A stretch of 64,000 bases of DNA from Salmonella phage vB_SenS-3, in sequence record OR896822.1. One strand, written 5' to 3'. The position numbers were made by a program, and so were the translations under genes. Below are positions 1 to 64,000 of the stretch, one piece after another (within the stretch, counting starts at the first letter, position 1; each line of letters starts with the position of its first letter). The notes below the pieces were generated by a model that had not been told where the DNA came from, did no database searches, and worked only from the letters and a program-made list of their open reading frames with translations.

Positions 1-90
1 TTGAGAGAATGTGCCAGGCAACTCCCTGTTATCTAGCACATATTTATTATATCTTGTTGTAATTACGGAATAATCACCTTCCTGCTCAAT

Positions 91-121
91 TGATACAAAC
101 GCCCGTAAAGCATATACGGGC
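91..121 (-). terminator. putative rho-independent terminator downstream of DNA polymerase gene
   Basis: 7-bp inverted repeat GCCCGTA/TACGGGC followed by T-rich run on minus strand, just after pol stop at 131. Confidence 0.4.
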
Positions 122-130
122 AATTTGAAA

Positions 131-2698
131 TCAAGCACCTAAAATCCTTTTCACATTATCCAGATCTTTACATACAGCAATAAACTTATCATCCTTGTAC
201 TTGCTGTGGTCTGGATGCTCTTTATCCATTGCAGCTAACTTCTTATACTCGAAATCTGCATCGAGTAATACACCCTTAACATAACGAGTATATTCATCAT
301 CATCAATACAAGCGATTGATGGGTGCTGTTTCTTCATCTTACCACAAGAGTAGTCGCGAGAACCACCTTTCTCAGAATCAGAATCAATACCGATTGGGCA
401 ACCAGGGATACTAATACCACGATCCTTCTGGATGTTACGAATCAGAATCTCGTTATACTGATCGATCAGATCTTCACGTACAATGGCAACCACGGAGTCG
501 TGAACCAACATGACGATCTTCATCTCTTTTCCTAGACCCAGTGACAGGATTTCTTCATCAGCATCAATAGCACCTAACAACAGGCTATCAGAAGATGCAG
601 ACTGAATGATTGCGTTAAATCCAGAACGGATTTCTTCACCTTGAACACCACGATCTTCGGAATGGATGTTGTGCAGACGACGCTTACGACCAAAGTGACT
701 ATAGATGAATCCAAAGTTCTTGATCTGATCGTGGCACTTATCAATCCAACGCTTAAGCTGAGGGAACTGACCGAAGTAAGTTTCGATATAGTCCTTAGCA
801 TCTGCAACGGTACATTCAACAAACGGTTCGCCTGTCTTAGCAGCCTGTTCCAGAAGAGCTTCGTTAACAGAATGAGCTACTTTCGCTGGGCCAGAACCAT
901 ACAGAATACCGAAGGTAATTGCCTTAGCAGCCTGACGCAGAGCTGGGAACAGCTTTTTAACATCACGTGGTTCACAGGTCAGTTTAAATACCATGTGTGC
1001 GATGTTTGAGTGGAAGTCAGGGTATTTATCCGGCTCATTCTTCATGTTGATAAATACTTGTTGCATGTTTCTGTCACCAGACAGTACAGCAGCGTAATAA
1101 ACTTCCGCAGTTGTTAAGTCCCATGCGATTACACGATATCCAGGGGGAGCTACTACACAACCCTTGATAATAGATTCATCACGTGGTAACTGTTGCAGGT
1201 TTAGCTTACCAGAAGAACTCAGACGACCAGAAGTAGTCATGTGTTCGTGGAAACCGGTACGAATGCAACCATCTGCATCGATGCTCAGAAGAATCTTCTC
1301 AACATAAGTAGAGATCAGCTTAGTCAGCTTACGAATCTCTAGCAGAGTTTTAGCAATCGGGTGCTGAGTAGCCAGTTCATTCAGAGCTTCTGCATTTGTA
1401 GAATCTGCACCTGTATCCGTCAGTTTACCAGTTGGAGTCAAACCAACATAATCAAACAGAAGAACACGGAGTTGCTTAACAGAGTTCGGGTTAAACGCCT
1501 CGTTCTGATTCTTCTCCAGCTGAACGACTTCTGGATAAGTATACAGCTTCTCACGAGCCATATTTAATCGATGTGTCAACTGATACTGAGCTTCTTTCAA
1601 GCGATCAACGGAAATCGGTACACCACGATCTTCAACACGTTGCAGGAATACACAACCAGGCATCAGAACTTCGTAGTATAGACTGCAAAGCTTTTCGTTC
1701 TTCTCAATTTTTGGTAAGAAGAAGTTATGCAGACGCAGAGTAGCATCGGTATCTTTTGCAGCATATGGCCACATAATATCAAAAGGAATCAGATCATAGC
1801 TGAAATCCTCTTTTTTGATCTTATGTGCCTTGCAATAATCATCCTTGAACTTATCCAGTTCAAAGTCATAATCGCCCATGTCAGTATACTTCATAGCCAG
1901 AGATTTCAAGCCGTGAGTACCACGACGTTCATCAAGAACATAGTGTTGCAACATGGTATCATGAAGTCTACGCTCTTTATGTGCTTTCTCGAAGGAAAGT
2001 CTTAGATGATAGGAGTAAAAGTGCATATCGAACTTCAAGTTATGAAAAACGATCTGATGATTCTTGCTATCCAGAATTTTCTGGAGATAATGTACAGCTA
2101 CTTCGGTAATGCTGTCAGAGTCAATATAGACACCCTGATACTCTTGGTGAGACATAGAAACACCAAGAAGATAACCATCACGAGCATACAGAGCTGAGGT
2201 TTCGGAGTCGAATGCGATAGGTCCGATAACCATGTTATACACCATCTTGATGTATTCTTCAGCTTCGTCTGGATCAGTAATAGGACGATAATCACCAGCT
2301 TTTGCAATCTTCTCACGACCATTAATAATGTCGTGAATACTTTCAACAGTAGCATCGAAAACTGGTTTCATTTCAGGTTTAAAGTGTAGCTGAGCTGGAC
2401 TAATACTTGCAATCCAGTTGGCATAGCCACCATGCTCTACACGTTTACCAGTATAATCACCGATACCTTTCTTACCTGCGAAGTACAGGAAAGGTTCAGC
2501 ACCGACTAGCACAACAAAATCGTAATCGTTCGGATCGAACGGGTTATCTGGAGTTCCGATTGTAATATGCTTTTTCAGCAAACGACCAGATAACTTCTCG
2601 TTACACATATGGAATACATCAACTTCCTCACCATAAAGCTGGAAGTGTTTATCATAACGAGTGTTATTTAGAGCTTTATCAACTACTGCAATTTTCAA
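131..2698 (-). CDS. DNA polymerase, family A (Pol I-like) with 3'-5' exonuclease domain
   Basis: 855 aa ORF; exo motif FDSETSALY; motif B RQAAKAITFGILYGSG; motif C VMLVHDSV. Confidence 0.9.
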   Translation of the reverse strand: MKIAVVDKALNNTRYDKHFQLYGEEVDVFHMCNEKLSGRLLKKHITIGTPDNPFDPNDYDFVVLVGAEPFLYFAGKKGIGDYTGKRVEHGGYANWIASISPAQLHFKPEMKPVFDATVESIHDIINGREKIAKAGDYRPITDPDEAEEYIKMVYNMVIGPIAFDSETSALYARDGYLLGVSMSHQEYQGVYIDSDSITEVAVHYLQKILDSKNHQIVFHNLKFDMHFYSYHLRLSFEKAHKERRLHDTMLQHYVLDERRGTHGLKSLAMKYTDMGDYDFELDKFKDDYCKAHKIKKEDFSYDLIPFDIMWPYAAKDTDATLRLHNFFLPKIEKNEKLCSLYYEVLMPGCVFLQRVEDRGVPISVDRLKEAQYQLTHRLNMAREKLYTYPEVVQLEKNQNEAFNPNSVKQLRVLLFDYVGLTPTGKLTDTGADSTNAEALNELATQHPIAKTLLEIRKLTKLISTYVEKILLSIDADGCIRTGFHEHMTTSGRLSSSGKLNLQQLPRDESIIKGCVVAPPGYRVIAWDLTTAEVYYAAVLSGDRNMQQVFINMKNEPDKYPDFHSNIAHMVFKLTCEPRDVKKLFPALRQAAKAITFGILYGSGPAKVAHSVNEALLEQAAKTGEPFVECTVADAKDYIETYFGQFPQLKRWIDKCHDQIKNFGFIYSHFGRKRRLHNIHSEDRGVQGEEIRSGFNAIIQSASSDSLLLGAIDADEEILSLGLGKEMKIVMLVHDSVVAIVREDLIDQYNEILIRNIQKDRGISIPGCPIGIDSDSEKGGSRDYSCGKMKKQHPSIACIDDDEYTRYVKGVLLDADFEYKKLAAMDKEHPDHSKYKDDKFIAVCKDLDNVKRILGA

Positions 2699-2760
2699 AT
2701 TTAGTCTCCTTTTGGTAAGTAAGTATAACTTCAGTGTTTCTTCTCTAACTTACCAATATA

Positions 2761-3651
2761 TTATACCAAATCTTTGAGCGATTCGGCAACTAAAATTTCA
2801 ATACGTTGAGCCAACATATCGATCTCTTCTTTATTTAAATCACCTGGGTCTTTGCCTTCTGGAAGAAGGAAGTTACCAACTATAGGTGTTAAACGTGTTT
2901 TTGTACGAATTAGCTTCGCTAGTGCTTGGGCAGCTTTATTACCAGAGGCATCATTATCTAGCAAGATAACAACTACTCTTACTCCAGCAATAATGTAAGG
3001 ACTAAACTTATCCGCAATGTTATCAGATGTAAACTGATGTGTACCAAAGCAGCAAGAAGCATAATCTACACCATTGTCTTCTAGATTTAACATATCAAAG
3101 ATACCTTCAACTAGAACAAGAACTGGTGTATTATATCGTACAGGGAAAATCGGTGGTGAAACTTGTTTTGGTTTTACTAAGTATTTAGGAGGGGCAGAAC
3201 TGTTTATAGAACGTCCCAGGAATAGGATATTGCGTCCAACAGCATCTGTTATTGGGAATACAATTCTGCCTTCCCAGTCTGCTTGATGTTGGAAAGCAAA
3301 ATATTTCTTCAAGGTCTTAGAACTGATACCTCGGAAATCACCTTCGAAAAGGTAAGCAGATTCAGGAATTGCAAGATTCGTAGATCCATTCCTAATCTCT
3401 GAAATCTTTTTACGTACTTGTGACAATCTTGGGGACTGTCTGTACTGAGTCTCATTAAAATAATGGTAAATGCTCGGTATTCCTCTACCGAAGCCACAGC
3501 TCAAGCAATGCATAATACCTGATTCAGGATCAATACGCAAGCTTGGGTGTTTATCATCATGATCTGGATTGAGACAACAGATGAGGATGTCCCCACCTGT
3601 GTCTTTGTATTCAATGCCTTTCAGATCAAGTAGTTCTGTTATTCTACTCAT
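2761..3651 (-). CDS. DNA primase (DnaG-like, zinc finger + TOPRIM)
   Basis: 296 aa; CxxC zinc-binding region (HCLSCGFGRG); TOPRIM motifs LVEGIFD and VVVILLDNDASG. Confidence 0.8.
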   Translation of the reverse strand: MSRITELLDLKGIEYKDTGGDILICCLNPDHDDKHPSLRIDPESGIMHCLSCGFGRGIPSIYHYFNETQYRQSPRLSQVRKKISEIRNGSTNLAIPESAYLFEGDFRGISSKTLKKYFAFQHQADWEGRIVFPITDAVGRNILFLGRSINSSAPPKYLVKPKQVSPPIFPVRYNTPVLVLVEGIFDMLNLEDNGVDYASCCFGTHQFTSDNIADKFSPYIIAGVRVVVILLDNDASGNKAAQALAKLIRTKTRLTPIVGNFLLPEGKDPGDLNKEEIDMLAQRIEILVAESLKDLV

Positions 3652-5120
3652 ATATCGCTGGCCTGTTCACCTGTTGAATTTTCAGCTTTGTCTTTCTTAG
3701 CACGTTTAGGTTGAGCTGGTTTATCCTTTTCAATAGGAATAACGAACTCAGCTTCCATTTGCGCAATATCTTCCATTGCTAGGTTGGTAGTGTTATCCAT
3801 TCGCAGAGTTTCCCAGTTCATCTTAGGCATAAACTTCACACTATCAGAGGAACGAGTCTTAACGAAGTCAAACATAATAGCACCTTGACCATTATCAGCT
3901 TTTGCAGCATTAAGATTAGCAGCCATATCTGCGGAATCAAGAATCCCTTTAGACATACGCGTTCTACCATCTTGGTCAATCTGATAAGGAGCAACACCAG
4001 CCACGTTATGTTTCTGGCAGATAGATTTGAAAGACGAACTAACAACCATCTGTTCTTTCCAGTCATACATGTCAATGGTCTTTGAATCTGGAAGTCTTGT
4101 TTGGTTAATATAGTCTAGAAGAGCTACAGTAACCTTATCACCATACTTAGCAACTAGTTTATTTAATTCTACGTCAACCGTCGTAATAGACAGTTCAGGA
4201 TCGTAAACGATGATCATAGGAGTGTGAAGTTCATAGCTTTCAAGGAGTTTACTTTCCATATCATAGAAGTCACTCATTTTAGCCATAGTGTACTGCTTAA
4301 CGAAACTATCGAAAAGCTCTTCACCACCATTAAACATTCTAGCCCTAGTTCTGGCTAATCTCAACAGAGCAGCACCTTCAAGAGTGTTATTACGCATTGC
4401 TAATGCAGATACTCCAGCTAACATAGCCAGATTACGTCTAAACACTTCGTGCTCTTTCATCTCAATTGAGAAATATGGAGCAATGTCTCCATTCAAATAT
4501 TGCTGAACCTGTATGTTTGAACAGATAATGGATTTACCAGTACCACGCCAACCACCAAGCAGTAACGTTTCTGTGCGAGCTAAACCAATTTGAGCGTCGA
4601 ACTCATTACAAATACCAAGAGCGATCAAGTTCAGTTTGGTATCTTCTTCTCTCTGGAAAATACGCATTGTGTCCGCGTTGAATACCTTTCCAGTATTCGT
4701 TACTTTCTCTTCTAATTTTAAGTGAAGGGAGGCAACTCGATTGAGAATTTCTCCCTGATCCAGCATTGTTAAATCTTGAAGCACGTCTGTTTCTAGAAGT
4801 TTCAGGAATAGATCCTGTGTATATTCAGCTTCTAGGACTTCAAGTGCCTGTTCCATGCTCACTTCTGGAATTTGAGTGTTAGCTAAGACGACAAGAGCTT
4901 GAGAAAGGCGGGCGTTCCTATTGGCCTCAAGCATCAGTGCGTCAATGGACGGCATTGCGTTATATTTCTTATAATAATTCTGGACGGCTTGGTAAATTGA
5001 GGAGAAAGCGTCATTAAAATGATCTTTATGCAGTTTTGAGAATGTTTCCAATGCTATTTGCTTCTGTTCAGAAGCGAGAAGCATCTTCAACACTACAGCT
5101 TGCACGTTAAACAAGGTCAT
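3648..5120 (-). CDS. replicative DNA helicase (DnaB-like)
   Basis: Walker A GGWRGTGKS; overlaps primase start by 4 nt; ATG at 5120 preceded by AAGGAG chosen over upstream ATG at 5171, which sits inside a terminator hairpin. Confidence 0.8.
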   Translation of the reverse strand: MTLFNVQAVVLKMLLASEQKQIALETFSKLHKDHFNDAFSSIYQAVQNYYKKYNAMPSIDALMLEANRNARLSQALVVLANTQIPEVSMEQALEVLEAEYTQDLFLKLLETDVLQDLTMLDQGEILNRVASLHLKLEEKVTNTGKVFNADTMRIFQREEDTKLNLIALGICNEFDAQIGLARTETLLLGGWRGTGKSIICSNIQVQQYLNGDIAPYFSIEMKEHEVFRRNLAMLAGVSALAMRNNTLEGAALLRLARTRARMFNGGEELFDSFVKQYTMAKMSDFYDMESKLLESYELHTPMIIVYDPELSITTVDVELNKLVAKYGDKVTVALLDYINQTRLPDSKTIDMYDWKEQMVVSSSFKSICQKHNVAGVAPYQIDQDGRTRMSKGILDSADMAANLNAAKADNGQGAIMFDFVKTRSSDSVKFMPKMNWETLRMDNTTNLAMEDIAQMEAEFVIPIEKDKPAQPKRAKKDKAENSTGEQASDI

Positions 5121-5155
5121 TCTCCTTTGCACGCTTTCGTGCCTTCTAAATGCAA

Positions 5156-5186
5156 AAAGGGGAAGGAGCATAGCCCCCTCCCCTTA
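5156..5186 (-). terminator. putative terminator between 5203..5970 gene and helicase gene
   Basis: AAGGGGA/TCCCCTT inverted repeat followed on minus strand by TTTTTGC. Confidence 0.4.
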
Positions 5187-5202
5187 GGTTTAATTTACCA
5201 GA

Positions 5203-5970
5203 TTATTCAGCAGCCGCAGCTTTTGCATCCAGTTTAGCACGCTTAGCGGCACCATCATAGTCCTTAGCAACCAGACCACGACGAGACAGCATAGATTTAA
5301 CACCGCGCTCAGACTTACCAGTTTTCTCAGCGATCTCAGCAACAGTCATGTTAGCCAGATCCAGACCTTCTAACAGATCTTCACGAGTTTTAGCACTTGA
5401 AGTTTCCTGTACCGGCATAGCAGCGATACGACCTTCACGAAGCAGGCTCAGAGCTTTACCACGGATCTGCTTAATATTGCGACCGAAGTGAGCAGCGATA
5501 GCTTCAATAGTAGCACCAGCAACAACCTGATTAACGAAATCAGTTTCTTCGTCAGGAGTGAAGGAACGAACAGCAGCAGTTTTTTCAGTTGGCTTAACAG
5601 AAGCAGTCATTTCCAGACTCAGGATCTTACCCTGTACCTGCTTAGCACCGAACTGACCACCAGCTACAGCAGCAGCGATTTCAGCGTAAGTATACTGACC
5701 AGCATGAGCGTTCAGGAAATCAACCAGTTCAGCTTCCTGTTCAGGAGTCCACGGGGATTTCTGTACTTCGTTAGCTTTCTGTACTTCGAAACCTTCTTTA
5801 CGCAGCTTAGAGCCAACAGAGCGAGCGGTAACGTCTTTACCAGTCTCGGTAGCCAGTTCAGCAGCGATAGCAGCTACTTGTTCTTGAGAGATTACAGCAA
5901 CACCCAGAGCAGTGGCTTTTGCTTTCAGAGACTCGGTTACACCTTCTACGTTCCAGTTCAGTTTAGACAT
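5203..5970 (-). CDS. putative DNA-binding protein with four tandem HTH-like repeats
   Basis: 255 aa, Ala-rich; four repeats of the pattern xEIAxxxGxxxxxxxGKxLSL; RBS present. Confidence 0.6.
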   Translation of the reverse strand: MSKLNWNVEGVTESLKAKATALGVAVISQEQVAAIAAELATETGKDVTARSVGSKLRKEGFEVQKANEVQKSPWTPEQEAELVDFLNAHAGQYTYAEIAAAVAGGQFGAKQVQGKILSLEMTASVKPTEKTAAVRSFTPDEETDFVNQVVAGATIEAIAAHFGRNIKQIRGKALSLLREGRIAAMPVQETSSAKTREDLLEGLDLANMTVAEIAEKTGKSERGVKSMLSRRGLVAKDYDGAAKRAKLDAKAAAAE

Positions 5971-6745
5971 TATTATTTTTCTCCAATAGTTCTTTAATCG
6001 ACAGGATTTCTATCCCATTCGTTTCGGCTTTCTTATAAGATGAGGAAGAACGTTTTGATTCATCCTCACAGATTAGGTATTTGACGTCTTTGGTAACGGA
6101 CTTCTTGACCGTATATCCTAGACTTTCTAAATAGTTTGTTGCATCCGTTCGATTTGCAAAATCTTGCAAAGATCCGGTAATACAGATCGTGATTCCATTT
6201 GGCTGGGCAACTAAATCATCCGTAATGATGATATCAGCTTTAGTACCTCGAATACCAGTTGAGAATTTCCATGGTAATTCAATAACATCCTTGCCTTGTG
6301 GGGAATTTAGCCAGGTTTTGTAATTTTCTCCAGCCTTGCCGTCAGCCTTCACATCGTGGAAGCTAGTGCAATTTTGGGACAGTTTCTTTGCTGCAACCTC
6401 TCCAATAAGAGGAATTCCTAAAGAACCGAGAACCGAACCAAAGTCAATGTCTCCGCGAACCTTAGTATTTAACTCGCTAATCAACTTAGCGGCAACCTTG
6501 CTACCAACAGCTCCGACCAAATCTTCTTCGGTCAGGTAAAACAGTTCTGAGATCTTAGTCAGTTCCAGCTTCTCAATAGTTTTCGGGCCAAAGCCCTTTA
6601 ACTTCATTTTTGTGCAGAAGTTCTCGATTAACTTACTTGATTGCGCTGGACAGTTGGACTTATTCCTACAGAATAATTGCCCGTTGACAAGATCTAGCTT
6701 AGAACCACAAGAGGGACATTGTGTTGGAATTTCGATTTTCATCAA
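5963..6745 (-). CDS. ligB: NAD-dependent DNA ligase, C-terminal part (Zn finger, HhH, BRCT)
   Basis: 260 aa; C4 zinc finger CPSCGSKLDLVNGQLFCRNKSNCPAQ; HhH-like GFGPKTIEKL; C-terminal BRCT-like region. Confidence 0.8.
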   Translation of the reverse strand: MMKIEIPTQCPSCGSKLDLVNGQLFCRNKSNCPAQSSKLIENFCTKMKLKGFGPKTIEKLELTKISELFYLTEEDLVGAVGSKVAAKLISELNTKVRGDIDFGSVLGSLGIPLIGEVAAKKLSQNCTSFHDVKADGKAGENYKTWLNSPQGKDVIELPWKFSTGIRGTKADIIITDDLVAQPNGITICITGSLQDFANRTDATNYLESLGYTVKKSVTKDVKYLICEDESKRSSSSYKKAETNGIEILSIKELLEKNNNV

Positions 6746-6771
6746 ATTTCTTCCTTATCAATTTATATAAA

Positions 6772-6800
6772 TATTATAGCAAGTATTTAAGCATTTAGCA
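6772..6800 (-). promoter_or_regulatory. sigma70-type promoter in the ligA-ligB gap
   Basis: minus-strand -35 TTGCTA, 17 bp spacer, -10 TATAAT, then conserved leader ATTTATATAAATTGATAAGG. Confidence 0.6.
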
Positions 6801-6944
6801 ACTACAATTTTAACTAACTTTGCTTACCCTCGCCATAACTTTCTATCCCTCAACTGAATGATAATAGTATATACCTAAGCGGCGAAAATGTCAATAACCA
6901 CTTTATAATTCCGACATGGTAAACGGGTAGCAAAGGGTTACGAA

Positions 6945-7919
6945 TTAGTCGTATACTCGCTCTACTATACAAGGGATTACACCACCAGCACGAATCACTC
7001 GAATCTGGCAACCGATCTCTAAATCGAGAGCGTTAATATAATCAACGTTATTAAGAGTTGCTTTAACGATTGTGGCATCATCAATAATCACCGGCTCGAA
7101 ATAACCAACTGGAGTTACTTTACCAGAAGCCCCTACTTGCCATTCAACTTTAACAAGTGTGGTAATTTCGCCTTCTTCATCCTCTTTAATAGCAAATGCA
7201 CCGCGAGGAAATTTATTAGTCCAACCTTCACGGAAGAATTTGTTGTTATCATTAATACGAACAACTTTACCATCCGTCGGAATCCACTTAAAGAAGGAAC
7301 GAACATTAACAACTGTCAAGAAGTTCTCATTCTCTAGCCAAAGCATATCTTTTAAATAGGCTTCTGTAATACCGACTGTTTCCGCTGAACACTGGATACC
7401 ATATGCAACGAAGATTAAACCACCTTCACCAATACGTTGCATGAAATCATCACTATCTTTCAGGTTAATAGCACCAGAAGCATAGTTACGTTTGTTCTCT
7501 ACTTCTTTAGTAATGAGAACTTCACCAGTGATTTGAGTTGGTACTTTTTGGGAAATAGTTTTGGGGATGTTCAGCATTTTAACATTATGCGTTACATCAT
7601 TCCCTAGAATACCGTTACCACGAGTTAACGCTTGAACAAACTCACCATTAATATATAATAGAGAAATCGCACAACCATCTAACTTATCAGTTTCAACCTG
7701 ACCAAGTGGGTTGAATGGAGCTTTATCACCACGATCGTAATAGACTTTCTGCAAAGAATACATACGATACAAATGAGGGATATCACCTTTCGGTCCGATT
7801 TCTTCCTCTAGTGGGAATCTTTTAATCAGACGATCATATTCTTCATCGGAAATAAGACTCATTCCCTGGTAGTACGCTTCTTGACAACGTTTAATAAAGT
7901 CTTTTACATTATTCATCAT
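6945..7919 (-). CDS. ligA: NAD-dependent DNA ligase, N-terminal part (adenylation + OB domain)
   Basis: 324 aa; adenylation motif KLDG (TDKLDGCAISLLY); separate ORF from the Zn-finger/BRCT part. Confidence 0.85.
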   Translation of the reverse strand: MMNNVKDFIKRCQEAYYQGMSLISDEEYDRLIKRFPLEEEIGPKGDIPHLYRMYSLQKVYYDRGDKAPFNPLGQVETDKLDGCAISLLYINGEFVQALTRGNGILGNDVTHNVKMLNIPKTISQKVPTQITGEVLITKEVENKRNYASGAINLKDSDDFMQRIGEGGLIFVAYGIQCSAETVGITEAYLKDMLWLENENFLTVVNVRSFFKWIPTDGKVVRINDNNKFFREGWTNKFPRGAFAIKEDEEGEITTLVKVEWQVGASGKVTPVGYFEPVIIDDATIVKATLNNVDYINALDLEIGCQIRVIRAGGVIPCIVERVYD

Positions 7920-8109
7920 CTGCGATTTCCATTTTGAGTTCTTTATTATACTGAGCAGCCATACCAGCTAAATCAGCAGCTTCTTTTAACCACGCATCTT
8001 TGTACGCTTTCTGGTTTGGAGTGCCAGTATTGTCCTGATAATTGATCTTTGCTATGGAAAGCAAATTAAGTTTTGCTTGAATCTTTGGAAGTGTTATTGT
8101 CATTGCCAT
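7909..8109 (-). CDS. hypothetical protein
   Basis: start set at internal ATG after RBS GAGAGGA in the conserved leader; overlaps ligA start by 11 nt. Confidence 0.5.
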   Translation of the reverse strand: MAMTITLPKIQAKLNLLSIAKINYQDNTGTPNQKAYKDAWLKEAADLAGMAAQYNKELKMEIADDE

Positions 8110-8138
8110 AATTGATCCTCTCATCAATTTATATAAAT

Positions 8139-8167
8139 ATTATATATGAAAACTGAGTCGAAAGCAA
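8139..8167 (-). promoter_or_regulatory. sigma70-type promoter
   Basis: minus-strand -35 TTGCTT, 17 bp, -10 TATAAT plus conserved ATATTTATATAAATTGATGAG leader. Confidence 0.6.
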
Positions 8168-8194
8168 GTACATTTATAAAGAAAAAGCCAAGAA

Positions 8195-8503
8195 CTAGGC
8201 ATTCTTGGCTTTGAGTTCTTCAGCTCGTTTCTGTACTTCATGCAAGACCTCGGATTCACTGAGGATTTGCGTAAAAGCGTAGAATAGCTGTGACGTAGTT
8301 TCTAGGGTATAAGGAAAAGAGAAGCCGGATTTCGTTGGAAACCACTCTCCAGTAATATCTTGGAGCCAGTAACGAATTCCCATGTATAGATTCCCACGAA
8401 ATTCAGATACGGTTAGTCTTACTTGTTCTCCCTCCTTCTCCCAAAGCATGATGGACTGGTCGTCAACGTGTCCTTCATAGTTTTGATTTACCTGATCGCT
8501 CAT
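8195..8503 (-). CDS. hypothetical protein
   Basis: 102 aa ORF, coding-like composition, co-oriented with neighbours. Confidence 0.55.
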   Translation of the reverse strand: MSDQVNQNYEGHVDDQSIMLWEKEGEQVRLTVSEFRGNLYMGIRYWLQDITGEWFPTKSGFSFPYTLETTSQLFYAFTQILSESEVLHEVQKRAEELKAKNA

Positions 8504-8519
8504 TTACATATCCCAAATA

Positions 8520-8543
8520 CACAAAAAGCCCCATATAGGGGCT
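8520..8543 (-). terminator. putative rho-independent terminator
   Basis: AGCCCC/GGGGCT hairpin with T-run on minus strand, immediately downstream of gene 8554..8850. Confidence 0.5.
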
Positions 8544-8553
8544 AATTGGTTTC

Positions 8554-8850
8554 TTATCGGCCTACTGGAGAAGCACGATCTAACTCTGACTGGAGGCTCG
8601 TCACACGGCGAACTTTCGCAACAGGAATGAAACGGAAGCTATCATTAGTACGAGAGAAAACGAGGATTTCATCTTCTTTCGGCTTACGGATGCGCTCACG
8701 TTTAATACGCTCAGCCAGGTATTTATCCTGAGCTGGATCAAATTCCATCGTACCCTGAAGGTACGTGGTTCCTTTCTGACGAAGTTTTTCGTAATGAAGA
8801 TAAAACTCACCAAATTTTTCGCATTGAGCAATAATTTCAGCTTTATTCAT
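8554..8850 (-). CDS. hypothetical protein
   Basis: 98 aa ORF; followed by terminator hairpin. Confidence 0.55.
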   Translation of the reverse strand: MNKAEIIAQCEKFGEFYLHYEKLRQKGTTYLQGTMEFDPAQDKYLAERIKRERIRKPKEDEILVFSRTNDSFRFIPVAKVRRVTSLQSELDRASPVGR

Positions 8851-8886
8851 AACTGTATTCCTTGTGTTGGTGGATTTATCTAAGAA

Positions 8887-9297
8887 TTACTTAGTGATAG
8901 CTCGGATAGCTTCTGCCAGATGAGCAGCTGCTTTACCGGTCAGCTTGTCGATGATTGCGTAGTCCAGGAAGTCCGGGGCTAAGCCAGCATCAGAGAATGC
9001 AGAGCGAAGATCGGAGTGAGCCTGAGCTTTGGAAGTACGAGAACCACCAGAAGCTTTTTCTCCAGTAGATGCGCTTGATTTAGAAGTAGAGCCAGCAGCT
9101 TTCTTGATATACAGACCTGCTTTGGTCAGCTTCATACGAAAACCGTTCGGAGTTACACCATTTTCCTGAGCAATTTCGCTAACAATTTCCATGCTAACGC
9201 CCGGACGCTCATCCTCTGGGAATTGCTCCATACGAGCAACGTAGTCGGAAGACATTTTTTCGAACAGTTCATCAGTCCACTGAGTTGGAGTAGTCAT
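8887..9297 (-). CDS. hypothetical protein
   Basis: 136 aa ORF downstream of minus-strand promoter at 9356..9384. Confidence 0.55.
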   Translation of the reverse strand: MTTPTQWTDELFEKMSSDYVARMEQFPEDERPGVSMEIVSEIAQENGVTPNGFRMKLTKAGLYIKKAAGSTSKSSASTGEKASGGSRTSKAQAHSDLRSAFSDAGLAPDFLDYAIIDKLTGKAAAHLAEAIRAITK

Positions 9298-9355
9298 ATT
9301 TTTCGATTTCCTTAATTAAGAATTAAACAGAATAGTTCTTTCAAACTATGAGAAT

Positions 9356-9384
9356 ATTATATCAATAATTACAGGATTAAGCAA
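9356..9384 (-). promoter_or_regulatory. sigma70-type promoter
   Basis: minus-strand -35 TTGCTT, 17 bp, -10 TATAAT. Confidence 0.55.
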
Positions 9385-9404
9385 CTGAAATTTTTCAGTA
9401 ACTG

Positions 9405-9650
9405 CTACACATCTAGTTCAACGATCTCCCAATCGTCAGCCAGGGCTTCGTCTAGGGAGAGTTCTACCTCTTGCTTATACGCTCGCTTTACATCCTCAGC
9501 CGTATCGTTAGGTAATGGCACAAACCTTTTAACAGTATCGGCATCAACGTTAAACTCGAAAAGCATAGTAAATGTTTTACTATTTTCCCAGCAATCTCGC
9601 TGGAGATATTTTACGTCTCCAGCTTTTAACAGATCAGTTAGTTTACTCAC
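9405..9650 (-). CDS. hypothetical protein
   Basis: 81 aa acidic ORF; overlaps upstream gene end by 8 nt. Confidence 0.55.
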   Translation of the reverse strand: MSKLTDLLKAGDVKYLQRDCWENSKTFTMLFEFNVDADTVKRFVPLPNDTAEDVKRAYKQEVELSLDEALADDWEIVELDV

Positions 9651-10347
9651 GGCGTTTTCCTTTCTCTTTATCGAGTTTTAGGGCAGCTTTAACAGCTTCA
9701 TTAACCAACGTGATAACTTCTTCACGACTCCATTTAAAGCCCAGAGCCTTAACATCAACTCCCAGCTTTTCCAGATGTTTAACAGAGGCTAATTCGTAGT
9801 GCATATAGTGAACGTTCTGTTGTTTACCTTCTGATAACAACCAAACACGATAGCAACCAACTGGATTAGTCATTGCTTTCTTGATTTCACCAATACACTG
9901 ATAGCCAGGAACCCAAACAAGTTCACCAACTTCAAATTCTTCTGCCATCGCATCATCAGGAATCAGCGGTGGATTCAATGGATCAACAATATCGTTTAAA
10001 CGAAGCAAAGCACCATAACGTTCCAGAACAGATTTAATCATCGCTACAGAACGATAATTACGATCTGCGATTTCTTCAAAAGAATCACCAGAAAGATACT
10101 GTTCAATTACGTTTGCAAGCTCAACACCTTCAATCAGTGTTCCACGCTTCTTCTTTTTCATTTCCGCAACCTGAACCTGACGATCTCTCCATTCTTCAAT
10201 CATTCGTTCCATAGTTGGGTTAGAAGAAACACCGAGCATTTCACATGCTGCTTTCTTAGTACCACCATTCTCTAGATGTTCAATAACCTTTTTAAAGGTT
10301 TCATCAGGGATTTCATGGATAAGTTTCTTTCTACGAGAACCAGCCAT
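9643..10347 (-). CDS. hypothetical protein with N-terminal HTH-like segment
   Basis: 234 aa; N-terminal TKKAACEMLGVSSNPTMERMIEEW resembles a helix-turn-helix. Confidence 0.6.
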   Translation of the reverse strand: MAGSRRKKLIHEIPDETFKKVIEHLENGGTKKAACEMLGVSSNPTMERMIEEWRDRQVQVAEMKKKKRGTLIEGVELANVIEQYLSGDSFEEIADRNYRSVAMIKSVLERYGALLRLNDIVDPLNPPLIPDDAMAEEFEVGELVWVPGYQCIGEIKKAMTNPVGCYRVWLLSEGKQQNVHYMHYELASVKHLEKLGVDVKALGFKWSREEVITLVNEAVKAALKLDKEKGKRRE

Positions 10348-10378
10348 ATTTAAACTCCTCTCTCAAATTTATGAATCT

Positions 10379-10407
10379 ATTATACAGAAAAATTTTCCTG
10401 AAAGCAA
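10379..10407 (-). promoter_or_regulatory. sigma70-type promoter
   Basis: minus-strand -35 TTGCTT, 17 bp, -10 TATAAT, conserved ATTCATAAATTTGAGAGG leader. Confidence 0.6.
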
Positions 10408-10415
10408 ATAAATTT

Positions 10416-10874
10416 TTAAGCTGGATATAGCTCGGCTTTGAAAGCAGCTCTAACTTCTATGGCCTCTTCTAACGAATTGCATTGTTGGTACTTACGAGTA
10501 TTTCCTTTTTGCATAAGTACACAGTATTTTTCACCGCGCATATAGATATTAGATTCTCCTAACTTATTGTCCTTTCTCACATCTATATTATGCATTTGAT
10601 CAGATCTATTGGAATCTTCTAGATTCTCTATGAAATTACAATCCTTAATTCTGTTATTATGGTCTATCTCTTCAGGAATATATCCTTTATGATACAGAAA
10701 GACTAACTGATGTTCTCCCCATTTCTTGCCTTTGAAACCAATCCTGATATACCCTTTGTGCTTCCCACCCGCAAACTGCCCTATTAACCTCTTTTGGTTA
10801 GTTTTCCTCCATTTGAGGTGGCCAGTTTCTGAATCATATTCAAAGGCTTCTCTAACCTCTTCTTGAGTTATCAT
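10416..10874 (-). CDS. HNH homing endonuclease with AP2-like DNA-binding domain
   Basis: 152 aa; HNH motif EIDHNNRIKDCNFIENLEDSNRSDQMHN; C-terminal AP2-like region. Confidence 0.75.
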   Translation of the reverse strand: MITQEEVREAFEYDSETGHLKWRKTNQKRLIGQFAGGKHKGYIRIGFKGKKWGEHQLVFLYHKGYIPEEIDHNNRIKDCNFIENLEDSNRSDQMHNIDVRKDNKLGESNIYMRGEKYCVLMQKGNTRKYQQCNSLEEAIEVRAAFKAELYPA

Positions 10875-11103
10875 CTTCTTTAATTAATTCTCCTAATTCC
10901 TTATAAACACGTTCTAACTCAAAAGGGATACGTAAGGATATTCGTACCTTACGTTGTTTTAACAGCCATATAGATACGTTCGGAATACCAGCCAATCTGG
11001 GAGGGACCACTCGGCATAGTTTCTCCGCAGTATCGTAAACAGAAGTTTTCCGTTCTTTTACTGAAAACTTCCTTGTTTCCCACTTTTTATTCTTCGCTGT
11101 CAT
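10852..11103 (-). CDS. hypothetical protein
   Basis: ORF overlapping 3' end of helicase gene; start trimmed to internal ATG; basic protein. Confidence 0.4.
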   Translation of the reverse strand: MTAKNKKWETRKFSVKERKTSVYDTAEKLCRVVPPRLAGIPNVSIWLLKQRKVRISLRIPFELERVYKELGELIKEDDNSRRG

Positions 11104-13876
11104 TTCTAGCCCCCAATTCAGCAAGAGCTTCCTCATGCATCTGACGTTCTTCATCTGTCATAAACTTAACTGGAATCGGCATACATTCGATCTTACAGTA
11201 AGTTCTGTACCAGTCCACAATCTTTTCCGTATCCAGATCTTTACCGATACCCATCATGCCAAGATACATACGAGCATATTTTGGGTTAGCGCTCTGACCT
11301 GTCTTAAGGAAGAAATCCTTCTTCTTATTCTTAAGAGCTTCGATAAACGGTTTGATTGTTACGTTTGAACACTTTTTAATATCTTCCCAGAACATGTCGT
11401 GCATCTTATGGAAGAATGCAGCTCTATCGTTTGGTTTATCCTTGATATACTGTTCAACGTGTTCCACTGTTACATCTTTAATAGAATCCAGATGATAATA
11501 GCGAACCAGAAGTAACTTGGCTTCATAGGCATCTGCATGACGTGGTGCACAATATTCAGGAGTTGAGTGCAAAATAGCTTTGATTCGCTCTTCTGTATAC
11601 TCTTTGCCTGCACCTTCGATAGTCCCCCAGCTTTCACTGAAGATATCAATAGTTGCACCTTGATCGAGAAGATAATAACGCAAAGTACTGGTATAGTTTC
11701 TAGATTCCAGCTCACGACGGCGTGCGTACAGTTGCTGAGCTAACTCAATCCAACCCTCGTCAATATTATATTGCTCGGAACCAGCAGAGAATCCACTCGT
11801 AGATTTATCAATAAAATAATAAATGTTCTGAGCACCACGGTCGCGCCTGATTGCTTGAAAACGCATGTTTGGCGCTTGGTTTGAGGTTCTAGTGATTACG
11901 AATACGTTATCAAAATAGTTAAAGTCAACACCACTCGTTACAGATGGACTACATAACAAACAATCAATCTGTTGATCAATTAGCTCATTAGTTGTATAAT
12001 CCAGAATACGTCGGATATCTACATCAGACGTAGAGTTTGAGTGAATTTCTTTAACTAACGCACCAGTATTACGACGTAATGCCATTCCCTTCTCATTCAG
12101 TTCATCCGGGCCACAGTCAGATACTAGGATTGATTTCTCCCCCATCTCTAAAGATGTTTGAAGTGCAACCCAAATACTGGATTCATCAGGGAACTCATAT
12201 GCATGAGCTTTTGCCAGCATTTTACGGTGATGATTATAGAACGCGACCGGTTTATCAAAATCAATCAAAGAACCATAGGCTTCAATCGTTTCTGCACTGA
12301 TATCACCATCAGATAAGATAACCGTTTTTGCAGTAATAAGAATATCGCGAAGAACCTGAATACATTCACGACGGTTTTTAACAACCGGGGCGAATAACAG
12401 ATCATTCATTACTGCGTCACATTCATCAATAAAGATCGTATCAATCTGACCCACAAAGCTCTTGAACTTATGGATAGAGTGAATAGTTGAAGACATACGA
12501 TCAATAGCACCACGTTTGAAGTTCAGCATATCAACTGACTTATCATACTGACCAGCACCGAATTTCTTCGCGTTTGAAGATACAAGTGCCCTAGTATTTG
12601 TGATTGCAATAAAGTTTCCTGGAAGAACACCTGCATCTAGCCACTTAGTTACTGCTGTGGTTTTACCTGTACCAAGACTTGCCTTAACAAATGTTAAATG
12701 TCCTTTTGGGGGTACAATGTTAATCTTCAAGTATGGAACTTCTGGCGGTGAATCTGTGTCCAGACGCTTTAGTGGTACACCTTTTAAGTTGGGTGGAATC
12801 TCACGTTTGGAGTTATTCACAAAGGCTTTTAGAGCCTGCTTACGACCGTTATTAAAGTAATCTTGAATATTACGACTATTATCTTTAGTTGCAATATATT
12901 CAGATAAAGCTGGTTTAATCTCACGTTCTAACCACGTAAAGTCAACACCATCTTCTAACGCTCTGTGATAAAGTTTTGGGATAATACGCAGGTACACCCC
13001 ATCCTCAGCTTCTTCTAGTTCGCTGATGGTTTCTTCCACTTTATCAGATGCAGCTTTCTTGCCTTTAATTTGGTCAAGTAAGGAGTAGAATTCTTCTTTA
13101 AACTCACCTCTAGTTGTTTCAAAGTCAACTAGGTTATTGGGTAGATTCACTTTCGAACCCTTAACATACACAAGACGTGGTTTATTCTCCGCTTTAAACG
13201 GATCGACTATACCATCATCAAACAAGGGATCTGCGAAATAGTGAAGCTGAACAGAAGAATAATAAGCTAAGTCAGCAATATCAAAGCCATACTTTTGCTT
13301 ACTACTGTCATTGATAGATGTAAATAAGAACTTTAACTGTCCCTGCGTTACCTTGACATTAGATTCTAGCATTAAGTGCATTCGGATACCTGGTTTTAAT
13401 CCAGCCGAAGACGATGCATGGGCAATAAACCCTGCATCAAGAGGAAACATATCCTCACTAATACTATTCAACATCTTAATAATATGACGTGCCATGCCAA
13501 CAAGATTAAACTTGTCATAGCCACCAGTATCTACAATACCATCCACGTCCATAGCGATAATATGACTAGGATTGGATACGTTAAAGTTTCCTCTGGTACG
13601 ACGCACATTATCTTTTGGAGCTAGACATTTACCACGAATAGCTACAATATGCGGGTCTTTGGTAAGACGACGCATGATAGATAACATTTCAGCAAGGTTT
13701 TGCGGGTCAAGTTCTTCAAGTACATCAAATTTGAAGGGCATGGAAGCTGGTTTACCTTCTGGATGCTCTTTAGAGAATCGCTTTGCAAAGGTATAATCTT
13801 CCACTTTGATCTCTTTCCAGATGCCAGTGGCTTTATCTCTGGAAAATCCTGCGTGACCTTGTAGGATTGAGAACAC
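11087..13876 (-). CDS. large P-loop NTPase / superfamily helicase (putative replication origin-binding or primase-helicase type)
   Basis: Walker A SLGTGKTTAV mid-protein; six-frame ORF extends to 13999, but a GTG at 13876 follows RBS AGGAG and the upstream N-terminus looks non-coding. Confidence 0.75.
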   Translation of the reverse strand: MFSILQGHAGFSRDKATGIWKEIKVEDYTFAKRFSKEHPEGKPASMPFKFDVLEELDPQNLAEMLSIMRRLTKDPHIVAIRGKCLAPKDNVRRTRGNFNVSNPSHIIAMDVDGIVDTGGYDKFNLVGMARHIIKMLNSISEDMFPLDAGFIAHASSSAGLKPGIRMHLMLESNVKVTQGQLKFLFTSINDSSKQKYGFDIADLAYYSSVQLHYFADPLFDDGIVDPFKAENKPRLVYVKGSKVNLPNNLVDFETTRGEFKEEFYSLLDQIKGKKAASDKVEETISELEEAEDGVYLRIIPKLYHRALEDGVDFTWLEREIKPALSEYIATKDNSRNIQDYFNNGRKQALKAFVNNSKREIPPNLKGVPLKRLDTDSPPEVPYLKINIVPPKGHLTFVKASLGTGKTTAVTKWLDAGVLPGNFIAITNTRALVSSNAKKFGAGQYDKSVDMLNFKRGAIDRMSSTIHSIHKFKSFVGQIDTIFIDECDAVMNDLLFAPVVKNRRECIQVLRDILITAKTVILSDGDISAETIEAYGSLIDFDKPVAFYNHHRKMLAKAHAYEFPDESSIWVALQTSLEMGEKSILVSDCGPDELNEKGMALRRNTGALVKEIHSNSTSDVDIRRILDYTTNELIDQQIDCLLCSPSVTSGVDFNYFDNVFVITRTSNQAPNMRFQAIRRDRGAQNIYYFIDKSTSGFSAGSEQYNIDEGWIELAQQLYARRRELESRNYTSTLRYYLLDQGATIDIFSESWGTIEGAGKEYTEERIKAILHSTPEYCAPRHADAYEAKLLLVRYYHLDSIKDVTVEHVEQYIKDKPNDRAAFFHKMHDMFWEDIKKCSNVTIKPFIEALKNKKKDFFLKTGQSANPKYARMYLGMMGIGKDLDTEKIVDWYRTYCKIECMPIPVKFMTDEERQMHEEALAELGARNDSEE

Positions 13877-14372
13877 AACAATACTCCTATGTTGGTTATT
13901 CGAATATCTTTCTTTAGGACTATTCAAAAGAATAGAACAACTATTACTACCATTTACACAAACATTAATCATCATCAAGCAGTATGAATAAGTTATCATA
14001 CCTCAGTGCTGCGCTCTCTTAACTCTTATCCAGATCAGAACCTAGGTCATTGGCCGCTAAGCCGATTCTGATTGCCCTCACTATCCTATTGGTAGGTGGC
14101 TACTGGACGTGTCACCATTCGCTGCTCTTTTCGTTCGCACCCCCATATAAAGCTCTGCCTATATAACGAGCTAAATATGCACGGTTTGGATTTACCTTTC
14201 CGAATTCAGGGTACGCAGATCACTTAATTGATAATTAACTAATGCAGTATAAACACTAGTAATAGTTAAAACAACCCTTAATGGGGCAGCCTAACTGTTC
14301 CGTATTGCGGACTGTAAACAAGAAAAATTAGCAAAATCAATTTTTACTAATGTCTCTCAATTCAATATAAAT

Positions 14373-14401
14373 ATTATATCAAGATTTTGAGCATCCTGCA
14401 A
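14373..14401 (-). promoter_or_regulatory. sigma70-type promoter reading into the ORF-free region 13877..14372
   Basis: minus-strand -35 TTGCAG, 17 bp, -10 TATAAT, conserved ATTTATATTGAATTGAGAG leader. Confidence 0.55.
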
Positions 14402-14440
14402 GTAAAATTTTTCCGAAGGTGCTATCAGTGTCCTTGAGCA

Positions 14441-14468
14441 CAGAGAAAACCGAGTCAAAATGACTCGG
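14441..14468 (-). terminator. putative terminator downstream of gene 14493..14816
   Basis: 9-bp perfect hairpin ACCGAGTCA/TGACTCGGT followed by TTTCTCT on minus strand. Confidence 0.5.
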
Positions 14469-14492
14469 TAATCAGGATTGAGCTAATGAAAA

Positions 14493-14816
14493 TCAATCAT
14501 CATTTAGGCCTGGGACATAGATTCCAATGCGATTTAATTGACCTTTAGCTTCTTCGAGAATATCTTCGGTGTACTCCCAAATATCATCTTCTACTTGCAA
14601 AAGATAAGGGGATTCACCAGTTTCGGGCTCACGTGTAATGGCTAAGCCACGTGGATGGAATATAGAGAAGTTGAGGGCAACAATCAAGCCCATGCTGGAC
14701 AATTCATTCCAGTCAGCTTCCCAGCCATCATCTTCATCTTCGTCCACAAATACACCTACACTAGGGTCTGTTACAGAAGTAAACGGAAATGTTACACTAA
14801 CCTTGTCAACCCCCAA
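14493..14816 (-). CDS. hypothetical protein, paralog of 14898..15326
   Basis: 107 aa; shares DW-EL-MGL-ALN ... TGE-P ... PGL pattern with the adjacent ORF. Confidence 0.6.
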   Translation of the reverse strand: MGVDKVSVTFPFTSVTDPSVGVFVDEDEDDGWEADWNELSSMGLIVALNFSIFHPRGLAITREPETGESPYLLQVEDDIWEYTEDILEEAKGQLNRIGIYVPGLNDD

Positions 14817-14897
14817 CCAACGTGCAAGGAGCCCCTCAGCACGCTATACCAAACTAGGATCTATCTGACGCCAAAATACTTGTTCCATTCTGCCTCC

Positions 14898-15326
14898 TTA
14901 AGCAGTTAAACCTGGGATCATATACCCGAAACGACGAAGTTTCTGAATCCCCTCATTTACTTCCTCGGGCGAATATGACCAGCCCTCACGTTCATTTACC
15001 TGGAAAGCAGGAGCTTCACCAGTGCGATAGTTTACAATAAGACGGTGATTTGCAGGCATAAACAGCTTATGGTTCAAGGCAAAAACCAGACCCATTTCAT
15101 CGAGTTCTTTCCAGTCTACAATTTCTTCTACTCCCCCACCTAAATCCACGCTAACTCCAATACACGGAGCTTCCTCTAGTGGGCCTTTAAAAGACAGGAA
15201 GATATCGTTATTCTCACACCAAATCTTAAGCAGATTGATGGTTTCATTGTACATACCATTAGGGAGAGAACGCCAGAAGTTGAGGAGCATAGGATTTACC
15301 TCTTTCATGAAAATATTATTGAACAT
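14898..15326 (-). CDS. hypothetical protein, paralog of 14493..14816
   Basis: 142 aa; C-terminal region alignable to neighbouring 107 aa ORF. Confidence 0.6.
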   Translation of the reverse strand: MFNNIFMKEVNPMLLNFWRSLPNGMYNETINLLKIWCENNDIFLSFKGPLEEAPCIGVSVDLGGGVEEIVDWKELDEMGLVFALNHKLFMPANHRLIVNYRTGEAPAFQVNEREGWSYSPEEVNEGIQKLRRFGYMIPGLTA

Positions 15327-15328
15327 GC

Positions 15329-15868
15329 TTATACCTTAAGTTTCTGAAGAGCCTTACACATTTCAAGATCTGGACTAAATTCCAGCATATAGCTTATAGC
15401 ATTTAAATCTTGAAGGTTTATTCCAGTCCTGCCATTTACAATAACAGTAGGAAATTGGTACATCATAGCACCAGCATCATCTAGGACGCACCAATGCTTG
15501 AGCTTATGTTTTTCTACGAAACGTAAGACAGAATTACCTCGAGATAAACCACCTCCAGTAAAATCTGTTGTACCAAGAAAACGATCGATCAAACCGAGTC
15601 CGGTCATAATCTGAACGTTCTCCATTTCATTTCGTACAGAAAACCATGAAGATACCCCAACAATCATTATTGGGGATGGCTTAAGAAAGTTCTGAAAAGC
15701 CTGGAGTAATGGCTTGTAAACCCAATCACCACCAAAGAATAGCTTTTCACTATCTGGAGCATGATGGTGAGAGATGCTCGAATTGAGCACCCCATCAATA
15801 TCCGGGAAAATCACAGGAGTATTACTTATTTCCACCAGTAGCATCCCACGTCCAGACTTTAACTTCAT
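15329..15868 (-). CDS. HAD-superfamily hydrolase-like protein (putative phosphatase/nucleotidase)
   Basis: 179 aa; N-terminal IFPDIDGVL resembles HAD motif I (DxDG); VLDDAG near C-terminus. Confidence 0.5.
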   Translation of the reverse strand: MKLKSGRGMLLVEISNTPVIFPDIDGVLNSSISHHHAPDSEKLFFGGDWVYKPLLQAFQNFLKPSPIMIVGVSSWFSVRNEMENVQIMTGLGLIDRFLGTTDFTGGGLSRGNSVLRFVEKHKLKHWCVLDDAGAMMYQFPTVIVNGRTGINLQDLNAISYMLEFSPDLEMCKALQKLKV

Positions 15869-16007
15869 CAGTAAAAGGAACTGGAACCTTCAATTCACCT
15901 TTACCCCACATAACAGATAGGAACAGAGAATAAATGGTAATCATACCGATTAGGTTGACAAACCATACTAGACCTTTCCAGATACCCTTAAAAATCTTCT
16001 TCACCAT
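15822..16007 (-). CDS. small membrane protein
   Basis: start set at ATG after RBS AGGAGGG; one hydrophobic helix (LVWFVNLIGMITIYSLFLSVMW). Confidence 0.4.
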   Translation of the reverse strand: MVKKIFKGIWKGLVWFVNLIGMITIYSLFLSVMWGKGELKVPVPFTDEVKVWTWDATGGNK

Positions 16008-16170
16008 ATTCTCCCTCCTTAATAAGGAACTCTTTCCATTCTGCTGTATCCTCATAGATAACGCAGAAATCATCACTCTTCCATGAGAAGTCATCAGTAG
16101 CAAATTCGAAACGGTAGCACCAACTACCGTCTGGCCATACTAAAAGATCACACATGCTTTTCTGGGACAT
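15988..16170 (-). CDS. hypothetical protein
   Basis: start trimmed to ATG after RBS GGAGGG; acidic C-terminus. Confidence 0.4.
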   Translation of the reverse strand: MSQKSMCDLLVWPDGSWCYRFEFATDDFSWKSDDFCVIYEDTAEWKEFLIKEGEYGEEDF

Positions 16171-16999
16171 AAATATTTCCCTCCATAAAAGCTTCAACTT
16201 GATCAATAAAGTGTTTATTACCAAAAACTTCGGCAGCTCCAGCACGCCATACAGTAACACCACGTTTCTCATATTCAAGCTGTTCATCATAGCGAACTTG
16301 AGGGTTAACAACCATCATCTTAGTTCCACGACATACAGCAGGGAATAGTTCCCAGTTGAAGTCAATCACTTGGTTGCTACAACCTACTACAATAACCATA
16401 TCATTGCTAGTAAGTGTATCAAACAGGTTAATCTGACCCATATACCACGGAGCCGTCTCACCAAAGAATGTTACGTTTGGTTTTACCCATTCGTAATCTT
16501 CAGGAACAATTGCAGTGTATCCAACATCTTCGATGATTTGATTGCGACCCCGACGATAGATCACCTCTTTCAAGTACCCGTGAGCGTGAATGATTTCATC
16601 ACGAGGGATACCAGCACGTTCCAGAAGGTCATCAACGTTAGTAGTGAAGTTCTTCACGCTATCCGCACCATAACGCTGGAACCATTCTGCAATTCGCAGA
16701 TGGGCAATGTTAGGCTCAACAGTCTGTAATTCCTGACGACGCATGTTGTAGAACTCATGAGTCTTGAGATACAGATCGTTACCCTCTTCATCAATGCCAG
16801 GGAAACGAGCACTGAAGTAGTTAGGATCATCTTCACCACAGAAGCGACGGAAGCCAGCTTCAAAGTTAGGCAAGCTACATACTTCCTCTAGATCGTACTC
16901 ATCCCACAAAGATTTTCCACTAGCAGTATCAGTACGGAAAGCACGAACACCACTATCAACACTTAAACCAGCACCACTAACAATGATTAGTCTACGCAT
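16148..16999 (-). CDS. Sir2-family (sirtuin-like) NAD-dependent protein
   Basis: 283 aa; sirtuin-like motifs SGAGLSVDSGVRAFR, TTNVDDL, IHAHG, VTFFGE. Confidence 0.75.
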   Translation of the reverse strand: MRRLIIVSGAGLSVDSGVRAFRTDTASGKSLWDEYDLEEVCSLPNFEAGFRRFCGEDDPNYFSARFPGIDEEGNDLYLKTHEFYNMRRQELQTVEPNIAHLRIAEWFQRYGADSVKNFTTNVDDLLERAGIPRDEIIHAHGYLKEVIYRRGRNQIIEDVGYTAIVPEDYEWVKPNVTFFGETAPWYMGQINLFDTLTSNDMVIVVGCSNQVIDFNWELFPAVCRGTKMMVVNPQVRYDEQLEYEKRGVTVWRAGAAEVFGNKHFIDQVEAFMEGNIYVPEKHV

Positions 17000-17193
17000 T
17001 ATACGATTCCTTGCTTGAATCCTTCGATGATATTTTGGAGCAGAATTGCTTCTTCTGGGCGAACCTTCTCTTGCTTAATAAGCATATCCAAACCAGCAAT
17101 ACAGGTAGCTACTCCAGCATTATACCCAGCATTCCACTGCTCCATAAGCATATTTTCTAAATTACTTTTTAGATTCTGATTCAAGAAGTCCAT
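16999..17193 (-). CDS. hypothetical protein
   Basis: start set at internal ATG (MDFLNQ...) with RBS GGAGG; upstream part of the six-frame ORF looks non-coding. Confidence 0.45.
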   Translation of the reverse strand: MDFLNQNLKSNLENMLMEQWNAGYNAGVATCIAGLDMLIKQEKVRPEEAILLQNIIEGFKQGIV

Positions 17194-17365
17194 AAAGTTT
17201 TTCCTCCAATTCCATAATACGATTTTCGTAAGAAGCACGCAGCTTCTCGATGGACAAAGCACGAACTGTAACTTCATCTGAATTGATCGCTAGCTGAGCT
17301 AGATCTTCTGTTTCCATACGTCCGTTGTAAATTAAGCGATATTTAAGATGTTTTACGTTTTTCAT
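17162..17365 (-). CDS. hypothetical protein
   Basis: 67 aa ORF with coiled-coil-like composition. Confidence 0.5.
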   Translation of the reverse strand: MKNVKHLKYRLIYNGRMETEDLAQLAINSDEVTVRALSIEKLRASYENRIMELEEKLYGLLESESKK

Positions 17366-17374
17366 TCTTGTTCC

Positions 17375-17656
17375 TTAGTTCTGTACTGTAAATTCATTCT
17401 TATCACAGTGAGCATAATAATACCCATACATACGATAAATTTTCACAGCCTTAGTAGACCCCTTCGATTCTTCATAATCAATCCAGAGCCACTTGTCTTT
17501 ACCTACATAATGTACCCGAAACTTCTTAACTTTCTTATCATTCCATGTTGCAACAACACGACGATAATCAAATCCGCCCAACCAATCTAGAGCCTTACGT
17601 TCTTCACTAGGCTCTCCAAGATGGGAAACATCTACTTTCGGAAGCAATTCGCTCAT
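17375..17656 (-). CDS. hypothetical protein
   Basis: 93 aa ORF directly downstream of minus-strand promoter 17684..17712. Confidence 0.55.
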   Translation of the reverse strand: MSELLPKVDVSHLGEPSEERKALDWLGGFDYRRVVATWNDKKVKKFRVHYVGKDKWLWIDYEESKGSTKAVKIYRMYGYYYAHCDKNEFTVQN

Positions 17657-17683
17657 AGCTTTCTCCTCTCAAATTTATAAATC

Positions 17684-17712
17684 AATTATACATAAGTTTT
17701 AGCTCGAAAGCA
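17684..17712 (-). promoter_or_regulatory. sigma70-type promoter
   Basis: minus-strand -35 TTGCTT, 17 bp, -10 TATAAT, conserved leader TGATTTATAAATTTGAGAGG. Confidence 0.6.
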
Positions 17713-17746
17713 AATAAAATAAAAGCCAGGTCGACTAGCAACCTGG
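17711..17746 (-). terminator. putative terminator downstream of nrdD
   Basis: GCCAGG/CCTGGC stem with T-rich tract on minus strand, just after nrdD stop. Confidence 0.45.
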
Positions 17747-17754
17747 CTGATTCA

Positions 17755-19629
17755 TTATTTAGCGCGAATGTCTTGATGTTTCACTCGACCCATAACCTCA
17801 TGTTGTTTACCTGGGTTAAACGGACGAGCACCTGGATTTCCAAGATATCCACAAACTCGACGAGTTACCTCAAGAGTCTCAGGATCATGATTGCCACAAA
17901 TTGGGCATTTGAAACCATCCTCAGAAGCTATAGTTTCACCCAAGAACCCACATTCCCCACAAGAGTCTACTGGAGTATTAATACCGAAGTAATGAACTTT
18001 ACTTGCAGCATAGTTAATAACCCATTCCAGTGCATCAGGGAATCGTTTCATATCAGGCAATTCCACATAGGAAATGCACCCACCAGAAGCAATTGGGGTA
18101 AAGTTAGACTCATAATCGAACTTCACGTTCGGAGCAACCTTACGCTCCACATCAAGGTGATGAGAGTTAGTGTAATATCCTTTAACCAGAATATCTTCAT
18201 GCTCTGGGAAATACTCACGATCTAGACGACAGAAGCGATCACATAGAGATTCAGATGGTGTAGCATACAGACTATACCCTAATTGAGTCTCTTCCTTCTT
18301 CTGATCAGCACGATCACGCATGTATTGTAGCACACGTTGAACGAACTTGATACAGGATTCAGACATTGTATCTACATCTTTACCAAACATGAACTGTAAC
18401 ATTTCGTGGCAGCCAATATATCCTAGAGATACAGAAGCACGCTTGTAGAAATGATCAAATACATATTCATCTGGCCCCAGACGTAATCCAAAGGCTCCTG
18501 ACATATAGAGGATGGGCGCAGCTTTAGCTTGAATGTACTTTAAGCGATCAACCCTCCACTCCAATGCTTTTAACGCGGTATCCACACGCAGCTCAAGCAG
18601 ATCGAAGAATAGATCAATATTACCTTCCGCTTCGATAGCAATTCGAGGTAGGTTTACAGAAACAACGCCTAAGTTGTTACGACCAGAAGTTTCACCATCT
18701 TCCGCAGCAGCCAGGAATGAACGACAGCCCATAGAGACTTTGTAGTCTCCCGTAACTTCTACAACCTTATCATAACTGATGTAGTCAGGATACATACGTT
18801 CAGCAGTACATTTCATAGCTAACTTCTTGATATCATAGTTAACATCACCAGGTTTCATGTTTACGCCATCACGCAAAACAAATACCAGTTTAGGGAAGAT
18901 AGCTGTACGTTTATTGATACCCAAACCATCCATACGCACTTCTAGGATTGCTTTCTGTACAAGACGTGCTTCCCAAGAAGTTCCTAGACCAAACCCAAAG
19001 GTAATAAACGGACTTTGACCATTAGAGTTGAACATCGTATTGATTTCATACTCCAGGCCCTGACAGGCATCGTAAACTTCTTTCTCAGTCATTTCCGTAG
19101 CCATTACAGATGCTTTAGCTTCATCCTTAGTCCAACGCTTTGCAAACGCATGATTCTTATCATAAGACTTACGAACATAAGGAGCCAATACTTCATCTAA
19201 TCGGTCTACAGAAGTACCCCCATATTGATGTGAACTAACCTGAGTGATAATCTGAGCTGTGATAGCAGCCGCAGTAGTAATAGAGTTTGGTGTACTGATT
19301 TCAGCATTACCAACCTTCATACCATTCTTCAACATATCTTCCAAAGCAACCAGGCAACAGTTAGTCATACCTAACGCAGCGTAATCAGCATCATGGAAGT
19401 GAATATCACCAATCATGTGAGCATTTCGAATCTGGATTGGCATTTCTTCCAGAATCAGATGTTTACTCAATTCCCCTGCAAGCATGTCCCTTTGTGTAGG
19501 GAAACGTTCGCTTGGTTTGTTCGCATTATTAAAGAGTAGCTCTTCATCTGCTGATCCTTCGATAATTTCTTTGCAGTTTCGAATTAAGGACTGCACTCCT
19601 TTATACTTTAGTTCTTCATTGCGATTCAT
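17755..19629 (-). CDS. nrdD: anaerobic ribonucleoside-triphosphate reductase (class III RNR)
   Basis: 624 aa; C-terminal glycyl-radical motif RRVCGYLGNP and Cys-rich zinc ribbon CGECGF...CPICG. Confidence 0.9.
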   Translation of the reverse strand: MNRNEELKYKGVQSLIRNCKEIIEGSADEELLFNNANKPSERFPTQRDMLAGELSKHLILEEMPIQIRNAHMIGDIHFHDADYAALGMTNCCLVALEDMLKNGMKVGNAEISTPNSITTAAAITAQIITQVSSHQYGGTSVDRLDEVLAPYVRKSYDKNHAFAKRWTKDEAKASVMATEMTEKEVYDACQGLEYEINTMFNSNGQSPFITFGFGLGTSWEARLVQKAILEVRMDGLGINKRTAIFPKLVFVLRDGVNMKPGDVNYDIKKLAMKCTAERMYPDYISYDKVVEVTGDYKVSMGCRSFLAAAEDGETSGRNNLGVVSVNLPRIAIEAEGNIDLFFDLLELRVDTALKALEWRVDRLKYIQAKAAPILYMSGAFGLRLGPDEYVFDHFYKRASVSLGYIGCHEMLQFMFGKDVDTMSESCIKFVQRVLQYMRDRADQKKEETQLGYSLYATPSESLCDRFCRLDREYFPEHEDILVKGYYTNSHHLDVERKVAPNVKFDYESNFTPIASGGCISYVELPDMKRFPDALEWVINYAASKVHYFGINTPVDSCGECGFLGETIASEDGFKCPICGNHDPETLEVTRRVCGYLGNPGARPFNPGKQHEVMGRVKHQDIRAK

Positions 19630-19879
19630 TACACCCTCCTTCTCTAATTAAGACTACTATTATAACTCATTCGAAGGCGGATGTCAACAATATTTTACCA
19701 TAAAGTTCTGTAACATGATCTGAGTCAAAAAATTTTATTTGCCAACCTCTATTAAAAATAGTATAATCACACGCCCGTGTACGCGATATAAAATGATTAT
19801 CTAGTACCATACATCTCCCAATAAAAGCAAGTAAATTTTTTATTTAAAAGCAATATCATGGGTTTATTTAAAATTATAC

Positions 19880-19908
19880 TTGCTTTTTGCTGTAAACCTT
19901 GTTATAAT
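19880..19908 (+). promoter_or_regulatory. sigma70-type early promoter
   Basis: -35 TTGCTT, 17 bp, -10 TATAAT upstream of phoH. Confidence 0.6.
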
Positions 19909-19984
19909 ATATTTGTAAGTTGATAAACAAGATCTCTTTGTTGATCCTCTGTTAGAAGCGAAGTACACTATAGGAGTGTTATTT

Positions 19985-20737
19985 ATGGGAAAAGCACGTC
20001 AAAAAAGAGAGAACCGCAATGGTTCAAGAAAGCGTGGCAACAAGTATGATAGTAACGTAATTCAAGCAGATTTCTCTGGTGATTACGCCAATCCAGTTGC
20101 TAAATCCCTAGTTGGTAAAAACCGTGAGCAAAAATCATATATCAATATGATCAAGAACAACACAGTGACTGTTGGTATTGGTGAACCAGGTACTGGTAAA
20201 ACCTTTATTCCGTCCGTTCTTGCAGCTCAGGAACTCGTAGACATTCACTCAGATATTGAGCAAGTGATCCTCGTGCGTCCGAACGAACCTCTAGGTAAAT
20301 CTCTTGGTATGCTCCCAGGTGATCTGGCAGAAAAGCTAGAGCCTTGGTTGGAACCAATAGCCGATGGCATGAAATGGGCAATCGGTGATCACGCCTACAA
20401 AGGATATGTCGAACGTCAGAAAATTAAATTCCTGGCTATCGAACATGCCCGTGGCCGAACTTTCAACAACTCCTATGTAATTGTCGATGAAGCTCAGAAT
20501 ATCTCCGTTGAAGCAATGATCTGTCTCCTGACTCGTGTAGGACAAGATTGTCGTTTAATTATCTGTGGGGATATAGCGCAGAAAGACATCAAGGGTGATT
20601 CAGGTCTAGCACTTCTTATGGAAGTCTATGAGAAGTATGAAAACTCTCCTTTCTCTATGATCGAACTGATCGACAACGTTCGCTCACCAGAGTCTAAAGC
20701 ATTCTACGATATCTTTAAGGATATGGGGAAGGTGTAA
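19985..20737 (+). CDS. phoH: PhoH-like ATPase
   Basis: Walker A GEPGTGKT; ATG at 19985 preceded by RBS TAGGAG (listed ORF starts at GTG 19976). Confidence 0.85.
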   Translation: MGKARQKRENRNGSRKRGNKYDSNVIQADFSGDYANPVAKSLVGKNREQKSYINMIKNNTVTVGIGEPGTGKTFIPSVLAAQELVDIHSDIEQVILVRPNEPLGKSLGMLPGDLAEKLEPWLEPIADGMKWAIGDHAYKGYVERQKIKFLAIEHARGRTFNNSYVIVDEAQNISVEAMICLLTRVGQDCRLIICGDIAQKDIKGDSGLALLMEVYEKYENSPFSMIELIDNVRSPESKAFYDIFKDMGKV

Positions 20738-20738
20738 T

Positions 20739-20981
20739 ATGGGAAACGTCGTACATCTGCACCGCAAAACTAAGATTCACCGTACTTCACTGAGTGCTGC
20801 TAATATGATTACACGTAAGGAAGGGGAAGAAAGTCCTAAGACTACCCTAGCGTGGAAAATTGTAGCCTCTAATCCAAATCGGCCTTTTAATTATAACGAA
20901 TTGAGTACTTCTATAGACATTCTTATGGCTAAGGAAATACGACAGAAACTAACTGATATGACCGATAAACTTAAATGGTAA
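20739..20981 (+). CDS. hypothetical protein
   Basis: 80 aa ORF immediately after phoH. Confidence 0.5.
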   Translation: MGNVVHLHRKTKIHRTSLSAANMITRKEGEESPKTTLAWKIVASNPNRPFNYNELSTSIDILMAKEIRQKLTDMTDKLKW

Positions 20982-20989
20982 GACAGACG

Positions 20990-21022
20990 AGCCTGGGTAT
21001 GAAAATATCCGGGCTCTTTTTA
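20990..21022 (+). terminator. putative rho-independent terminator
   Basis: GAGCC...GGCTC hairpin followed by TTTTT. Confidence 0.5.
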
Positions 21023-21037
21023 TCTGTAAAATTGTAC

Positions 21038-21066
21038 TTGCAAAATGACCCAAAACAAAGTAGAAT
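21038..21066 (+). promoter_or_regulatory. sigma70-type promoter upstream of nrdA
   Basis: -35 TTGCAA, 17 bp, -10 TAGAAT. Confidence 0.5.
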
Positions 21067-21104
21067 ATTTCCTAAATCCTGATAACTACAAAAAGGAAAG
21101 CCAA

Positions 21105-23435
21105 ATGAGCCATCGCATCGAAAAAGTAATTAAACGTGACGGTACTGTTCAGGACTTTGCTCCTGAAAAACTCAATGATTGGGCTGCATGGGCATGTAAA
21201 GATACTGACGTAAGTTGGTCTGCCGTAGTTATGGCTGCCCTGAAAAATCTACCCAAAGGTGTTGTAGACTCCGATACACTCCAAGATGTGTTAATTAAAG
21301 CCGCTGAAGGTCTTATCAAAGACAACCCAGCATATGATACTGTAGCAAAGGAATTACGTCTTGCGCAGATGCGTAAACGCCTATATGATTCCTTTGAACC
21401 TCCTTCTCTGCGTTTCTTCCACGATCATATGATTCGTGTTGGCGCCTGGGAAGACATGAGTGCATGGATTAGCGATGATCAGTTTGATGCTCTGAATCAA
21501 GTTATTGATCATGATCGCGATCGTTTATTCACCAGTGGTGGACTGAAACAGTTCTTCGACAAGTATTCCCGTCGTAATATTGCAACTGGTGAAATTTATG
21601 AAACCCCGCAGTTTGCCTACATGGGTATGGCAATGGCGATGTTATCTCAACCTAACTGGACAATTCTCGATGCAATCGACCTCTACAACGCAATGTCACT
21701 CCATAAAATCAACGTGCCGACTCCACCTCTCGTGGGTCTTAGGAGCAGCGACCGCGGTTTTGCTTCTTGTTGTCTTGTTGATAGTACTGATACCCTCGAT
21801 TCAATCGACACAGCCGAGCACATCGTCTTCAAAATGGTCGCAGCCAGAGCGGGAATCGGGTATCATCTTGAAAGCCGATCAATTGCTGATCCGGTGCGAA
21901 ATGGGGCATTCCCGCATTCCGGAAAACTGCCATATTATCGACACATTGACCGATCAGTAAAAGCTAACACTCAGCAAACCCGTGGTGGTTCTGCTACTGT
22001 GTCTTACCCATACTTCGATCCTGAAATCATTCAGTTGATGCAGGTTAAGCAGCAACGTGCTACAGACGAGAATAAAATCGATAAGATGGATTACTCTCTG
22101 AGCTTTAACAACCTTCTGTTAAAACGTTACCTGAAAAATGAAGATATTACGCTAATGTCCTACTTCTACGCACCAGAAGTTCATGAAGCGTTTTATGGCG
22201 AAGATGAGGCTAAGTTTGAAGAAATCTACGTGGCAGCGGAGAAACGTGTGGCATCTCTTACAAAGATCGACCACGAAGGAAAAACAATTCCAGCAGCTCC
22301 TAGAATCTCTGCAAAAGAAATCCTAGATACTTGGTTACGTATCCGTATGGAAACAGGGCGTATGTATGCTCATCACATTGGTGAATCTAACCGTCATGGT
22401 AACTTCCTTGACCCGATTCGTATGACCAACCTTTGTGTTGAAATTACTCAGCCAACCCGTCCATTCCATCACATTACGGAGCTGTATAAGACCCAAGATC
22501 AGTTAGACGATATGCGTCCAGAAGATATTGGTGAAGTATCTCTGTGTAACTTAGGTGGTGTTGTACTAGGTCGTATGGAATCTCTGGCTGAATGGGAGAA
22601 AACTTGCTACATTCTTCTGAAATTCGTTGATACAATCATCGAGATTCAGGATTACCCATTCCCAACTATGGAGTACACGGCTAAGAAACGTCGTAACGTT
22701 GGTATTGGTCTGATGAACGCAGCAGGTGCAATGGCAGCAGAAGGTTTGGCTTACGAAGGTGTTGAAGCCCGTAACTGGATTCACCGTGAAGCTGAAAAGC
22801 TGTCCTACTTCCTACATAAAGCCTCTGTACGTCTGGCTAAAGAACAAGGTGCATGTGACTGGTTTAATCGTACTAAGCCTTCGCAAGGAACTCTGGTAAT
22901 CGACACGTACAAGAAAACTGTTGATGAACTGGTAACTGTAGGTCTAGAAATGGATTGGGAATCTCTGCGTGCAGATATTCTGAAATATGGTATGCGCAAC
23001 TCTGTTCTGACTGCTCAGATGCCAGGTGAAAGTTCCTCTGTACTGCTAGGTGTTACTAACTCTATCGAACCGCCCCGTAAGATCGTATCTATCAAGGGTA
23101 GTGCAGTGAATAAAGTAATTGCAATTGCTCCAGGTGCAACTGATTGGGATACATTAATGAGCTATAAACTGGCTTATGATGTAGATCGTATCGAGTGGAT
23201 CAAATGGGTAGCAACCATGCAGAAATTATTCAGCCAGTCTATCAGTACGAATATGTACTATGACTACACCAAGTTCGAGAATGAAATCATTCCCGGCCCA
23301 GTAGTAGTTCGTGACTTTATGACTGCTGTTAAGTACGGTTGGAAAACTTGGTACTACGCTAACTTCAACACTGAAAATGGTGGTGGAGCTGGTGAAGAAG
23401 CAGCAGGTTGTGCATCAGGTGGTTGTAACCTATAA
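21105..23435 (+). CDS. nrdA: ribonucleoside-diphosphate reductase large subunit (class Ia)
   Basis: N-terminal ATP-cone-like region; catalytic-site motif NLCVEI; start set at ATG 21105 after RBS AAGGAAAG. Confidence 0.9.
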   Translation: MSHRIEKVIKRDGTVQDFAPEKLNDWAAWACKDTDVSWSAVVMAALKNLPKGVVDSDTLQDVLIKAAEGLIKDNPAYDTVAKELRLAQMRKRLYDSFEPPSLRFFHDHMIRVGAWEDMSAWISDDQFDALNQVIDHDRDRLFTSGGLKQFFDKYSRRNIATGEIYETPQFAYMGMAMAMLSQPNWTILDAIDLYNAMSLHKINVPTPPLVGLRSSDRGFASCCLVDSTDTLDSIDTAEHIVFKMVAARAGIGYHLESRSIADPVRNGAFPHSGKLPYYRHIDRSVKANTQQTRGGSATVSYPYFDPEIIQLMQVKQQRATDENKIDKMDYSLSFNNLLLKRYLKNEDITLMSYFYAPEVHEAFYGEDEAKFEEIYVAAEKRVASLTKIDHEGKTIPAAPRISAKEILDTWLRIRMETGRMYAHHIGESNRHGNFLDPIRMTNLCVEITQPTRPFHHITELYKTQDQLDDMRPEDIGEVSLCNLGGVVLGRMESLAEWEKTCYILLKFVDTIIEIQDYPFPTMEYTAKKRRNVGIGLMNAAGAMAAEGLAYEGVEARNWIHREAEKLSYFLHKASVRLAKEQGACDWFNRTKPSQGTLVIDTYKKTVDELVTVGLEMDWESLRADILKYGMRNSVLTAQMPGESSSVLLGVTNSIEPPRKIVSIKGSAVNKVIAIAPGATDWDTLMSYKLAYDVDRIEWIKWVATMQKLFSQSISTNMYYDYTKFENEIIPGPVVVRDFMTAVKYGWKTWYYANFNTENGGGAGEEAAGCASGGCNL

Positions 23436-23444
23436 TAAAAACAA

Positions 23445-23470
23445 GGAGATCTTCGGGTCTCCTTTTTTCT
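23445..23470 (+). terminator. rho-independent terminator after nrdA
   Basis: GGAGATC-TTCG-GGTCTCC hairpin followed by TTTTTTCTTT. Confidence 0.6.
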
Positions 23471-23482
23471 TTGAAATTTTAC

Positions 23483-23511
23483 TTGCTAATCTCTACCAGA
23501 TTTGCTATAAT
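23483..23511 (+). promoter_or_regulatory. sigma70-type early promoter
   Basis: -35 TTGCTA, 17 bp, -10 TATAAT. Confidence 0.6.
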
Positions 23512-23542
23512 ATTCCTGAAATAGTGAGAAAGAGGAAAATCA

Positions 23543-24688
23543 ATGACTACTTTACTAAACCTGAATTGGGATCATACTAACGCTGACCTTTTCCTGGGCG
23601 ATTCTCTTGGTATCGCAGATTACGTTCGTGTAGCACATCCTGAACTTGAGCGTCTAGCACTTCTGCAACGTTCTCAATTTTGGACTGAAACTGAAATCAG
23701 TCTGGAAGCTGATAAGAAACAATGGCCAAACCTCCCGCGTGATATCCAGGAAATTACTCTCCTGAACTTAGCATGGCAAACTCAAACAGATTCTTTCATT
23801 AGTCGTGCTCCTGAGGCAGCTATTATGCCACTTGTAAGCCGTCCTGAATTGGAAGGTATGCTCAAGCAGTGGAGCTACTTCGAAGATCTACATAGCCGTG
23901 CGTATAGTAACATTATTCGTAACGTTCTGACTGACCCAGCAGAATTTATTGATTCTGTAACTAAAAACCAAGAAGCATTTGCACGTATCGCAGATTCTGT
24001 TGAACTGTTTGATGAATTGTATCTGTTAGGTCAGTATTTCCTTGCAGTACGTGATCATCGTGGTGATAATACTTATCCAGAAACTGAGTTCCCTGAAGTT
24101 AAACGTGAAACTCAGGCTAAACTGTTAGACGCTTACTTTGCAATCTACGGTCTGGAAGCAATGCAGTTCTACGCATCCTTTGCATGTACCTTTGCTCTAG
24201 CAGAGAACGATATTCTGCAAGGTATTGCTAAGAACCTGCAATTAATCGCTAAAGATGAAGCTCTACATACTCAAATGTCTAAAGCTATCATCCAGATTAT
24301 GTTCCAGCAGTTTGATAAAGATCTGGTAGATGAAGCATTAGCTAAAGCACCAGCACAACTCCTAAAAACTCTGAAAACTGAGATTGAATGGGGCCACTTT
24401 ATCTTTAAAGGCCGCAGTCTGATTGGTTTGAACGCAGAATTGCTTGAAGAATACCTTTACTTTGTAGGACGTAACGCATTTATGCACATTGGTGTAGAAT
24501 GGCCAAGCCACTTACCTGTAATTACTAAGAACCCTATTCCGTGGATTATGAACTGGTTGGATACTACATCTTTACAACCTGCTCCACAAGAGATTCAGAT
24601 TGGTGCAGCGTACCGTGTAGGTCAAGTAACTGAAACCTCTGCTGATACTCTGAAAGATCTTGGCAACGAATTTGAGGATATGTTCTAA
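23543..24688 (+). CDS. nrdB: ribonucleoside-diphosphate reductase small subunit
   Basis: 381 aa; di-iron ligand motifs (ExxH) and tyrosyl-radical region. Confidence 0.9.
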   Translation: MTTLLNLNWDHTNADLFLGDSLGIADYVRVAHPELERLALLQRSQFWTETEISLEADKKQWPNLPRDIQEITLLNLAWQTQTDSFISRAPEAAIMPLVSRPELEGMLKQWSYFEDLHSRAYSNIIRNVLTDPAEFIDSVTKNQEAFARIADSVELFDELYLLGQYFLAVRDHRGDNTYPETEFPEVKRETQAKLLDAYFAIYGLEAMQFYASFACTFALAENDILQGIAKNLQLIAKDEALHTQMSKAIIQIMFQQFDKDLVDEALAKAPAQLLKTLKTEIEWGHFIFKGRSLIGLNAELLEEYLYFVGRNAFMHIGVEWPSHLPVITKNPIPWIMNWLDTTSLQPAPQEIQIGAAYRVGQVTETSADTLKDLGNEFEDMF

Positions 24689-25218
24689 TGATAGCAGCAA
24701 TCTATGCAACTGGGCCGAATGGGGAGTTCGGCCTCAATGGTAAGCTCCCCTGGGGTTCTTTCAAAGAAGAACTAGATATCTTCTATGCTACATTGGATTC
24801 TCTGGCACCTGACAATATTATTGTAGGAGCAGGAACTTGGTTAGCATTCCCTGAGACTCTGCAAAAAAGAATACTAGGAGATTCTGACCTATTTATTTAT
24901 GCAAATAGACCACTACCGAACTCTATAAGATCAGCTACACGCATAAGCAACATTGGATACCGTCTGCCTGATTTTCTCAAGGAAGAGGTAACTGTAGTAT
25001 TAGGGGGAGCAACTCTGCTTCTTGAAATGTATGTCAAAAATCATCTAGATATGGCGTATATCTCTACTGTTACTTCAGCCACACCATTATCTGCTGATGT
25101 ACATCTGCATCATCATATTACTTTAACTAATTCAATGGCAACTAGAATGGACTATGTGGCAGGACAGAATGCAGATAAAACGCTTTCATTCTTACAAGAA
25201 TTGGTGATATTTAAATGA
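24688..25218 (+). CDS. folA: dihydrofolate reductase
   Basis: 176 aa; N-terminal [18 protein letters not shown] matches the DHFR signature; start overlaps nrdB stop. Confidence 0.85.
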
Positions 25219-26069
25219 AGCAATATATTGAAACTGGAAAACGTATTCTTGAAGAGGGTGTATGGGTAACGAATCCTAGAACAGGGGTTCGTTGCCTAAC
25301 CATTATTGATGCAGACTTTACCTTTAACGTAGGAGCAGGAGAACTGCCGCTAGTAACTACTCGTAAAGCATTTGCTAAACAAGCAATAATGGAAATGATC
25401 GGATATCTACGTGGGTACGACTCAGCAGCACAATTCCGCGCTATTGGTGTTAATACATGGAATGCTAATGCAAATGAAAATATTGCCTGGCTAGGTAATC
25501 CATTCCGTAAAGGCGAGGATGATATGGGACGAGTCTATGGTGTTCAAGGACGTCATTGGACTAATTCTGATGGTATGGTATTTGATCAGTTAGCCAAAGT
25601 CTACCATAATTTGAAAAGAGGGATTGACGATCGTGGAGAAATTTTAACTTTTTGGAACCCTGGGGAATTTCGTAAAGGATGCCTACGTCCGTGTATGCAT
25701 ACCCATCAATTCTCTATTTTAGGTGATACACTATACCTAAACTCTTTCCAGAGGTCTAATGATTTCTTGCTGGGCCAAGTATTTAATATGGTGCAATGCT
25801 ATGCACTTCTAGCTATTATGGCACAGATTACAGGTCTTAAGCCAGGTATTGCTCGTCAAAAGATTATTAATCTTCATATCTATGAAGATCAGTATAATGT
25901 TCTGATGGAGCACAAGCAATTCGATCGTGAACCTTTTGCACCTCCTACTTTAGAAATCAATCCAAATATTAGAACTTTGGATGATGTATTAACGTGGGTA
26001 AGTAAGGATGATTTTACTGTTCGTGGCTATGAACACCATCCTGCTATTGCATATCCATTTACGGTGTAA
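25215..26069 (+). CDS. thyA: thymidylate synthase
   Basis: 284 aa; ThyA-family active-site region LRPCMH and conserved FQ/RSND segments; overlaps DHFR stop by 4 nt. Confidence 0.85.
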
Positions 26070-26072
26070 CAT

Positions 26073-26426
26073 ATGTTAATTATACTATTATTTGTCATAT
26101 TCTTTCTAAAACATTTTATGGCCGATTATCCACTCCAAACACCATATATGCTAAGAAAGACGCATAAAATAGGGTGGAAACTTCCATTATTAACCCATTC
26201 GCTAGTACATGCTGGATTAACATTTGCAATTCTAATCCTATTCACATCACCAGGAATGTCTATAGCTTTAGCTATTATGGAATTAATTCTACACTTTATT
26301 ATAGATTATTGGAAAGCACAACGCTGTAAATACGCTATAAGCGATGCTAAGTTTTGGATAGCTTTAGGATTTGATCAGTTACTGCATTATCTGACATACG
26401 CCCTAATAATCTTGATTATAATCTAA
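26073..26426 (+). CDS. small membrane protein
   Basis: 117 aa with about three hydrophobic helices. Confidence 0.55.
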   Translation: MLIILLFVIFFLKHFMADYPLQTPYMLRKTHKIGWKLPLLTHSLVHAGLTFAILILFTSPGMSIALAIMELILHFIIDYWKAQRCKYAISDAKFWIALGFDQLLHYLTYALIILIII

Positions 26427-26430
26427 TTCA

Positions 26431-26456
26431 AATAGCCCTTCGGGGCTATTATATTT
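26431..26456 (+). terminator. rho-independent terminator
   Basis: AATAGCCC-TTCG-GGGCTATT hairpin followed by AT-rich run. Confidence 0.55.
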
Positions 26457-26465
26457 AAATTTCAT

Positions 26466-26494
26466 TTGCTTACTGAGTGAAATTCAAATATAAT
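26466..26494 (+). promoter_or_regulatory. sigma70-type early promoter
   Basis: -35 TTGCTT, 17 bp, -10 TATAAT. Confidence 0.55.
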
Positions 26495-26524
26495 ATACTT
26501 CTAATTTGACAGAAGGATTTAATA

Positions 26525-27103
26525 ATGACAGCCATAGTAGCATTTAAATATAAAGATAAAGTATACTTAGCTGGTGATCGTATGGGTTCTAATGGCTATA
26601 CGAAACTGCTGGTTAAAAATCCGAAAGTATTCAAAATCTCTGATGATTTGTACTTCGGATACACTAGTTCCTTCTACATGGGACAATTACTAGAGCATAG
26701 CTTTACTGTACCACCACGTTTAGCAGATATTTCCGATGATAAATATTTATATACGGAAATAGTACCTAAATTACGTGATATGTTTAACCAGAAAGATTTT
26801 GGCGAAAAGAAAAATGAAAAATATGCTGAACCTAATCTGGGACAATTTATTATGCTCTACAAAGGAAGAATCTTTATTTTCCAATCTAATGCTTCTATTC
26901 TAGAAGTTGAATATGCCGGTGTAGGCTGTGGAGGAGAAGATGTACTTTCCAGTATTCGTACAGGTTTAGCTATTGCGGATTGTCGAGCCACAGATTTAGA
27001 TGTAGATGATATATTTGAAATCATTGATCTGGCTTTTACGCATTGTGCAGATTATATGTGTGGTGTATCTTCCCAACATGATGTTTTAGTAATTGGAGAA
27101 TAA
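26525..27103 (+). CDS. hypothetical protein
   Basis: 192 aa ORF with RBS. Confidence 0.55.
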   Translation: MTAIVAFKYKDKVYLAGDRMGSNGYTKLLVKNPKVFKISDDLYFGYTSSFYMGQLLEHSFTVPPRLADISDDKYLYTEIVPKLRDMFNQKDFGEKKNEKYAEPNLGQFIMLYKGRIFIFQSNASILEVEYAGVGCGGEDVLSSIRTGLAIADCRATDLDVDDIFEIIDLAFTHCADYMCGVSSQHDVLVIGE

Positions 27104-27105
27104 AT

Positions 27106-27375
27106 ATGTCTATTCTTTTATCTGCTTTAGAAGCAAAACAAAATACTATTGCTAGCATTAAAAAGGAAGTAATTGACCTAGAATCACTTATTGCCGTAGA
27201 GATTGACAAAGCTATTAAAGATAAAGAATTTAACTGTCACATCCAGGGATTAACTGAATACTCAGAAAACGCTAGAAATAGCGTCATGCAAAAACTTAGC
27301 AAACTAGGTTATGTTGTAGAAGCTAAGTATGAACAGCGTGAAGGTTTTTGGCTTGAAATTGATTGGAGCAAATAA
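27106..27375 (+). CDS. hypothetical protein
   Basis: 89 aa ORF. Confidence 0.5.
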   Translation: MSILLSALEAKQNTIASIKKEVIDLESLIAVEIDKAIKDKEFNCHIQGLTEYSENARNSVMQKLSKLGYVVEAKYEQREGFWLEIDWSK

Positions 27376-27851
27376 TGTCGGTTTTCCACATATATACAGA
27401 TGGTGCATGTAAGGGCAATCCTGGTTTAGGTGCGTGGGGATTCGTTGTCTATAATGATAATGATGATCGTATTGGCTCTAAATCTGGCTTCAGCCATAAA
27501 ACTACTAATAACGAAATGGAACTTACTGCAATTGTTGAAGTTCTTCGTTGGTCTACTAAGAAAGATAATCGTCCAGTAATTATCTACACTGATTCTGCTT
27601 ACTGCAAAAATGGTATGGAAAGCTGGATGTGGTCTTGGCAGAAGAAAGGATGGAAGAAAGGAGATGGTGAAACTCCTCTTAATCTAGAACTCTGGCAAGA
27701 AGCGTTTAAACTAACTCAACAGTATATTAATTTCCATGATACTAACCCAACCTTTGTTAAGGTTAAAGGTCACTCAGGTATTCGTGGTAATGAAGAAGTT
27801 GATGCTCTATGCAATACTGTAATTACTGAGCAAGAACTTGCTGAGATGTAA
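27363..27851 (+). CDS. rnhA: ribonuclease H (RNase HI-like)
   Basis: 162 aa; N-terminal HIYTDGACKGNPGLGAWG and HSG...NEEVD motifs typical of RNase HI. Confidence 0.85.
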   Translation: MEQIMSVFHIYTDGACKGNPGLGAWGFVVYNDNDDRIGSKSGFSHKTTNNEMELTAIVEVLRWSTKKDNRPVIIYTDSAYCKNGMESWMWSWQKKGWKKGDGETPLNLELWQEAFKLTQQYINFHDTNPTFVKVKGHSGIRGNEEVDALCNTVITEQELAEM

Positions 27852-27871
27852 TAAATAAATTAAAAATTCAC

Positions 27872-27900
27872 TTGCTTAAAGCCCTCGAATTTATTATAAT
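27872..27900 (+). promoter_or_regulatory. sigma70-type early promoter
   Basis: -35 TTGCTT, 17 bp, -10 TATAAT. Confidence 0.6.
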
Positions 27901-27927
27901 ATTCGTATTGAAAGTGAGGAGGGCTTT

Positions 27928-28206
27928 ATGCGAATTTACAACTCAAATTCATTAGGATTTAAACCTTTGAGAAAACGCGCACAATCTCCGCGTCAGATCA
28001 GAAAGGCAAATATTGGTGAGCCAGAAACTAGGCTTCCACCACCTCCGGAGCAACGTCTAGTTTACTTAGACGAAGAATTAGCCGAAAGGGAACGTAAAGC
28101 TCAAGAAGAAATTGAGCGTAAGAAACTGTGTACTGCTCCTGCATATAATAAGGGTGGTTATCAGTACGTTTCCAGTGAGGAACAAGCTAAGATGATCGGC
28201 AGATAA
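27928..28206 (+). CDS. hypothetical protein
   Basis: 92 aa ORF with RBS GAGGAGG. Confidence 0.5.
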   Translation: MRIYNSNSLGFKPLRKRAQSPRQIRKANIGEPETRLPPPPEQRLVYLDEELAERERKAQEEIERKKLCTAPAYNKGGYQYVSSEEQAKMIGR

Positions 28207-28222
28207 TTTTTAAAAAATTCAT

Positions 28223-28251
28223 TTGCTAAACGCTTCAAAATTTCGTATAAT
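28223..28251 (+). promoter_or_regulatory. sigma70-type early promoter
   Basis: -35 TTGCTA, 17 bp, -10 TATAAT, conserved leader. Confidence 0.6.
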
Positions 28252-28289
28252 ATATCTCATAAATTGATCAACAAAAAGGAAAACAAATA

Positions 28290-28805
28290 ATGGCTAAGCA
28301 GAAAAACGCAAAAACTCAGGCAGCTCCGGCAGTTAAAACTTTCGCTCAGACCGAAGCCAATCGTAAGGCTCGTCTGGAACGTCATCTGCGTAAGCATCCT
28401 ACTGATGCTCAGGCTCAGACTGCCCTGAAGTCTGCGGCTCCGGTTCGCCAGAAGCCGAAGGCCAAGAACTCTACTCGCGCAACTGCTAAGCAGGTTGTGT
28501 TCATCAAGGGTGAAGGTCATAAGTCTGTACCGGTAACTCTGAGCTTTAACGGTGGTGCTGAGATGTTCGCCCGCAACGGTATGGCTCTGAAAGACTACGA
28601 AAAAGCAGTCAATCAGAAGCGTAAGCCAATGGCTGACGTAATGCGTGAATCGCGTGGACAGTTTGGCTCCGTTAAACCGAATATCTTCGGTGTAGAGTAC
28701 AGCCGTGACAACGTTCGCGCTCTGTGCTACGGTATCGGTATTAAGTTTACTGGTGCTTCTGATCGTAAATCCGCTAAACCTACTCGTAAGCGTAAAGCGA
28801 AGTAA
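28290..28805 (+). CDS. highly basic hypothetical protein
   Basis: 171 aa, Lys/Arg/Ala-rich; opposite-strand ORF 28257..28829 judged spurious. Confidence 0.55.
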   Translation: MAKQKNAKTQAAPAVKTFAQTEANRKARLERHLRKHPTDAQAQTALKSAAPVRQKPKAKNSTRATAKQVVFIKGEGHKSVPVTLSFNGGAEMFARNGMALKDYEKAVNQKRKPMADVMRESRGQFGSVKPNIFGVEYSRDNVRALCYGIGIKFTGASDRKSAKPTRKRKAK

Positions 28806-28866
28806 TGATTGATGGGGCGAAAGCCCCATATACTAACTCTTTCTCTGACTAATCAAGGATATTTTT

Positions 28867-29082
28867 ATGTTCTCTAAGAAACCACGTTCCGTTACTGAAA
28901 TCGTTGCTTCCTTTACCACTATTACTGATGAACTTCAAGCTCGTATTGAAGCTGACCAGAAAACTGCTGCTGATATTCAGAAACAGCAGGAAGAACTCGC
29001 TCTGAAACTGGCTGAAACCAATAAGAGTGAAAAATCTGCTCAAACTATTAAGGAAAATATCCTTAAACTGCTGGGCAAGTAA
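28867..29082 (+). CDS. hypothetical protein
   Basis: 71 aa ORF. Confidence 0.5.
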   Translation: MFSKKPRSVTEIVASFTTITDELQARIEADQKTAADIQKQQEELALKLAETNKSEKSAQTIKENILKLLGK

Positions 29083-29091
29083 TTTAAATCA

Positions 29092-29114
29092 GGGGGCGAA
29101 AGCCCCTCTTATTT
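29092..29114 (+). terminator. rho-independent terminator
   Basis: GGGGC-GAAA-GCCCC hairpin followed by TCTTATTT. Confidence 0.5.
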
Positions 29115-29123
29115 GGAGAAACT

Positions 29124-29336
29124 ATGCGTAACTTCGTTGCAAAGAATGATTTTAACCGTGCTAGCACTCACAAGTCTGCTAGAGACTACACTCGTCTTTC
29201 TAAACATGAGCTTCTAGAAGAAATCATGGAAGAAAACTGGGATGTTAGTGAAAATGGAACAGACCTGTTTGAAGAAGAGGAACTTCCTCTGAAAGACCCC
29301 AAACAGTGGGAGTCTATTAAAGAGACAGCTCTTTAA
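29124..29336 (+). CDS. hypothetical protein
   Basis: 70 aa acidic ORF. Confidence 0.5.
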   Translation: MRNFVAKNDFNRASTHKSARDYTRLSKHELLEEIMEENWDVSENGTDLFEEEELPLKDPKQWESIKETAL

Positions 29337-29366
29337 TAGTTTTCTACAACAATAAAGGACATAATT

Positions 29367-30068
29367 ATGAAATTCAAGCCCTTTGGTATGCTGGACATTG
29401 AATCTCTAGGTACTCCAGGAAATTGCGGTACTACTCATATTGCAATGCCTTCTTTCGCTTTTGTAGCGATGCACGGAATTGATAAAGATCCTGATCTGGT
29501 ATTCGTTACTCTAGACGTTCAAGATCAGCTTAATGCGGGTGCTAAGGTAACTGCCTCTACTATTGCATTCTGGATGGATCAAGCTAAAAACAGTCCATCT
29601 GCGCTCCATATTATGGAGGCTCTAAATGGTCGTAATCCTAAACTGATTGCCTTCCGTGATGGTAAGCATCACTGCACTAATGACGTAGGCTCTAATTATG
29701 CTGCCTTCTCTATGGCTCAGAACATTATGGAATTGTCTCTAGGAGATAATGCTCTGTATTATGGCAATGGCCCAGAGTTTGATATGACAATCTACTCTGC
29801 AAATACGTTCCATGCCGGAACCCATGAAGAAATAGTTCCGTGGAAATTCTGGAACTTAGGTAACGTTCGATCTTTCCGTAATCAGTGGATGCAAGCTGGT
29901 TATAGCTATAAAGATCTAGAAGCCGAAGGTGCTAGCTGGGCAAAAGCTAAAATGGAAAAGATGGACACCATTCGTTATGGAATCTATCCTGTGAAGCATG
30001 ATCCAGCATTCGATGCTTTAGTTGAAAGTTATTGTGTAGCCGTCATGATCGAAAAAATCAAAATTTGA
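29367..30068 (+). CDS. hypothetical protein (possible DEDD-type exonuclease-like fold)
   Basis: 233 aa; N-terminal LDIESLG weakly resembles exonuclease motif I; assignment tentative. Confidence 0.5.
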   Translation: MKFKPFGMLDIESLGTPGNCGTTHIAMPSFAFVAMHGIDKDPDLVFVTLDVQDQLNAGAKVTASTIAFWMDQAKNSPSALHIMEALNGRNPKLIAFRDGKHHCTNDVGSNYAAFSMAQNIMELSLGDNALYYGNGPEFDMTIYSANTFHAGTHEEIVPWKFWNLGNVRSFRNQWMQAGYSYKDLEAEGASWAKAKMEKMDTIRYGIYPVKHDPAFDALVESYCVAVMIEKIKI

Positions 30069-30069
30069 T

Positions 30070-30098
30070 TTGCTTTCAGCTCCAAAATTCTGTATAAT
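30070..30098 (+). promoter_or_regulatory. sigma70-type early promoter
   Basis: -35 TTGCTT, 17 bp, -10 TATAAT, conserved leader. Confidence 0.6.
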
Positions 30099-30138
30099 AT
30101 ATTCATAAATTTGAGAGAACAACAAAAGGAAAATAATT

Positions 30139-30321
30139 ATGCCAGTATCTAAAAACGTCCGTAAAAATGGTAAAGTAGCAAAACGTAACCTGGGTCTGCG
30201 TCGTATGGCTGAGCGTCAGTCCGGCATCCAGAAAATCTTTAATGTGCTGAATCGCGCCAACCCGAATATTGATAACAGTTCTGATACTGTTCTGCGCACT
30301 CTGCTGGCAATCGGTCTGTAA
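30139..30321 (+). CDS. hypothetical basic protein
   Basis: 60 aa ORF downstream of promoter. Confidence 0.45.
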   Translation: MPVSKNVRKNGKVAKRNLGLRRMAERQSGIQKIFNVLNRANPNIDNSSDTVLRTLLAIGL

Positions 30322-30374
30322 TAGACCATTTTTAAAACAAATTCAAATCTCAAACTTCATATAAGGAAGAAATA

Positions 30375-31013
30375 ATGACTACTCGTATCTCTAAAACTCG
30401 TGCTCTGGCAACTATCAAGTCTCTAGAAGCTAAAATCCGTAAAGCTACTGAACAACAGCTTTTGATTGCTGTTGGTGAAGGTAAGGATAAGAACCAAGTT
30501 GTAGTTGGCGCTGCAATCGAAGTAGATGCTCTGTCTACTCGTATTAAGACTGATTTCCAGTCTCTGTTGGATATGATGTCCCAGCGTGATCATCTGAAAG
30601 CAGCGCTGATCAAGAGCAATGCTGAAACTGTTGTAGAGATCGGTTCCCGATCTATGACTGTTGCGGAAGCAATCGAAGCTAAGCGTTCTATGGAACTCAA
30701 AGCTCAGTTGCTGGCTAACATGCGTAAGCAGTTCCATGCTGCTACTGTTAAGTTTAACACTCAGAAGGCTCAGTTTGATAACAAGTATGAGCGTTTGCAG
30801 GATACCATGGCTACCCGCGACAAGAAGACTTCTGAGGATGAAGTTAAGATGCAGCTTAACCTGCTGGAACTCAAGAACACTCCGTTCCTGATCGATCCGC
30901 TGGAGCTGGAAAAGCTGATCAAGCAACACGACGAAGAATACCAGGATTTTGCAACCAACGTTGACTTTGTTATGTCTGAGTCCAACGCCTCTACTTTTAT
31001 CGAAGTAGAGTAA
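30375..31013 (+). CDS. hypothetical protein
   Basis: 212 aa, coiled-coil-like composition. Confidence 0.55.
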   Translation: MTTRISKTRALATIKSLEAKIRKATEQQLLIAVGEGKDKNQVVVGAAIEVDALSTRIKTDFQSLLDMMSQRDHLKAALIKSNAETVVEIGSRSMTVAEAIEAKRSMELKAQLLANMRKQFHAATVKFNTQKAQFDNKYERLQDTMATRDKKTSEDEVKMQLNLLELKNTPFLIDPLELEKLIKQHDEEYQDFATNVDFVMSESNASTFIEVE

Positions 31014-31403
31014 TGATTTAAAAGACTAGTAAATCGGTAGACGAAAGCCCAAGCATCTTACCTCGCAGCAGCGGTTGAAATACGAGGTTAAATAAGACCG
31101 CTGACCATACTATAAAGTATAATCTATTGGAGATTATCTTAATTTATTTTTCGGCAGATGTTGCATCTGTCAAAATAAAACAAGACGTCGTTGGTAGTAC
31201 CAACACAACTTCAAAGATCAACGCTCAAGTATGAAAGCTGAAAAGTTAAAAGCACTCAAACTTCTAACCTTCTAAAGCTAAAAGATGCAAAGTATTCGTT
31301 GATGATTCAAACCCTAGATCAAAGGTACATGGCTCATAAGATATGGCCTGTGGCGCCTCTAGGCTATTTATCGGTTTACTAGTTTCACAATTTAAAAATG
31401 TAT

Positions 31404-31432
31404 TTGCTAATTAGTTTAGTTTTCTGTATAAT
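31404..31432 (+). promoter_or_regulatory. sigma70-type early promoter
   Basis: -35 TTGCTA, 17 bp, -10 TATAAT. Confidence 0.6.
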
Positions 31433-31462
31433 ATATTTTTAAATTGATGAGACGAGGCTATT

Positions 31463-31780
31463 ATGATTTTTCATATTCTTATTGATGATGTGCGTAACCT
31501 TCATGGAATGGACATTATAATTCGAACCCCCGAAGCCGCTGTTGAGTTTCTGAATAAAACCGATACCACAGGTCATTTCGTTTATATGGATAACGATCTG
31601 GCTGTAGATGATATGGAAGGTTATCAAATTCTTCGTTTACTCCTAGAATTTGGTCAGAGACCCAAGAAAGTGGTACTAGTAACCTCGAACCCAGTAGCTA
31701 AAGAGACCATGCGTAATGATCTCTTAGACGAAGGGTATCAAGAAAGCCCTAATCGTATTGAGTACGATTGGCCGGAGTAA
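31463..31780 (+). CDS. CheY-like receiver (REC) domain protein
   Basis: 105 aa; ILIDD acidic pair, YMDNDL putative phosphoacceptor region, VVLVTSNP and downstream Lys follow CheY spacing. Confidence 0.5.
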   Translation: MIFHILIDDVRNLHGMDIIIRTPEAAVEFLNKTDTTGHFVYMDNDLAVDDMEGYQILRLLLEFGQRPKKVVLVTSNPVAKETMRNDLLDEGYQESPNRIEYDWPE

Positions 31781-31785
31781 ATAAA

Positions 31786-32235
31786 ATGAAGGCAGCTTTG
31801 CTTTTAATAGCTGCCCTAACCTATAGCTTCAATAGTCATGCTACCTACGACGCTAAACAGATTGATTGCATTGCAAAAAATGTCTATTTTGAGAGCCGAG
31901 GTGAGGGCACGAAGGGAATGGTTGCAGTTGCACAGGTCACCAAAAACCGTGTTAACTCTGGTACATTCCCGGATTCTTACTGTAAAGTAGTATATCAGTC
32001 TAACCAGTTCTCTTGGGTATCTAAGAGACCAAAAGTTGATAAAACCGATGCGGCTTGGCAAACTGCTAAGAATGTAGCTAGAGTGATATACTACGTTGAT
32101 TTACCCCATGATCCAACATATGGAGCGTTATACTTCCATAGTGGTAAAGAAAAGCCGTACTGGACGAAAACGTTCAAGAAAACAACTAAAATTCAAGGCC
32201 ACACGTTCTATAAGCCTGTGACTAAGAAAATTTAA
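31786..32235 (+). CDS. secreted SleB-like cell wall hydrolase domain protein
   Basis: signal peptide MKAALLLIAALTYSFNSHA; Hydrolase_2-like NVYFESRGEG...VAQVTKNR; ATG 31786 with RBS GGAG. Confidence 0.65.
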   Translation: MKAALLLIAALTYSFNSHATYDAKQIDCIAKNVYFESRGEGTKGMVAVAQVTKNRVNSGTFPDSYCKVVYQSNQFSWVSKRPKVDKTDAAWQTAKNVARVIYYVDLPHDPTYGALYFHSGKEKPYWTKTFKKTTKIQGHTFYKPVTKKI

Positions 32236-32243
32236 AAATTCAA

Positions 32244-32272
32244 TTGCTTTAAGCCTTAAAATTCTGTATAAT
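32244..32272 (+). promoter_or_regulatory. sigma70-type early promoter
   Basis: -35 TTGCTT, 17 bp, -10 TATAAT. Confidence 0.6.
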
Positions 32273-32304
32273 AACTGTATAAATTGATGAGAGGAAAGCG
32301 AACA

Positions 32305-32475
32305 ATGAAAACCTTAGTAATTATTGGTGTTAATACTCATGGTATTCGTACTACGAAAACAGTTAAAACTACTAACATTGCTGAAATTACTACAAATCCT
32401 AAGAAGTTTGATTTCGCCAAAGTCTCAGCAGTTATGACAGAACAATCTTTTAACCAAGCACTGGGAATTAAATAA
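32305..32475 (+). CDS. hypothetical protein
   Basis: start set at ATG after RBS GAGAGGAAAG within the conserved leader. Confidence 0.45.
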   Translation: MKTLVIIGVNTHGIRTTKTVKTTNIAEITTNPKKFDFAKVSAVMTEQSFNQALGIK

Positions 32476-32918
32476 TGGAAGAGAATATTCTAGATGTTTT
32501 GCGTAGGGCTTTGCAGGAATCCAAGTTTGATGGTTCTGATAAAGAAGTAGCTAAAAGCTACCAGACCATAATCGGAGATCTTCAGCGTGTTGATAAAGAC
32601 TTCATTACTTCTGAACAGTTTATATCTTATCTAAAAGCTCAACTGAAAAGCATTAATCAGACGAAAGCTAAACTTCACAGTCAAGATCTTGATAATTATA
32701 GCTTGCAGTCTGCTCAGTATGAATATATACTGAACAAATGGTTACAGCAGTATTTGCCTCCTCAGCTATCTGATTCTGAGATTCGCAAATACTTCGCAGA
32801 ATTAGTTAAGCTGAATCCTGGGATTACAAAGGGTATGCTGATGAAAGCGATTAAGGAAGAGTTTCCTGGTCGTTACGACGGTGGCATTGCTGCTCAGGTT
32901 GCTGGCGAATTTAATTAA
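32475..32918 (+). CDS. GatB/YqeY-like domain protein
   Basis: 147 aa; N- and C-terminal segments resemble the YqeY family. Confidence 0.55.
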   Translation: MEENILDVLRRALQESKFDGSDKEVAKSYQTIIGDLQRVDKDFITSEQFISYLKAQLKSINQTKAKLHSQDLDNYSLQSAQYEYILNKWLQQYLPPQLSDSEIRKYFAELVKLNPGITKGMLMKAIKEEFPGRYDGGIAAQVAGEFN

Positions 32919-32927
32919 AAATTAATT

Positions 32928-32956
32928 TGCTAAACGCTTCAAAATTCTGTATAATA
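32928..32956 (+). promoter_or_regulatory. sigma70-type early promoter directly abutting the HNH endonuclease ORF
   Basis: -35 TTGCTA, 17 bp, -10 TATAAT; ATG of 32962 lies 6 nt after the -10 with no RBS. Confidence 0.6.
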
Positions 32957-32961
32957 TATTC

Positions 32962-33444
32962 ATGAAAAGGAAAGAATACCCTACTAAAGAAATACTTGAA
33001 AAATATTTTGTAGCTGATCCTGATAATGGGATACTATATAGGAAAACAAAGAAAGGTTTGAAAGAGTGTTGTGCCAATAATAAGAAATCACATCCAGATG
33101 TGGGATTTCAGGGCGACACCTATCAACTGCATGTCTTATTATTTATTATGTACTATGGATATATGCCTGAAGAAGTAGATCATAAGGATACTAATCCTAG
33201 AAATAATAGGAAAAATAATCTAAGGGACGCCTCTAGATCGCAAAATAATGCGAATAGAAACCAACAATGCAATAATACTTCTTGGTACAAAGGAGTAAGT
33301 TGGGAAGGCTCTTCCTTGAGATACCAAGTAAGACATGAAGGAAAAAATTACAGTAAAAGAGGGTTTAAAACTGCGGAAGAGGCTTTCGAGGCCTCTAAGA
33401 TATTAAGAGAATCCTTACATAAAGAATTTACTAACTTTGGTTAG
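32962..33444 (+). CDS. HNH homing endonuclease with AP2 domain
   Basis: 160 aa; HNH core EEVDHKDTNPRNNRKNNL...N; AP2-like WYKGVSWEGSSLRYQVRHEGKNYSKRGFKTAEEA. Confidence 0.75.
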   Translation: MKRKEYPTKEILEKYFVADPDNGILYRKTKKGLKECCANNKKSHPDVGFQGDTYQLHVLLFIMYYGYMPEEVDHKDTNPRNNRKNNLRDASRSQNNANRNQQCNNTSWYKGVSWEGSSLRYQVRHEGKNYSKRGFKTAEEAFEASKILRESLHKEFTNFG

Positions 33445-34074
33445 TAATAGTGGGGTGCCGAAACCACTTATGTAACAACACTGCCGTCCTAGTATAATAG
33501 GTATTATTAGGGCTTCACCGCCTGAAGATGTGGGTTCGAGTCCCACGGTCGGAAAGAGTTGGATAACTGGTGCTTCTAATGGCGAAGCAATCGCAGGCAG
33601 TTGCGCACTGCCAAAACCACGCGGTAGTTGGTTCCAGGCTAACCAACCACTCTTGAAAAGTATATACTACGGTTTTGCTTGTTCAGGAAGCTTCGCATCG
33701 AAAATCGGAGGTGCGATTTTATCAGACCGCGTGGAGGACGTCTCTCCGTTAAGTGACGAAAAGTGGGACGATTCAGGTAGAGCTGGATATGGAACACCTA
33801 TACATATGCGGAGTGCGCACAAAGCATATTGCGGTGGTACTAAACGAAATTAGGAGTCATGACCTGCACAAGTTTAGTATGTCATAACCGATGTACATTC
33901 AGTACAAAAACCACTGAAGCTAAGATAGATAGTCACCTTGACTTAAACTGGAAGATATTGTCTGACGGAAGGGCTGCAGAGCTTAATCTGAGGGGGCTGA
34001 CCCTACCTACCGTCGGGTATCTTTAAGAGTTCTTACGAGAACTCTTAAAGATACCTAAACATTAAGGAATACTG

Positions 34075-34584
34075 ATGAATCTAGGAACTACTTGTATATT
34101 TGATCACAGAGAAATGTGTTGCCCACATATTCTGTATGTAGTTCACTTTGCAGAACGTCTTACTCTGGATGAAGCTCGTGAGAAAATGGGTGGAATTACT
34201 GGATATGATTTCCGTGAAGGTGAATACTTTAGCATTGCTCTTGATTACATTGACAATACCCGTCTCTATCATCTAGTGCAGCTAGGGGAAGAAACTGATG
34301 AAGTGAAAATGGCGAAAGATACTCTACGTCGTTATCGTCCTCAGATTCTAGAACGTACACTTCGTGGAGAACGTAGTGACCCATTGTTCTTGAAGTGCTA
34401 TGACGCAGATGTTAATGAGTATCTAGGACAGCAACGGTTTTACACTGAAATCAAAGAGTTTGTTCGTGAAAAATACGACGCTCTACTAATTGATTCCAGA
34501 GCACGACGTGCAGCTAAAAATGCTGAGAAATCTGCTAAAGCAGCACTAGAAAGCCAAACCAAACTGAACGAAATCGTTAAGTGA
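34075..34584 (+). CDS. hypothetical protein
   Basis: 169 aa ORF ending 8 nt before tRNA-Arg. Confidence 0.55.
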   Translation: MNLGTTCIFDHREMCCPHILYVVHFAERLTLDEAREKMGGITGYDFREGEYFSIALDYIDNTRLYHLVQLGEETDEVKMAKDTLRRYRPQILERTLRGERSDPLFLKCYDADVNEYLGQQRFYTEIKEFVREKYDALLIDSRARRAAKNAEKSAKAALESQTKLNEIVK

Positions 34585-34592
34585 TCTAATTT

Positions 34593-34667
34593 CGGGGTGT
34601 AGTCTAAGGGATAGGCAGGAGTCTTCTAAATTCCTTTATGCAGGTTCGAATCCTGTCACCTCGGCCA
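34593..34667 (+). tRNA. tRNA-Arg (anticodon TCT)
   Basis: hand-folded cloverleaf: acceptor CGGGGTG/CACCTCG, anticodon loop CTTCTAA, T-loop TTCGAAT, CCA encoded. Confidence 0.75.
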
Positions 34668-34693
34668 ATCTTATTACCTGTTAGGAAAATAAA

Positions 34694-34894
34694 ATGAAAA
34701 CACGATATATAGTAAAAGTAGTAGGTGAACATTCGCAAGTAAATACCACGGATGTTACAGCACTAGCATTTGAGGTAGTCTCCGGTATAGTCATATTTCA
34801 TAATGGGGATATCAAAGCTCCTGAATTTGCTGTGGATGCTGGCCTGTTTATTTCTGCAACTAAAGTAACTGTAGTAGCTAACTCTTCTAAATAA
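34694..34894 (+). CDS. hypothetical protein
   Basis: 66 aa ORF with RBS AGGAAA. Confidence 0.45.
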   Translation: MKTRYIVKVVGEHSQVNTTDVTALAFEVVSGIVIFHNGDIKAPEFAVDAGLFISATKVTVVANSSK

Positions 34895-34905
34895 TAAGGA
34901 AATAT

Positions 34906-35850
34906 ATGTTTACTAAAAACACTAAAGAACTGACTTCTGAGCAAAAAGTAATTCGTACTATTAAACGTTGGGGTGTTGGTGCTGCTATTAGTCTTGGTGC
35001 TCTTATTCTGGCTCTCAATTCCTATACAGTTGTTCAGGATGGTACTGTTAAGACCCAAACCTTCCTGGGTAAAGTTAGCCCTAATCCTGTATTGCCAGGC
35101 TTCCATATTGTTAACCCATTTGCTTCTTTTGATACTTTTAGTACGAAAGATATTTCCATGAAACTGGATAAACTTCAGGTTCCTAGCCAGGATAAGTTTA
35201 AGTCCACTGTTGACATTACCGTTATGTTGCAGTTTGATGGTGCTAAAGCTCCTATGAACCGTGTTAACGCAGGTACTCAGGATCAAGCTCTGAACAAGTA
35301 CGTTGAAGAGAAGATGCTGTCTACGATTCGTGAGTTTGGTAAGTCTGTACCAAAAGCACAAGATCTGTTCGACGCTAAGATTCAGGCTCAACTGCAAACC
35401 GCTATTCAGCAAGAAGTAGAAGAGTATGCGCGTCCTTATGGTTACACCGTTAAGCAAGTATTCCTTCAGGATATTACTCTGCCACCGGTAATCATGGAAC
35501 AGGTACAGAACACCAAAGTTCGTGAAGAACAAGTTAACGCTGCAAAAGCTGAACTGGCTCGTGTTGAACAAGAAGCACAGCAGAAAGTTAAGCAAGCTGA
35601 GGCGGATCGTTCCGCTCGTGAAAACATGGCAGTAGCTAACGAACGTGACGCAGATGCTAAACTGTACGCAGCTAAGAAAGAAGCTGAAGCTAACGCCGCT
35701 CTGCAACGTACCATTACTCCTGAAATGATTCGTTGGAAGCAGCTGGAAGTTGAAATGCTTCGTGCTGAAAAATACCAAGGTGGTGTACCACAGACTGTTG
35801 TCGGTACTGGCTACGATGGTCAAATGATCATGGATATGCGTAACAAGTAA
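34906..35850 (+). CDS. SPFH/band-7 (prohibitin/HflC-like) membrane protein
   Basis: 314 aa; N-terminal TM helix, SPFH-like core, C-terminal Ala/Glu-rich coiled coil. Confidence 0.7.
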   Translation: MFTKNTKELTSEQKVIRTIKRWGVGAAISLGALILALNSYTVVQDGTVKTQTFLGKVSPNPVLPGFHIVNPFASFDTFSTKDISMKLDKLQVPSQDKFKSTVDITVMLQFDGAKAPMNRVNAGTQDQALNKYVEEKMLSTIREFGKSVPKAQDLFDAKIQAQLQTAIQQEVEEYARPYGYTVKQVFLQDITLPPVIMEQVQNTKVREEQVNAAKAELARVEQEAQQKVKQAEADRSARENMAVANERDADAKLYAAKKEAEANAALQRTITPEMIRWKQLEVEMLRAEKYQGGVPQTVVGTGYDGQMIMDMRNK

Positions 35851-35873
35851 TAGTTACACGTAATCTTCGAACC

Positions 35874-35908
35874 AAGCCCGCGTTTCCTTCGAGAGCGCGG
35901 GCTTTTCT
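35874..35908 (+). terminator. rho-independent terminator after SPFH gene
   Basis: AAGCCCGCG...CGCGGGCTT hairpin followed by TTCTGT. Confidence 0.55.
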
Positions 35909-36054
35909 GTATTTAAGGCAAAAGAAAAAGCCCATAAGTTATTCAACTAAGGTCTTTAGTATTTAATTCTTTAGAATCATATACTATTATTGCAGCAACA
36001 ACGTGCTAACCTTAAGTGCCCTGCGATTTTCCTCTAAAAAGTTAAAAAATTCGA

Positions 36055-36083
36055 TTGCTTGAATGCTAAATTCTCTGTATAAT
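36055..36083 (+). promoter_or_regulatory. sigma70-type early promoter
   Basis: -35 TTGCTT, 17 bp, -10 TATAAT, conserved leader TATAAATTTGAGAGAGGAATCAAAT. Confidence 0.6.
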
Positions 36084-36113
36084 ATATTTATAAATTTGAG
36101 AGAGGAATCAAAT

Positions 36114-37169
36114 ATGATTAAGACTGGTCTAGTAATTGGTAAGTTCGCACCATTAACGCGTGGTCATATTAACCTAATAAACACAGCAGCAACTATGTGT
36201 GAACGAGTTATTGTTGTAGTTAGTCATGATAATCGTTGGCTGGATAAGCAGAACACACGTGATAAGGAAGTATTACAGTTAAAGAATCGACTTCGTTGGT
36301 TAGAACAAACTTACGCGGATATTGAGCACATTTCGGTAGAGTACATTATTGAAGATGATATTCCTGAATATCCGAATGGTTGGCCGGAATATGCTAGAAT
36401 CCTTAATGAAAATTACGGACATTTGCCTGAGATCACCGTTTTCTCTAGCGAACTAGACTATGATGCAGAATATAAGAAATATCTGCCGAAGTTTGGTCAT
36501 TATATTGTAGATTCTGATCGGACTCGTGTTCCAATCTCAGCTACAATGATTCGTAATGATCTTATGAAGTATTGGGAGTTTCTTCCTAGCGTAGTTCGTA
36601 AAGATTACGTGCGTAAGGTTGTAATCATTGGGACTGAAAGCTCGGGAAAGACTACTTTAACAAAATACCTTGCGAAGCTATACAACACTTCGTGGGTAGA
36701 AGAATATGGTCGAACGTATTGTGAAGTTGATCTAGTTGGTAACGAAAATCTGCTTACCAGCGAAGATTATAGTAAAATTGCGTTCAGACACAAAGAGCTA
36801 GAGTTTGAAGCAGAACGTACTGCAAATAAGATCATGTTTGTGGATACAAATGCTTTTATTACTGAGTTCTACCACAGACTTTATGAACATAGTAAGAATC
36901 CTGTGGTTACAGCAATTGCAAAAGAAGAACATTATGATTTAGTAATTGTTCTAGCGCCTACTGTCAAGTGGGTAGATGATGGTTTACGTATTAACTCCGA
37001 TCGTTCAATTACTTCTGAACTATTCGAGCAGATGAAGAAAGAATTTCCAAATCAGTTCCCTGAAGGGCGTACTGTTTACATCGACTCTCCGGACTACAAA
37101 GTTCGTATGGACGAAGCAGTAAACGCAGTAGACTGGCTGATTCATCACTTTAACGTTGGAGAGTTTTAA
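36114..37169 (+). CDS. nadR: NadR-like bifunctional NMN adenylyltransferase / ribosylnicotinamide kinase
   Basis: N-terminal GKFAPLTRGHINLI (nucleotidyltransferase HxGH-type); C-terminal Walker A GTESSGKTT; ATG 36114 after conserved leader RBS. Confidence 0.8.
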   Translation: MIKTGLVIGKFAPLTRGHINLINTAATMCERVIVVVSHDNRWLDKQNTRDKEVLQLKNRLRWLEQTYADIEHISVEYIIEDDIPEYPNGWPEYARILNENYGHLPEITVFSSELDYDAEYKKYLPKFGHYIVDSDRTRVPISATMIRNDLMKYWEFLPSVVRKDYVRKVVIIGTESSGKTTLTKYLAKLYNTSWVEEYGRTYCEVDLVGNENLLTSEDYSKIAFRHKELEFEAERTANKIMFVDTNAFITEFYHRLYEHSKNPVVTAIAKEEHYDLVIVLAPTVKWVDDGLRINSDRSITSELFEQMKKEFPNQFPEGRTVYIDSPDYKVRMDEAVNAVDWLIHHFNVGEF

Positions 37170-37170
37170 T

Positions 37171-37827
37171 ATGACTAACTATCTCGTAAATGACTTTAAA
37201 AACTGGAAACCTCTGGAATATCTGTGGCTGTTCATAGCGGTTGTCTTCATTAGTTTAGCAAACTATAATGGTACAGCTCTAGATTGGGCTACTGCAATAA
37301 CCAATGTGGTTTGTGTTATTCTGGTTGCAAAAGGACGTATTTCCAACTATATTTGGGGCTTAGTGGGTGTTCTTACATATGGTATTACAGCTTTAAACGC
37401 AGATCTTTATGGTAACGCTGCACTAAACCTGCTATACTACGTTCCTATGCAGTTTTATGGAATGTACTTATGGCATAAAAATAAGCCAAGTAATCTGCCA
37501 GATGTTCCAACTAAGGTTCTGACTAAAGCCCAAGCTCTGCTGACTCTAGGGATTCTAGCAGTAGCCACGTTAGGGTATGGTAGTTTCTTAGCTACTACGG
37601 CTGATCCATTTCCAATGTTGGATGCATTTACTGCTGTAGGTAGTGTGATCGCTATGTGGCTTATGGTTAAGCAATATGCCGAGCAGTGGCTGATCTGGAT
37701 TGCTATTAACATTGGTACTGTGTACATTTGGCTTGTAACTGCTCAATCTACAGGTGCATCTTATGCAATCCTAGCAATGTGGCTAGTATTCTTAGGTAAC
37801 TCTATTATAGGAGCCTATAAAGGATAA
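37171..37827 (+). CDS. pnuC: PnuC-like nicotinamide riboside transporter
   Basis: polytopic membrane protein with W/G-rich helices; adjacent and co-oriented with nadR; ATG 37171 after RBS GGAGAG. Confidence 0.7.
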   Translation: MTNYLVNDFKNWKPLEYLWLFIAVVFISLANYNGTALDWATAITNVVCVILVAKGRISNYIWGLVGVLTYGITALNADLYGNAALNLLYYVPMQFYGMYLWHKNKPSNLPDVPTKVLTKAQALLTLGILAVATLGYGSFLATTADPFPMLDAFTAVGSVIAMWLMVKQYAEQWLIWIAINIGTVYIWLVTAQSTGASYAILAMWLVFLGNSIIGAYKG

Positions 37828-37854
37828 TTTGTACGCGTTAACAAATAAAGTAGT

Positions 37855-37878
37855 TATAGCCCTCGCTTAGAGGGCTAT
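37855..37878 (+). terminator. putative terminator hairpin after pnuC
   Basis: ATAGCCCTC-GCTTA-GAGGGCTAT perfect 9-bp hairpin; weak T-run. Confidence 0.45.
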
Positions 37879-37895
37879 TATACAGAAATTTTCAC

Positions 37896-37924
37896 TTGCT
37901 TAATATAGAAAATTTCTGTATAAT
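37896..37924 (+). promoter_or_regulatory. sigma70-type early promoter
   Basis: -35 TTGCTT, 17 bp, -10 TATAAT; leader identical to the nadR promoter leader. Confidence 0.6.
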
Positions 37925-37954
37925 ATATTTATAAATTTGAGAGAGGAATCAAAT

Positions 37955-38251
37955 ATGAAACGCATTGTACTTGCATTGACTCTAGTATCTACTTCTGTAT
38001 TTGCTGCTCCACAACAGGAACTTTGTCAAGTTCAAGTTTGTAATAAGCTAGAACGATTTACTCTAGACATTTGGTCCCACATTAAAGATAATATGGGTGA
38101 ACAGTGTTTTGATATTGTTCTGCCAAAAGAACAAGCTGTTCCTGGGGCTGTTCTCAGCTCAGAATCACGTTGGTGGCAAGGTTCTTCTATCAACCCAACT
38201 AAGAAGTCAGTGACACGTATCAAACAAGTATATCAGTGCAACGTTCAGTAA
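37955..38251 (+). CDS. secreted hypothetical protein
   Basis: signal peptide MKRIVLALTLVSTSVFAAP; paired cysteines. Confidence 0.5.
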   Translation: MKRIVLALTLVSTSVFAAPQQELCQVQVCNKLERFTLDIWSHIKDNMGEQCFDIVLPKEQAVPGAVLSSESRWWQGSSINPTKKSVTRIKQVYQCNVQ

Positions 38252-38259
38252 AATTTCAC

Positions 38260-38288
38260 TTGCTTAATGCCTAAATTTTCTGTATAAT
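38260..38288 (+). promoter_or_regulatory. sigma70-type early promoter
   Basis: -35 TTGCTT, 17 bp, -10 TATAAT. Confidence 0.6.
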
Positions 38289-38321
38289 ATATTCATAAAT
38301 TTGGAAGATTAGGAACTATTT

Positions 38322-38831
38322 ATGTTAGACTATGAGTCTATACTTTATAGATTCCGTTTAGAAGATGGTGTACTGGTGTGGAATCCGCTCTCCGGAAACT
38401 CCAGAGAGGAGAAGATATTTAATACTAAGTTTGCCAATAAACCTGCGGGATCTTTGCACAAAAGCTCTGGGTATATCAGAGTTAACGTTGATCACCAAGA
38501 TTACTTAGCTCATATCATAGTATTTATACTATATTATGGGTATAGGCCGGAAATGGTTGATCATAAAGACTGCAATAAGTTAAATATACATCCTTTAAAT
38601 TTAAGAGCAGCGGATAGTACCACTAATACTCATAATGCTAGTAAATCTTCTAGGAATACTAGCGGATTTAAGGGAGTATCCTACCACAAAGCATCTGGTC
38701 AGTGGCAGGGTAGAATAATGTTTAAAGGTAAGTCATACTCCGCAGGGCTGCACAGTACTCCTGAAGCAGCAAATGAAGCTCTAATTCAACTGAGAGAGAA
38801 ACTTCATGGGGAATATGCCCGAAATAATTAA
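38322..38831 (+). CDS. HNH homing endonuclease with AP2 domain
   Basis: 169 aa; HNH core PEMVDHKDCNKLNIHPLNL; AP2-like GFKGVSYHKASGQWQGRIMFKGKSY; stop abuts tRNA-Ser. Confidence 0.75.
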   Translation: MLDYESILYRFRLEDGVLVWNPLSGNSREEKIFNTKFANKPAGSLHKSSGYIRVNVDHQDYLAHIIVFILYYGYRPEMVDHKDCNKLNIHPLNLRAADSTTNTHNASKSSRNTSGFKGVSYHKASGQWQGRIMFKGKSYSAGLHSTPEAANEALIQLREKLHGEYARNN

Positions 38832-38920
38832 GGAAGAATAGCATAACGGTATTGCAGCAGATTGCTAATCTGTCGGTTTGAAACATAGCCTTGTGGGTTC
38901 GATTCCCACTTCTTCCGCCA
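38832..38920 (+). tRNA. tRNA-Ser (anticodon GCT), long variable arm
   Basis: acceptor GGAAGAA/TTCTTCC perfect; anticodon loop TTGCTAA; T-arm GTGGG-TTCGATT-CCCAC; CCA encoded. Confidence 0.8.
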
Positions 38921-38925
38921 AATTT

Positions 38926-39003
38926 GGTTCTCAAGCTCATTTGGTATGAGCCGTCGCCTCATAAGCGAAAGGTAGGTAGGTTCGAATCCTCCGGGAGCCA
39001 CCA
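38926..39003 (+). tRNA. tRNA with CAT anticodon (Met or Ile2)
   Basis: acceptor GGTTCTC/GGGAGCC with G-U pairs; D-stem GCTC/GAGC; anticodon loop CTCATAA; CCA encoded. Confidence 0.7.
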
Positions 39004-39152
39004 GATAACTAGGAGACTTTATGTCACGCTTTCACGAAATTAAGCAAGAACTAGAAGAATGTATGTGTACTGAATGTTGGGGTTCTGGCACTTAATGTTC
39101 CAGTGACTGGATTCCCTGATTGGCTGCAAGGTTACGAACTCTAACAAAATTT

Positions 39153-39238
39153 GGATCTGTGGTGGAATTGGCAATACACACCATGCTTAAAACGTGGCGC
39201 TTAAATGATTGAGGGTTCGAGCCCCTCCAGATCCACCA
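39153..39238 (+). tRNA. tRNA-Leu (anticodon TAA), long variable arm
   Basis: acceptor GGATCTG/CAGATCC perfect; anticodon stem CCATG/CGTGG, loop CTTAAAA; T-arm GAGGG-TTCGAGC-CCCTC; CCA encoded. Confidence 0.8.
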
Positions 39239-39399
39239 AATTAAGGAAGTAAAAATGAAATCTATTAAGAAAGCTATTCGTGAACTTATCCGTTGTCGCT
39301 TCCATAGCATCAAGGCTTCAACTAATGGTACTACTTACGATCGCTACGATCGCTATGATCCTAAGTTTGGCTTACATTCTAAATAACTGGAGAAAACAA

Positions 39400-39606
39400 A
39401 TGGCTAATCCTGAAATTACGGCACAACGTTTTATGCTGAAAGGAATTATTGCTGAAGCAGGCGTGACACAAGAAGTGGAAGATTTCCATAAGCAGTTCCT
39501 AAATATTCTCACTCAAGCCAAAGAGCTAGGAGAGAAAGAACATGGCGCGGCTATTATGGCAATCACATTGGTTGGGCTTGATCTGGCAGAAGAATCAGGA
39601 GTTTAA
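39400..39606 (+). CDS. hypothetical protein
   Basis: start set at internal ATG (MANPEITAQ...) with RBS; upstream part of the listed ORF overlaps tRNA-Leu. Confidence 0.4.
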   Translation: MANPEITAQRFMLKGIIAEAGVTQEVEDFHKQFLNILTQAKELGEKEHGAAIMAITLVGLDLAEESGV

Positions 39607-39636
39607 CTTCTCCAAGCAGAAATTTTAAAAATGTAC

Positions 39637-39666
39637 TTGCTTTTTACTTAAGATTTCTGCTATAAT
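39637..39666 (+). promoter_or_regulatory. sigma70-type early promoter
   Basis: -35 TTGCTT, 18 bp, -10 TATAAT. Confidence 0.55.
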
Positions 39667-39695
39667 AGTTATATAAGTTGATGAGAGGAATCAGA

Positions 39696-39971
39696 ATGTT
39701 AAAACGTTTTGCAGCAACTGGTATTGAAAGCTCAGTATGTAAATCCTGGGGTGGTTGGGAAGGTGAGATCGAGTGGCTTTATTTCTACAATGTAGAACTT
39801 CTTCCAGAGATCAAAGCTCAATGTATTAAGGCTGGTATGGCTCCTGATGCTACGGCTGATGTTGAAATCAGCATGAATAAGCTAGAGGGTCGAGTAGTCA
39901 CTGTTACTGATGAAGGTGAAGAGGTATTCGAACTTCCATTCACTTTGAAAGTCACTCCTTCATTTGATTAA
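39696..39971 (+). CDS. hypothetical protein
   Basis: start at ATG after conserved leader RBS GAGAGGAATCAGA. Confidence 0.5.
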   Translation: MLKRFAATGIESSVCKSWGGWEGEIEWLYFYNVELLPEIKAQCIKAGMAPDATADVEISMNKLEGRVVTVTDEGEEVFELPFTLKVTPSFD

Positions 39972-40008
39972 CTGATACAGCACTTGAGCAAGTTCTTTAA
40001 AATTTGAC

Positions 40009-40038
40009 TTGCTCAAGTGCCTTAAAACTTGATATAAT
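40009..40038 (+). promoter_or_regulatory. sigma70-type promoter heading a tRNA transcription unit
   Basis: -35 TTGCTC, 18 bp, -10 TATAAT; about 120 nt leader then tRNA-Tyr. Confidence 0.55.
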
Positions 40039-40162
40039 AGTTACCTAATTTGGAAACATATCTGAATGAGAAGTAATTAAGCGAGTTGCTTTGAGGGATA
40101 AAGTCAGGATAGCCGGAAATATTCCACCTTGAGTTTAACCGACTTACTTTTCATTCAAATAT

Positions 40163-40243
40163 GGGGGATTGGCTCAGTGGCGACGGCGCCTGGCTGTAGA
40201 CCGGGTATATCACGCGGAGGTTCGAGTCCTCCATCCCCCACCA
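40163..40243 (+). tRNA. tRNA-Tyr (anticodon GTA), long variable arm
   Basis: acceptor GGGGGAT/ATCCCCC perfect; anticodon stem CCTGG/CCGGG, loop CTGTAGA; T-arm GGAGG-TTCGAGT-CCTCC; CCA encoded. Confidence 0.75.
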
Positions 40244-40251
40244 AAATTAAT

Positions 40252-40326
40252 GCACCTATCGTCTAATGGTTAGGACATCAGGATTTCAATCTGAGAATTG
40301 AACTCCGATTCTCCGTGGGTGTGCCA
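40252..40326 (+). tRNA. tRNA-Glu (anticodon TTC)
   Basis: acceptor GCACCTA/TGGGTGT; D-stem GTCT/GGAC; anticodon stem TCAGG/TCTGA, loop ATTTCAA; atypical T-arm; CCA encoded. Confidence 0.6.
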
Positions 40327-40335
40327 ATTAATAAT

Positions 40336-40406
40336 TGGGGTACGCATAGGTTGCTAGTGGGCCTCCAAAACCCATGAAAAGGTTTCGAATACCTTTACCC
40401 CTGCCA
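40336..40406 (+). tRNA. tRNA-Trp (anticodon CCA), atypical
   Basis: T-arm AAGGT-TTCGAAT-ACCTT perfect; acceptor 6 bp with U1/U72 mismatch; anticodon loop CTCCAAA; CCA encoded. Confidence 0.55.
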
Positions 40407-40412
40407 ATATTT

Positions 40413-40487
40413 GCACCTTTAGCTGAGATGGATTAGCGCTTGCCTGAAGAGCTTGAGAGGTTCGTTCAATTCGAACAGGGTGCACCA
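40413..40487 (+). tRNA. tRNA, probable Phe (anticodon GAA); anticodon stem imperfect
   Basis: acceptor GCACCTT/AGGGTGC; T-arm GTTCG-TTCAATT-CGAAC perfect; loop CTGAAGA fits Phe but stem has two U-U mismatches; CCA encoded. Confidence 0.55.
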
Positions 40488-40504
40488 ATTTGAAGGAGAT
40501 GCTG

Positions 40505-40777
40505 ATGCATCCTGAAAACTTCTTTATATACTGTACTAGTCCTTTGCTTAAACGCCGGATTAATAAAGTATATCACTACAGAGCTAGTCAACAGCCTTAT
40601 GTTTATGATTCTAGTGGAGATCATATTCCACTTGAGCAACTAGGGACTGATTATATGGTTTTGAAGCACTTTAATGAGGCGAAGATCTCTAGCGTTCATA
40701 ACCGACAAAACTCTAAAACGTGGTGGCATAAGAAGCGTAAGAAAGGCATCAAATTTCTTAAAAATGTAGTTGCTTAA
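40505..40777 (+). CDS. hypothetical basic protein
   Basis: ATG 40505 six nt after RBS AAGGAG, immediately downstream of the tRNA cluster. Confidence 0.45.
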   Translation: MHPENFFIYCTSPLLKRRINKVYHYRASQQPYVYDSSGDHIPLEQLGTDYMVLKHFNEAKISSVHNRQNSKTWWHKKRKKGIKFLKNVVA

Positions 40778-40798
40778 ATCCTTAAAGTTCTGTATAAT
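40770..40798 (+). promoter_or_regulatory. sigma70-type early promoter
   Basis: -35 TTGCTT, 17 bp, -10 TATAAT; -35 overlaps stop region of 40505..40777. Confidence 0.6.
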
Positions 40799-40826
40799 TA
40801 TTACATAAATTGAACTGGAGAACTAG

Positions 40827-41015
40827 ATGAAAGCACCTAAACCGAAATTAGTTAAGTTCGACTGCTGTGATACTGAAATCTTATTTACTAAGTTTGGTGA
40901 ATTTAAGATGTGTGAATGTGGAACATGTGGTTACGATCATGGTGATGGATATTATTGCAGAACCCTAGGGCCTTCTGAACTAATCCACTTCTCATGGCCG
41001 GAAAGTAAAGAATAA
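40827..41015 (+). CDS. small Cys-rich (zinc-ribbon-like) protein
   Basis: 62 aa; CC...CEC..CGYDH..YC cysteine pattern. Confidence 0.45.
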   Translation: MKAPKPKLVKFDCCDTEILFTKFGEFKMCECGTCGYDHGDGYYCRTLGPSELIHFSWPESKE

Positions 41016-41083
41016 TACGACCGTTGGCTGAATGGCTTAGGCGGAGGCCTGCAAAACCTCCTTATGTGAGTTCGAATCTCATG
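41008..41083 (+). tRNA. tRNA-Cys (anticodon GCA)
   Basis: acceptor CGACCGT/GCGGTCG; anticodon loop CTGCAAA; T-arm GTGAG-TTCGAAT-CTCAT; CCA encoded; 5' end overlaps stop of 40827..41015. Confidence 0.7.
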
Positions 41084-41235
41084 CGGTCGTCCAATTTGCT
41101 GAAAGAATTGTTAAATCAATTCAGGCACGCGTAGGAACACTGCCTCAGTAATTGAAAGATGAGGCACGGTTTGGAGAGGTATGCCGCTACACGCTACGGT
41201 GCTAACTCCGTCTAGGTGAAAATCCTAGTCAGCAA

Positions 41236-41318
41236 TATAAATTTAGGGTCGTTAGCCAAGCGGTTTGGCGGTGGACTGTTAATCCATGTCGAAAGACAAC
41301 GTAGGTTCGAATCCTACA
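41236..41318 (+). tRNA. tRNA with GTT anticodon (Asn-like) and 13-nt variable arm
   Basis: acceptor GGGTCGT/ACGGCCC; anticodon stem GTGGA/TCCAT, loop CTGTTAA; T-arm GTAGG-TTCGAAT-CCTAC perfect; CCA encoded. Confidence 0.6.
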
Positions 41319-41431
41319 CGGCCCGCCATATTCTATGTAGGATTAAGTAAACCGGTAGCCAACCAGCTATCATTACTGATATCGAATTCAGTCACAGATA
41401 CCATTTTTCACTAACAACTGAGGAAATAGAT

Positions 41432-41617
41432 ATGACAACTCGTGCAATTGCTCGACTAGAAGCTGATCGTGATAATCTGATTAATAATATTAAGGTTCGT
41501 GGTAATATTATTAAGGCTCTGAAAGCTGAACTTCTTGAAGAACTTCAAGGTCAAGTAGAGCGTCGTGAAGCTCTAAAAGAGGTTGAGGAAGCTATCGAAA
41601 AACTCAAGGCTGAATAA
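41432..41617 (+). CDS. hypothetical coiled-coil protein
   Basis: 61 aa ORF with RBS GAGGAAA. Confidence 0.45.
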   Translation: MTTRAIARLEADRDNLINNIKVRGNIIKALKAELLEELQGQVERREALKEVEEAIEKLKAE

Positions 41618-41620
41618 ATT

Positions 41621-42202
41621 ATGCACGGAATATCCTTACCCATTCCAGGGTTTGAGGAGTACTTAGTAAGTTTGGATGGGTTAGTATTTAGTATCAAATC
41701 AAACAAAATACTAACCCCAATAACCAGTAATTACGGATACTTATCTATACGTCTCCATAAAAATGGTCAACAGAGAAATACCGGTGTACATAGGATTTTA
41801 GCATGTGCATTTAAGAAATTACCAAGTCTAGACTCTGAACTAGAAGTTGACCATATTAACACAGACATTACTTATTGGGGTCTTAATAACTTACAAGTGC
41901 TCACAAAAGAGCAGCATCTAGAAAAGACTTTAAAAGATAAAGGATTTAGTAAACTAAACCATGATAATTGTTGTAAGGATTGTGGTAAAGCTATTTCTTT
42001 AAAAGCTGAAAAATGTCAGGAGTGCTCTTCACATAAACCAAAAGATATCTCTATAACTAAAGAAATAATCGAGGTTACAGTAAGAGAGCTAGGCTGGTCA
42101 GGTGCAGGGAGAAAGTTAAATTATTCAGATAATGGGTTGCGTAAAAGATACACTTCTTTAGGAGGCAATCCTAAAGAACTTAAAAAGTTAAAGGTACTAT
42201 AG
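41621..42202 (+). CDS. HNH homing endonuclease (NUMOD-like N-terminus)
   Basis: 193 aa; motifs HRILACAF...VDHINTD...NNLQ; Cys-rich C-terminal region; stop codon overlaps 5' end of tRNA-Asp. Confidence 0.7.
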   Translation: MHGISLPIPGFEEYLVSLDGLVFSIKSNKILTPITSNYGYLSIRLHKNGQQRNTGVHRILACAFKKLPSLDSELEVDHINTDITYWGLNNLQVLTKEQHLEKTLKDKGFSKLNHDNCCKDCGKAISLKAEKCQECSSHKPKDISITKEIIEVTVRELGWSGAGRKLNYSDNGLRKRYTSLGGNPKELKKLKVL

Positions 42203-42267
42203 TCTAACGGTTAGGATACTCCCCTGTCACGGGAGAGGTAGGGTTTCGATTACCCTTAGTACCGCCA
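42193..42267 (+). tRNA. tRNA-Asp (anticodon GTC)
   Basis: acceptor GGTACTA/TAGTACC perfect; anticodon stem CTCCC/GGGAG, loop CTGTCAC; T-arm AGGGT-TTCGATT-ACCCT; CCA encoded. Confidence 0.85.
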
Positions 42268-42273
42268 AATTAT

Positions 42274-42350
42274 ACATCCATAGCTCAACTGGTCAGAGCT
42301 ACCGCCTCTTAAGCGGAGGGTTGAAGGTTCAAGTCCTTCTGGGAGTACCA
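42274..42350 (+). tRNA. tRNA-Lys (anticodon CTT)
   Basis: D-stem GCTC/GAGC; anticodon loop CTCTTAA; T-arm GAAGG-TTCAAGT-CCTTC; acceptor with one A-A mismatch; CCA encoded. Confidence 0.65.
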
Positions 42351-42553
42351 AACAAATAGAGTAAAGGCTACAGTAGGTGCACCCTTACGGACTGCTACAC
42401 CGGACTCTATTCATTAACAAACATTCTAGCGTGGTGGAGAGGGGACACCAGCTGTGCGAGGGTAGAAGCTTGTTCGATTCAAGTGAAAGAATGGTTCTCG
42501 TAAATCCGCAGCAGTGATAGTAGGTTCAAGTCCTACCTAGATTGACTTATTAT

Positions 42554-42627
42554 GCGTTCGTAGTTAAAAGGTATAATTTTTGGTTGCCAACCAGAAGTTG
42601 AGGGTTCGATTCCCTCCGACCGCACCA
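42554..42627 (+). tRNA. tRNA-Gly (anticodon GCC)
   Basis: T-arm GAGGG-TTCGATT-CCCTC; acceptor GCGTTCG/CGACCGC (one mismatch); anticodon stem TTTGG/CCAGA, loop TTGCCAA; CCA encoded. Confidence 0.65.
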
Positions 42628-42878
42628 AATTTAGGTTTCTGCTTCCTAGAGAACGGACTCCTAGATAAACAAGGCGATGAGTTTCCGGCCGGTTCTAGTC
42701 GCTGAAAATCCTCCCGACCAGGTAGGTGTAGGTAAACGAAAGTTTACTTATTGAGTAGGTTCCGATAGATCGGCGGATCTATTCTGGCATTTAAGAGAAG
42801 TCTCGCAAACTTCTTTGTCAGCAGAGCGTTTGAAGCGTGAGGTGGCCTACACAATAAGTAAATTTATTAAAAACTCAT

Positions 42879-42907
42879 TTGCTATTTCACTTAATTCTCT
42901 TTATAAT
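42879..42907 (+). promoter_or_regulatory. sigma70-type promoter heading a tRNA transcription unit
   Basis: -35 TTGCTA, 17 bp, -10 TATAAT; tRNA-Pro begins about 33 nt downstream. Confidence 0.6.
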
Positions 42908-42939
42908 ATATCTTATAAAGTGAGTTAACAAAGAATATT

Positions 42940-43017
42940 CTCCGTGTAGCTCAGTTTGGCCAGAGCGTTCCGTTTGGGGCGGTAGGGTCGGGGGTTCAAA
43001 TCCTCCCACGGAGACCA
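42940..43017 (+). tRNA. tRNA-Pro (anticodon TGG)
   Basis: acceptor CTCCGTG/CACGGAG perfect; D-stem GCTC/GAGC; anticodon loop TTTGGGG; T-arm GGGGG-TTCAAAT-CCTCC; CCA encoded. Confidence 0.8.
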
Positions 43018-43023
43018 AACAAT

Positions 43024-43101
43024 TGCGGGTTAGATCTCTGGTAGAGATCGCTAGTCTCATAAGCTAGAAAGAGGTAGGTTAGATTCCTACACCCGCTTCC
43101 A
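43024..43101 (+). tRNA. tRNA with CAT anticodon (Met or Ile2), U1/U72 mismatch
   Basis: D-stem GATC/GATC; anticodon stem CTAGT/GCTAG, loop CTCATAA; T-arm GTAGG-TTAGATT-CCTAC; CCA encoded. Confidence 0.7.
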
Positions 43102-43120
43102 ATTTAATAGAGGATACGAA

Positions 43121-43285
43121 ATGAAATTATTTCGATTGGTAGTAAGTGATAGACGGTCTAGCAAAGATCGTTCGAAGTATACCTTAGCCCATTATGGGAA
43201 AGATGAAAATGAAGTAATGGCTGAATTTGGTATTAATCATCGCTACTTAGAAGTTTACTCTATTAAGGAAGTTTATCCGTATTAA
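43121..43285 (+). CDS. small hypothetical protein (54 aa) between tRNAs
   Basis: ATG-initiated ORF found by eye (not in the six-frame list, under 60 aa); ends at the nucleotide before tRNA-Lys. Confidence 0.3.
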   Translation: MKLFRLVVSDRRSSKDRSKYTLAHYGKDENEVMAEFGINHRYLEVYSIKEVYPY

Positions 43286-43363
43286 GGGTCGTTAGCTCAA
43301 TTGGTTAGTAGCACTTGCCTTTTAAGCAATAGGTTGAAGGTTCGAGTCCTTCACGACCCACCA
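43286..43363 (+). tRNA. tRNA-Lys (anticodon TTT)
   Basis: acceptor GGGTCGT/ACGACCC perfect; anticodon loop CTTTTAA; T-arm GAAGG-TTCGAGT-CCTTC; CCA encoded. Confidence 0.8.
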
Positions 43364-43372
43364 AATTACTTT

Positions 43373-43446
43373 GCTCGGTTAGTTTAATGGGAGAACCCCG
43401 TCTTTACACGGCGGTTGCGATAGTTCGATTCTATCACCGAGTACCA
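43373..43446 (+). tRNA. tRNA-Val (anticodon TAC)
   Basis: acceptor GCTCGGT/ACCGAGT; anticodon stem CCGTC/GGCGG, loop TTTACAC; T-arm GATAG-TTCGATT-CTATC; CCA encoded. Confidence 0.75.
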
Positions 43447-43471
43447 ATTAACTCAAAATAAGGAATTGCAA

Positions 43472-43825
43472 ATGCAATTATCAAGCAAGATTCAAGGCTA
43501 TTTTGGTCATGTAACAATGGAGTTCGCTATCTCTAAAGGTTGGGATTTCGAGCAAGATCTAGCTGAGTTCTACAAAGATATTGATCTGAACGTACCATAC
43601 ATGGGACTCTCCACTGGTCAAGAGATCACAGAAGGCGATGTGTTCAAGGCAAGTCAAGGTGAGGTAACACCTAGTTTTGCCAAGTTCTGGTTAGGACTTA
43701 CTTTGAAGGAAGATGCACCAGAGGATGGTGTGGTTATGCAGAGTATGCACTCTGGAAGCTCTGATTACCTTTTCGTTAGCGACGTTAAGGAACTACAAGA
43801 AATCGCTAAAAATGTACTTGCTTGA
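43472..43825 (+). CDS. hypothetical protein
   Basis: ATG 43472 after RBS AAGGAA (listed ORF starts at TTG 43466); acidic protein. Confidence 0.5.
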   Translation: MQLSSKIQGYFGHVTMEFAISKGWDFEQDLAEFYKDIDLNVPYMGLSTGQEITEGDVFKASQGEVTPSFAKFWLGLTLKEDAPEDGVVMQSMHSGSSDYLFVSDVKELQEIAKNVLA

Positions 43826-43846
43826 TGCTTAATTTCTTGTTATAAT
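43818..43846 (+). promoter_or_regulatory. sigma70-type promoter overlapping the 3' end of CDS 43472..43825
   Basis: -35 TTGCTT, 17 bp, -10 TATAAT; leader then forms an 8-bp hairpin GATGAGGA/TCCTCATC. Confidence 0.55.
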
Positions 43847-44108
43847 ATTTATATAAATTGATGAGGAGAAATCCTCATCAAAGTTCACTAAGGTATTAGC
43901 TCGACCTAGGGCTGGCTGCCAAAAAGCACAATTGCAATTAGACCCCTAATGGCGGGGGATACTTTGCAATAAGTTCTAGATTAGTCCACTAGATTCAGTG
44001 GCAACTGAATAGTGTATCGGGTTTGTGAAGAGCGGTTATCCTCTACTGGCTAATGTCTGAGGGTAATACGCACACCGAGCTAATAGCCTTAGTAAACTTA
44101 AAGATTTT

Positions 44109-44187
44109 GGGGAATGGGTCTGCTTGGAGTGGACACCTCGCTTGCACCGAGGATATCAGAAGAGTTCGAATCTCTTATTCTCCACCA
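44109..44187 (+). tRNA. tRNA-Ala (anticodon TGC), copy 1
   Basis: acceptor with G3-U70 wobble pair (Ala identity element); anticodon stem CCTCG/CGAGG, loop CTTGCAC; CCA encoded. Confidence 0.65.
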
Positions 44188-44192
44188 AATTC

Positions 44193-44268
44193 GGGGTCAT
44201 AGGTTATTTGGTTAAACTTACTGCCTTGCAAGCAGTGGAACTCAGTTCAATTCTGAGTGACTCCACCA
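44193..44268 (+). tRNA. tRNA-Ala (anticodon TGC), copy 2
   Basis: acceptor GGGGTCA/TGACTCC with G3-U70; anticodon stem ACTGC/GCAGT, loop CTTGCAA; T-arm CTCAG-TTCAATT-CTGAG; CCA encoded. Confidence 0.75.
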
Positions 44269-44287
44269 AACAAATTAAGGAAATAAT

Positions 44288-44506
44288 ATGGTATTCTTAG
44301 CAGCCTCTGTAGTTCTTGCAGCTTTAGCACTAGCTATCTATTTTAGAACTATTAAAGATTTAGCTAAAGAAAAGAAAACTTTCTTTACTGATTATTCTTG
44401 GGGCGCTCCATATAACGTCCGCTTTATCAGCTTAGAAGCTATGCTGATAATGGTATTCAGTGGCATAGGTTCCATTGTTGCAGGGTTACTATTTATTTCT
44501 AACTAA
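44288..44506 (+). CDS. small membrane protein
   Basis: 72 aa with two hydrophobic helices. Confidence 0.45.
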   Translation: MVFLAASVVLAALALAIYFRTIKDLAKEKKTFFTDYSWGAPYNVRFISLEAMLIMVFSGIGSIVAGLLFISN

Positions 44507-44513
44507 ATAAAAT

Positions 44514-44594
44514 GGGGATGTGGCGAAATTGGCAGACGCGCTAGATTTAGGTTCTAGTCTTCGGGTGTGGGTTCGAGTCCCTCCATCCCTACCA
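44514..44594 (+). tRNA. tRNA-Leu (anticodon TAG), long variable arm
   Basis: acceptor GGGGATG/CATCCCT; anticodon stem CTAGA/TCTAG perfect, loop TTTAGGT; T-loop TTCGAGT; CCA encoded. Confidence 0.7.
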
Positions 44595-44768
44595 AACATT
44601 GGATTAACTCATGATGAAAACTCCTATAACTGATATCTGGTTAGCTGTTAATACATCAACTAAAGAGTATGTGTTTATAGAGTATGGTCAGAGGTATGAC
44701 CAAAAGATGTATAATCTCATACTTCCAGTATCTGCTAATGAAGTTTATGATTTAATCCTGAGATCTAC

Positions 44769-44861
44769 GGAAGAGCAAATCGATTAGGTGACGAAAACCG
44801 CTTGGAAAGTGGCTGACTTGTTAAAGCAGGCTTGAGAATTCGAATCTCTCTTCTTCCGCCA
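44769..44861 (+). tRNA. tRNA-Ser (anticodon GGA), long variable arm
   Basis: acceptor GGAAGAG/TTCTTCC; anticodon loop TTGGAAA; T-loop TTCGAAT; CCA encoded; 93 nt. Confidence 0.6.
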
Positions 44862-44882
44862 AACAACTAATAGGGAATATAA

Positions 44883-45125
44883 ATGAAAGTCAAGATTATG
44901 ATGTTGGATTTAGCTAATGATAAGTTTTTCTTGCGTCATACATTCCCTAGTAAGCAAGCTTTAGAGTTTCATATCAAGTACGCAATAGGCATGAAACTTC
45001 CTGAGCGAGAAATATTTGATAAAGCATGTGATACTGGAGTTATTTATGTATGGCAAACAACCTATCATGATAATCCAGAAGATCTTCGAAAAGAAGTAGA
45101 ACAAATACTAGAAGATAGGACGTAG
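44883..45125 (+). CDS. hypothetical protein
   Basis: 80 aa ORF; 3' end overlaps the start of tRNA-Ser(TGA). Confidence 0.5.
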   Translation: MKVKIMMLDLANDKFFLRHTFPSKQALEFHIKYAIGMKLPEREIFDKACDTGVIYVWQTTYHDNPEDLRKEVEQILEDRT

Positions 45126-45199
45126 TGGTATGTAACCGGTCTTGAAAACCGGCCCGCTGTAGTGATACGGTGATGGTTCGACTCCATTATCTTCTGCCA
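45109..45199 (+). tRNA. tRNA-Ser (anticodon TGA), long variable arm
   Basis: acceptor AGAAGAT/ATCTTCT perfect; anticodon stem CCGGT/ACCGG perfect, loop CTTGAAA; T-arm GATGG-TTCGACT-CCATT; CCA encoded. Confidence 0.75.
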
Positions 45200-45524
45200 A
45201 ATCTTGAAGTATGCCGGAATCGGTAGACGGGGCTTCCTAAAGGGCGTAAGGGGAACATCCACTCCTCATAAGATACCCGAAAACGAGGCTGAGATAACTG
45301 GTCTATCTCGTGAAGGTTCGAGTCCTTCTGCTTCTTGATATTCATCAATGGCTCAAAGTGTAACGGTGCTATTTGATGCTCTTAGTAAGACTTTCCCGAC
45401 ATGCGTTCGGGAGTAAGCTGCTAAGGCTAGAGTAGAAGAGTTTCGGAGAGCCGCCACAATTGAAGTCTTTAGAATGGGTATCGCCCTTTAGCCCCTCCGA
45501 AAGGGATAACTAGAGATTTCAATT

Positions 45525-45601
45525 GTGGTTATATCATAATTGGTTAATGATCCTGATTGTGAATCAGGCCTATGTGGATTCGAATTCCACTAACCACCCC
45601 A
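45525..45601 (+). tRNA. tRNA-His (anticodon GTG)
   Basis: acceptor GTGGTTA/TAACCAC perfect; D-stem TCAT/ATGA; anticodon stem CCTGA/TCAGG, loop TTGTGAA; T-arm GTGGA-TTCGAAT-TCCAC; CCA encoded. Confidence 0.85.
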
Positions 45602-45607
45602 AATATT

Positions 45608-45682
45608 GCGTCCTTATTTCAATGGAAAGAATGTAAAGCTACGAACTTTACGATCGGGGTTCGATTCCCTGAGGATGCACCA
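45608..45682 (+). tRNA. tRNA-Arg (anticodon ACG)
   Basis: acceptor GCGTCCT/AGGATGC; anticodon stem TAAAG/CTTTA perfect, loop CTACGAA; T-loop TTCGATT; CCA encoded. Confidence 0.75.
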
Positions 45683-45706
45683 ATTAACTTATACAGGAAC
45701 TAAAAT

Positions 45707-45907
45707 ATGGCTGATTTCTGCAAAGAATGCTCTATCGATATGTGGGGCAAAGATACTGGTGATCTTTCTGGTCTGATTACAGAAGCCGAAGTTAAAGAAG
45801 GCTATGGTGCTGTTGTAATCTGTGAAGGTTGTGGTATTATTCGTGTTGACCATAATGGTAAACGTCTAGAAGAACCAGATCCAATTGCCACGGTTCCTGT
45901 AGAATAA
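45707..45907 (+). CDS. small Cys-rich protein
   Basis: 66 aa; CKEC...CEGC cysteine pairs (zinc-ribbon-like). Confidence 0.45.
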   Translation: MADFCKECSIDMWGKDTGDLSGLITEAEVKEGYGAVVICEGCGIIRVDHNGKRLEEPDPIATVPVE

Positions 45908-45914
45908 AAATTAT

Positions 45915-45990
45915 TGGGATGTAGATCAATTGGCAGATCGTCGGCCTCTGACTCCGAAGGTTCCACGTTCGATCCGTGGCATCCCAGCCA
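45915..45990 (+). tRNA. tRNA-Gln (anticodon CTG)
   Basis: acceptor TGGGATG/CATCCCA perfect; D-stem GATC/GATC; anticodon loop CTCTGAC; T-arm CCACG-TTCGATC-CGTGG; CCA encoded. Confidence 0.7.
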
Positions 45991-45996
45991 AACAAT

Positions 45997-46072
45997 TGGA
46001 GAGTAGTGTAACGGTTAGCACAACGGCCTTTGACTCCGTTAATGGTAGGTTCGATTCCTCCTTCTCCAGCCA
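45997..46072 (+). tRNA. tRNA-Gln (anticodon TTG)
   Basis: acceptor TGGAGAG/TTCTCCA; anticodon stem ACGGC/TCCGT, loop CTTTGAC; T-loop TTCGATT; CCA encoded. Confidence 0.65.
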
Positions 46073-46078
46073 ATTTAT

Positions 46079-46153
46079 GCGTGATTAGTTCAGTGGCTAG
46101 AATAACTGGCTTCCAACCAGTAGACACGAGTTCGACTCTCGTATCCCGCACCA
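46079..46153 (+). tRNA. tRNA-Gly (anticodon TCC)
   Basis: anticodon stem ACTGG/CCAGT perfect, loop CTTCCAA; T-arm ACGAG-TTCGACT-CTCGT perfect; CCA encoded. Confidence 0.75.
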
Positions 46154-46169
46154 AATATAAGGAAACGTT

Positions 46170-46391
46170 ATGGACGTTTTTGAGTTTCGTAATAAAAACC
46201 CCAATAGACGAGTTTTAATTATTGGTGAAACATATAGAGCTTATGAGCAAGAAGATGGTTCGGTTTTATTAAATGATGAAAAACAAGGCTATAGCTTTCA
46301 TCCAGAAGAAACATATGAAGAATTTCGTACTAAGTTTCTTTTACCAGACTGGCTAGCAATAGCTGAGCAAAGAGAATCCAAAGATGGCTGA
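46170..46391 (+). CDS. hypothetical protein
   Basis: 73 aa ORF with RBS AAGGAAA. Confidence 0.45.
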   Translation: MDVFEFRNKNPNRRVLIIGETYRAYEQEDGSVLLNDEKQGYSFHPEETYEEFRTKFLLPDWLAIAEQRESKDG

Positions 46392-46535
46392 TAATCTAAA
46401 GCTAAAAGTAGATAAACGAATGAAGTGCGTTGAGGTTGAGTTGGGTGAAGAACGTTTAAAACTCTCCTTCGAATTCTTACAGCAGTTGGCTATGACAGTA
46501 ATGTCTGATAAGTCTCCTGTATTTGAAAAAGAAAT

Positions 46536-46558
46536 CCCGTTGAAATAACGGGTTTATT
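46536..46558 (+). terminator. putative terminator hairpin just upstream of tRNA-Thr
   Basis: CCCGTT-GAAATA-AACGGG hairpin followed by TTTATT. Confidence 0.45.
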
Positions 46559-46632
46559 GCTCCTAAAGCATTGCTGGCGATGCAGTTGCCTTGTAAGCAT
46601 CTGAACCGGGTTCGATTCCTGGTGGGAGCACC
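46559..46632 (+). tRNA. tRNA-Thr (anticodon TGT)
   Basis: acceptor GCTCCTA/TGGGAGC; D-stem GCAT/ATGC; anticodon loop CTTGTAA; T-arm CCGGG-TTCGATT-CCTGG; CCA encoded. Confidence 0.75.
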
Positions 46633-46647
46633 AAATTTAAAAATTCA

Positions 46648-46677
46648 TTTGCCTTCTCTCTTATTTCTTGTTATAAT
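46648..46677 (+). promoter_or_regulatory. sigma70-type early promoter
   Basis: -35 TTGCCT, 18 bp, -10 TATAAT, conserved leader. Confidence 0.55.
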
Positions 46678-46707
46678 ATTTATATAAATTAATGAGAGGG
46701 AAACCAA

Positions 46708-47001
46708 ATGAAACGTTATCTTTCTGTCGTATTCCAAACGGGTGGTCAACGCTACACTTATGAATTTCCTGAGTCCTGGAAAATTAAAGAAGGTGATCAA
46801 GTTGTTGTATTAACACCTCGTGAAGGCTTCAAAGTAGTAACGGTTAAACAAGTATTTCCAAAAGATCACGAACCATCTAAGTCTATTCAGTACAAGATGA
46901 TTCATGGTCTAGTTCGTAAAGTACCACGAACTGAGGTAGAAGTAGATAAGACTGGTGAAGCTAAATACCAGTATACTTCTTACTTAGACGAGTTGTTATA
47001 A
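46708..47001 (+). CDS. hypothetical protein
   Basis: 97 aa ORF with conserved leader RBS. Confidence 0.5.
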   Translation: MKRYLSVVFQTGGQRYTYEFPESWKIKEGDQVVVLTPREGFKVVTVKQVFPKDHEPSKSIQYKMIHGLVRKVPRTEVEVDKTGEAKYQYTSYLDELL

Positions 47002-47207
47002 TGAGAATTACTTTCACAGAAAAGATTATGGGCAATGGTGTTATGATCATTACCGCATGGGATGGTAATCAGTGGTGTAGTGTTTCAGGTATTAAGCCTG
47101 AAGAACAAACACTAGAAAATATCTCAAAGATTAAGCGAAGAATGGCAGAACGTGCACGACTTCCAGGTGCTCCTAGAAATGGTAAACGTTCTGCAATTAA
47201 ATGTTAA
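47001..47207 (+). CDS. hypothetical protein
   Basis: 68 aa ORF; start overlaps previous stop (ATGA). Confidence 0.45.
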   Translation: MRITFTEKIMGNGVMIITAWDGNQWCSVSGIKPEEQTLENISKIKRRMAERARLPGAPRNGKRSAIKC

Positions 47208-47208
47208 T

Positions 47209-47285
47209 GCTTCGGTAGCTTAGCGATCTAAAGCACTCGGCTGATAACCGAGAGATCGGGGGTTTAAATCCCTCCCGGAGTACCA
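47209..47285 (+). tRNA. tRNA-Ile (anticodon GAT)
   Basis: acceptor GCTTCGG/CCGGAGT with G-U pairs; D-stem GCTT/AAGC; anticodon stem CTCGG/CCGAG perfect, loop CTGATAA; CCA encoded. Confidence 0.75.
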
Positions 47286-47381
47286 AATTTAGGAAGTAAG
47301 ACTATGCGTCCAGGAAAGTTTAAAAAAGCTAATTGGTCTAAAGAGTATAAAGAATACTTACTTAGTCTAGTAAAACATAAT

Positions 47382-47454
47382 AGTTAGTTGGCAGAGAGGT
47401 TATGCACCTCCTTCATACGGAGCGCCTACAGTGGTTCAAATCCACTACTAACTA
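47382..47454 (+). tRNA. tRNA with CAT anticodon (Met or Ile2)
   Basis: acceptor AGTTAGT/ACTAACT perfect; anticodon loop TTCATAC; T-arm AGTGG-TTCAAAT-CCACT perfect; CCA not encoded. Confidence 0.65.
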
Positions 47455-47821
47455 CTAAACAGAGGATCAGATCATTGTACCAGATCCTGCTGAGAAGAGA
47501 GTCCACATTCTATAAATGGCCGGGCGTGACAGCAGGAAGTAGACTGCAACTCCATGCTATACAGGAGTATAAATGTAGAAGCTAGGGCTTTAGATAGCCA
47601 TTGTCTTAGCGTGAGCAATCACGTAGTTGCAACAGACCAGGGGATAGCAACGTTAAAATCAAAGCTCCTGTGCTTATTAAACTGAATGGGACTATCAATC
47701 CACAAGCCGGACTACGAGCGATTATCGGGTATTCACTTAATAAGCAAGCCTGCCTTCCAGTTTTTATCTTGCTTCTGGGTTAACAAAAAGCTGAGCCAAA
47801 TTCTAGCATCAGGGAGATCTA

Positions 47822-48190
47822 ATGAAAGCATATCAAAGTCTTAAGTCTGGCGTAATTAACCTTGTTCATAACAATCAGATCATTCAACTATATTCTAAAG
47901 ATGGTGAACTTAAACAGAAAGTTCTAGTCGAAGATCTAGAAGGTATCACACCTCACTTTGACCCTGAGGCCTTTCGCATTGTAGATGTGGAAGTGATTCC
48001 TCAAGTCGAGGGTGGTCAGCACCTAAATGTCAACGTGTTAAGCCGTGATCAGCTTTTGGATGCACAGAAACATCCTGAAAAATATCCTCAGTTGACCATC
48101 CGTGTCTCTGGATATGCTGTTCGATTTAACGCATTGACGCGTGAACAACAGAACGACGTTATTAGTCGTACATTTACTCAGGCGATATAA
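47822..48190 (+). CDS. grcA: GrcA/YfiD-like autonomous glycyl radical cofactor protein
   Basis: C-terminal [12 protein letters not shown]...[37 protein letters not shown] closely matches E. coli GrcA and the PFL C-terminal glycyl-radical domain. Confidence 0.8.
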
Positions 48191-48271
48191 TGGGGTTTGG
48201 ATATGATTTCTCCCAGCTACGCAAGGTAGTCGAGCAAACTCCATTTATCTCCCAAGTTTTAGGAGAAATGT

Positions 48272-48571
48272 GTGGATCGAGCATTAAGACGCCATCACCG
48301 GCAACGTGTGAAAAACAATCGCAAAAAGTATTGGACAGTCTTCCCACATGAAGAAAGTCCTAAGCGGTTAGGCATTATCACTACCACTCCTTGCATCTGT
48401 TCTTGTTGGATGTGTGGGAATCCTCGCAAATACTATAAGAATAGTAAAGCAGGTATGAAAATCTCGGAGATTAAAAAGATGGATGCAATGATTATGGGCA
48501 TCACCTTTACAGGCGGTATCTCTGATGAATTCGACGGTTTTGTAACTCAGGATATTGTCGAAATTATCTAA
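48272..48571 (+). CDS. hypothetical protein
   Basis: 99 aa ORF, basic N-terminus. Confidence 0.45.
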   Translation: MDRALRRHHRQRVKNNRKKYWTVFPHEESPKRLGIITTTPCICSCWMCGNPRKYYKNSKAGMKISEIKKMDAMIMGITFTGGISDEFDGFVTQDIVEII

Positions 48572-48582
48572 TTAATAATAAA

Positions 48583-48616
48583 CCCCAGCTATTGAATAGG
48601 TAGTCTGGGGTTTTCT
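48583..48616 (+). terminator. rho-independent terminator
   Basis: CCCCAG...CTGGGG hairpin followed by TTTTCTTG. Confidence 0.55.
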
Positions 48617-48638
48617 TGTAGTATGTAGGATTTTCGAA

Positions 48639-48824
48639 ATGAAAATTTTTAAAGTGAACTATAGCGGCCTGTGGTTAGGTGGTACAGCTATTGTCGTTGC
48701 AGAAACTGCAGAAGAAGCAATCGAACTGGCTAGAAACCATAGAAGTTCTATAGAATTCGAGGATGTGACAGTAGAAGAACTCCCGAGCAGTGGGGTAGTA
48801 TACAACGACAACGGAGATTACTGA
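48639..48824 (+). CDS. hypothetical protein
   Basis: 61 aa ORF. Confidence 0.4.
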   Translation: MKIFKVNYSGLWLGGTAIVVAETAEEAIELARNHRSSIEFEDVTVEELPSSGVVYNDNGDY

Positions 48825-48882
48825 TGTTATATTTTGAAGTTCGCCCACATTAAGTTAATTTAAAAGACTTAATGGAGGTAAT

Positions 48883-49278
48883 ATGAGCCGTACATATCGT
48901 AAACAATCTGGTGATCGTCACTGGCGTGATGCACATCGTTCTACTTATAATTTTCATAGCACTAATATCCGTATTCCGTATATCTACACGGATAGGGATG
49001 GTAGGCAGTGGAAGTATTATCAAGTTCGATCCAATGAAGCATGGGCTAAAACTTGGGATGAAATTGAGAAGGAGATTCAGGAAAATATCATCCGTAACGA
49101 GAAGAAAGATGGGCACTGGTGGGATTCTGTTAGTAGGAATGTTAAGTGGCATTCTAACAAAATGGTTCGTCAGGGAAACCGTCGCGAACTTCATCGTGTG
49201 ATGAAAGATCCAGAAAATTACGACTATAATCGCGATCATGATCTGCGTAAGCGTGGGTTATGGTGGTGCTACGACTAA
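48883..49278 (+). CDS. hypothetical protein
   Basis: 131 aa, Arg/Trp-rich; RBS GGAGG. Confidence 0.5.
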   Translation: MSRTYRKQSGDRHWRDAHRSTYNFHSTNIRIPYIYTDRDGRQWKYYQVRSNEAWAKTWDEIEKEIQENIIRNEKKDGHWWDSVSRNVKWHSNKMVRQGNRRELHRVMKDPENYDYNRDHDLRKRGLWWCYD

Positions 49279-49295
49279 TTTCATAAATAATTCAT

Positions 49296-49324
49296 TTGCT
49301 AAAACCCTCTCCTTTTGATATAAT
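49296..49324 (+). promoter_or_regulatory. sigma70-type early promoter
   Basis: -35 TTGCTA, 17 bp, -10 TATAAT, conserved leader. Confidence 0.6.
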
Positions 49325-49354
49325 ATTTATATAAATTGATGAGAGGGCTTTGAA

Positions 49355-49627
49355 ATGAAAGAAGCAGAAATTAATGAAATGGCTAGAATATTCATCGTTT
49401 CCTATATGCAAGGCAGTTGCAATAGTTTATTCGAGTCTGCTATAGTATTTCAGGAAATGTTAGCCGAGAAAGGCGTACATATGGAAGATACTGAAATTGA
49501 AGATCTTCTAATGGAAACTTGTAGTAGTGCTGAAGTCTTCCAGTGTGGTAACTGTAATTGGTGGTGTCCAGAGCATGATCGTTCTGAAGAAGGTTCCTAC
49601 TGTTCCGATTGTGAAGGAGAAGAATAA
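49355..49627 (+). CDS. hypothetical Cys-rich protein
   Basis: 90 aa; CGNCNWWC and CSDC motifs. Confidence 0.5.
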   Translation: MKEAEINEMARIFIVSYMQGSCNSLFESAIVFQEMLAEKGVHMEDTEIEDLLMETCSSAEVFQCGNCNWWCPEHDRSEEGSYCSDCEGEE

Positions 49628-49926
49628 TGAATAAGTTTATTATTGCTCTAGTAATTTCAGCAGTTAGTTTCGGTTCTCTGGCATCTACCAAAGTTTCTAT
49701 GAAAAATGGTAATGTTAAAGTTCAGCAGAATGGCATTACCACCGAATATGGTAAAGTACGTGATGTAAAAGAACGTAATGGCAAAGTAGAAATATATACT
49801 AATAAAAACTTCTCTACTCCGGCTGTTACTGTTAGTAAACGTGGTGAAATCACTACTCAACGTACTAATAGTTCTGATTCTTTTACTTGCCGTTATGACT
49901 GCGGCTTTGAAGGTGAAGATGAGTAA
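49627..49926 (+). CDS. secreted hypothetical protein
   Basis: 99 aa with N-terminal signal peptide. Confidence 0.5.
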   Translation: MNKFIIALVISAVSFGSLASTKVSMKNGNVKVQQNGITTEYGKVRDVKERNGKVEIYTNKNFSTPAVTVSKRGEITTQRTNSSDSFTCRYDCGFEGEDE

Positions 49927-50338
49927 TTTAGACCCTAGAATTAAACATGCAGTTGAAGAAATCCAAGATCAAATCGATGAGGATTTCACTGTTTGGTCAA
50001 GATTTGGTAATGGTGAAGGTTGTCAGCTTTATAGCATGAAAATGGGTATCTCGATTGAACTTAGTATCAATCCCGAGGGTAACGTAGAAGCCCAACCCAT
50101 GTTCAGTGTTCCAGGCTTCTCTGGATTTGTTATGGGCATGAAACTATGTCTACCAAATAAACATCTTTACCGCGTTATCTGTCAGCTAGAAACAATTAAA
50201 CATTTCTTACCAGAAGATAACATTAATGACTACTATCATGAAGTTGTAGCAGCTTACATGATGAAAGAACGCAAACGTCGGAGAGCAGAACGTGAAAGAG
50301 CTAAATCTCAACAGTCTAGTACAGATTCCAGCAACTGA
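49919..50338 (+). CDS. hypothetical protein
   Basis: start set at ATG overlapping previous stop (GATGAGTAA); upstream extension of the listed ORF unlikely. Confidence 0.5.
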   Translation: MSNLDPRIKHAVEEIQDQIDEDFTVWSRFGNGEGCQLYSMKMGISIELSINPEGNVEAQPMFSVPGFSGFVMGMKLCLPNKHLYRVICQLETIKHFLPEDNINDYYHEVVAAYMMKERKRRRAERERAKSQQSSTDSSN

Positions 50339-50588
50339 TGCTGTACTAGACTTCCCCAAGCAGGAACATATTAAGTTCTGGACTAACTATGCAGAACAGT
50401 ACGAAGAAACTTCTAGTGCAATAACATTCGCGGATAAACGAATAGCTGAGTATACAGATCCTAGAGTTAAAAATGGTATGATTACCTTACCACTTTGGGA
50501 TGTAATGGAAAAGTTTGGTAAAGATTTGTGCCCAGGTTGTATACCATTGTTTGTTACTATTCTAATTGACGAAAAGGATCTTAAATGA
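50292..50588 (+). CDS. hypothetical protein
   Basis: 98 aa ORF; 5' overlap with the previous gene makes the start uncertain. Confidence 0.4.
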   Translation: MKELNLNSLVQIPATDAVLDFPKQEHIKFWTNYAEQYEETSSAITFADKRIAEYTDPRVKNGMITLPLWDVMEKFGKDLCPGCIPLFVTILIDEKDLK

Positions 50589-50869
50589 TTATCTCTCCAT
50601 TTGCTTTGTGGTTTGTTATTGGTGCAGTTGTCGCGATTTACAGTCTGATTGATGATCTGTATATCTCTAAAAATAAAGATGTTATTCTTTATGTTATAAA
50701 CAAATATCGTCCGCCAGAATTAACAGAATTTGACGATGAAAAGATGTTCAAATTCATTATGTCAGGTATGCTTATTATGGATACCTTGTTCGGGCCAGTA
50801 GCTACTTATTTCTTCTTCCGTAAAACTCGTAAGATGAAAAAGTTCCGTGCTGAAATGCAGAGCAAGTAA
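50585..50869 (+). CDS. small membrane protein
   Basis: 94 aa with two hydrophobic helices. Confidence 0.45.
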   Translation: MIISPFALWFVIGAVVAIYSLIDDLYISKNKDVILYVINKYRPPELTEFDDEKMFKFIMSGMLIMDTLFGPVATYFFFRKTRKMKKFRAEMQSK

Positions 50870-50985
50870 AGAACTCGCGTAGGACCGAGTTGCGTCACCT
50901 GCAACTGTTACGGATAAGGGAGTCGTGCCCCTTAGTGCGGTAAGTGGTGAGTTGGTCGCTGACCTCAACTTTAACTGGAGATATC

Positions 50986-51333
50986 ATGAGCTTTATTTTA
51001 TTCATTGTAGCAGCATGGTTTATTATTGGTTTAGGCTATGCTATTGCAGTTATTCGTCATCTGGATGAATATTCTGCTGAATGGTTTATTAAGTACCTAC
51101 GTTTAGACGATCAAGAACACGAGTTCGACAGTGCTGAGGAAAGACAGGCTGTCCAGTCAATGACTCCCAAAGAATGCTTGCTTTACATGCGTGTAATTGG
51201 TTTCTTTGGACTGTTGGTAGCGGGGCCGCTAGGTCTTACTATTGCTCCCTACAAAGAAGTTGTTGACGACATTAAACTATGGAGAACCGCTGGATCGCTA
51301 CGTCGTGCTAGAGAATTAAGTAAACAAGAGTGA
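50986..51333 (+). CDS. small membrane protein
   Basis: ATG 50986 after RBS GGAG (listed ORF starts at GTG 50944); two hydrophobic helices. Confidence 0.45.
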   Translation: MSFILFIVAAWFIIGLGYAIAVIRHLDEYSAEWFIKYLRLDDQEHEFDSAEERQAVQSMTPKECLLYMRVIGFFGLLVAGPLGLTIAPYKEVVDDIKLWRTAGSLRRARELSKQE

Positions 51334-51368
51334 TGATAATCACCTCCTAGCAAGAATAATAATGACAA

Positions 51369-51402
51369 AGCCCAGCCTGCAATTTTGCGACTGGGCTATT
51401 TT
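51369..51402 (+). terminator. rho-independent terminator
   Basis: AGCCCAG...CTGGGCT hairpin followed by ATTTTTG. Confidence 0.55.
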
Positions 51403-51418
51403 TGTAATAAAATTTCAG

Positions 51419-51447
51419 TTGCTCAGATGCCACAAGTATTGTATAAT
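51419..51447 (+). promoter_or_regulatory. sigma70-type early promoter
   Basis: -35 TTGCTC, 17 bp, -10 TATAAT. Confidence 0.6.
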
Positions 51448-51478
51448 ATGTTTATAGATTGAGGCAAAAGGATAATTT

Positions 51479-52177
51479 ATGAGAATCATTTCAAAGTTCA
51501 ATGATGTATACGATTTGCAGAATAGTTTATTTGATCCAGATCGTGTCTGGGAGCGTAAAACTGAAGAGCTGCTAGTAAAAGTAACTGACGATGTAGAAAA
51601 GAATATCGTTCATAATCGTCAGGTGTTTCGTGAGGGTTCCTTATCCTTCCGTGGTGACTTCGAATACTCAGTAAATCCACTGTTTATTGCAGGTGAAGTT
51701 TACTGGTTACATGAACTGTCCTGCTGGCATCCAGCATTCAGTTTCAAAACGTTCAACATCGATGCTGTGTTCGATAAAATGGAAGAAATGGGATTACATG
51801 CCCGTTCTTACTTACTAGATAAGAATCGTGGTGATGTTCGTGAAACCATGCGAGATATGTTGGTTGAAGCAAAACCTAAAGCAGAACGTATCTTATCTGA
51901 ACTGCGCGTACCAATTGCATATGTGAAAGGTATTAAGAAGAACGATAACGATGATGTTCGTAACTTCGTAATTCAGACAAACATTCGTTTCCATCAGTCA
52001 GGTATTCCGTGGCAGGAAATTGAAAGTAACTTATACCGTTTACACCAAGTTCTCGAACAGTATATTTTCGGTGTACTAGGAACTGGTGAGCCTGATATGA
52101 TTACCGTATCAGATAAAGACAGGTTAGCAGCACATGGATTTGATACAAAAACTTCTTTCAGGAATATGGCAAGGTAA
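51479..52177 (+). CDS. hypothetical protein
   Basis: 232 aa ORF downstream of promoter. Confidence 0.55.
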   Translation: MRIISKFNDVYDLQNSLFDPDRVWERKTEELLVKVTDDVEKNIVHNRQVFREGSLSFRGDFEYSVNPLFIAGEVYWLHELSCWHPAFSFKTFNIDAVFDKMEEMGLHARSYLLDKNRGDVRETMRDMLVEAKPKAERILSELRVPIAYVKGIKKNDNDDVRNFVIQTNIRFHQSGIPWQEIESNLYRLHQVLEQYIFGVLGTGEPDMITVSDKDRLAAHGFDTKTSFRNMAR

Positions 52178-52583
52178 GTGGTATATCCTGGGAGCTGGTC
52201 TTGCGATAGGTATCGGATTCGGTGCTTATCACTTAGTAAATAAGGTTGAAACTCTAGCTGGGGATCTTGCAGTTGCGGCTAAAAAGATCTCCACTCTAGA
52301 GACTTCCCTTAATAAGGTGAAAACTGAAAGTGAACTTCGGGAGACTCGAATGAACCAGTATTTCACAATGAATAATATTTCGCAAGCAGATCTAGACAAA
52401 AAGATTAAGCAGTTAGATAAAGCTCTTAATCGTCAAGATGTTATCGCTGCAAAGCCTGGATTGGTAACATTAATTGCTAAAAAGCAGAATAAAGAGTTCG
52501 AGGAAAGATTAGCGTGTTTAACTGGAAACTTGGAGTACTGCTCGCAGCCGCAATCACAATCACAGGCTGTGCAGAAGAAATAA
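52134..52583 (+). CDS. putative i-spanin (Rz-like)
   Basis: N-terminal TM helix YILGAGLAIGIGFGAY followed by coiled-coil region; overlaps lipoprotein ORF. Confidence 0.5.
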   Translation: MDLIQKLLSGIWQGKWYILGAGLAIGIGFGAYHLVNKVETLAGDLAVAAKKISTLETSLNKVKTESELRETRMNQYFTMNNISQADLDKKIKQLDKALNRQDVIAAKPGLVTLIAKKQNKEFEERLACLTGNLEYCSQPQSQSQAVQKK

Positions 52584-52867
52584 AACCAGAGCCATCCCAT
52601 GAGTTAAAGCAAGCTCATATCGATTGGCCTAAAGGACTTCAGCCTTGTAGTTTTGATTTCAAATTCGAAAAGAAATTAGCTACAAATGGTGAAGATGGCG
52701 TAGTAGTTGTTGTACCTTACAAAGATTGGAATGCAAAAGCAAAATGCGAGGAAGCAGTTTACTCTTACATTTCACGACTGACCGGTATGGTTTGCTTCTA
52801 TCGTCAGGATTTACAAGAAAAACGTTGCTTAGTTTATTATCCACCCATTACAAATAGGAAAGATTAA
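52514..52867 (+). CDS. putative o-spanin (Rz1-like outer membrane lipoprotein)
   Basis: GTG start with RBS AGGAAAG; lipobox-like LAAAITITGC; overlaps the i-spanin candidate out of frame. Confidence 0.5.
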   Translation: MFNWKLGVLLAAAITITGCAEEIKPEPSHELKQAHIDWPKGLQPCSFDFKFEKKLATNGEDGVVVVVPYKDWNAKAKCEEAVYSYISRLTGMVCFYRQDLQEKRCLVYYPPITNRKD

Positions 52868-53619
52868 TGTCAGTATTAGTCGGTTTACATGGTGAGGCTG
52901 GTGCGGGAAAAGATACTGTTGCAAAATTAATGATTGACTGGTGTAATGACACGTTCCCAACGTGTTTATCCCGTCGTTATAGTTTTGCTAAACCCGTTTA
53001 CGAACTTGCATCCGTAATCCTCGGGGTAACTCCAGAGTTTCTGGGAGAGCGCAGGAGAAAAGAGATTGACCAATGGTTTACGATCACACAATCTCAATTG
53101 GAGCGAGCTAGAGACGTATGGTTTAAGTATGGTATCGATAAGTTTGAGGACTTCTCGTACGTTTGGCCGATTTTTGAAGGAAAATACCTTGATCCTCAGC
53201 AGTTAATTGGGCAAGCTGATGATGCGCTGTATAGCGTGTTTATCTCCCCAAGAAAAATGCTACAGCTTGTAGGTACTGAGTTAGGAAGGCAGCTGGTGCA
53301 TGAACGCATTTGGCTCATAATTCTGGAGCAATCCATCGATAAAGACGACCCAGACGTCGCAATCGTTACCGATGTGCGTTTCCCCAATGAGGGAGAGCTA
53401 ATCATGGAAACCAATACTCTAGATATGGATTCCATGCTTATTAAGGTTGAATCTGGTATTACTAATAAGTATCGCATCGAGACAGATCATCCGTCTGAAA
53501 GCGGTATTCCTGAAAAATACATTTCTCATAAATTTGAGAATACCTTCAACGGACTTGATGCACTTCGTACCGATGTGTACCACTTCTGTGACTTAGAGCT
53601 AGAACCACTAGTTGGATAA
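52867..53619 (+). CDS. P-loop nucleotide kinase, likely deoxynucleoside monophosphate kinase
   Basis: N-terminal Walker A GLHGEAGAGKDT. Confidence 0.65.
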   Translation: MSVLVGLHGEAGAGKDTVAKLMIDWCNDTFPTCLSRRYSFAKPVYELASVILGVTPEFLGERRRKEIDQWFTITQSQLERARDVWFKYGIDKFEDFSYVWPIFEGKYLDPQQLIGQADDALYSVFISPRKMLQLVGTELGRQLVHERIWLIILEQSIDKDDPDVAIVTDVRFPNEGELIMETNTLDMDSMLIKVESGITNKYRIETDHPSESGIPEKYISHKFENTFNGLDALRTDVYHFCDLELEPLVG

Positions 53620-53631
53620 TTAAGGATCACT

Positions 53632-54231
53632 ATGACTAATAAGAAAGAAGAAAAGACTAACTTGTTTCACACTGTTCGCCAATCTAACGAATATACCTTT
53701 TTCTTTGATGAAGAATTAGGCTCACCGGATGAGTATCGTGACCTATCCATGATACTTATGCAGGCTGGTGAAGAAGATGAAATTAATCTGATGATTAATG
53801 GGCCTGGTGGTTACGTTGATACTGCTGCACAACTATCTAACCTAATCGCTAACTGTCGTGGAACGGTTATTGGACACCTGCTCGGTCCTAGTGCTTCTGC
53901 TTACTGTACAATCTTCCTGTCTTGCCACGGTTGGGTTGTACATCCACATGCTACGCTTATGGGACATACGTTCTCTGGCGGATTCTGCGAGAAAGGTCAA
54001 GAAATCAAGAAAGCCTATGAATCCTACAACCAGTTTGTAGAAGATATGATGCTAGATATTTACTTTCCGTTCTTCTCTGTCGACGAAATCGAGGATATGG
54101 TAAAAGAGAATAAGAATATCTATCTCAACAGCAAAGAAATCAATAAGCGTATTGAAATTTTGGCGAATTATCGTAAAGAGCAGTGTAGTAAAGCTCAAGC
54201 CCCGCATCCAGAAGAACATGGAGAAGTGTAA
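53632..54231 (+). CDS. ClpP-like serine protease family protein
   Basis: 199 aa; INLMINGPGGYVDTAAQL, GPSASAYCTIFL and HPHATLMGH segments align with the ClpP Ser/His region. Confidence 0.6.
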   Translation: MTNKKEEKTNLFHTVRQSNEYTFFFDEELGSPDEYRDLSMILMQAGEEDEINLMINGPGGYVDTAAQLSNLIANCRGTVIGHLLGPSASAYCTIFLSCHGWVVHPHATLMGHTFSGGFCEKGQEIKKAYESYNQFVEDMMLDIYFPFFSVDEIEDMVKENKNIYLNSKEINKRIEILANYRKEQCSKAQAPHPEEHGEV

Positions 54232-54239
54232 GTAGTTTT

Positions 54240-54270
54240 AAGCCAGAGTTTAACGACTCTGGCTTTTCTT
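54240..54270 (+). terminator. rho-independent terminator
   Basis: AGCCAGAGT-TTAACG-ACTCTGGCT hairpin followed by TTTTCTTTTG. Confidence 0.6.
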
Positions 54271-54333
54271 TTGCCTAAAATTCTTCTTGACAACGACAAA
54301 AAATTGTGCTCCAGAAGTGATCTTAAAAAACAC

Positions 54334-54362
54334 ATTGTAATTTTACTCTAGAATTAGTATAA
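54334..54362 (+). promoter_or_regulatory. sigma70-type promoter upstream of holin (distinct -35)
   Basis: -35 TTGTAA, 17 bp, -10 TATAAT; lacks the conserved early leader. Confidence 0.45.
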
Positions 54363-54387
54363 TGGTAGTGGTTAGAGGAGGTTACAA

Positions 54388-55044
54388 GTGGAAAAGTTTA
54401 TACAACTATTAACGATACTGCTACAAGAAGCGAAAGATCCAGCTTCGCTACTAAAACGTCTGCTAACTATCTTAGTTGCTGTCATTATTTTCTTGTTTAT
54501 AAGTAACACTAGCGAGGTGATGTCATTTTTAAAGACTTTCTCCACGTCTTCGGTTTTACAGGATGTTCAAACCCAAAGGATAGATAACTTTCCTAATGTA
54601 GCACGAGAAAAGAGTATGGTTCTTTTCTCCCAGACTGGTGCGGATGCCGTTTTTGTAGTAAAGTATAAACCAGATGCTATAAATGATTATTCAAACATTA
54701 TTGCATGGGAAAGCAATGCGCAATTGGATAGGGCTGACTTGGCAGATAAAGCAGTAAACAAGACGTCTGAACTTTATAGACGTCACCTGGAAGGCTTTAA
54801 CTATGCTGCGGATTTAAGTGTAAAAGTAAATAAATATACGGGGTCAAATATACCAGCGTTTAAGAACATTACTTTTAATTACGTCTACACTTGTCCATAT
54901 TTCAACCTAAATAATATCTATGCTGGATACATAGGTATTGCATGGAAGGATAAACCCGTAGATACAGCTGATTCGGAACAATTTAATGAGTACTTAGCAA
55001 AGCTCTGTTCCCCACAACGGAGATCATTAGGTAGATCTATATGA
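54388..55044 (+). CDS. putative holin
   Basis: 218 aa; GTG start with RBS AGAGGAGG; N-terminal TM helix LTILVAVIIFLFI; immediately upstream of and overlapping the endolysin gene. Confidence 0.6.
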   Translation: MEKFIQLLTILLQEAKDPASLLKRLLTILVAVIIFLFISNTSEVMSFLKTFSTSSVLQDVQTQRIDNFPNVAREKSMVLFSQTGADAVFVVKYKPDAINDYSNIIAWESNAQLDRADLADKAVNKTSELYRRHLEGFNYAADLSVKVNKYTGSNIPAFKNITFNYVYTCPYFNLNNIYAGYIGIAWKDKPVDTADSEQFNEYLAKLCSPQRRSLGRSI

Positions 55045-55454
55045 GTTTTAAATTTGGTAAAAATAGCGAAAAACAATTAGCAACTGTTAAGCCCGAGCTA
55101 CAGAAGGTAGCTCGTAGGGCTTTAGAATTATCTCCATATGATTTCACAATCGTACAGGGTATTCGTACAGTAGCACAAAGTGCCCAAAACATTGCTAATG
55201 GTACTTCATTTTTGAAAGACCCTAGCAAAAGTAAGCATGTAACTGGAGACGCTATCGATTTTGCACCATATATTAATGGTAAGATTGATTGGAAAGATCT
55301 GGAAGCATTTTGGGCTGTTAAGAAGGCTTTTGAACAAGCTGGTAAGGAACTTGGTGTCAAACTTCGTTTTGGTGCCGACTGGAATAGTTCTGGTGATTAT
55401 CATGATGAGATCGATCGTGGTACTTACGACGGTGGTCACGTAGAATTAGTCTGA
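55041..55454 (+). CDS. endolysin, L-alanyl-D-glutamate peptidase (peptidase M15 family)
   Basis: 137 aa; zinc-ligand motifs HVTGDAIDF and DGGHVEL; start overlaps holin stop. Confidence 0.85.
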   Translation: MSFKFGKNSEKQLATVKPELQKVARRALELSPYDFTIVQGIRTVAQSAQNIANGTSFLKDPSKSKHVTGDAIDFAPYINGKIDWKDLEAFWAVKKAFEQAGKELGVKLRFGADWNSSGDYHDEIDRGTYDGGHVELV

Positions 55455-55463
55455 TAATAAATC

Positions 55464-55488
55464 AAGGCGGGGTAATTCCCGCCTTTTA
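55464..55488 (+). terminator. rho-independent terminator after endolysin
   Basis: AAGGCGGG-GTAATT-CCCGCCTT hairpin followed by TTAAA. Confidence 0.55.
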
Positions 55489-55529
55489 AAGCAAAGGGGG
55501 CTTTAAAAACTTAATGATAGGAGAAAGCC

Positions 55530-55946
55530 ATGTTTGCAGAACTATTCACCATGATATTACTAGGAATATGGAAAATAAGCCTAGTAGTTTTCATCTTAAT
55601 GATAATTCTCACTGTTGTCGCACTAGTTACCCAAAATGATACATTAAAGAAAGTCGTTCATGGGCTAGAGTATATAATTATGGGCACATTCGGCGTTTGC
55701 AAATGCAACTGCCAGAGGAATACGAAATATTGTTGGCTTTGGATGGAGTTAGAGAACTGCATCACAGTAGCCTTGGCTGTCTCATTCGGTATGATTCTTA
55801 TGGCCCTTACTCTAGCATTGATACCACTAATGTTAGCTGGGGGAGTCACGGCTTATTTCACCCTTTTCTCCCCTATACTTATGTATTCAATATACCCAAT
55901 AACTATGTACTTAGTTAGGAAGAGATTCCCACATCAAGCACACTAA
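55530..55946 (+). CDS. membrane protein
   Basis: 138 aa, multiple hydrophobic helices, Cys cluster CKCNCQ. Confidence 0.5.
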   Translation: MFAELFTMILLGIWKISLVVFILMIILTVVALVTQNDTLKKVVHGLEYIIMGTFGVCKCNCQRNTKYCWLWMELENCITVALAVSFGMILMALTLALIPLMLAGGVTAYFTLFSPILMYSIYPITMYLVRKRFPHQAH

Positions 55947-55959
55947 TATAAAAAAGTAG

Positions 55960-55988
55960 TTGACTTTCCGCTGAAATTTTTATATAAT
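55960..55988 (+). promoter_or_regulatory. sigma70-type early promoter
   Basis: -35 TTGACT, 17 bp, -10 TATAAT. Confidence 0.6.
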
Positions 55989-56021
55989 ATTTGTATAAAT
56001 TGAATCAGAGGAGTTTCACAA

Positions 56022-56432
56022 ATGTCAGATCGTTACTATACTCAGATGGCTAACCATTACAATATGGCTCCGTATGAATTGAACATCGCATTACGTGACC
56101 TAGATTCACCAGAGCGTGCAAAACTTGAGAAAAAGGCGGGAATTCGTATGTCTAGCAAGGGCAAGAAACTTACTCGTATTGACTTAAATACCATGCTAAT
56201 GGAAGAGCTTGGCGTGAATATTGAAGGTCAGAAGTTGCCTCTCAATGTTCTTGAAACGATGCTGGATAAAGTCAAGAAGAAAACCTATAAGAAAGTACAA
56301 GTACCGGAAGGCAGGCTAAAAGCCCCTTATCAAGCTGCTGTATCCGAGTGCTTAGGTGCTACCTTAGATCTTAGCACTGCAACTGTCAAGGTAATGAAAG
56401 GCTTTTTGGAGGCCATTAATAAACATGAGTAA
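56022..56432 (+). CDS. hypothetical protein
   Basis: 136 aa ORF with RBS. Confidence 0.5.
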   Translation: MSDRYYTQMANHYNMAPYELNIALRDLDSPERAKLEKKAGIRMSSKGKKLTRIDLNTMLMEELGVNIEGQKLPLNVLETMLDKVKKKTYKKVQVPEGRLKAPYQAAVSECLGATLDLSTATVKVMKGFLEAINKHE

Positions 56433-56715
56433 ATTAATATATCTATTAAAAGGTTCCACTTGCAACCCATGTAAACTTTTCGAGCCTGTATTCGATAAAG
56501 TAGTACAGGGCTACAGTCTAGAAGTTCATAAAGAGACTGATAATACAGAACTTATGCAGAAGTTCGGTGTTAGACAAGTTCCTGTAGTAGTTCTAGCAGA
56601 TCGTCTACCGAATGGTCGTGTGGAAGCCAACCACATTCTGATTGATCGTCAGCTTCGTAAGGAAACTATGCACGATGCAATCAAAAACTTCCTGGAAGAT
56701 AATCCAGAAGATTAA
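56425..56715 (+). CDS. thioredoxin/glutaredoxin-like (CxxC) protein
   Basis: 96 aa; CNPC redox motif near N-terminus. Confidence 0.55.
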   Translation: MSKLIYLLKGSTCNPCKLFEPVFDKVVQGYSLEVHKETDNTELMQKFGVRQVPVVVLADRLPNGRVEANHILIDRQLRKETMHDAIKNFLEDNPED

Positions 56716-56724
56716 TAAATCCAA

Positions 56725-56752
56725 CCCAGATCTTAGCTGATCTGGGTTTTTC
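56725..56752 (+). terminator. rho-independent terminator
   Basis: CCCAGATC-TTAGCT-GATCTGGG hairpin followed by TTTTTCTTT. Confidence 0.6.
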
Positions 56753-56756
56753 TTTA

Positions 56757-56785
56757 TTTGCTAAACGCTTAAAATTTTGATATAA
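56757..56785 (+). promoter_or_regulatory. sigma70-type early promoter
   Basis: -35 TTGCTA, 17 bp, -10 TATAAT. Confidence 0.6.
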
Positions 56786-56817
56786 TATACCTATAAACTT
56801 GAGAAAGGAACCAGATA

Positions 56818-57681
56818 ATGAAAAAAGAATTTAACCTGCATGAAATGTTAGTAGTACCAGACGATGTTAACCTGTTCTTCGTAGGAGATATTCACGGCTG
56901 TAATGATATGCTGGAAGATGCTCTTAAACTAGCAGGATATAAAGAGAAGCGTGACTATGTTGTCTGTGTTGGCGACTTAATTGACCGTGGCCCGCAGAAC
57001 TTACAGGTTCTAGCCAAATTCTTATATAACCCACGCTTCCGCAGCGTTCGTGGCAACCATGATCAGTTTATGATTGCTGGTGACTACGCCAACTGGATGT
57101 ATAATGGTGGAATGTGGGCAATGAATGATCTAGATACCGATACAATTAAAGGTATCGCAGAAGATATGGCAGTTAAAATGCCAGTATTCATGACTGTACT
57201 CCATCGTGGCAAGAAATATGGTGTTGTTCATGGTGGAATACCATTCCAATATAAAGATGCGGGATTCGATGTACATACACCTAATTGGGATGATATTATT
57301 GATCATATCGCTGCAAGTGAAAATGATCCTAATGATCATCCTAGTTATTACATTGAGCCATATCTATGGGATCGTGATGTAATTCAGGAAATTGGTTTTC
57401 ATCTGTCTAAGCAAGGTGCAGAGCACCCCTATTTCCAGCGTTATGCAGGATTTAAAGATGAATTGACGGTGGAAGTACCAGAAGTTGAAAGTGTGGATTT
57501 CGTATTCCACGGCCACACTGGTGTTCCTTACCCGATTCTATATAAGAACCGTGTTTATCTTGATACTGGCGGTGTTTTCAACGGGCAGTTGACGGTTGCG
57601 CAAGTTAATGATGAAGCCGGTAAAATCATGACATTTACCACAGATAAAAATGATAGCTGTGGTGTACAGAGGATTCTATAA
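56818..57681 (+). CDS. Ser/Thr protein phosphatase (calcineurin-like, lambda PPase type)
   Basis: 287 aa; motifs GDIHG, GDLIDRG, RGNHD. Confidence 0.85.
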   Translation: MKKEFNLHEMLVVPDDVNLFFVGDIHGCNDMLEDALKLAGYKEKRDYVVCVGDLIDRGPQNLQVLAKFLYNPRFRSVRGNHDQFMIAGDYANWMYNGGMWAMNDLDTDTIKGIAEDMAVKMPVFMTVLHRGKKYGVVHGGIPFQYKDAGFDVHTPNWDDIIDHIAASENDPNDHPSYYIEPYLWDRDVIQEIGFHLSKQGAEHPYFQRYAGFKDELTVEVPEVESVDFVFHGHTGVPYPILYKNRVYLDTGGVFNGQLTVAQVNDEAGKIMTFTTDKNDSCGVQRIL

Positions 57682-58049
57682 TGGAACGTGAAGAACGTTA
57701 TGTAGTAATAAAGTTGTCTGATATTGAGAAAGCCCTAGAATTAGGGCATATCACTCAAAGCAACTTTACCACTTTGGAACATATCTTATCCAAACTGTGG
57801 TATAGTCGAGCACAACGTGGAAAAGAGGATCTCAAAACCGTTGTGGTAGAGCATGACTGGCCAGAGTATGAAGAAGTCTGGAAAATGCTAGAGAATCGTG
57901 TTGATTTTGAGCAAGCACGACAAGAAGAACTTGACAAAGGATATCAAGAAGCAAAAGAACATCATGAGATTCATGATGAAATATTCAAACTTCGTGGTAT
58001 TAGTAGTTATTGTCAGGGTTGGAATAAATATGCGGAGGAAGTTCTGTAA
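57681..58049 (+). CDS. hypothetical protein
   Basis: 122 aa acidic ORF. Confidence 0.5.
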   Translation: MEREERYVVIKLSDIEKALELGHITQSNFTTLEHILSKLWYSRAQRGKEDLKTVVVEHDWPEYEEVWKMLENRVDFEQARQEELDKGYQEAKEHHEIHDEIFKLRGISSYCQGWNKYAEEVL

Positions 58050-58567
58050 TGAAAGTTTATTTTTGGAGCGACCTACACTTAGGGCATGTTAATATCCCTA
58101 AGTTTCGAACTATGTTCTCTAGTATGGAAGAGCACGACGAATTTATCATGGATACTATTACGTCTATGAAGGATAAACGTACTGTATTTTTCATTTTAGG
58201 GGACGCATTTGTATCTAGAAAGGGTCTGGAGAAGTTTGAAAAACTATTTAGCAATGTTAGGACTACTTTAGTTCTGGGAAACCACGATTTGGAACGAGAA
58301 GGCTTATCTTTTACAGACTTAGTAGGTGTAGTAGATAATGTGCAGTCTTTAGTTAAATATAAGAACTTCTGGCTTTCTCATGCCCCCGTGCACCCAGGAG
58401 AGTTAAGGGGTAAAAAGAATTTACATGGGCATACTCACTTTGAATTAATGGGAGATCCACGTTACATTAACGTTTGTGTTGAGTATGCAAAGTCGCCTGT
58501 ACGATTAGAAGATATTATGAGTGGTAAGTATACTTCTCATGATAAAACTAGCTGGATGTTGGAATGA
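58049..58567 (+). CDS. metallophosphoesterase
   Basis: 172 aa; motifs SDLHLGH, GNHD, GHTH. Confidence 0.7.
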   Translation: MKVYFWSDLHLGHVNIPKFRTMFSSMEEHDEFIMDTITSMKDKRTVFFILGDAFVSRKGLEKFEKLFSNVRTTLVLGNHDLEREGLSFTDLVGVVDNVQSLVKYKNFWLSHAPVHPGELRGKKNLHGHTHFELMGDPRYINVCVEYAKSPVRLEDIMSGKYTSHDKTSWMLE

Positions 58568-59031
58568 TATGGATACAAATTACAGAATATCCTAACTATG
58601 CTGTATCAGAAGATGGTGAAGTTAAGAATATATCACGAGGTAGACTTTTAACTCCCCATATAGATAGAGATGGATATGTTATTTATACACTATATAACAA
58701 GGGTAAACCTAAAAAGTTAAAAGCCCATAGATTAGTCGCGCAATACCATCTAGATTTACCAGATAACTGGGAAAACCTACCTGTTAATCACAAGGATGGG
58801 GATAAGCAGAATAACCATAAATCTAATGTAGAATGGTCTACTATACTGGAAAATAATAGACATACTAGAATTAATGGGTTAACTACAGATGCGCTTACAG
58901 TAGAACAAGTATGGGAAATTAGAAGTCTGCTTATACAAGGCAGATCTAATACCGAAATTGCCAAAATCTATAAAGTAGATCAGTCTACTATCAGTAATAT
59001 AAAGACAGGAAGAACGTGGAATTATGTTTGA
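58564..59031 (+). CDS. HNH homing endonuclease (NUMOD-like N-terminus, C-terminal HTH)
   Basis: 155 aa; HNH_3-like AHRLVAQYH...VNHKDGDKQNNH..N; C-terminal NTEIAKIYKVDQSTISNI HTH. Confidence 0.7.
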   Translation: MIWIQITEYPNYAVSEDGEVKNISRGRLLTPHIDRDGYVIYTLYNKGKPKKLKAHRLVAQYHLDLPDNWENLPVNHKDGDKQNNHKSNVEWSTILENNRHTRINGLTTDALTVEQVWEIRSLLIQGRSNTEIAKIYKVDQSTISNIKTGRTWNYV

Positions 59032-59133
59032 TTTTGATGGCATGGCTCGTGAGATATTTATAGCAATAGGGATAGTAGTTCTTATCTCTTTCTTTACGGG
59101 CCTAGGCTTAGGCCTTTTATTTTAAAACTTCAT

Positions 59134-59162
59134 TTGCTAAAATGCTTAGTTTTCTGTATAAT
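59134..59162 (+). promoter_or_regulatory. sigma70-type early promoter
   Basis: -35 TTGCTA, 17 bp, -10 TATAAT. Confidence 0.6.
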
Positions 59163-59193
59163 TACTTTATAAATTGATGAGAAGGAATCAAAA

Positions 59194-59625
59194 ATGCAAA
59201 AGATTGATAAAGCACTTTTAATCGCAACAGCAGATAAGTTTGAGCAAGTTAAAACTACTTTTAAGGCAGTCTTTCAGTCCTATGTTCAAGACAAATCGAA
59301 CCCGATTTCTGAGCGTTTGATGATGTGGGAATGTTTTACTTGCAATGCTCTGCTAATTTCCGATTATAGGGGAGAAGTATCTGAGGAATTGCAGGAGATC
59401 TTTATTAATGAAGATACTACACGCTATCAGTTAGTGAACTTCCAGGATCTAGCCGAGCAAGTTATTCCAGATGATCTTTGGGACAAGTATTACGGTGATC
59501 CTGAAGAAGATGGTATGGAACCTGAGAAGTGCATCGAACTGATCTGTAAGGATTATCCTGAAATTGCTGAGAAATTTGAGTTAGTATTTGCTTCGGAGTT
59601 CTCAGGTTTCGTTAACGATTGGTAA
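59194..59625 (+). CDS. hypothetical protein
   Basis: 143 aa acidic ORF. Confidence 0.5.
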   Translation: MQKIDKALLIATADKFEQVKTTFKAVFQSYVQDKSNPISERLMMWECFTCNALLISDYRGEVSEELQEIFINEDTTRYQLVNFQDLAEQVIPDDLWDKYYGDPEEDGMEPEKCIELICKDYPEIAEKFELVFASEFSGFVNDW

Positions 59626-59638
59626 ATAAATAATTTAC

Positions 59639-59667
59639 TTGCTAAATGTCCAGAAATCTTATATAAT
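59639..59667 (+). promoter_or_regulatory. sigma70-type early promoter
   Basis: -35 TTGCTA, 17 bp, -10 TATAAT. Confidence 0.6.
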
Positions 59668-59699
59668 ATATTTATAAATTAATGAGAGAGGAAGTTCAA

Positions 59700-59960
59700 A
59701 TGGAAAACATGACTAAAACTGAAATGGCAAACGTATTGGCTATCCTGCTGGACATGCAAGGGTTTGAAGGTCAGCTCATGAAGATGTCTATTCCGGCAAT
59801 GAAAAAGATGTATGATTCTCTGAACAAGAATGCTATGGCATTCAACCTAGCAAAACAGGAAGCACGTTTTGCGAAAGAGCATCAGGCAACTGCCGAACGT
59901 CGTGCAGCATCTTTTGAGCGTGAAGTTAAGCAACTGAAAGGTAAGAAAAATGGAAGCTAA
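59700..59960 (+). CDS. hypothetical protein
   Basis: start set at ATG after leader RBS GAGAGAGGAAG. Confidence 0.5.
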   Translation: MENMTKTEMANVLAILLDMQGFEGQLMKMSIPAMKKMYDSLNKNAMAFNLAKQEARFAKEHQATAERRAASFEREVKQLKGKKNGS

Positions 59961-60092
59961 ACTAGCTATATTAGTAGTATTAGCTTTCCAAGCAATGGTA
60001 TTAGGATTTATTCATGGTAAAGTGTCCCATTTAGAGAATTCAGTGAAGGAATTAAAAGTAGAAATGTGCAAAAATATCCCAGATAATGAAAA

Positions 60093-60389
60093 ATGCAGGA
60101 GCACTTAATGATTATAGAAATTTTAATTGGATTGCTGGTTCTTACTACTTTAGCAGCAATTGGAGGAATCATTGGCATTCTTAATGCTAGTAAAAATATG
60201 GAAGCAATGAAGGCTACCAACAATGCGCTTTGGGAAAAATATATAGCTGCGGAAAAAGATATCGAGGACACACAAAGACGTTCAGATCTTCTTAAAGAAA
60301 AGCTAAAGAATGTTGAAACTCTTGTTGGTAACACTAAACTTCCTATTAAAGTCCTGCGCGCTCAGGTAATCACGGAGATTAAGAAATGA
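60093..60389 (+). CDS. small membrane protein
   Basis: 98 aa; N-terminal TM helix; opposite-strand ORF 60008..60334 judged spurious. Confidence 0.45.
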   Translation: MQEHLMIIEILIGLLVLTTLAAIGGIIGILNASKNMEAMKATNNALWEKYIAAEKDIEDTQRRSDLLKEKLKNVETLVGNTKLPIKVLRAQVITEIKK

Positions 60390-60631
60390 TGTTAATTATC
60401 TTAGCTTTTTATCTGGTTATTGTTGGTGTTCTGGTTACTAAGTATCACACCTGGACTCCGAAGAACGTTGGTAAAGTAGCACTGTTTGTTCTGCCAGTTC
60501 CTATCATCATCGTTGCAATGCTGTTCACGATGTTGGCCGGTAAAGTGACAAAAACTGACGTTAAACGCATTGTAGACGAACTACAGCAATCTTCTGACAT
60601 GATCGAGGATATTCTGAAAGATGAAGCTTAA
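60386..60631 (+). CDS. small membrane protein
   Basis: 81 aa, two hydrophobic helices; overlaps previous stop. Confidence 0.45.
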   Translation: MMLIILAFYLVIVGVLVTKYHTWTPKNVGKVALFVLPVPIIIVAMLFTMLAGKVTKTDVKRIVDELQQSSDMIEDILKDEA

Positions 60632-60953
60632 TTTTAGTGAATTAACCCTGCTGGACGAGTTTCTAGGTTTTGTTACTGAACGTGGGTTTATTAACGTAGA
60701 CCACCAGACACTAGAAGTCCTTCAATCTATCCAGAATAAAACTAAAACAGATCTGGAAGACTTATGGCGACCGCTTTCTGAGTTAACTCCTCTTAATATG
60801 AAAGTGATTATTAAAAATATTGAAACTGGTGAAGAACGTGAGATGGTTCGTAAAGAACTGGCTAATAGTTATTCTCCAGAGTCCCTAGTGATGCATCATG
60901 ACGATGAACCAGAAACACTTTGGACAGCCCATTATATTTGGCGTCTGCCTTGA
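60621..60953 (+). CDS. hypothetical protein
   Basis: 110 aa ORF. Confidence 0.5.
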   Translation: MKLNFSELTLLDEFLGFVTERGFINVDHQTLEVLQSIQNKTKTDLEDLWRPLSELTPLNMKVIIKNIETGEEREMVRKELANSYSPESLVMHHDDEPETLWTAHYIWRLP

Positions 60954-61052
60954 TTGATTTAACAACTGTTACGGCAATCTTAATCTTCGGTTTAGTGGTT
61001 GCAGTTTTCATAATCGTTGAGCAGGCCAAAGTAATACGGAGACTTAAAAACA

Positions 61053-61253
61053 ATGCTAAGACTTCTTAGTTCCAAGCTCTCCCAATCCATTTGGGAGTAT
61101 TTTATAATTCTACCAGCTTTTATGTTAAGTTGTGCAATCATTAACATTATGTATCAAGAAGCTGGTTGGACAGTCCAAGATTTCCACATTTCACAAGTTC
61201 TTCCCTTCATGTATGAAGGCGTTATCGCAGCAATAAATGGAGTTCGTAAATGA
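61053..61253 (+). CDS. small membrane protein
   Basis: 66 aa with a hydrophobic helix. Confidence 0.4.
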   Translation: MLRLLSSKLSQSIWEYFIILPAFMLSCAIINIMYQEAGWTVQDFHISQVLPFMYEGVIAAINGVRK

Positions 61254-61717
61254 CAGCACTGCAAAGATTACAAAATTACTGGTTTGATGGCCAATTTAAT
61301 GATTTATTCATCCAGTTGTTTGTCGAAACGAATGGACGCTTTAACTACCGCTTCTTTAATACCTTCCATGAAACGAAGTTCTCACATACAGAGATTAATG
61401 CGGCGATTCAAGATCTCACCGGTTCTAAGGTAGTTCCTTATCGTGATGTAGATTTTGCACCTGACTGTTTTGGTTTTGAACTGTTCAAGAAAGCATATAA
61501 GTTCGGTAAGTTTGAAAATGCACGACATTGGGTTCATGACTTCTGGTATAATACCGATATCGTTCCTAGCCGTGTACTGATCCTCAACTGGATTGCTAAA
61601 CAACATCCGCCGAAAGCACAATCGGCATTCCTTCCAACTGATACAGGAAACCTTTACCATGACACAAAAGAAAAATCCAGTGCTAGAGCAGATGAAGCAG
61701 TTGGAGAAGCAGATTGA
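61250..61717 (+). CDS. hypothetical protein
   Basis: 155 aa; start overlaps previous stop. Confidence 0.5.
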   Translation: MTALQRLQNYWFDGQFNDLFIQLFVETNGRFNYRFFNTFHETKFSHTEINAAIQDLTGSKVVPYRDVDFAPDCFGFELFKKAYKFGKFENARHWVHDFWYNTDIVPSRVLILNWIAKQHPPKAQSAFLPTDTGNLYHDTKEKSSARADEAVGEAD

Positions 61718-62042
61718 GGAAGGAAGCGTTGATGGGCAGTCAATTGTCAATCATGCTTTCGATCTTACAGTAGGATGTGCTAATCCGCTGGTGGCAGGTG
61801 AAACAACAGATATTCTTGGGCTTTTAATGGCTGTTGGCCAGTTAATTGAGATTACCAAAGAAGAGTTAGACAAGGATGAAGAAGTAACTGTTCATGATGT
61901 TCTTGGTGCTCTAGATCTGATTGTTAATGCTTATGCCTATAAACGCCGCCACTCAATTGATGAATATCTAGTTTCTCGAGAGATTACCGAATCTCTTCTG
62001 GAAACCGCTGATATGGCCTTAAACGGCAAGCAACTTCACTAA
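61659..62042 (+). CDS. hypothetical protein
   Basis: start set at internal ATG (MTQKKNP...) after RBS AGGAAA. Confidence 0.45.
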   Translation: MTQKKNPVLEQMKQLEKQIEEGSVDGQSIVNHAFDLTVGCANPLVAGETTDILGLLMAVGQLIEITKEELDKDEEVTVHDVLGALDLIVNAYAYKRRHSIDEYLVSREITESLLETADMALNGKQLH

Positions 62043-62048
62043 TCCTAG

Positions 62049-62077
62049 AGGCCAGGACTTAATTGTTCTGGCCTTTC
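62049..62077 (+). terminator. putative terminator
   Basis: AGGCCAG...CTGGCCT hairpin followed by TTCG/T-rich. Confidence 0.45.
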
Positions 62078-62605
62078 GTGTATGCTATGAGAGATAAAAT
62101 AAACGAATTACTTTATGAGGAAGCATTACAATTCCCCATAAATAGCTTCACTAAATCAGATGGATCTATTAATAGAACTAAGCTCAAACAACTTCATCCA
62201 GACTTCCAGCAAGACGCACTTAATCTTATCTTTATCAGGAGAGCTGTAGAAGCACATGGTAAGTTCTTTGGATATGAAAGAGTTAAGTATAGAACTATGC
62301 AGCAGCAGGTTGAGATCTATTGCCCAGATCACGATGGTTACTTCTTGCAAACTGCACGGTCTCACTTAGAAGGACATGGTTGCCGATTATGCGCTCATAA
62401 AGTTGTGACACGCTTAACAGAGTATGGAGTGTACACCGTACCAGCACCTTTCCACAAATTTGTAGTTGACGGTGAGCATATAATTTGGTATAATAAAGAT
62501 CAAAAGTTAAAACAGGAGTTAAAGAAAGATGGAGTACGTAGTCTGGTCAAACCCATTAGCTCTACTCTCCCACAAACTGTTCAAGACGACGTGGGGAAGG
62601 CATGA
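62063..62605 (+). CDS. hypothetical protein
   Basis: 180 aa; Cys/His cluster CPDHDG...HGCRLCAH. Confidence 0.5.
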   Translation: MFWPFVYAMRDKINELLYEEALQFPINSFTKSDGSINRTKLKQLHPDFQQDALNLIFIRRAVEAHGKFFGYERVKYRTMQQQVEIYCPDHDGYFLQTARSHLEGHGCRLCAHKVVTRLTEYGVYTVPAPFHKFVVDGEHIIWYNKDQKLKQELKKDGVRSLVKPISSTLPQTVQDDVGKA

Positions 62606-62813
62606 AGTCTTTATAGATACAAATCCTTATCCAAATAGCCCTCCATTAGTTCCTACATTATTTAAGGTAAAAATTGATGGTAAAGAATATTTACTAGATT
62701 CTTTTGGGCATGAGTTTGTAATAGAAGCTGTAGAAAATAATAGTATCTCTATGCGTGAAGTAATTAATAGAGTAGCCACCTTTGATAAGAGTTGGATGTT
62801 AATCTGGGGTTAA
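62529..62813 (+). CDS. hypothetical protein
   Basis: 94 aa ORF overlapping previous gene by 77 nt; start uncertain. Confidence 0.35.
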   Translation: MEYVVWSNPLALLSHKLFKTTWGRHEVFIDTNPYPNSPPLVPTLFKVKIDGKEYLLDSFGHEFVIEAVENNSISMREVINRVATFDKSWMLIWG

Positions 62814-63039
62814 TATGGAAATTATAGTAAGTGTCTTAGTAGTTATGTTATTCATCGTAATACTCGTATCTTTCGCTATTATGCGTAGAACTAGCAGCAG
62901 ATCTAACAAAGTTACGTGGCGAAGTAGCTGGTTTTAAACTACAACGTGAAGCTCTCAAGTTATTCGTGGCTCAAGGTAGCCTAGAACATAAAGCGGAAGA
63001 CTTTATCGTATATCTTAAACATTACATGGGAATCAAATA

Positions 63040-63225
63040 ATGGAAACATTACTTCTTGTATTACTAGGCGGCTCACTCTTAACCATCCTAGGCTTGATAA
63101 TTGTGTGCAGTCGCCTCAATACTAAGAATCTAGAGTTAATCTGTGAGAATGAAATTCTCAATAATGAACTCTTTCAATATAACATCGCAGCTCATAAACT
63201 GTTAGACAAACTGGAGAATATATAA
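63040..63225 (+). CDS. small membrane protein
   Basis: 61 aa, N-terminal TM helix. Confidence 0.4.
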   Translation: METLLLVLLGGSLLTILGLIIVCSRLNTKNLELICENEILNNELFQYNIAAHKLLDKLENI

Positions 63226-63830
63226 TGTTTACACAACAACCTATTCAAGTAGTACCGGATCATGAACTGAACACATGGGATTATAGCTTTAAAGATTTAA
63301 CTGCTACTGTACAATTCAAATCTATGAAGCTAACATTTGCACACAATGACCTTAGAGCATGTAAAGATCTTGAGGGTAAGCTCGAAGATGCTCGCAAGAT
63401 TTTTGGTAAGGCCCGCATCCCGGCGGATAATCTGATTAATGCACTGATCGATGCAGGATACAAACTCGTGAAGACTGAGGTGAACCGCCCGAGTACTACA
63501 ACTATTCCTCGTAATGACCCTTGGCATATTACTGCACTGACTAATTCTGATAAAAGATTAATGTCTGATATGCACAATGTTCCTTGTGGTGGCGTGGTAA
63601 GCAATACGCAATCATATAAGTTTGGGGAGGATTGCAGTCCTTCTGTACAATTGAAACATACTCAAGAAGCTCTTGAATCTGATATGCGAAGCGTAGCACC
63701 AGCGGATACTGGAGTTTCTAGGAACTCATACACCATTCATCTGAGTACACCATCTAGTAGAAATGAGAGCTTTGCTGATGCAGTTATGGAAGCTCTTGTT
63801 GATCTGACTAATAGTAAGGGTTTTAATTAA
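63225..63830 (+). CDS. hypothetical protein
   Basis: 201 aa; start overlaps previous stop. Confidence 0.5.
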   Translation: MFTQQPIQVVPDHELNTWDYSFKDLTATVQFKSMKLTFAHNDLRACKDLEGKLEDARKIFGKARIPADNLINALIDAGYKLVKTEVNRPSTTTIPRNDPWHITALTNSDKRLMSDMHNVPCGGVVSNTQSYKFGEDCSPSVQLKHTQEALESDMRSVAPADTGVSRNSYTIHLSTPSSRNESFADAVMEALVDLTNSKGFN

Positions 63831-64000
63831 TGGAACTAGTTACTGAATTTACTATAGGCCACTGCAAGGTGGCTTTTCTCAATGAAAAGTCTTTTAATAA
63901 CGAAGAAACTATTGGGATCTTTGAAATTAAGGAGGATGAATATGAACGTGTGGAAAGGCTAGCGTATTTATTCTTTGCTGATGGTCATTTAATGAATGAT

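Follow-up and report, generated by a model that had tools for sequence, protein, structure and literature searches.

SPFH membrane cages, among them those of HflK/C, prohibitin, stomatin, flotillin and erlin, have been solved only recently, and their effect on the membrane patch they enclose is debated. In the solved complexes, the helical region of the protomers forms the cage wall. In HflK and HflC the N-terminus is cytoplasmic and the domains are periplasmic, whereas QmcA and YqiK are exposed to the cytoplasm. To our knowledge, enclosure of FtsH has been shown for no bacterial SPFH proteins other than HflK/C; their name preserves a historical phage connection, hfl standing for high frequency of lysogenisation by lambda. 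SPFH folds occur also in other phages and in giant viruses. For the T4-like phages 44RR, Aeh1 and RB43, SPFH/Band 7 Pfam matches were tabulated in 2006 (PMC1524935; homologs ORF098c/ORF064c/ORF139c), and a paper from 2026 described it as unclear why a phage would carry an SPFH gene (PMC13239085). In the literature on phage SPFH proteins we found genome-annotation mentions only, and no functional study or experiment.

The gene considered here lies in a 64,000-nt stretch of the genome of Salmonella phage vB_SenS-3 (OR896822.1), in the following called the window. It is an ORF of 314 amino acids plus stop at 34906-35850 (+), exactly the coordinates of the original prediction, and a Shine-Dalgarno sequence, TAAGGA (34895-34900, +), can be read 5 nt ahead of the ATG. 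The 1.6 kb around the gene are 100% identical to Salmonella phage gmork (MT074463), a T5-like Epseptimavirus of the Demerecviridae, and to several sister phages. The coding sequence is 100% identical to gmork_104, annotated in GenBank as [quoted passage not shown]; this annotation is correct, and both gene and family were thus on record before. The T5 homolog T5.080, 90% identical, is labeled in RefSeq as "lipoprotein ... contains single transmembrane domain". Conservation of the gene in 737 phage records identified by tblastn rules out a chance ORF.

From the surrounding sequence, we delineated the transcription unit to which the gene most likely belongs. A promoter scan identified a sigma-70 early promoter, TTGCTA-17-TATAAT, at 32927-32955 (+), which differs only slightly from promoter P16-17 as annotated in T5. 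The first operon gene is an ORF for an HNH homing endonuclease of 160 amino acids (32962-33444, +; phrog_99, E 3.4e-44; corresponding to gmork_101). It is followed by a non-coding RNAX-like stretch (33441-34060, +), in which positions 33441-33687 match the 5′ part of T5 RNAX by blastn at 80% and positions 33929-34060 its 3′ part at 72%; RNAX is listed as a stable RNA in the T5 annotation. Within the stretch, at 33482-33555, lies a tRNA-like element that ARAGORN calls "tRNA-SeC(tca)" and that reaches only 33 bits with the Rfam tRNA model. Further downstream follow an ORF of 169 amino acids (34075-34584, +) of no known family, without Pfam or PHROG match, and a tRNA-Arg (tct) at 34593-34667 (+), found by ARAGORN and Rfam and sharing 92% identity with the tRNA-Arg immediately ahead of T5.080 in T5. 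Last before the SPFH gene lies an ORF of 66 amino acids (34694-34894, +), which matches phrog_11609 (E 1.5e-47), has no Pfam match and is not hydrophobic. Both ORFs are insertions relative to T5: homologs of the 169-aa ORF are carried by only some Epseptimavirus loci, and the 66-aa ORF is present in the window and three other loci only.

Downstream of the SPFH gene, the terminator scan yielded an intrinsic terminator (35874-35914, +), consisting of a 12-bp G+C-rich hairpin (35874-35904) followed by a T-run (TTTTCTGTATTT). The hairpin has a dG of -20.7 kcal/mol and a z-score of -3.98 (none of 200 shuffled sequences folded as stably), and it is conserved in T5, where two stem pairs are changed on both sides. 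Within its 3′ arm lies a probable T5-type single-strand nick site, GAGA/GCGC with the slash marking the cut (35894-35895, +), whose bases all align with those of the "major DNA single-chain interruption" annotated in T5 at 39746/39747. RGCGC is rarer in the window than expected, with 46 sites versus 101 ± 12.

No + strand terminator was predicted between the promoter at 32927-32955 and position 35874, and no convincing internal promoter was found just upstream of the SPFH gene. The promoter at 32927-32955 therefore most likely drives an operon ending in the SPFH gene, which is most likely the last gene of an early operon of ~3 kb that also carries a tRNA. The unit of promoter P16-17, RNAX, tRNA-Arg, T5.080 and terminator is conserved between T5 and the window in the alignment. 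The original prediction had placed the gene's expression unit inside the tRNA cluster. The terminator is indeed the gene's own, whereas the promoter is most likely shared with the upstream genes, and the location is the upstream edge of the cluster: in the 28-gene tRNA region, the tRNA-like element and tRNA-Arg lie upstream of the SPFH gene and 26 tRNAs downstream. The nadR-like and pnuC genes further downstream have a promoter of their own, again of this type, at ~36055-36083.

The predicted membership in the SPFH/band-7 family was confirmed by profile search, in which Pfam Band_7 (PF01145) matched residues 50-224 with 70.2 bits, far above the cutoff of 23.6 (E 2.9e-19); the match to PHROG 200 (phrog_200) has an E-value of 1.2e-84. 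An AlphaFold model, built from a 20-sequence alignment and with a mean pLDDT of 78, starts with a helix (residues 11-38), which is followed by a beta-rich SPFH domain (40-191), a very long helix (194-269), a further helix (272-289) and a low-confidence C-terminal tail with short strands. On the DNA (all on the + strand), the protein begins with a basic tail of residues 1-21 (34906-34968) that is predicted to be cytoplasmic. Next comes a hydrophobic signal-anchor or transmembrane (TM) helix of residues 22-38 (WGVGAAISLGALILALN; 34969-35019); this segment falls into the modeled helix, and the best 17-residue Kyte-Doolittle window, starting at residue 27, scores 1.79. The N-terminal TM helix of the original prediction is thus supported by two further predictions. 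The SPFH alpha/beta domain (residues 40-191; 35023-35478) is modeled with pLDDT values of 80-92 and includes a VPSQDK motif at residues 92-97 that is invariant across the family alignment. The helices that follow (residues 194-289; 35485-35772) consist of 19.8% Ala, 15.6% Glu and 9.4% Gln, in agreement with the Ala/Glu/Gln-rich region noticed earlier, and it is in this helical region that the family varies in length, by indel blocks of 11 and 22 residues. The C-terminal tail (residues 290-314, GGVPQTVVG..MIMDMR; 35773-35847) is conserved in the family alignment and has low pLDDT in the monomer model. Its position corresponds to the segment closing the top of solved SPFH cages, and by this analogy it may act as a cap.

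Foldseek aligned the model over 263-311 columns, with probability 1.00, to solved SPFH cage protomers, namely erlin1/2 (E 1.5e-14), prohibitin 1/2, stomatin, HflK/C, QmcA and flotillin. The flotillin matches ranked beneath the other SPFH classes, and the major vault protein was a more distant match. As modeled, the phage protein has the full order of elements of a cage-forming protomer.

The original prediction had likened the protein to HflK/C or flotillin, and this likeness was not borne out. A PDB sequence search returned QmcA with an E-value of 3.7e-5 for the single sequence and 4.1e-7 for the profile, followed by prohibitin 1/2 (E 1.5e-4 to 2.4e-4), whereas HflK/C chains were absent even at E ≤ 10. 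NCBIfam models, those for HflK and HflC included, gave no match at E ≤ 1. We also compared the family profile by hhalign with four E. coli K-12 paralogs. The sole whole-length alignment was obtained with QmcA (probability 96%, E 4.7e-9, 252 columns, 24% identity); HflC reached 65% over 44 N-terminal columns only, HflK 6.5% and the flotillin YqiK 3.6%. By these comparisons, the closest relatives are QmcA and prohibitin, not HflK/C or flotillin. We therefore suggest that QmcA/stomatin/prohibitin-like is the better wording; among the phage homologs, several carry the annotation "PHB domain" or "prohibitin family". Membership in HflK/C was rejected for the missing sequence-level similarity and the missing paired gene. 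Membership in the flotillins was rejected because of the length of 314 amino acids, compared with about 420-550 for flotillins, and the low hhalign probability with YqiK.

A different identity is implied by existing database labels. PHROG 200 is named "lipoprotein", RefSeq gives this label to T5.080 and to many homologs, and an Llp-like role of the T5.080-type protein has been speculated from it (PMC12887010), by which the protein would block FhuA for superinfection exclusion. The 314-aa protein contains 0 cysteines and hence no lipobox, so that the label cannot apply and lipidation is refuted by the sequence; likewise, 156 of the 251 family members with a clear TM segment are free of cysteine. 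Among the sampled homologs, a lipobox-like N-terminus was found only in one from a Morganella phage. The fold, moreover, is that of a 314-aa SPFH protomer rather than of a small outer-membrane lipoprotein. We consider this reading highly improbable.

The distribution of charges around the TM helix bears on the side of the membrane to which the SPFH domain is exposed. The 21 residues before the hydrophobic segment include 6 K/R and 2 E (net +4), the 15 residues after it 2 K/R, and the N-terminal flank is richer in K/R than the C-terminal flank in 92% of 118 close homologs. When the same measure was applied to the host paralogs, the phage protein grouped with HflK and HflC, apart from QmcA and YqiK, which have no basic N-terminal tail. 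From the positive-inside rule, applied to the charged N-terminal tail, we predict an N-in/C-out orientation with a periplasmic SPFH domain, topologically like HflC and prohibitin.

The opposite orientation would make the protein a cytoplasm-facing scaffold of the QmcA/stomatin type (N-out/C-in), organizing an inner-leaflet microdomain, for instance one centered on transporters or other membrane proteins of phage or host. This is suggested by QmcA being the best match by profile search and hhalign, and by the gene arrangement in Epseptimavirus, in which the SPFH gene adjoins the gene for the transporter PnuC. However, the basic N-terminal tail is unlike QmcA and YqiK, and no gene for an NfeD partner was found, whereas qmcA is paired with ybbJ. 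The link to the transporter is further weakened by the terminator and the separate promoter dividing the SPFH gene from nadR-pnuC, and by the fact that most T5-like phages have the SPFH gene but lack NadR and PnuC genes at distances up to 10 kb from it. Taken together, we regard a cytoplasm-facing scaffold as unlikely and prefer the periplasmic orientation. That the closest sequence relative, QmcA, is described as cytoplasm-facing counts against the periplasmic model.

To describe the distribution of the family, we compiled the 737 phage records with tblastn matches, whose named hosts are mainly Salmonella, Escherichia, Klebsiella, Aeromonas, Vibrio, Enterobacter, Cronobacter and Citrobacter; protein matches came also from phages of Proteus, Pantoea and Morganella. 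Carriers include T5-like phages, T4-like phages (RB43/RB16-like, 44RR/31) and the Moazamivirus SE131. The nearest chromosomal copies, ~50% identical, are those of Aeromonas caviae and Bacterioplanoides. They are located between genes for a T7-type DNA polymerase or thymidylate synthase and a 5′-3′ exonuclease gene, with a portal gene a few kb away; because of these T7-type neighbors we assign them to T7-like prophages, and a cellular origin of these copies was rejected on the same grounds. A 30%-identical homolog was located on a 144-kb phage-like contig, and a clearly cellular context was first met at ~32% identity. When 1.84 billion cluster representatives were searched exhaustively by phmmer, only 910 matches were obtained at E ≤ 1e-3, a low number by which the clade is well set apart from the mainstream cellular SPFH families. 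Judged from these searches, the protein belongs to a mostly phage-borne SPFH clade spanning T5-like, T4-like, Moazamivirus and T7-like prophage members. Across phage families, identity ranges from 53 to 94% in the SPFH domain and from 8 to 78% in the N-terminal 37 residues, a pattern that fits horizontal transfer combined with strong purifying selection on the extramembrane part. The comparisons indicate exchange of the gene among unrelated families of lytic phages.

The gene is accessory, as judged from a T5 mutant and phage BF23. The sequenced and viable T5 deletion mutant st0 joins wild-type positions 33,680 and 41,879 and lacks 33,681-41,878; T5.080, at 39,791-40,738, falls inside this deletion, and the st0 region has no SPFH match. 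Phage BF23 has also been reported to be without an SPFH gene (PMC12752171). Laboratory growth of T5 does not need T5.080, and any effect on FtsH can therefore not be essential.

We then looked for genes that accompany the SPFH gene. All same-strand ORFs within ±4 kb of it were clustered for 9 SPFH lineages, and apart from the SPFH gene itself no conserved neighbor occurred in more than 3 of them; a SleB-like hydrolase was found near the SPFH gene in 3 lineages only. Within the same scope, the window included, neither an NfeD gene nor a second SPFH paralog was found. Since no such gene lies nearby, the phage protein most likely acts as a homo-oligomer according to its gene context, unlike HflK/HflC, PHB1/2 and QmcA-YbbJ. 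Two small candidates were considered as partners and rejected. The 66-aa ORF as an NfeD-like partner has no Pfam match, is absent from T5 and most homologous loci and has no homolog beside the SPFH gene in other lineages. Short hydrophobic ORFs lie 3′ of the SPFH gene in Roth26, SE131, Aeromonas phage 31 and an Aeromonas prophage; they are mutually non-homologous and the window is without one, leaving a conserved small membrane peptide at this position unproven.

The neighborhood yielded one recurrent theme, NAD salvage. Three types of such genes are situated beside the SPFH gene in separate phage families, with NadR and PnuC at +267 nt, NatV-like genes at +183 to +250 nt and Prs and NadV at +1.9 kb. 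This arrangement could point to a counter-defense or membrane-integrity factor that stabilizes or repairs the inner membrane, or traps pore-forming abortive-infection effectors, so that the cell stays energized, and that shares an anti-defense neighborhood with the NAD+ salvage genes. An accessory and horizontally mobile gene would suit such a role, and some bacterial SPFH proteins act in membrane-stress responses. The adjacency to NAD genes, however, was spotted in hindsight, and accessory genes tend to lie together in any case; an NAD gene is missing from the vicinity in most T5-like phages, in the T7-like prophages and in several further lineages. A search with PADLOC for defense and anti-defense systems gave no meaningful match, and in the literature we found no link between phage-encoded SPFH proteins and defense. 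We consider such a counter-defense or membrane-integrity role unlikely.

The reading that we favor is a periplasm-facing, self-assembling SPFH scaffold, to which as a whole we assign a probability of roughly 0.55. The protein would insert into the host inner membrane N-in/C-out, with the SPFH domain and the helices facing the periplasm, and would assemble by itself into a homo-oligomeric ring or cage around a patch of the inner membrane. During infection, this assembly may sequester or shield an inner-membrane client. The net effect would be an altered turnover of membrane proteins or an altered membrane integrity, aiding the phage under some host or environmental conditions.

Among conceivable clients, precedent speaks most for FtsH, since AAA proteases of the FtsH type are enclosed by HflK/C as well as by prohibitin. 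The modulation of FtsH suggested in the original prediction is plausible by this analogy, but FtsH as the specific client can be proposed only tentatively, and we think it unlikely. On the opposing side stands the observation that the phage protein has no specific sequence similarity to HflK/C. A further-reaching version, which we offer as a doubtful speculation, is that the partner-less periplasmic homo-oligomeric cage is a portable module handed among unrelated lytic phages that takes over a host inner-membrane process, either by standing in for HflK/C in the enclosure or insulation of FtsH or by shielding the membrane against abortive-infection effectors. If the shielding version were true, the repeated position beside NAD+ salvage genes would mark an anti-defense gene neighborhood.

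For annotation, the practical value lies in a correction, as the "lipoprotein" label and the FhuA-blocking Llp idea derived from it do not fit the sequence; on sequence grounds, the refinements to be recorded are QmcA/prohibitin-like and not a lipoprotein. The phage clade represents a compact single-gene version of SPFH proteins that is highly conserved, mostly found in phages and passed among T5-like, T4-like, Moazamivirus and T7-like phages. Since the gene is dispensable in the laboratory, it is easily deleted and tested, and it thereby gives convenient access to SPFH function and to the ways in which lytic phages deal with the inner membrane of their hosts.

Compared with the known systems, the closest locus is that of T5, in which T5.080 takes the same place, with tRNA-Arg ahead of it and the corresponding terminator and nick site behind it; the window differs by the insertion of the 169-aa and 66-aa ORFs upstream and by nadR-pnuC downstream. 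The best sequence relative of the protein is E. coli QmcA (YbbK), known from the QmcA-YbbJ (NfeD) cage (PDB 8z5g), which has the same length and the same order of TM helix, SPFH domain, coiled coil and C-terminal tail. Only the phage protein has the 21-residue basic N-terminal tail, which predicts the opposite orientation, and qmcA adjoins the NfeD gene ybbJ, whereas the phage gene has no NfeD partner gene nearby. Prohibitin 1/2, the cage of the mitochondrial inner membrane around m-AAA proteases (PDB 8rrh, 9o9z), is the second-best sequence match with 14-18% identity and matches in fold with a Foldseek E-value of 2e-12 over 263-304 columns. Prohibitin is a PHB1/PHB2 hetero-oligomer, whereas the phage protein is encoded by a single gene; the N-terminal anchor of prohibitin with its non-cytoplasmic bulk matches the topology predicted for the phage protein. 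The HflK/HflC-FtsH complex of E. coli (PDB 7wi3, 7vhq, 9cz2) is a hetero-oligomer encoded by a tandem pair of paralogs, in contrast to the one SPFH gene of the phage. Its protomers match the phage protein in fold (Foldseek E 1e-11 to 2e-7), and HflK, HflC and the phage protein each carry a basic N-terminal tail before a single TM helix.

The gene for the SPFH/band-7 membrane protein (SPFH gene) is adjoined by NAD+ salvage genes, the types of which differ between separate phage families. Such genes lie at 36114-37827 in the window, at 4008-5066 in the compared locus L002, and in the loci L003/L059, L036, L038 and L051-L053. In the window, which is from an Epseptimavirus, these are NadR-like and PnuC genes 267 nt downstream of the SPFH gene. 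RB43-like T4-type phages carry a NatV-like NMNAT/Nudix gene 183-250 nt downstream, and in Aeromonas T4-type phages such a gene is located ~5 kb from the SPFH gene. The pair Prs and NadV follows 1.9 kb downstream in SE131, and in two phages of 90 kb it is found 5-8 kb upstream. Among the compared loci, NAD+ salvage genes are absent from the vicinity of the SPFH gene in the T7-like prophages and in most of the T5-like phages. The adjacency could represent a true linkage or a mere clustering of accessory genes.

The mechanical ORF start of the NadR-like gene is position 36063 (+ strand). The resulting N-terminal extension contains a T5-type promoter with its -10 element TATAAT at 36078-36083. Therefore, the gene actually begins with the ATG at 36114, in agreement with the annotation of Salmonella phage gmork, in which the gene begins at the equivalent ATG.

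Several SPFH lineages also possess a gene for a SleB-like cell-wall hydrolase (Pfam Hydrolase_2) within a few kb (31786-32235, + strand, in the window; loci L034-L038; 1-178 in L060). Relative to the SPFH gene, it is positioned at -2.7 kb in the window, at +0.4 to +1 kb in two further lineages and at -6 kb on a distant phage contig of 144 kb. By eye, the N-terminus of one homolog, that of L035, resembles a signal peptide. Immediately 3′ of the SPFH gene, four other phage lineages have short hydrophobic ORFs of 30-72 aa with a single TM segment (L002 3884-3982, L003 3941-4063, L004 3891-4109, L006 8942-9034), which share no homology with each other; no such ORF follows the SPFH gene in the window.

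Directly 3′ of the T5-type promoter that most likely drives the operon ending with the SPFH gene, an ORF at 32962-33444 (+), annotated as "hypothetical" in gmork, encodes a homing endonuclease of the HNH type (phrog_99, E 3.4e-44). Two further ORFs are insertions compared to T5 and flank tRNA-Arg, one on each side. The first (34075-34584, +; 169 aa) matched neither Pfam nor PHROG, and the only match of the second (34694-34894, +; 66 aa) in these databases was phrog_11609, to which no function is assigned. Both are limited to some Epseptimavirus genomes among the compared loci.

ARAGORN called 28 tRNAs in the window, two of which (44109-44187 and 45110-45199) were missed by Rfam, while Rfam added one at 40252-40323 (+; 35.2 bits). 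A tRNA-like element at 33482-33555 (+), called tRNA-SeC(tca) by ARAGORN and labeled "tRNA-OTHER" in gmork, reached an Rfam tRNA score of only 33 bits. It lies within a stretch of ~600 nt (33441-34060, +) that is homologous to both termini (5′ and 3′) of the 719-nt T5 "RNAX", a stable RNA without assigned function. This stretch lacks a convincing ORF and includes an AT-rich 13-bp hairpin at ~34020-34050.

RGCGC is rarer than expected in the window (46 versus 101 +/- 12 occurrences). The 3′ arm of the terminator hairpin following the SPFH gene contains GAGA|GCGC at 35894-35895 (+). This is probably a conserved nick site: it aligns exactly with the "major DNA single-chain interruption" of the T5 annotation, for which the consensus is Pu|GCGC.

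What the first reader, a model, noticed from the sequence alone, without database searches (positions are those of the whole stretch)
36055..37827. Phage-encoded NAD salvage operon: NadR-like enzyme plus PnuC transporter behind one early promoter
A consensus early promoter drives a NadR-like protein (nucleotidyltransferase HxGH-type motif GKFAPLTRGH, then a Walker A kinase domain) directly followed by a PnuC-like transporter. Together they could import nicotinamide riboside and turn it into NAD. The same window carries an NAD-dependent ligase and a Sir2-family protein, and bacterial defences such as Thoeris, DSR and other SIR2/TIR effectors act by depleting NAD; phage NAD-reconstitution pathways have been reported as counter-defences, so this may be a comparable, transporter-coupled route.
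Basis: partly seen in the sequence, partly recalled or inferred. Interest (0 to 1): 0.8.

Follow-up and report, generated by a model that had tools for sequence, protein, structure and literature searches.

The report
Known phage NAD-rebuilding operon (NARP3)
This T5-like Salmonella phage carries a two-gene operon that imports nicotinamide riboside and turns it into NAD; an almost identical operon from phage TrudiRoth was published in August 2026 as the anti-defence pathway NARP3, so the reading is right but not new.

Summary
A T5-type early promoter (36055-36083) precedes a 351-aa NadR-like NMN adenylyltransferase/ribosylnicotinamide kinase with no HTH domain (36114-37169). One base later comes a 218-aa PnuC-like transporter (37171-37827), followed by a hairpin.

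The window is an Epseptimavirus, 99.9% identical here to Salmonella phages bux and RA40. The operon is already annotated in about 200 deposited T5-like phage genomes.

- Osterman et al. (2024 preprint) predicted a phage NadR+PnuC NAD-reconstitution route.
- Yan et al. (Sci Adv, Aug 2026) characterised Bas30_86/87 of phage TrudiRoth as "NARP3". They showed NR binding by the transporter, NR to NMN to NAD+ catalysis, crystal structures 9X6H/9X6F, and rescue of phages from Sir2-HerA and DSR1.

The window's proteins differ from Bas30_86/87 by 2 residues each. All 25 residues named in that paper are conserved.

Small additions from this work:
- A private nonsense change removes the last 7 residues of PnuC.
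- The operon is a promoter-to-terminator cassette in a mosaic genome slot; T5 itself lacks it.
- The ligase and Sir2 genes cited as context are core T5-like genes, not linked to the operon.
- A deletion in a native phage has not been tested.

Verdict: real, correctly read, already known.

The parts
35874..35904 (+). Intrinsic terminator ending the upstream SPFH/band-7 gene (34906-35850); it isolates the operon from upstream transcription
   Evidence: 12-bp GC-rich stem followed by a T run; folds at -20.7 kcal/mol
36055..36083 (+). T5-type early sigma-70 promoter: -35 TTGCTT (36055-36060), 17-nt spacer, -10 TATAAT (36078-36083). The transcription start is inferred near 36090.
   Evidence: One of 25 exact matches in the window against 0.14 expected. 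About 98% identical to the annotated T5 promoter P15a. The start site is inferred by analogy with T5 PN25 (own knowledge).
36098..36107 (+). Ribosome-binding site GAGAGAGGAA in the conserved T5 early 5'UTR, 6 nt before the ATG
   Evidence: Read from the sequence. An identical 44-nt promoter/5'UTR block recurs at 37915-37958.
36114..37169 (+). NadR-like bifunctional enzyme, 351 aa, no HTH domain. NMN adenylyltransferase domain: residues 1-166 (36114-36611). Ribosylnicotinamide kinase domain: residues 167-351 (36612-37166).
   Evidence: NF005988 253.6 bits against cutoff 201, model positions 65-407 of 411. PDB 9x6f/9x6h E=1e-240; 1LW7 E=2e-55. 349/351 identical to Bas30_86, with 22 of 22 named residues conserved.
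36138..36167 (+). Nucleotidyltransferase signature GKFAPLTRGH: the (T/H)xGH motif, here TRGH
   Evidence: Aligns with GKFYPVHTGH of H. influenzae NadR. K10, F11 and H18 are functional residues in Bas30_86.
36630..36653 (+). Walker A P-loop GTESSGKT of the kinase domain
   Evidence: Pfam AAA_28 E=1e-31 over residues 168-314. Aligns with GGESSGKS of 1LW7.
37171..37827 (+). PnuC-like nicotinamide riboside transporter, 218 aa. Its start lies 1 nt after the nadR stop, which suggests translational coupling. It ends at a private TAA (37825-37827) that removes the 7 C-terminal residues present in all relatives.
   Evidence: PF04973 E=3e-43 and TIGR01528 120 bits. 4QTN E=7e-33. 216/218 identical to Bas30_87, with N45, Q94 and N180 conserved. 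None of 170 related records carries the stop codon.
37856..37878 (+). Stem-loop ATAGCCCTC-GCTTA-GAGGGCTAT after pnuC; a probable terminator with a weak T tract
   Evidence: 9-bp stem, -19.2 kcal/mol, z=-2.9. The pattern scanner did not call it a terminator.

Best explanation
This is a NARP3 operon (NAD+ reconstitution pathway 3) in an Epseptimavirus, a T5-like phage.

How it works:
1. Host RNA polymerase transcribes the two genes early in infection from a strong T5-type sigma-70 promoter.
2. The PnuC-like membrane protein takes up external nicotinamide riboside (NR).
3. The NadR-like enzyme lacks the DNA-binding repressor domain of bacterial NadR. Its C-terminal kinase domain phosphorylates NR to NMN. 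Its N-terminal adenylyltransferase domain then adenylates NMN to NAD+. Each step uses ATP.
4. The infected cell's NAD+ pool is refilled when defences such as Sir2-HerA or DSR1 destroy it, so the phage can finish replicating.

Basis of each step:
- Shown here by sequence: gene identities, domain architecture, conserved residues, operon structure and promoter.
- Shown experimentally by others on proteins more than 99% identical: NR binding by the transporter, its requirement for NAD+ restoration and NR-dose-dependent rescue, the two catalytic steps, NAD+ restoration, and rescue of phages from defence.
- Inferred: early timing, translational coupling, that the 7-residue C-terminal truncation of PnuC is harmless, and that the operon serves this role in the native phage.
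For: Family membership.
Near-identity to Bas30_86/87 and conservation of 22 of 22 and 3 of 3 functional residues.
PDB 9x6f/9x6h match, E=1e-240.
Published biochemistry, structures and defence-rescue assays: PMC13464706.
Earlier prediction of the pathway: bioRxiv 10.1101/2024.02.11.579819.
Promoter identity with T5 P15a.
The NadR+PnuC pairing recurs across phage lineages with matching genus counts, 791 and 748 records.
Annotated as such in about 200 relatives.
Against: The counter-defence role was shown only by plasmid expression with unrelated phages. The authors state that the native phage context was not tested.

The window's PnuC carries a private premature stop that removes 7 residues; its effect is unknown.

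NARP3 depends on external NR, with an EC50 of about 4-6 uM in M9 medium. Its value in nature therefore depends on NR availability.

T5 and many other relatives do well without the operon.
Confidence: 0.9

Rival explanations
1. General auxiliary metabolism rather than counter-defence. The operon raises NAD+ supply for the phage's own NAD-consuming enzymes (the split NAD-dependent DNA ligase and the Sir2-like protein) or for a larger burst, whether or not the host has a defence system.
For: PHROGs files both genes under 'moron, auxiliary metabolic gene and host takeover'. The phage encodes an NAD-dependent ligase and a Sir2 protein. No native-context defence phenotype exists yet.
Against: T5 and other Tequintaviruses keep the ligase and Sir2 genes but lack the operon, so it is not needed for them. 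Heterologous expression gives 10^3- to 10^4-fold rescue specifically under NAD-depleting defences. The two roles are not mutually exclusive.
Confidence: 0.2
2. In this particular phage the pathway is impaired. The private TAC-to-TAA change at PnuC codon 219 yields a defective transporter, which leaves only the NadR-like enzyme working on internal NR or NMN.
For: None of 170 related records shares the stop codon. In the published assays neither gene alone rescued infection.
Against: The truncation lies after the last hydrophobic segment and after the Pfam domain, which aligns to residue 216 of 218 at model position 171 of 175. It also lies beyond the region aligned to 4QTN. The three NR-binding residues are intact.
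Confidence: 0.1
3. The NadR-like protein acts mainly as a regulator, like bacterial NadR repressing NAD genes, or its adenylyltransferase domain is inactive because the first His of HxGH is replaced by Thr.
For: Some database records label it 'NadR transcriptional regulator'. The motif reads TRGH rather than HTGH.
Against: The match to the NadR model starts at position 65, so there is no HTH domain. TxGH is an accepted variant of the motif; for example, pantetheine-phosphate adenylyltransferase has it (own knowledge). Bas30_86 has the same motif, makes NAD+ from NR and NMN in vitro, and binds NAD+ in the crystal.
Confidence: 0.02

Closest known systems
NARP3 (Bas30_86/Bas30_87 of Escherichia phage TrudiRoth; Yan et al., Sci Adv 2026; PDB 9X6H/9X6F)
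   Same: Same genus (Epseptimavirus). Same two genes in the same order at the same genomic position, downstream of the SPFH gene. Identity is 349/351 and 216/218, and all named functional residues are conserved.
   Different: The differences are K51Q and V109I in the enzyme, and I57V and I213M in the transporter. The window's transporter also lacks the last 7 residues because of a private stop codon. The window has an extra HNH-AP2 endonuclease gene two genes downstream.
Bacterial NadR + PnuC (E. coli/Salmonella NadR, PDB 8X7F; H. influenzae NadR, 1LW7; N. mucosa PnuC, 4QTN)
   Same: Same NMNAT and RNK domains and motifs. Same PnuC fold family. Same chemistry: NR to NMN to NAD+.
   Different: Only about 34% identity to Salmonella NadR (H45). 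There is no HTH repressor domain. The two genes are fused into one operon, whereas in E. coli they lie at separate loci. They are driven by a constitutive phage early promoter, with no riboswitch detected.
NARP1 (Adps + Namat) and NARP2 (Nampt + NMNAT/NatV, e.g. Vibrio phage KVP40)
   Same: Phage-encoded two-gene routes that rebuild NAD+ to defeat NAD-depleting defences.
   Different: NARP1 rebuilds NAD+ from ADPR and nicotinamide through ADPR-PP. NARP2 starts from nicotinamide and PRPP. This route starts from imported NR and includes a membrane transporter.

Membership tests
NARP3 (phage NadR-like + PnuC-like operon) | Adjacent, co-oriented NadR-like and PnuC-like genes in a phage genome | tested here: met
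   36114-37169 and 37171-37827 on the same strand with a 1-nt gap, in an Epseptimavirus.
NARP3 (phage NadR-like + PnuC-like operon) | NadR-like enzyme lacks the N-terminal HTH domain but keeps the NMNAT and RNK domains | tested here: met
   NF005988 aligned to model positions 65-407 of 411. Pfam CTP_transf_like at residues 7-147 and AAA_28 at 168-314.
NARP3 (phage NadR-like + PnuC-like operon) | Residues shown by mutation or structure to be needed. Enzyme: K10, F11, H18, S37, E80, P84, Y86, G89, F110, S112, D115, V139, I141, E230, D275 and others. Transporter: N45, Q94, N180. | tested here: met
   22 of 22 and 3 of 3 are identical; the residue lists come.
NARP3 (phage NadR-like + PnuC-like operon) | NR uptake, NR to NMN to NAD+ catalysis, and restoration of NAD+ and phage growth under Sir2-HerA or DSR1 | not testable with these tools
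   Shown for Bas30_86/87 by heterologous expression. Not shown for this phage, nor for any native T5-like phage.
NadR family (NMNAT/RNK) | (T/H)xGH and ISxTxxR nucleotidyltransferase motifs; Walker A P-loop in the kinase domain | tested here: met
   TRGH at residues 15-18, ISATMIR at 141-147, GTESSGKT at 173-180. Aligned to 1LW7 across residues 3-345.
NadR family (NMNAT/RNK) | Score above the curated family cutoff | tested here: met
   NF005988: 253.6 bits against 201. The narrower domain model TIGR01526 scores 270.7 bits, below its strict cutoff of 341, as expected for a divergent phage clade.
NadR family (NMNAT/RNK) | N-terminal HTH DNA-binding domain (the trifunctional enterobacterial type) | tested here: not met
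   The protein starts at the NMNAT domain. It is therefore a bifunctional NadR-like enzyme, not a regulator.
PnuC transporter family (PF04973 / TIGR01528) | Score above the curated cutoffs over the whole domain | tested here: met
   PF04973: 148 bits against 27.3, model positions 2-171 of 175. TIGR01528: 120 bits against 42.45.
PnuC transporter family (PF04973 / TIGR01528) | Polytopic membrane protein that aligns with the solved PnuC structure | tested here: met
   4QTN E=7e-33 over residues 9-214. The crude hydropathy scan returns nine above-threshold stretches, some overlapping, between residues 12 and 216. No structure was predicted here.

The most novel reading that the evidence does not exclude
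The operon is one interchangeable promoter-to-terminator cassette in a hypervariable slot of Markadamsvirinae genomes, between the SPFH gene and tRNA-Ser.

The evidence is as follows. The same promoter/5'UTR of about 90 nt (T5 P15a) precedes nadR in this window and the Toprim gene T5.076 in T5, SHSML-45 and Bas33. A 44-nt identical copy flanks the operon on its other side. This suggests that cassettes are swapped by recombination at these conserved early-promoter modules, much as proposed for the promoter-stem-loop elements of T4-like phages.

The slot holds NARP3, the reversed T5.077-079 cassette of unknown function, both, or neither. It may therefore be an anti-defence island, which would make T5.077 and T5.078 candidate counter-defence genes.

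Separately, the native-phage phenotype of NARP3 is still untested.
Probability: 0.3. Interest if true: 0.4.

Novelty: already known. Interest (0 to 1): 0.1.

Why it matters
NAD+ depletion is a common bacterial anti-phage strategy. NARP3 shows that phages can answer it by importing a vitamin precursor and rebuilding NAD+, and it offers a portable module for engineering therapeutic phages.

For this window nothing new follows. The operon is a near-identical copy of the published one and is routinely annotated in relatives. What remains open is modest:
- whether deleting it in a native T5-like phage gives the predicted phenotype;
- whether NR availability limits it in nature;
- how the cassette moves among T5-like genomes.

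Tried and rejected
- Generic sigma-70 scan. It did not list the real promoter, because TTGCTT matches TTGACA at only 3 of 6 positions. I replaced it with a T5-specific pattern search and an alignment to the annotated T5 promoter P15a.
- The longer ORF starts given by the mechanical ORF list: ATG 36063 for nadR and TTG 37156 for pnuC. I rejected them because 36063 lies inside the promoter and the annotated and crystallised proteins start at 36114. For pnuC, the published residue numbering fits only a start at 37171.
- Riboswitch or leader upstream of the operon, such as the NAD+ or pnuC motifs. The Rfam E-value scan gave only sub-threshold chance hits, and the 5'UTR is only about 24 nt.
- Exact-pattern scans of IMG/VR for the TAA and TAC variants of the pnuC end. 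Both found nothing. The question was answered with a 71-nt megablast against deposited phage genomes instead.
- Recent capture from the host. Rejected: identity to Salmonella NadR is about 34%, and operon GC (0.39) equals window GC (0.40).
- Pfam on the alternative T5 cassette (T5.077-079). No hits; PHROGs returned only unknown-function families.
- Not run, because the identification was already decisive: the large protein-database searches, structure prediction and fold search.

Full report
**What is in the sequence**

- The promoter TTGCTT-17 nt-TATAAT lies at 36055-36083.
- It is followed by a short 5'UTR with the ribosome-binding site GAGAGAGGAA at 36098, and by an ATG at 36114.
- That ATG opens a 351-aa ORF ending at 37169. 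One base after its stop codon, an ATG at 37171 opens a 218-aa ORF ending at 37827.
- A strong intrinsic terminator at 35874-35904 closes the upstream SPFH/band-7 gene.
- A 9-bp GC-rich hairpin at 37856-37878 follows the second ORF.

The mechanical ORF list offers a longer start at 36063. That start lies inside the promoter and is not used in any annotated relative.

**The promoter**

The pattern TTGCT-N18-TATAAT occurs 25 times in the window, against 0.14 expected by chance. The strand distribution matches the two divergent early regions of a T5-like genome.

The roughly 90 nt from upstream of the -35 element to the ATG are about 98% identical to the promoter annotated as P15a in phage T5. The generic scanner did not report this promoter because TTGCTT matches the TTGACA consensus at only 3 of 6 positions. 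An Rfam scan found no riboswitch or leader.

**The two proteins**

The first protein is a bifunctional NadR-like enzyme.
- It matches NCBIfam NadR (NF005988) at 253.6 bits, above the cutoff of 201. The alignment covers model positions 65-407 of 411, so the N-terminal HTH domain of enterobacterial NadR is absent.
- Pfam finds a cytidylyltransferase-like domain at residues 7-147 and an AAA_28 P-loop kinase domain at residues 168-314.
- The signature motifs are GKFAPLTRGH (residues 9-18), ISATMIR (141-147) and the Walker A GTESSGKT (173-180).
- It aligns end to end with H. influenzae NadR (1LW7, E=2e-55).

The second protein is a PnuC-family transporter.
- It matches Pfam NMN_transporter (E=3e-43) and TIGR01528 PnuC (120 bits, cutoff 42).
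- It matches the solved Neisseria mucosa PnuC structure 4QTN (E=7e-33).
- Hydrophobic segments span residues 12-216.

**Origin of the window**

Megablast places the window in the genus Epseptimavirus (Demerecviridae, Markadamsvirinae). It is 99.9% identical over this region to Salmonella phages bux, RA40 and vB_SenS-3.

About 200 deposited phage genomes carry the operon. Most already annotate it as nicotinamide-nucleotide adenylyltransferase or ribosylnicotinamide kinase plus a PnuC-like transporter.

**It is already characterised**

The PDB search returned entries 9x6f and 9x6h, "Nicotinamide-nucleotide adenylyltransferase", at E=1e-240 with two substitutions. These are the crystal structures of Bas30_86 from Escherichia phage TrudiRoth, published by Yan et al. 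in Sci Adv on 12 August 2026 (PMC13464706).

That paper names the Bas30_86/Bas30_87 operon NARP3 and reports the following.
- Bas30_87 is a trimeric transporter that binds NR with a Kd of about 0.66 uM. It needs N45, Q94 and N180.
- Bas30_86 converts NR to NMN to NAD+ in vitro and binds NAD+ in its NMNAT site.
- Co-expressing both genes restores NAD+/NADH. It rescues T7, lambda and several Klebsiella phages by 10^3- to 10^4-fold from Sir2-HerA, and it also counteracts DSR1. The rescue depends on NR dose, with an EC50 of about 4-6 uM.

The idea had already been put forward in the preprint of Osterman et al. (2024). It notes that phage NadR genes usually sit in one operon with PnuC and might form another NAD+ reconstitution pathway. 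Phage NadR had also been catalogued by Iyer et al. (2022).

**Comparison with the published operon**

The window's enzyme differs from Bas30_86 at K51Q and V109I only. The transporter differs from Bas30_87 at I57V and I213M. All 22 enzyme residues and all 3 transporter residues named in the paper are identical.

The window therefore holds a member of NARP3 in every respect that sequence can test.

**What I can add**

1. The window's pnuC ends at a TAA where Bas30_87, bux and RA40 have TAC, which removes the last 7 residues (YFVRVNK). No other record among 170 related phage records matches this 71-nt stretch exactly; the best matches have one mismatch. So this is a private change. It lies beyond the Pfam domain and beyond the part aligned to 4QTN. 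I infer it is harmless, but this is untested.

2. The NAD-dependent ligase (5963-6745 and 6945-7919, minus strand) and the Sir2-family gene (16148-16999, minus strand) are real. Phage T5 has both (T5.116/117 and T5.102) yet lacks nadR and pnuC. They are core T5-like genes and say nothing specific about the operon.

3. The operon occupies a mosaic slot between the SPFH gene and tRNA-Ser.
   - T5 has a reversed three-gene cassette of unknown function (T5.077-079) plus the Toprim gene T5.076.
   - SHSML-45 and HildyBeyeler (Bas33) have only the T5.076 homologue.
   - vB_SenS-AKM_ECS has a reversed two-gene cassette where T5 has T5.078/T5.077, followed by the operon.
   - STWB21 has a similar reversed pair plus a 98-aa gene at the position of the window's 98-aa secreted-protein gene. 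Homology of these cassettes to the T5 genes was not tested.
   - The P15a promoter/5'UTR block is the common left junction, right up to the start codon. A 44-nt identical copy lies at 37915-37958, on the other side of the operon. This suggests cassette exchange by recombination at these conserved modules; it is an inference only.
   - Operon GC (0.39) equals window GC (0.40), and identity to Salmonella NadR is only about 34%. The operon is therefore not a recent capture from the host.

4. tblastn finds NadR homologues in 791 and PnuC homologues in 748 of 50,697 phage records, with nearly matching genus counts: Vibrio 355/345, Salmonella 173/173, Klebsiella 47/47, Bacillus 24/24, Lactobacillus 18/18. 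In the Vibrio phage D-series, which share a ~114-kb genome layout, the NadR and PnuC matches fall about 200 nt apart, although the sampled rows came from different isolates. The pairing is thus wider than the 124 operons counted in the NARP3 paper, which searched with the Bas30 operon itself.

**What remains open**

The authors state that NARP3 was not examined in its native phage. The main rival is that the operon chiefly serves general NAD supply rather than counter-defence. That rival is not excluded, but it is weakened because relatives that keep the same NAD-using genes lack the operon. The decisive experiment is a deletion in a native Epseptimavirus, tested on defence-carrying and defence-free hosts with controlled NR.

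**Verdict**

Interest is low.

Noticed in passing
window 37825-37827: A private nonsense change (TAC to TAA, Y219*) shortens PnuC by 7 C-terminal residues compared with Bas30_87, bux and RA40. None of 170 related phage records matches this 71-nt stretch exactly.
   Followed up: yes
window 36029-36117 and 37915-37958; L005 (T5) 15790-15890: The nadR promoter/5'UTR is about 98% identical to the annotated T5 early promoter P15a, which drives the Toprim gene T5.076 in T5. A 44-nt identical copy (-10 element, 5'UTR, RBS, ATG) recurs just after the operon, so the operon is flanked by direct repeats that could mediate gain or loss of the cassette.
   Followed up: partly
window 35851-38900; L005 15280-17800; L006; L007; L010; L011: The slot between the SPFH gene and tRNA-Ser is mosaic among T5-like phages. 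It holds NARP3, a reversed T5.077-079 cassette (phrog_8119 and phrog_7894, unknown function, no Pfam hit), both, or only a T5.076 homologue. It may be an accessory or anti-defence hotspot.
   Followed up: partly
window 37955-38251 (+): A 98-aa protein with an N-terminal signal-peptide-like segment (MKRIVLALTLVSTSVFA...). It matches phrog_6894 (unknown function) and no Pfam family. It is expressed from its own copy of the early promoter cassette.
   Followed up: partly
window 38322-38831 (+): An HNH_3 plus AP2-domain homing-endonuclease-like gene behind a third copy of the promoter cassette (38260-38288). It is present in RA40, absent from TrudiRoth, and annotated as two short ORFs in bux.
   Followed up: partly
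window 16148-16999 (-): A phage-encoded Sir2-family protein (Pfam SIR2, E=2e-21). It is a core gene of T5-like phages (T5.102), and its role is unknown. It is itself a potential NAD+ consumer on the phage side.
   Followed up: partly
window, whole (e.g. 10379-10407, minus strand): There are 25 exact T5-type early promoters (TTGCT-N18-TATAAT): on the minus strand up to about 17.7 kb and on the plus strand from about 19.9 kb. The site at 10379-10407 is TTGCTTTCAGGAAAATTTTTCTGTATAAT, which to my knowledge is the core of the classic PN25 promoter used in expression vectors.
   Followed up: no
phage collection: NadR-like and PnuC-like genes co-occur in about 750-790 phage records with near-matching genus counts. 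Hosts include Vibrio, Klebsiella, Bacillus, Lactobacillus, Enterococcus and Prevotella. This is far beyond the 124 Enterobacteriaceae-phage operons counted in the NARP3 paper.
   Followed up: partly

What the first reader, a model, noticed from the sequence alone, without database searches (positions are those of the whole stretch)
40336..43101. Atypical tRNA architectures: U1/U72 mismatched acceptor ends, a GTT tRNA with long variable arm, imperfect anticodon stems
The Trp(CCA) candidate at 40336 and the CAT tRNA at 43024 both begin with U opposite U at positions 1/72. The GTT-anticodon tRNA at 41236 carries a 13-nt variable arm, unusual for Asn. The Phe-like tRNA at 40413 has two U-U mismatches in its anticodon stem, and the Glu candidate at 40252 lacks a canonical T-arm. 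These could be pseudo-tRNAs, tRNAs with altered identity or nuclease resistance, or misfolds from hand analysis.
Basis: seen in the sequence. Interest (0 to 1): 0.5.

Follow-up and report, generated by a model that had tools for sequence, protein, structure and literature searches.

The report
Odd tRNA genes in T5-like phage
The five odd-looking tRNA genes are real features of a T5-like Salmonella phage: one looks like a start-codon tRNA, one is an asparagine tRNA with an extra hairpin arm that turns out to be common in phages, one is a known working phenylalanine tRNA, and two look damaged.

Summary
The window is an Epseptimavirus (T5-like Salmonella phage), and all five loci are orthologues of tRNA genes annotated in T5, BF23 or phage 5.

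- CAT tRNA, 43024-43101: the T5 'tRNAfMet' orthologue. U1·U72, G2-C71 to G6-C67 and A11:U24 match E. coli initiator tRNA, but the three G:C anticodon-stem pairs are missing. The window has a private C56→A.
- Asn(GUU), 41246-41328: carries a real extra hairpin (GUC-GAAA-GAC) supported by compensatory changes. More than 100 viral contigs hold GUU tRNAs with such arms on unrelated backbones. They were rare among sampled cellular pattern matches, and no homologue was found in 5,426 E. coli genomes.
- Phe: the tandem U·U is conserved in 28 T5-like loci, and a review cites work on T5 tRNAPhe recognition by E. coli PheRS.
- Glu: disabled by a 9-bp inversion between GAGAAT/ATTCTC repeats, shared by 11 isolates.
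- Trp: a 71-nt, D-arm-reduced T5 'tRNAW' orthologue that software misses. It is probably weak or dead.

Most of this is already in GenBank annotation. The phage-wide extra-arm tRNA-Asn class seems undescribed.

The parts
40252..40326 (+). tRNA-Glu(UUC) gene with a disrupted T arm. The 9 nt at 40299-40307 (TGAACTCCG) are the reverse complement of the canonical CGGAGTTCA, flanked by the inverted repeats GAGAAT (40293-40298) and ATTCTC (40308-40313). Probably a pseudo-tRNA.
   Evidence: Rfam 35.2 bits with T-stem pairs broken. Not called by ARAGORN. Canonical allele in faergetype and other loci. The inverted form is identical in 17 records, 11 distinct isolates. The MFE has an 8-bp hairpin with a 5-nt loop in place of the T arm.
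40336..40406 (+). tRNA-Trp(CCA)-like gene, 71 nt. It has U1·U72, G73, a reduced D arm (3 bp with a 5-nt loop containing GG), C31·A39, a canonical T arm and an encoded CCA. Orthologue of T5 'tRNAW(CCA)'.
   Evidence: ARAGORN finds it only at -ps80. No Rfam hit at E<=10. 95.8% identical to the T5 tRNAW gene over the 71 nt (94.4% for the 90-nt query with flanks). Nearly invariant in 12 loci. The T5 annotation says the CUA-anticodon version is not a suppressor.
40413..40487 (+). tRNA-Phe(GAA) with tandem U28·U42 and U29·U41 in the anticodon stem (bases 40440-40441 and 40453-40454).
   Evidence: Rfam 45.8 bits. ARAGORN fold. U·U pairs kept in all 28 T5-like loci, sequence 100% identical to T5. A review cites a study of T5 tRNAPhe recognition by E. 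coli PheRS (Kholod et al. 1997, cited in PMC9976931).
41246..41328 (+). tRNA-Asn(GUU), 83 nt, with G73. It has a class-II-like variable arm at 41288-41300 (GUC-GAAA-GAC plus an AAC tail). The acceptor stem is tRNA-Lys-like (GGGUCGU/ACGGCCC).
   Evidence: Rfam 59 bits. ARAGORN fold. MFE z = -2.3. Compensatory changes in the extra arm. Identical allele in phage 5, annotated as suppressor-convertible. Nearest paralogue in the window is tRNA-Lys(UUU).
43024..43101 (+). Initiator-type tRNA(CAU), orthologue of T5 'tRNAfM'. It has U1·U72, U73, G2-C71 to G6-C67, A11:U24, and the anticodon stem CUAGU/GCUAG. There is a private C56→A at 43081, giving the T loop UUAGAUU.
   Evidence: Rfam 44.1 bits. Fold. 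T5 and phage 5 annotation 'initiator tRNA fMet'. Alignment with E. coli metZ. 1:72 mismatch kept in 26 loci and in Proteus phage Stubb. None of 396 phage records carries the A at 43081.
42879..42907 (+). Sigma-70-like promoter (TTGCTA, 17-nt spacer, TATAAT) upstream of the tRNA-Pro and initiator tRNA pair. It corresponds in position to T5 promoter P13a.
   Evidence: Consensus scan. T5 annotation of P13a upstream of tRNAP and tRNAfM. Homology of 42739-42923 to T5.
41621..42202 (+). HNH/NUMOD4 homing-endonuclease gene whose 3' end overlaps tRNA-Asp. It gives the context for allele turnover in the cluster.
   Evidence: Pfam NUMOD4 and HNH_3. Annotated as HNH endonuclease in S147.

Best explanation
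The window is an Epseptimavirus (T5-like Salmonella phage). The five loci are genuine genes of its tRNA cluster, and each departs from the textbook cloverleaf for a different reason.

1. 43024-43101 is the phage's initiator-type tRNA. The 1:72 mismatch, the acceptor pairs 2-6 identical to E. coli tRNAfMet and A11:U24 are the elements that formyltransferase reads. I therefore infer that it is methionylated, formylated and kept away from EF-Tu. Its anticodon stem has diverged and lacks the three G:C pairs. The window copy has a recent private C56→A that probably weakens the D/T-loop contact.

2. 41246-41328 is a working tRNA-Asn. It keeps the two AsnRS identity elements, the GUU anticodon and G73, on a tRNA-Lys-like body, and has gained a short GNRA-capped extra arm. 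This architecture recurs on unrelated backbones in many phages. I infer, without a test, that it is tolerated by AsnRS and the ribosome and is kept because it changes the surface next to the 3' strand of the anticodon stem. Anti-phage tRNases such as PARIS AriB cut at positions 40/41. About 35% likely as the cause.

3. 40413-40487 is the conserved T5 tRNA-Phe. Its tandem U·U pairs are a fixed family trait.

4. 40252-40326 is a tRNA-Glu inactivated in one sub-lineage by a 9-bp inversion between 6-bp inverted repeats, which looks like a template-switch type event.

5. 40336-40406 is the T5 'tRNAW' orthologue, a D-arm-reduced tRNA-Trp derivative that is probably a poor or dead decoder.

Alleles at these slots are swapped among T5-like phages, often together with homing-endonuclease genes.
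For: Identity of the window: one mismatch in 3,401 bases to Salmonella phages vB_SenS-3 and RA40 (listed as 100.0%); the closely related S147 is classified as Epseptimavirus.

Initiator:
- T5 and phage 5 records annotate the orthologue as 'initiator tRNA fMet'.
- The alignment with E. coli metZ shows G2-G6 and C67-C71 identical, and A11:U24. The two other CAU tRNAs in the window have C11:G24 and a paired 1:72.
- The mismatch is kept in 26 loci, one of them as U1·C72.
- It is also kept in the distant Proteus phage Stubb, with a compensatory G5-C68→A5-U68.
- The formyltransferase elements are the 1-72 mismatch and R11:Y24 (PMC9976931).
- A 1975 paper title reports fMet-specific tRNA coded by T5 (reference list in PMC4810235).

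Asn:
- In a 14-sequence alignment the extra-arm helix is 100% paired and 3 of its 4 pairs show changes on both sides. The whole structure is 99.1% paired against 86% in shuffles, 0 of 500 reaching it.
- 79 unique GUU tRNAs with extra arms came from viral contigs and related phages, with 42 distinct stems. 35 have a GAAA loop and 76 have G73. Mean best stem is 3.37 bp against 2.67±0.08 in shuffles.
- 104 of 121 pattern matches in viral contigs are such tRNAs, against 7 of 132 in cellular genomes. One of the seven lies in a phage-like array of 21 tRNA calls plus a tmRNA.
- No homologue in 5,426 E. coli genomes.
- The phage 5 allele, identical to the window's, is annotated as convertible to an amber suppressor.
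- Asn identity is the anticodon plus G73 and can be transplanted into tRNA-Lys (PMC9976931).

Phe.

Glu inversion.

Trp.

Allele swapping linked to endonucleases: the class-I Asn allele (78 nt) always comes with a T5orf172 (GIY-YIG-like) ORF that overlaps it.
Against: - No expression, charging or formylation data exist for this phage.
- The initiator reading fails one classic criterion, the three G:C pairs in the anticodon stem, and the discriminator is U73 rather than A73.
- The Trp-like gene is 96-100% conserved across genera whose flanking DNA is about 78% identical. That could mean it is functional.
- The nuclease-escape role of the extra arm is inference only. The window Asn keeps the host-like U36-A-A-U-C-C AriB site, whereas the PARIS-tested T5 allele is a different, class-I tRNA with a changed site.
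- One T5 relative with its own tRNA-Asn still needed T5 tRNA-Asn to escape PARIS. Which allele it carries was not resolved.
- The pattern scans required CTGTTAATCC and GGTTCGA and stopped at 120 rows, so the frequencies are not a census.
Confidence: 0.6

Rival explanations
1. All five deviations are adaptive. Each tRNA, including Glu and Trp, is functional and reshaped to resist host tRNA-cleaving defence nucleases.
For: - T5 tRNAs are shown to counter PARIS (Lys, Thr, Asn) and retron-Eco7/Septu (Tyr). In the Tyr case resistance is attributed to a 'distinctive variable loop'.
- Schlafen and AriB nucleases cut the anticodon arm at about positions 29-32 and 39-41, and tRNA-Phe(GAA) and tRNA-Met(CAU) are among the Schlafen targets.
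- VapC of Salmonella LT2 cleaves tRNAfMet in the anticodon stem-loop.
- The Trp-like gene is strongly conserved.
Against: - The Glu change is a single inversion confined to one sub-lineage. It removes the T loop entirely, and relatives keep the canonical arm.
- The T5 Trp allele gave no suppressor activity, while the alternative phage 5 allele did.
- BF23 carries ACA in place of CCA.
- No cleavage data exist for any of these five molecules.
Confidence: 0.15
2. The deviations, including the Asn extra arm, are not selected at the RNA level. They are neutral drift in a dispensable region, or DNA-level changes that alter homing-endonuclease target sites inside tRNA genes. They then hitchhike when whole alleles are swapped by homing.
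For: - The tRNA region is non-essential: T5 deletion mutants lacking 11 or 17 tRNA genes are viable.
- Endonuclease genes overlap tRNA genes here.
- The 78-nt Asn allele is always linked to a T5orf172 ORF.
- SegB recognises a 27-bp site inside a tRNA-Asn gene at its 3' part.
- Klebsiella phage Mineola carries both a SegB homologue and an extra-arm tRNA-Asn.
- Private changes such as C56→A and CCA→CTA show ongoing drift.
Against: - Extra arms occur on unrelated tRNA-Asn backbones, with conserved hairpin geometry and GNRA caps. This argues for repeated gain or retention under an RNA-level constraint.
- The U·U pairs in Phe and the 1:72 mismatch are invariant across genera, which is not what drift predicts.
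Confidence: 0.25
3. Identity is altered. The extra-arm GUU tRNA is charged by SerRS, TyrRS or LysRS, so that AAC/AAU codons are partly recoded. Alternatively, the CAU tRNA at 43024 is an elongator or a lysidine-modified tRNA-Ile rather than an initiator.
For: - The Asn tRNA has a long arm, G73, G2-C71 and C11-G24. From my own knowledge these overlap the E. coli serine identity set, which ignores the anticodon.
- Its body is tRNA-Lys-like.
- Nematode class II tRNAs with Gly or Ile anticodons are a precedent: their anticodons correspond to neither Leu nor Ser (PMC3333845 abstract).
- The CAU tRNA lacks the three G:C pairs.
Against: - The anticodon plus G73 suffice for Asn identity even in a tRNA-Lys body (PMC9976931).
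- G73 is kept in 76 of 79 extra-arm Asn tRNAs.
- The arm stem is only 3-5 bp, Tyr-like in size rather than Ser-like, and A73, which TyrRS needs, is absent.
- T5 annotates separate tRNA-Ile2(CAU) and elongator tRNA-Met genes. Their orthologues are at 38926 and 47382, and neither has initiator features.
Confidence: 0.05
4. The odd features are artefacts of hand folding or of sequence assembly.
For: One coordinate was off by 10 nt (41236 against 41246). The C56→A is seen only in this window.
Against: ARAGORN, Rfam and RNAfold reproduce the folds. The same features are present in many independently sequenced phages.
Confidence: 0.02

Closest known systems
tRNA gene cluster of phages T5, BF23 and 'phage 5' (GenBank AY543070, AJ604530, AJ604531)
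   Same: Same gene order (Tyr-Glu-Trp-Phe ... Cys-Asn ... Pro-fMet-Lys-Val). Phe is 100% identical, the Trp-like gene 96%, the fMet gene 97%, and Asn is identical to the phage 5 allele.
   Different: The window lineage has an inverted Glu T arm and a private C56→A in the initiator tRNA. T5 itself carries a different, class-I tRNA-Asn (78 nt) linked to a T5orf172 ORF.
E. coli initiator tRNAfMet (metZ, metW, metV)
   Same: CAU anticodon, unpaired 1:72, G2-C71 to G6-C67 identical, A11:U24.
   Different: U·U instead of C·A at 1:72. U73 instead of A73. The anticodon stem is CUAGU/GCUAG with one G:C in place of three. No BLAST similarity to any E. coli genome.
Bacterial class II tRNAs (Tyr, Ser, Leu)
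   Same: An extra stem-loop between the anticodon arm and the T arm. The GUC/GAC 3-bp stem with a 3-nt tail resembles the arm of E. coli tRNA-Tyr (sequence recalled from memory, used).
   Different: GUU anticodon and G73. The acceptor stem and T arm are tRNA-Lys-like, and the D arm is that of a class I tRNA.
Nematode V-arm tRNAs (nev-tRNAs) and bacterial allo-tRNAs
   Same: A long variable arm combined with an anticodon that class II tRNAs do not normally carry (PMC3333845 abstract; PMC7609411).
   Different: In those cases the arm carries the identity (Leu, Ser or Ala) and the anticodon is ignored. Here the identity elements of the anticodon's own amino acid are kept, so no recoding is expected.
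T5 tRNA-Lys, tRNA-Thr and tRNA-Asn variants that neutralise PARIS, and T5 tRNA-Tyr that resists retron-Eco7/Septu
   Same: Phage copies of tRNAs that host defence nucleases attack. Resistance maps to the anticodon stem or to the variable loop.
   Different: The tested T5 tRNA-Asn is the class-I allele with a changed U36-A-A-G site. The window's extra-arm allele keeps the host-like site and has not been tested.

Membership tests
tRNA (Rfam RF00005) | Score at or above the curated gathering threshold (29 bits) with a full-length cloverleaf. | tested here: met
   Asn 59.0, Phe 45.8, CAT 44.1 and Glu 35.2 bits. The Trp-like locus does not meet this: no hit at E<=10.
tRNA (canonical cloverleaf), Glu locus | 5-bp T stem with a 7-nt T loop carrying T54-Psi55-C56 and A58. 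| tested here: not met
   T-stem pairs are broken in the Rfam alignment. RNAfold gives an 8-bp hairpin with a 5-nt loop instead. The canonical arm is present in relatives.
tRNA (canonical cloverleaf), Trp-like locus | D arm of 3-4 bp with a loop of 7-11 nt, and a paired 1:72. | tested here: not met
   3-bp D stem with a 5-nt loop, U1·U72 and C31·A39.
Bacterial initiator tRNA (tRNAfMet) | CAU anticodon. | tested here: met
Bacterial initiator tRNA (tRNAfMet) | No Watson-Crick pair at 1:72. | tested here: met
   U1·U72. Kept in 26 loci, once as U1·C72, and kept in Proteus phage Stubb.
Bacterial initiator tRNA (tRNAfMet) | Purine11:pyrimidine24 (A11:U24) in the D stem. | tested here: met
   G10-A11-U12-C13 paired with G22-A23-U24-C25. 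The other two CAU tRNAs in the window have C11:G24.
Bacterial initiator tRNA (tRNAfMet) | Three consecutive G:C pairs, 29:41, 30:40 and 31:39. | tested here: not met
   A29-U41, G30-C40 and U31·G39. It is therefore called initiator-type, not filed as a canonical member.
Bacterial initiator tRNA (tRNAfMet) | Formylation of Met-tRNA by formyltransferase and use in initiation. | not testable with these tools
   Only indirect support: the T5 annotation and the title of Chen et al. 1975.
Class II (long variable arm) tRNA | Variable region of at least 10 nt that forms a stem-loop. | tested here: met
   13 nt, GUC-GAAA-GAC. Compensatory changes in relatives.
Class II (long variable arm) tRNA | Leu, Ser or Tyr (or Sec) anticodon and the matching identity elements. 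| tested here: not met
   GUU anticodon with G73, which is the Asn identity set.
tRNA-Asn | GUU anticodon plus G73 discriminator (the E. coli AsnRS identity set). | tested here: met
   G73 in 76 of 79 extra-arm relatives.
tRNA-Asn | Aminoacylation with asparagine. | not testable with these tools
   No data. The phage 5 allele is annotated only as convertible to a suppressor.

The most novel reading that the evidence does not exclude
The extra-arm tRNA-Asn, and the sibling extra-arm Thr(UGU), Cys, Trp, Ile and Lys tRNAs seen in phage tRNA arrays, could form a phage-specific and so far undescribed tRNA class. In this reading a short GNRA-capped hairpin has been grafted repeatedly onto class I tRNAs as a structural escape from defence tRNases that dock on the anticodon arm or variable pocket (PARIS AriB, Septu/retron PtuAB, Schlafen, OLD). 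The synthetase identity elements stay untouched.
Probability: 0.2. Interest if true: 0.8.

Novelty: new variant of a known kind. Interest (0 to 1): 0.45.

Why it matters
Phage tRNAs are now understood as counter-defence tools against tRNA-cleaving immune systems. Escape has so far been traced to point changes in the anticodon stem-loop or, for tRNA-Tyr, to the variable loop.

A widespread phage tRNA-Asn that keeps its identity elements but gains a whole extra arm would be a different, structural route. It can be tested directly with existing PARIS, Septu and Schlafen assays.

There are also practical points. Annotation pipelines miss the T5-type tRNA-Trp and the inverted tRNA-Glu, so published statements about which amino acids a T5-like phage 'covers' depend on the tool used. 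An initiator-type tRNA without the three G:C pairs is a natural test case for what initiation really requires.

Tried and rejected
- **Tyr origin of the extra-arm Asn.** I considered an anticodon shift from tRNA-Tyr. Rejected: the best paralogue is tRNA-Lys(UUU), and the weak E. coli hits are tRNA-Lys.
- **Covariation in the Trp-like gene.** Twelve loci differ at only five positions (one gives a G·U, one a U·G), so nothing can be concluded.
- **BLAST of the initiator-type tRNA against E. coli genomes.** No match. I aligned it to metZ directly instead.
- **T2 tRNA-Asn.** I checked whether the SegB target in T2 has the extra arm. It does not; it is 75 nt.
- **Enrichment for ANN decoders.** I asked whether extra arms are limited to tRNAs that read ANN codons. 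They are not: Cys and Trp also carry them.
- **Identity of Bas34.** I could not establish which tRNA-Asn allele the PARIS-sensitive phage Bas34 carries.
- **Literature.** Searches found no description of a class-II-like tRNA-Asn in phages. The library lacks most older T5 papers, including Chen et al. 1975.
- **Rfam at a permissive threshold.** No other known RNA family turned up in the region.

Full report
**What the window is**

The stretch 40100-43500 differs by one base in 3,401 from Salmonella phages vB_SenS-3 and RA40 (listed as 100.0%). It differs by two bases from S147 (99.9%), which is classified as Demerecviridae, Markadamsvirinae, Epseptimavirus. It lies in a cluster of 28 ARAGORN and 27 Rfam tRNA calls on the + strand between 33.4 and 47.5 kb. 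Richly annotated records exist for the same region of T5 (AY543070), BF23 and 'phage 5' (AJ604531). They include notes on which tRNAs become amber suppressors when given a CUA anticodon.

**Check of the observation**

The only slip is the Asn start, which is 41246 and not 41236.

- The Trp-like gene (40336-40406) is found by ARAGORN only at an 80% threshold. It has U1·U72, a minimal D arm and C31·A39. Rfam does not report it even at E<=10.
- The CAU tRNA has U1·U72.
- The GUU tRNA has a 13-nt variable region that folds as GUC-GAAA-GAC.
- The Phe tRNA has U28·U42 and U29·U41.
- The Glu gene lacks a T arm.

**The CAU tRNA (43024-43101)**

It is the orthologue of the gene annotated 'initiator tRNA fMet' in T5 and phage 5, next to tRNA-Pro as here.

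Aligned with E. coli metZ, positions 2-6 and 67-71 are identical and the D stem has A11:U24. The two other CAU tRNAs in the window have C11:G24 and a paired 1:72. The 1-72 mismatch and the R11:Y24 pair are the formyltransferase recognition elements (PMC9976931).

The mismatch is kept in 26 T5-like loci. One of them has U1·C72, which is still a mismatch. It is also kept in the distant Proteus phage Stubb, where the neighbouring pair changed in a compensatory way, G5-C68 to A5-U68.

It fails one classic initiator criterion. The anticodon stem is CUAGU/GCUAG, not three G:C pairs. The same anticodon arm occurs in a Vibrio jumbo phage tRNA. I therefore call it initiator-type rather than a canonical member.

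VapC toxins of Salmonella and Shigella cut tRNAfMet in the anticodon stem-loop (PMC4705866). A diverged stem could therefore matter, but this is speculation.

The window's T loop reads UUAGAUU. The A at 43081 replaces C56 and is found in none of 396 related phage records, the best of which has one mismatch. It is a private mutation or a sequencing error.

**The GUU tRNA (41246-41328)**

The same 83-nt sequence is in phage 5, where it is annotated as convertible to an amber suppressor. It is present in 17 of my first 28 loci, the window included; two more carry a variant with a compensatory change in the anticodon stem. T5 itself carries a different 78-nt class-I allele. That allele always comes with an ORF that overlaps its 5' end and has a T5orf172 (GIY-YIG-like) domain.

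Relatives with the extra arm occur well outside the T5 group:
- Proteus phage Stubb, with the stem GUUC/GAAC, one base pair added on both strands.
- The T4-like Klebsiella phage Mineola and the jumbo phage Munch, with GUCA/UGAC.
- The Epseptimavirus IrmaTschudi, with AUCC-GCAA-GGAU.

On a 14-sequence alignment the extra helix is 100% paired, and three of its four pairs change on both sides. The whole structure is 99.1% paired against 86% in shuffles (0 of 500) and 32-50% when partners are slid.

Of 121 matches, 104 are GUU tRNAs of 79-90 nt. With three further alleles from other loci, 79 unique sequences were analysed. Their acceptor stems are unrelated, 76 have G73, there are 42 different arm stems, and 35 have a GAAA loop. 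Hairpin strength is far above shuffles (3.37 against 2.67±0.08 bp).

The same pattern in cellular genomes gave mostly chance matches. Only 7 of 132 are tRNA-like, and one of them sits in a phage-like array of 21 tRNA calls plus a tmRNA. No E. coli genome holds a homologue.

The body of the window's tRNA is tRNA-Lys-like. This fits the classic result that Asn identity moves into tRNA-Lys with the anticodon and G73. I conclude that it is a working tRNA-Asn with an added arm.

Why the arm is kept is not shown. PARIS AriB cuts host tRNA-Asn at 40/41, next to where the arm emerges, and T5 tRNA-Tyr resists PtuAB through its variable loop. The window allele keeps the host-like AriB site, and no test exists. 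A DNA-level explanation, immunity to homing endonucleases that target tRNA genes, is a serious rival.

Extra arms also occur on Thr(UGU) (87 nt in phage 5), Cys, Trp and Ile tRNAs in phage arrays. A 90-nt Lys(UUU) call in one such array was not inspected.

**The Phe tRNA**

The tandem U·U pairs are present in all 28 loci, and the gene is identical to that of T5. A review cites Kholod et al. 1997, who found that T5 tRNA-Phe is recognised by E. coli PheRS differently at low and high Mg2+. I did not read the primary paper. RNAfold prefers a shifted 4-bp helix, so the arm is intrinsically weak.

**The Glu gene**

Relatives have the canonical arm CGGAG-TTCAATT-CTCCG. The window has the 9 nt between GAGAAT and ATTCTC reverse-complemented. 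The inverted form is identical in 17 records from 11 isolates, most of which are not annotated as tRNA-Glu there. Many others keep the canonical form. This is a real, lineage-specific inversion that removes the T loop.

**The Trp-like gene**

It is 95.8% identical over its 71 nt to the hand-annotated T5 tRNAW (94.4% for the 90-nt query that includes flanks). Its acceptor stem and anticodon loop look like a tRNA-Trp with A1 changed to U; I compared it with E. coli tRNA-Trp recalled from memory, not with a tool.

The T5 note says its CUA version is not a suppressor. Most other T5-likes carry an unrelated 77-nt allele in the same slot that is a suppressor when converted. BF23 has ACA in place of CCA, and a 2023 BF23 paper that used ARAGORN lists Trp as missing.

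The gene is almost invariant while the surrounding region is about 78% identical between the window and T5. So function cannot be excluded. I rate it probably weak or dead as a decoder.

**Verdict**

Most items are already recorded in GenBank annotation of T5 relatives. The new points are:
- the phage-wide class-II-like tRNA-Asn;
- the inversion that explains the Glu gene;
- the private T-loop change in the initiator-type tRNA;
- the link between allele swaps and endonuclease ORFs.

Noticed in passing
window 33482-33555: A tRNA-like element with an 8-bp acceptor stem, a good T arm, no CCA end and 'UCA' in the anticodon position. ARAGORN calls it tRNA-SeC and Rfam gives 33 bits. It lies in the homologue of the T5 stable 'RNAX'; the T5 copy has ACU there.
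   Followed up: partly
window 41329-41401: Homologue of T5/phage 5 'RNA3', directly after tRNA-Asn. It is a tRNA-like RNA that ends in ACCA and is annotated as of unknown function. The window copy has an A·C mismatch in the acceptor-like stem.
   Followed up: partly
window 42420-42546 and 42739-42923: Non-coding stretches homologous (84% and 88%) to T5 DNA that holds 'RNA2' (tRNA-like) and 'RNAIV' plus promoter P13a. Both RNAs are annotated as stable RNAs of unknown function. No Rfam family matches.
   Followed up: partly
window 41094-41245: A 152-nt non-coding spacer between tRNA-Cys and tRNA-Asn. It is absent from faergetype-type loci, where the two genes are adjacent. It holds a T-arm-like hairpin, CTAGGTGAAAATCCTAG, at 41212-41228.
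   Followed up: no
window 47382-47458: The elongator tRNA-Met is followed by CTA instead of the encoded CCA seen in phage 5.
   Followed up: partly
L020 3826-3902 (IMGVR_UViG_2974654585): The phage 5-type tRNA-Trp allele carries a CTA anticodon, so it looks like a natural or laboratory amber suppressor in a T5-like genome. ARAGORN labels it Pyl(cta).
   Followed up: no
L023 3832-3902 (BF23): The T5-type Trp-like gene has ACA instead of CCA in the anticodon position.
   Followed up: no
L003 1936-2022 (phage 5); L049, L052, L053, L055, L040, L075, L081 and other viral loci: tRNAs that are normally class I carry long variable hairpins in phage arrays: Thr(UGU) of 87 nt in phage 5, also Cys, Trp and Ile(GAU). 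Ile(UAU) tRNAs have 21-26-nt variable regions that share a CAGAT(T/A)A motif.
   Followed up: partly
L004 9734-10252 (T5 ORF T5.069): This 'hypothetical protein' has T5orf172 and MUG113 domains (GIY-YIG-like). It overlaps the 5' end of the class-I tRNA-Asn allele. Every locus with that allele has the same 592-nt distance from the start of tRNA-Cys to the start of tRNA-Asn.
   Followed up: partly
L258 4061-7952 (cellular genome contig): A phage-like array of 21 tRNA calls plus a tmRNA in 4 kb of a contig filed under a cellular genome. It includes an 83-nt Asn, a 90-nt Lys(UUU), a 93-nt Ile(UAU) and an 89-nt Glu.
   Followed up: no
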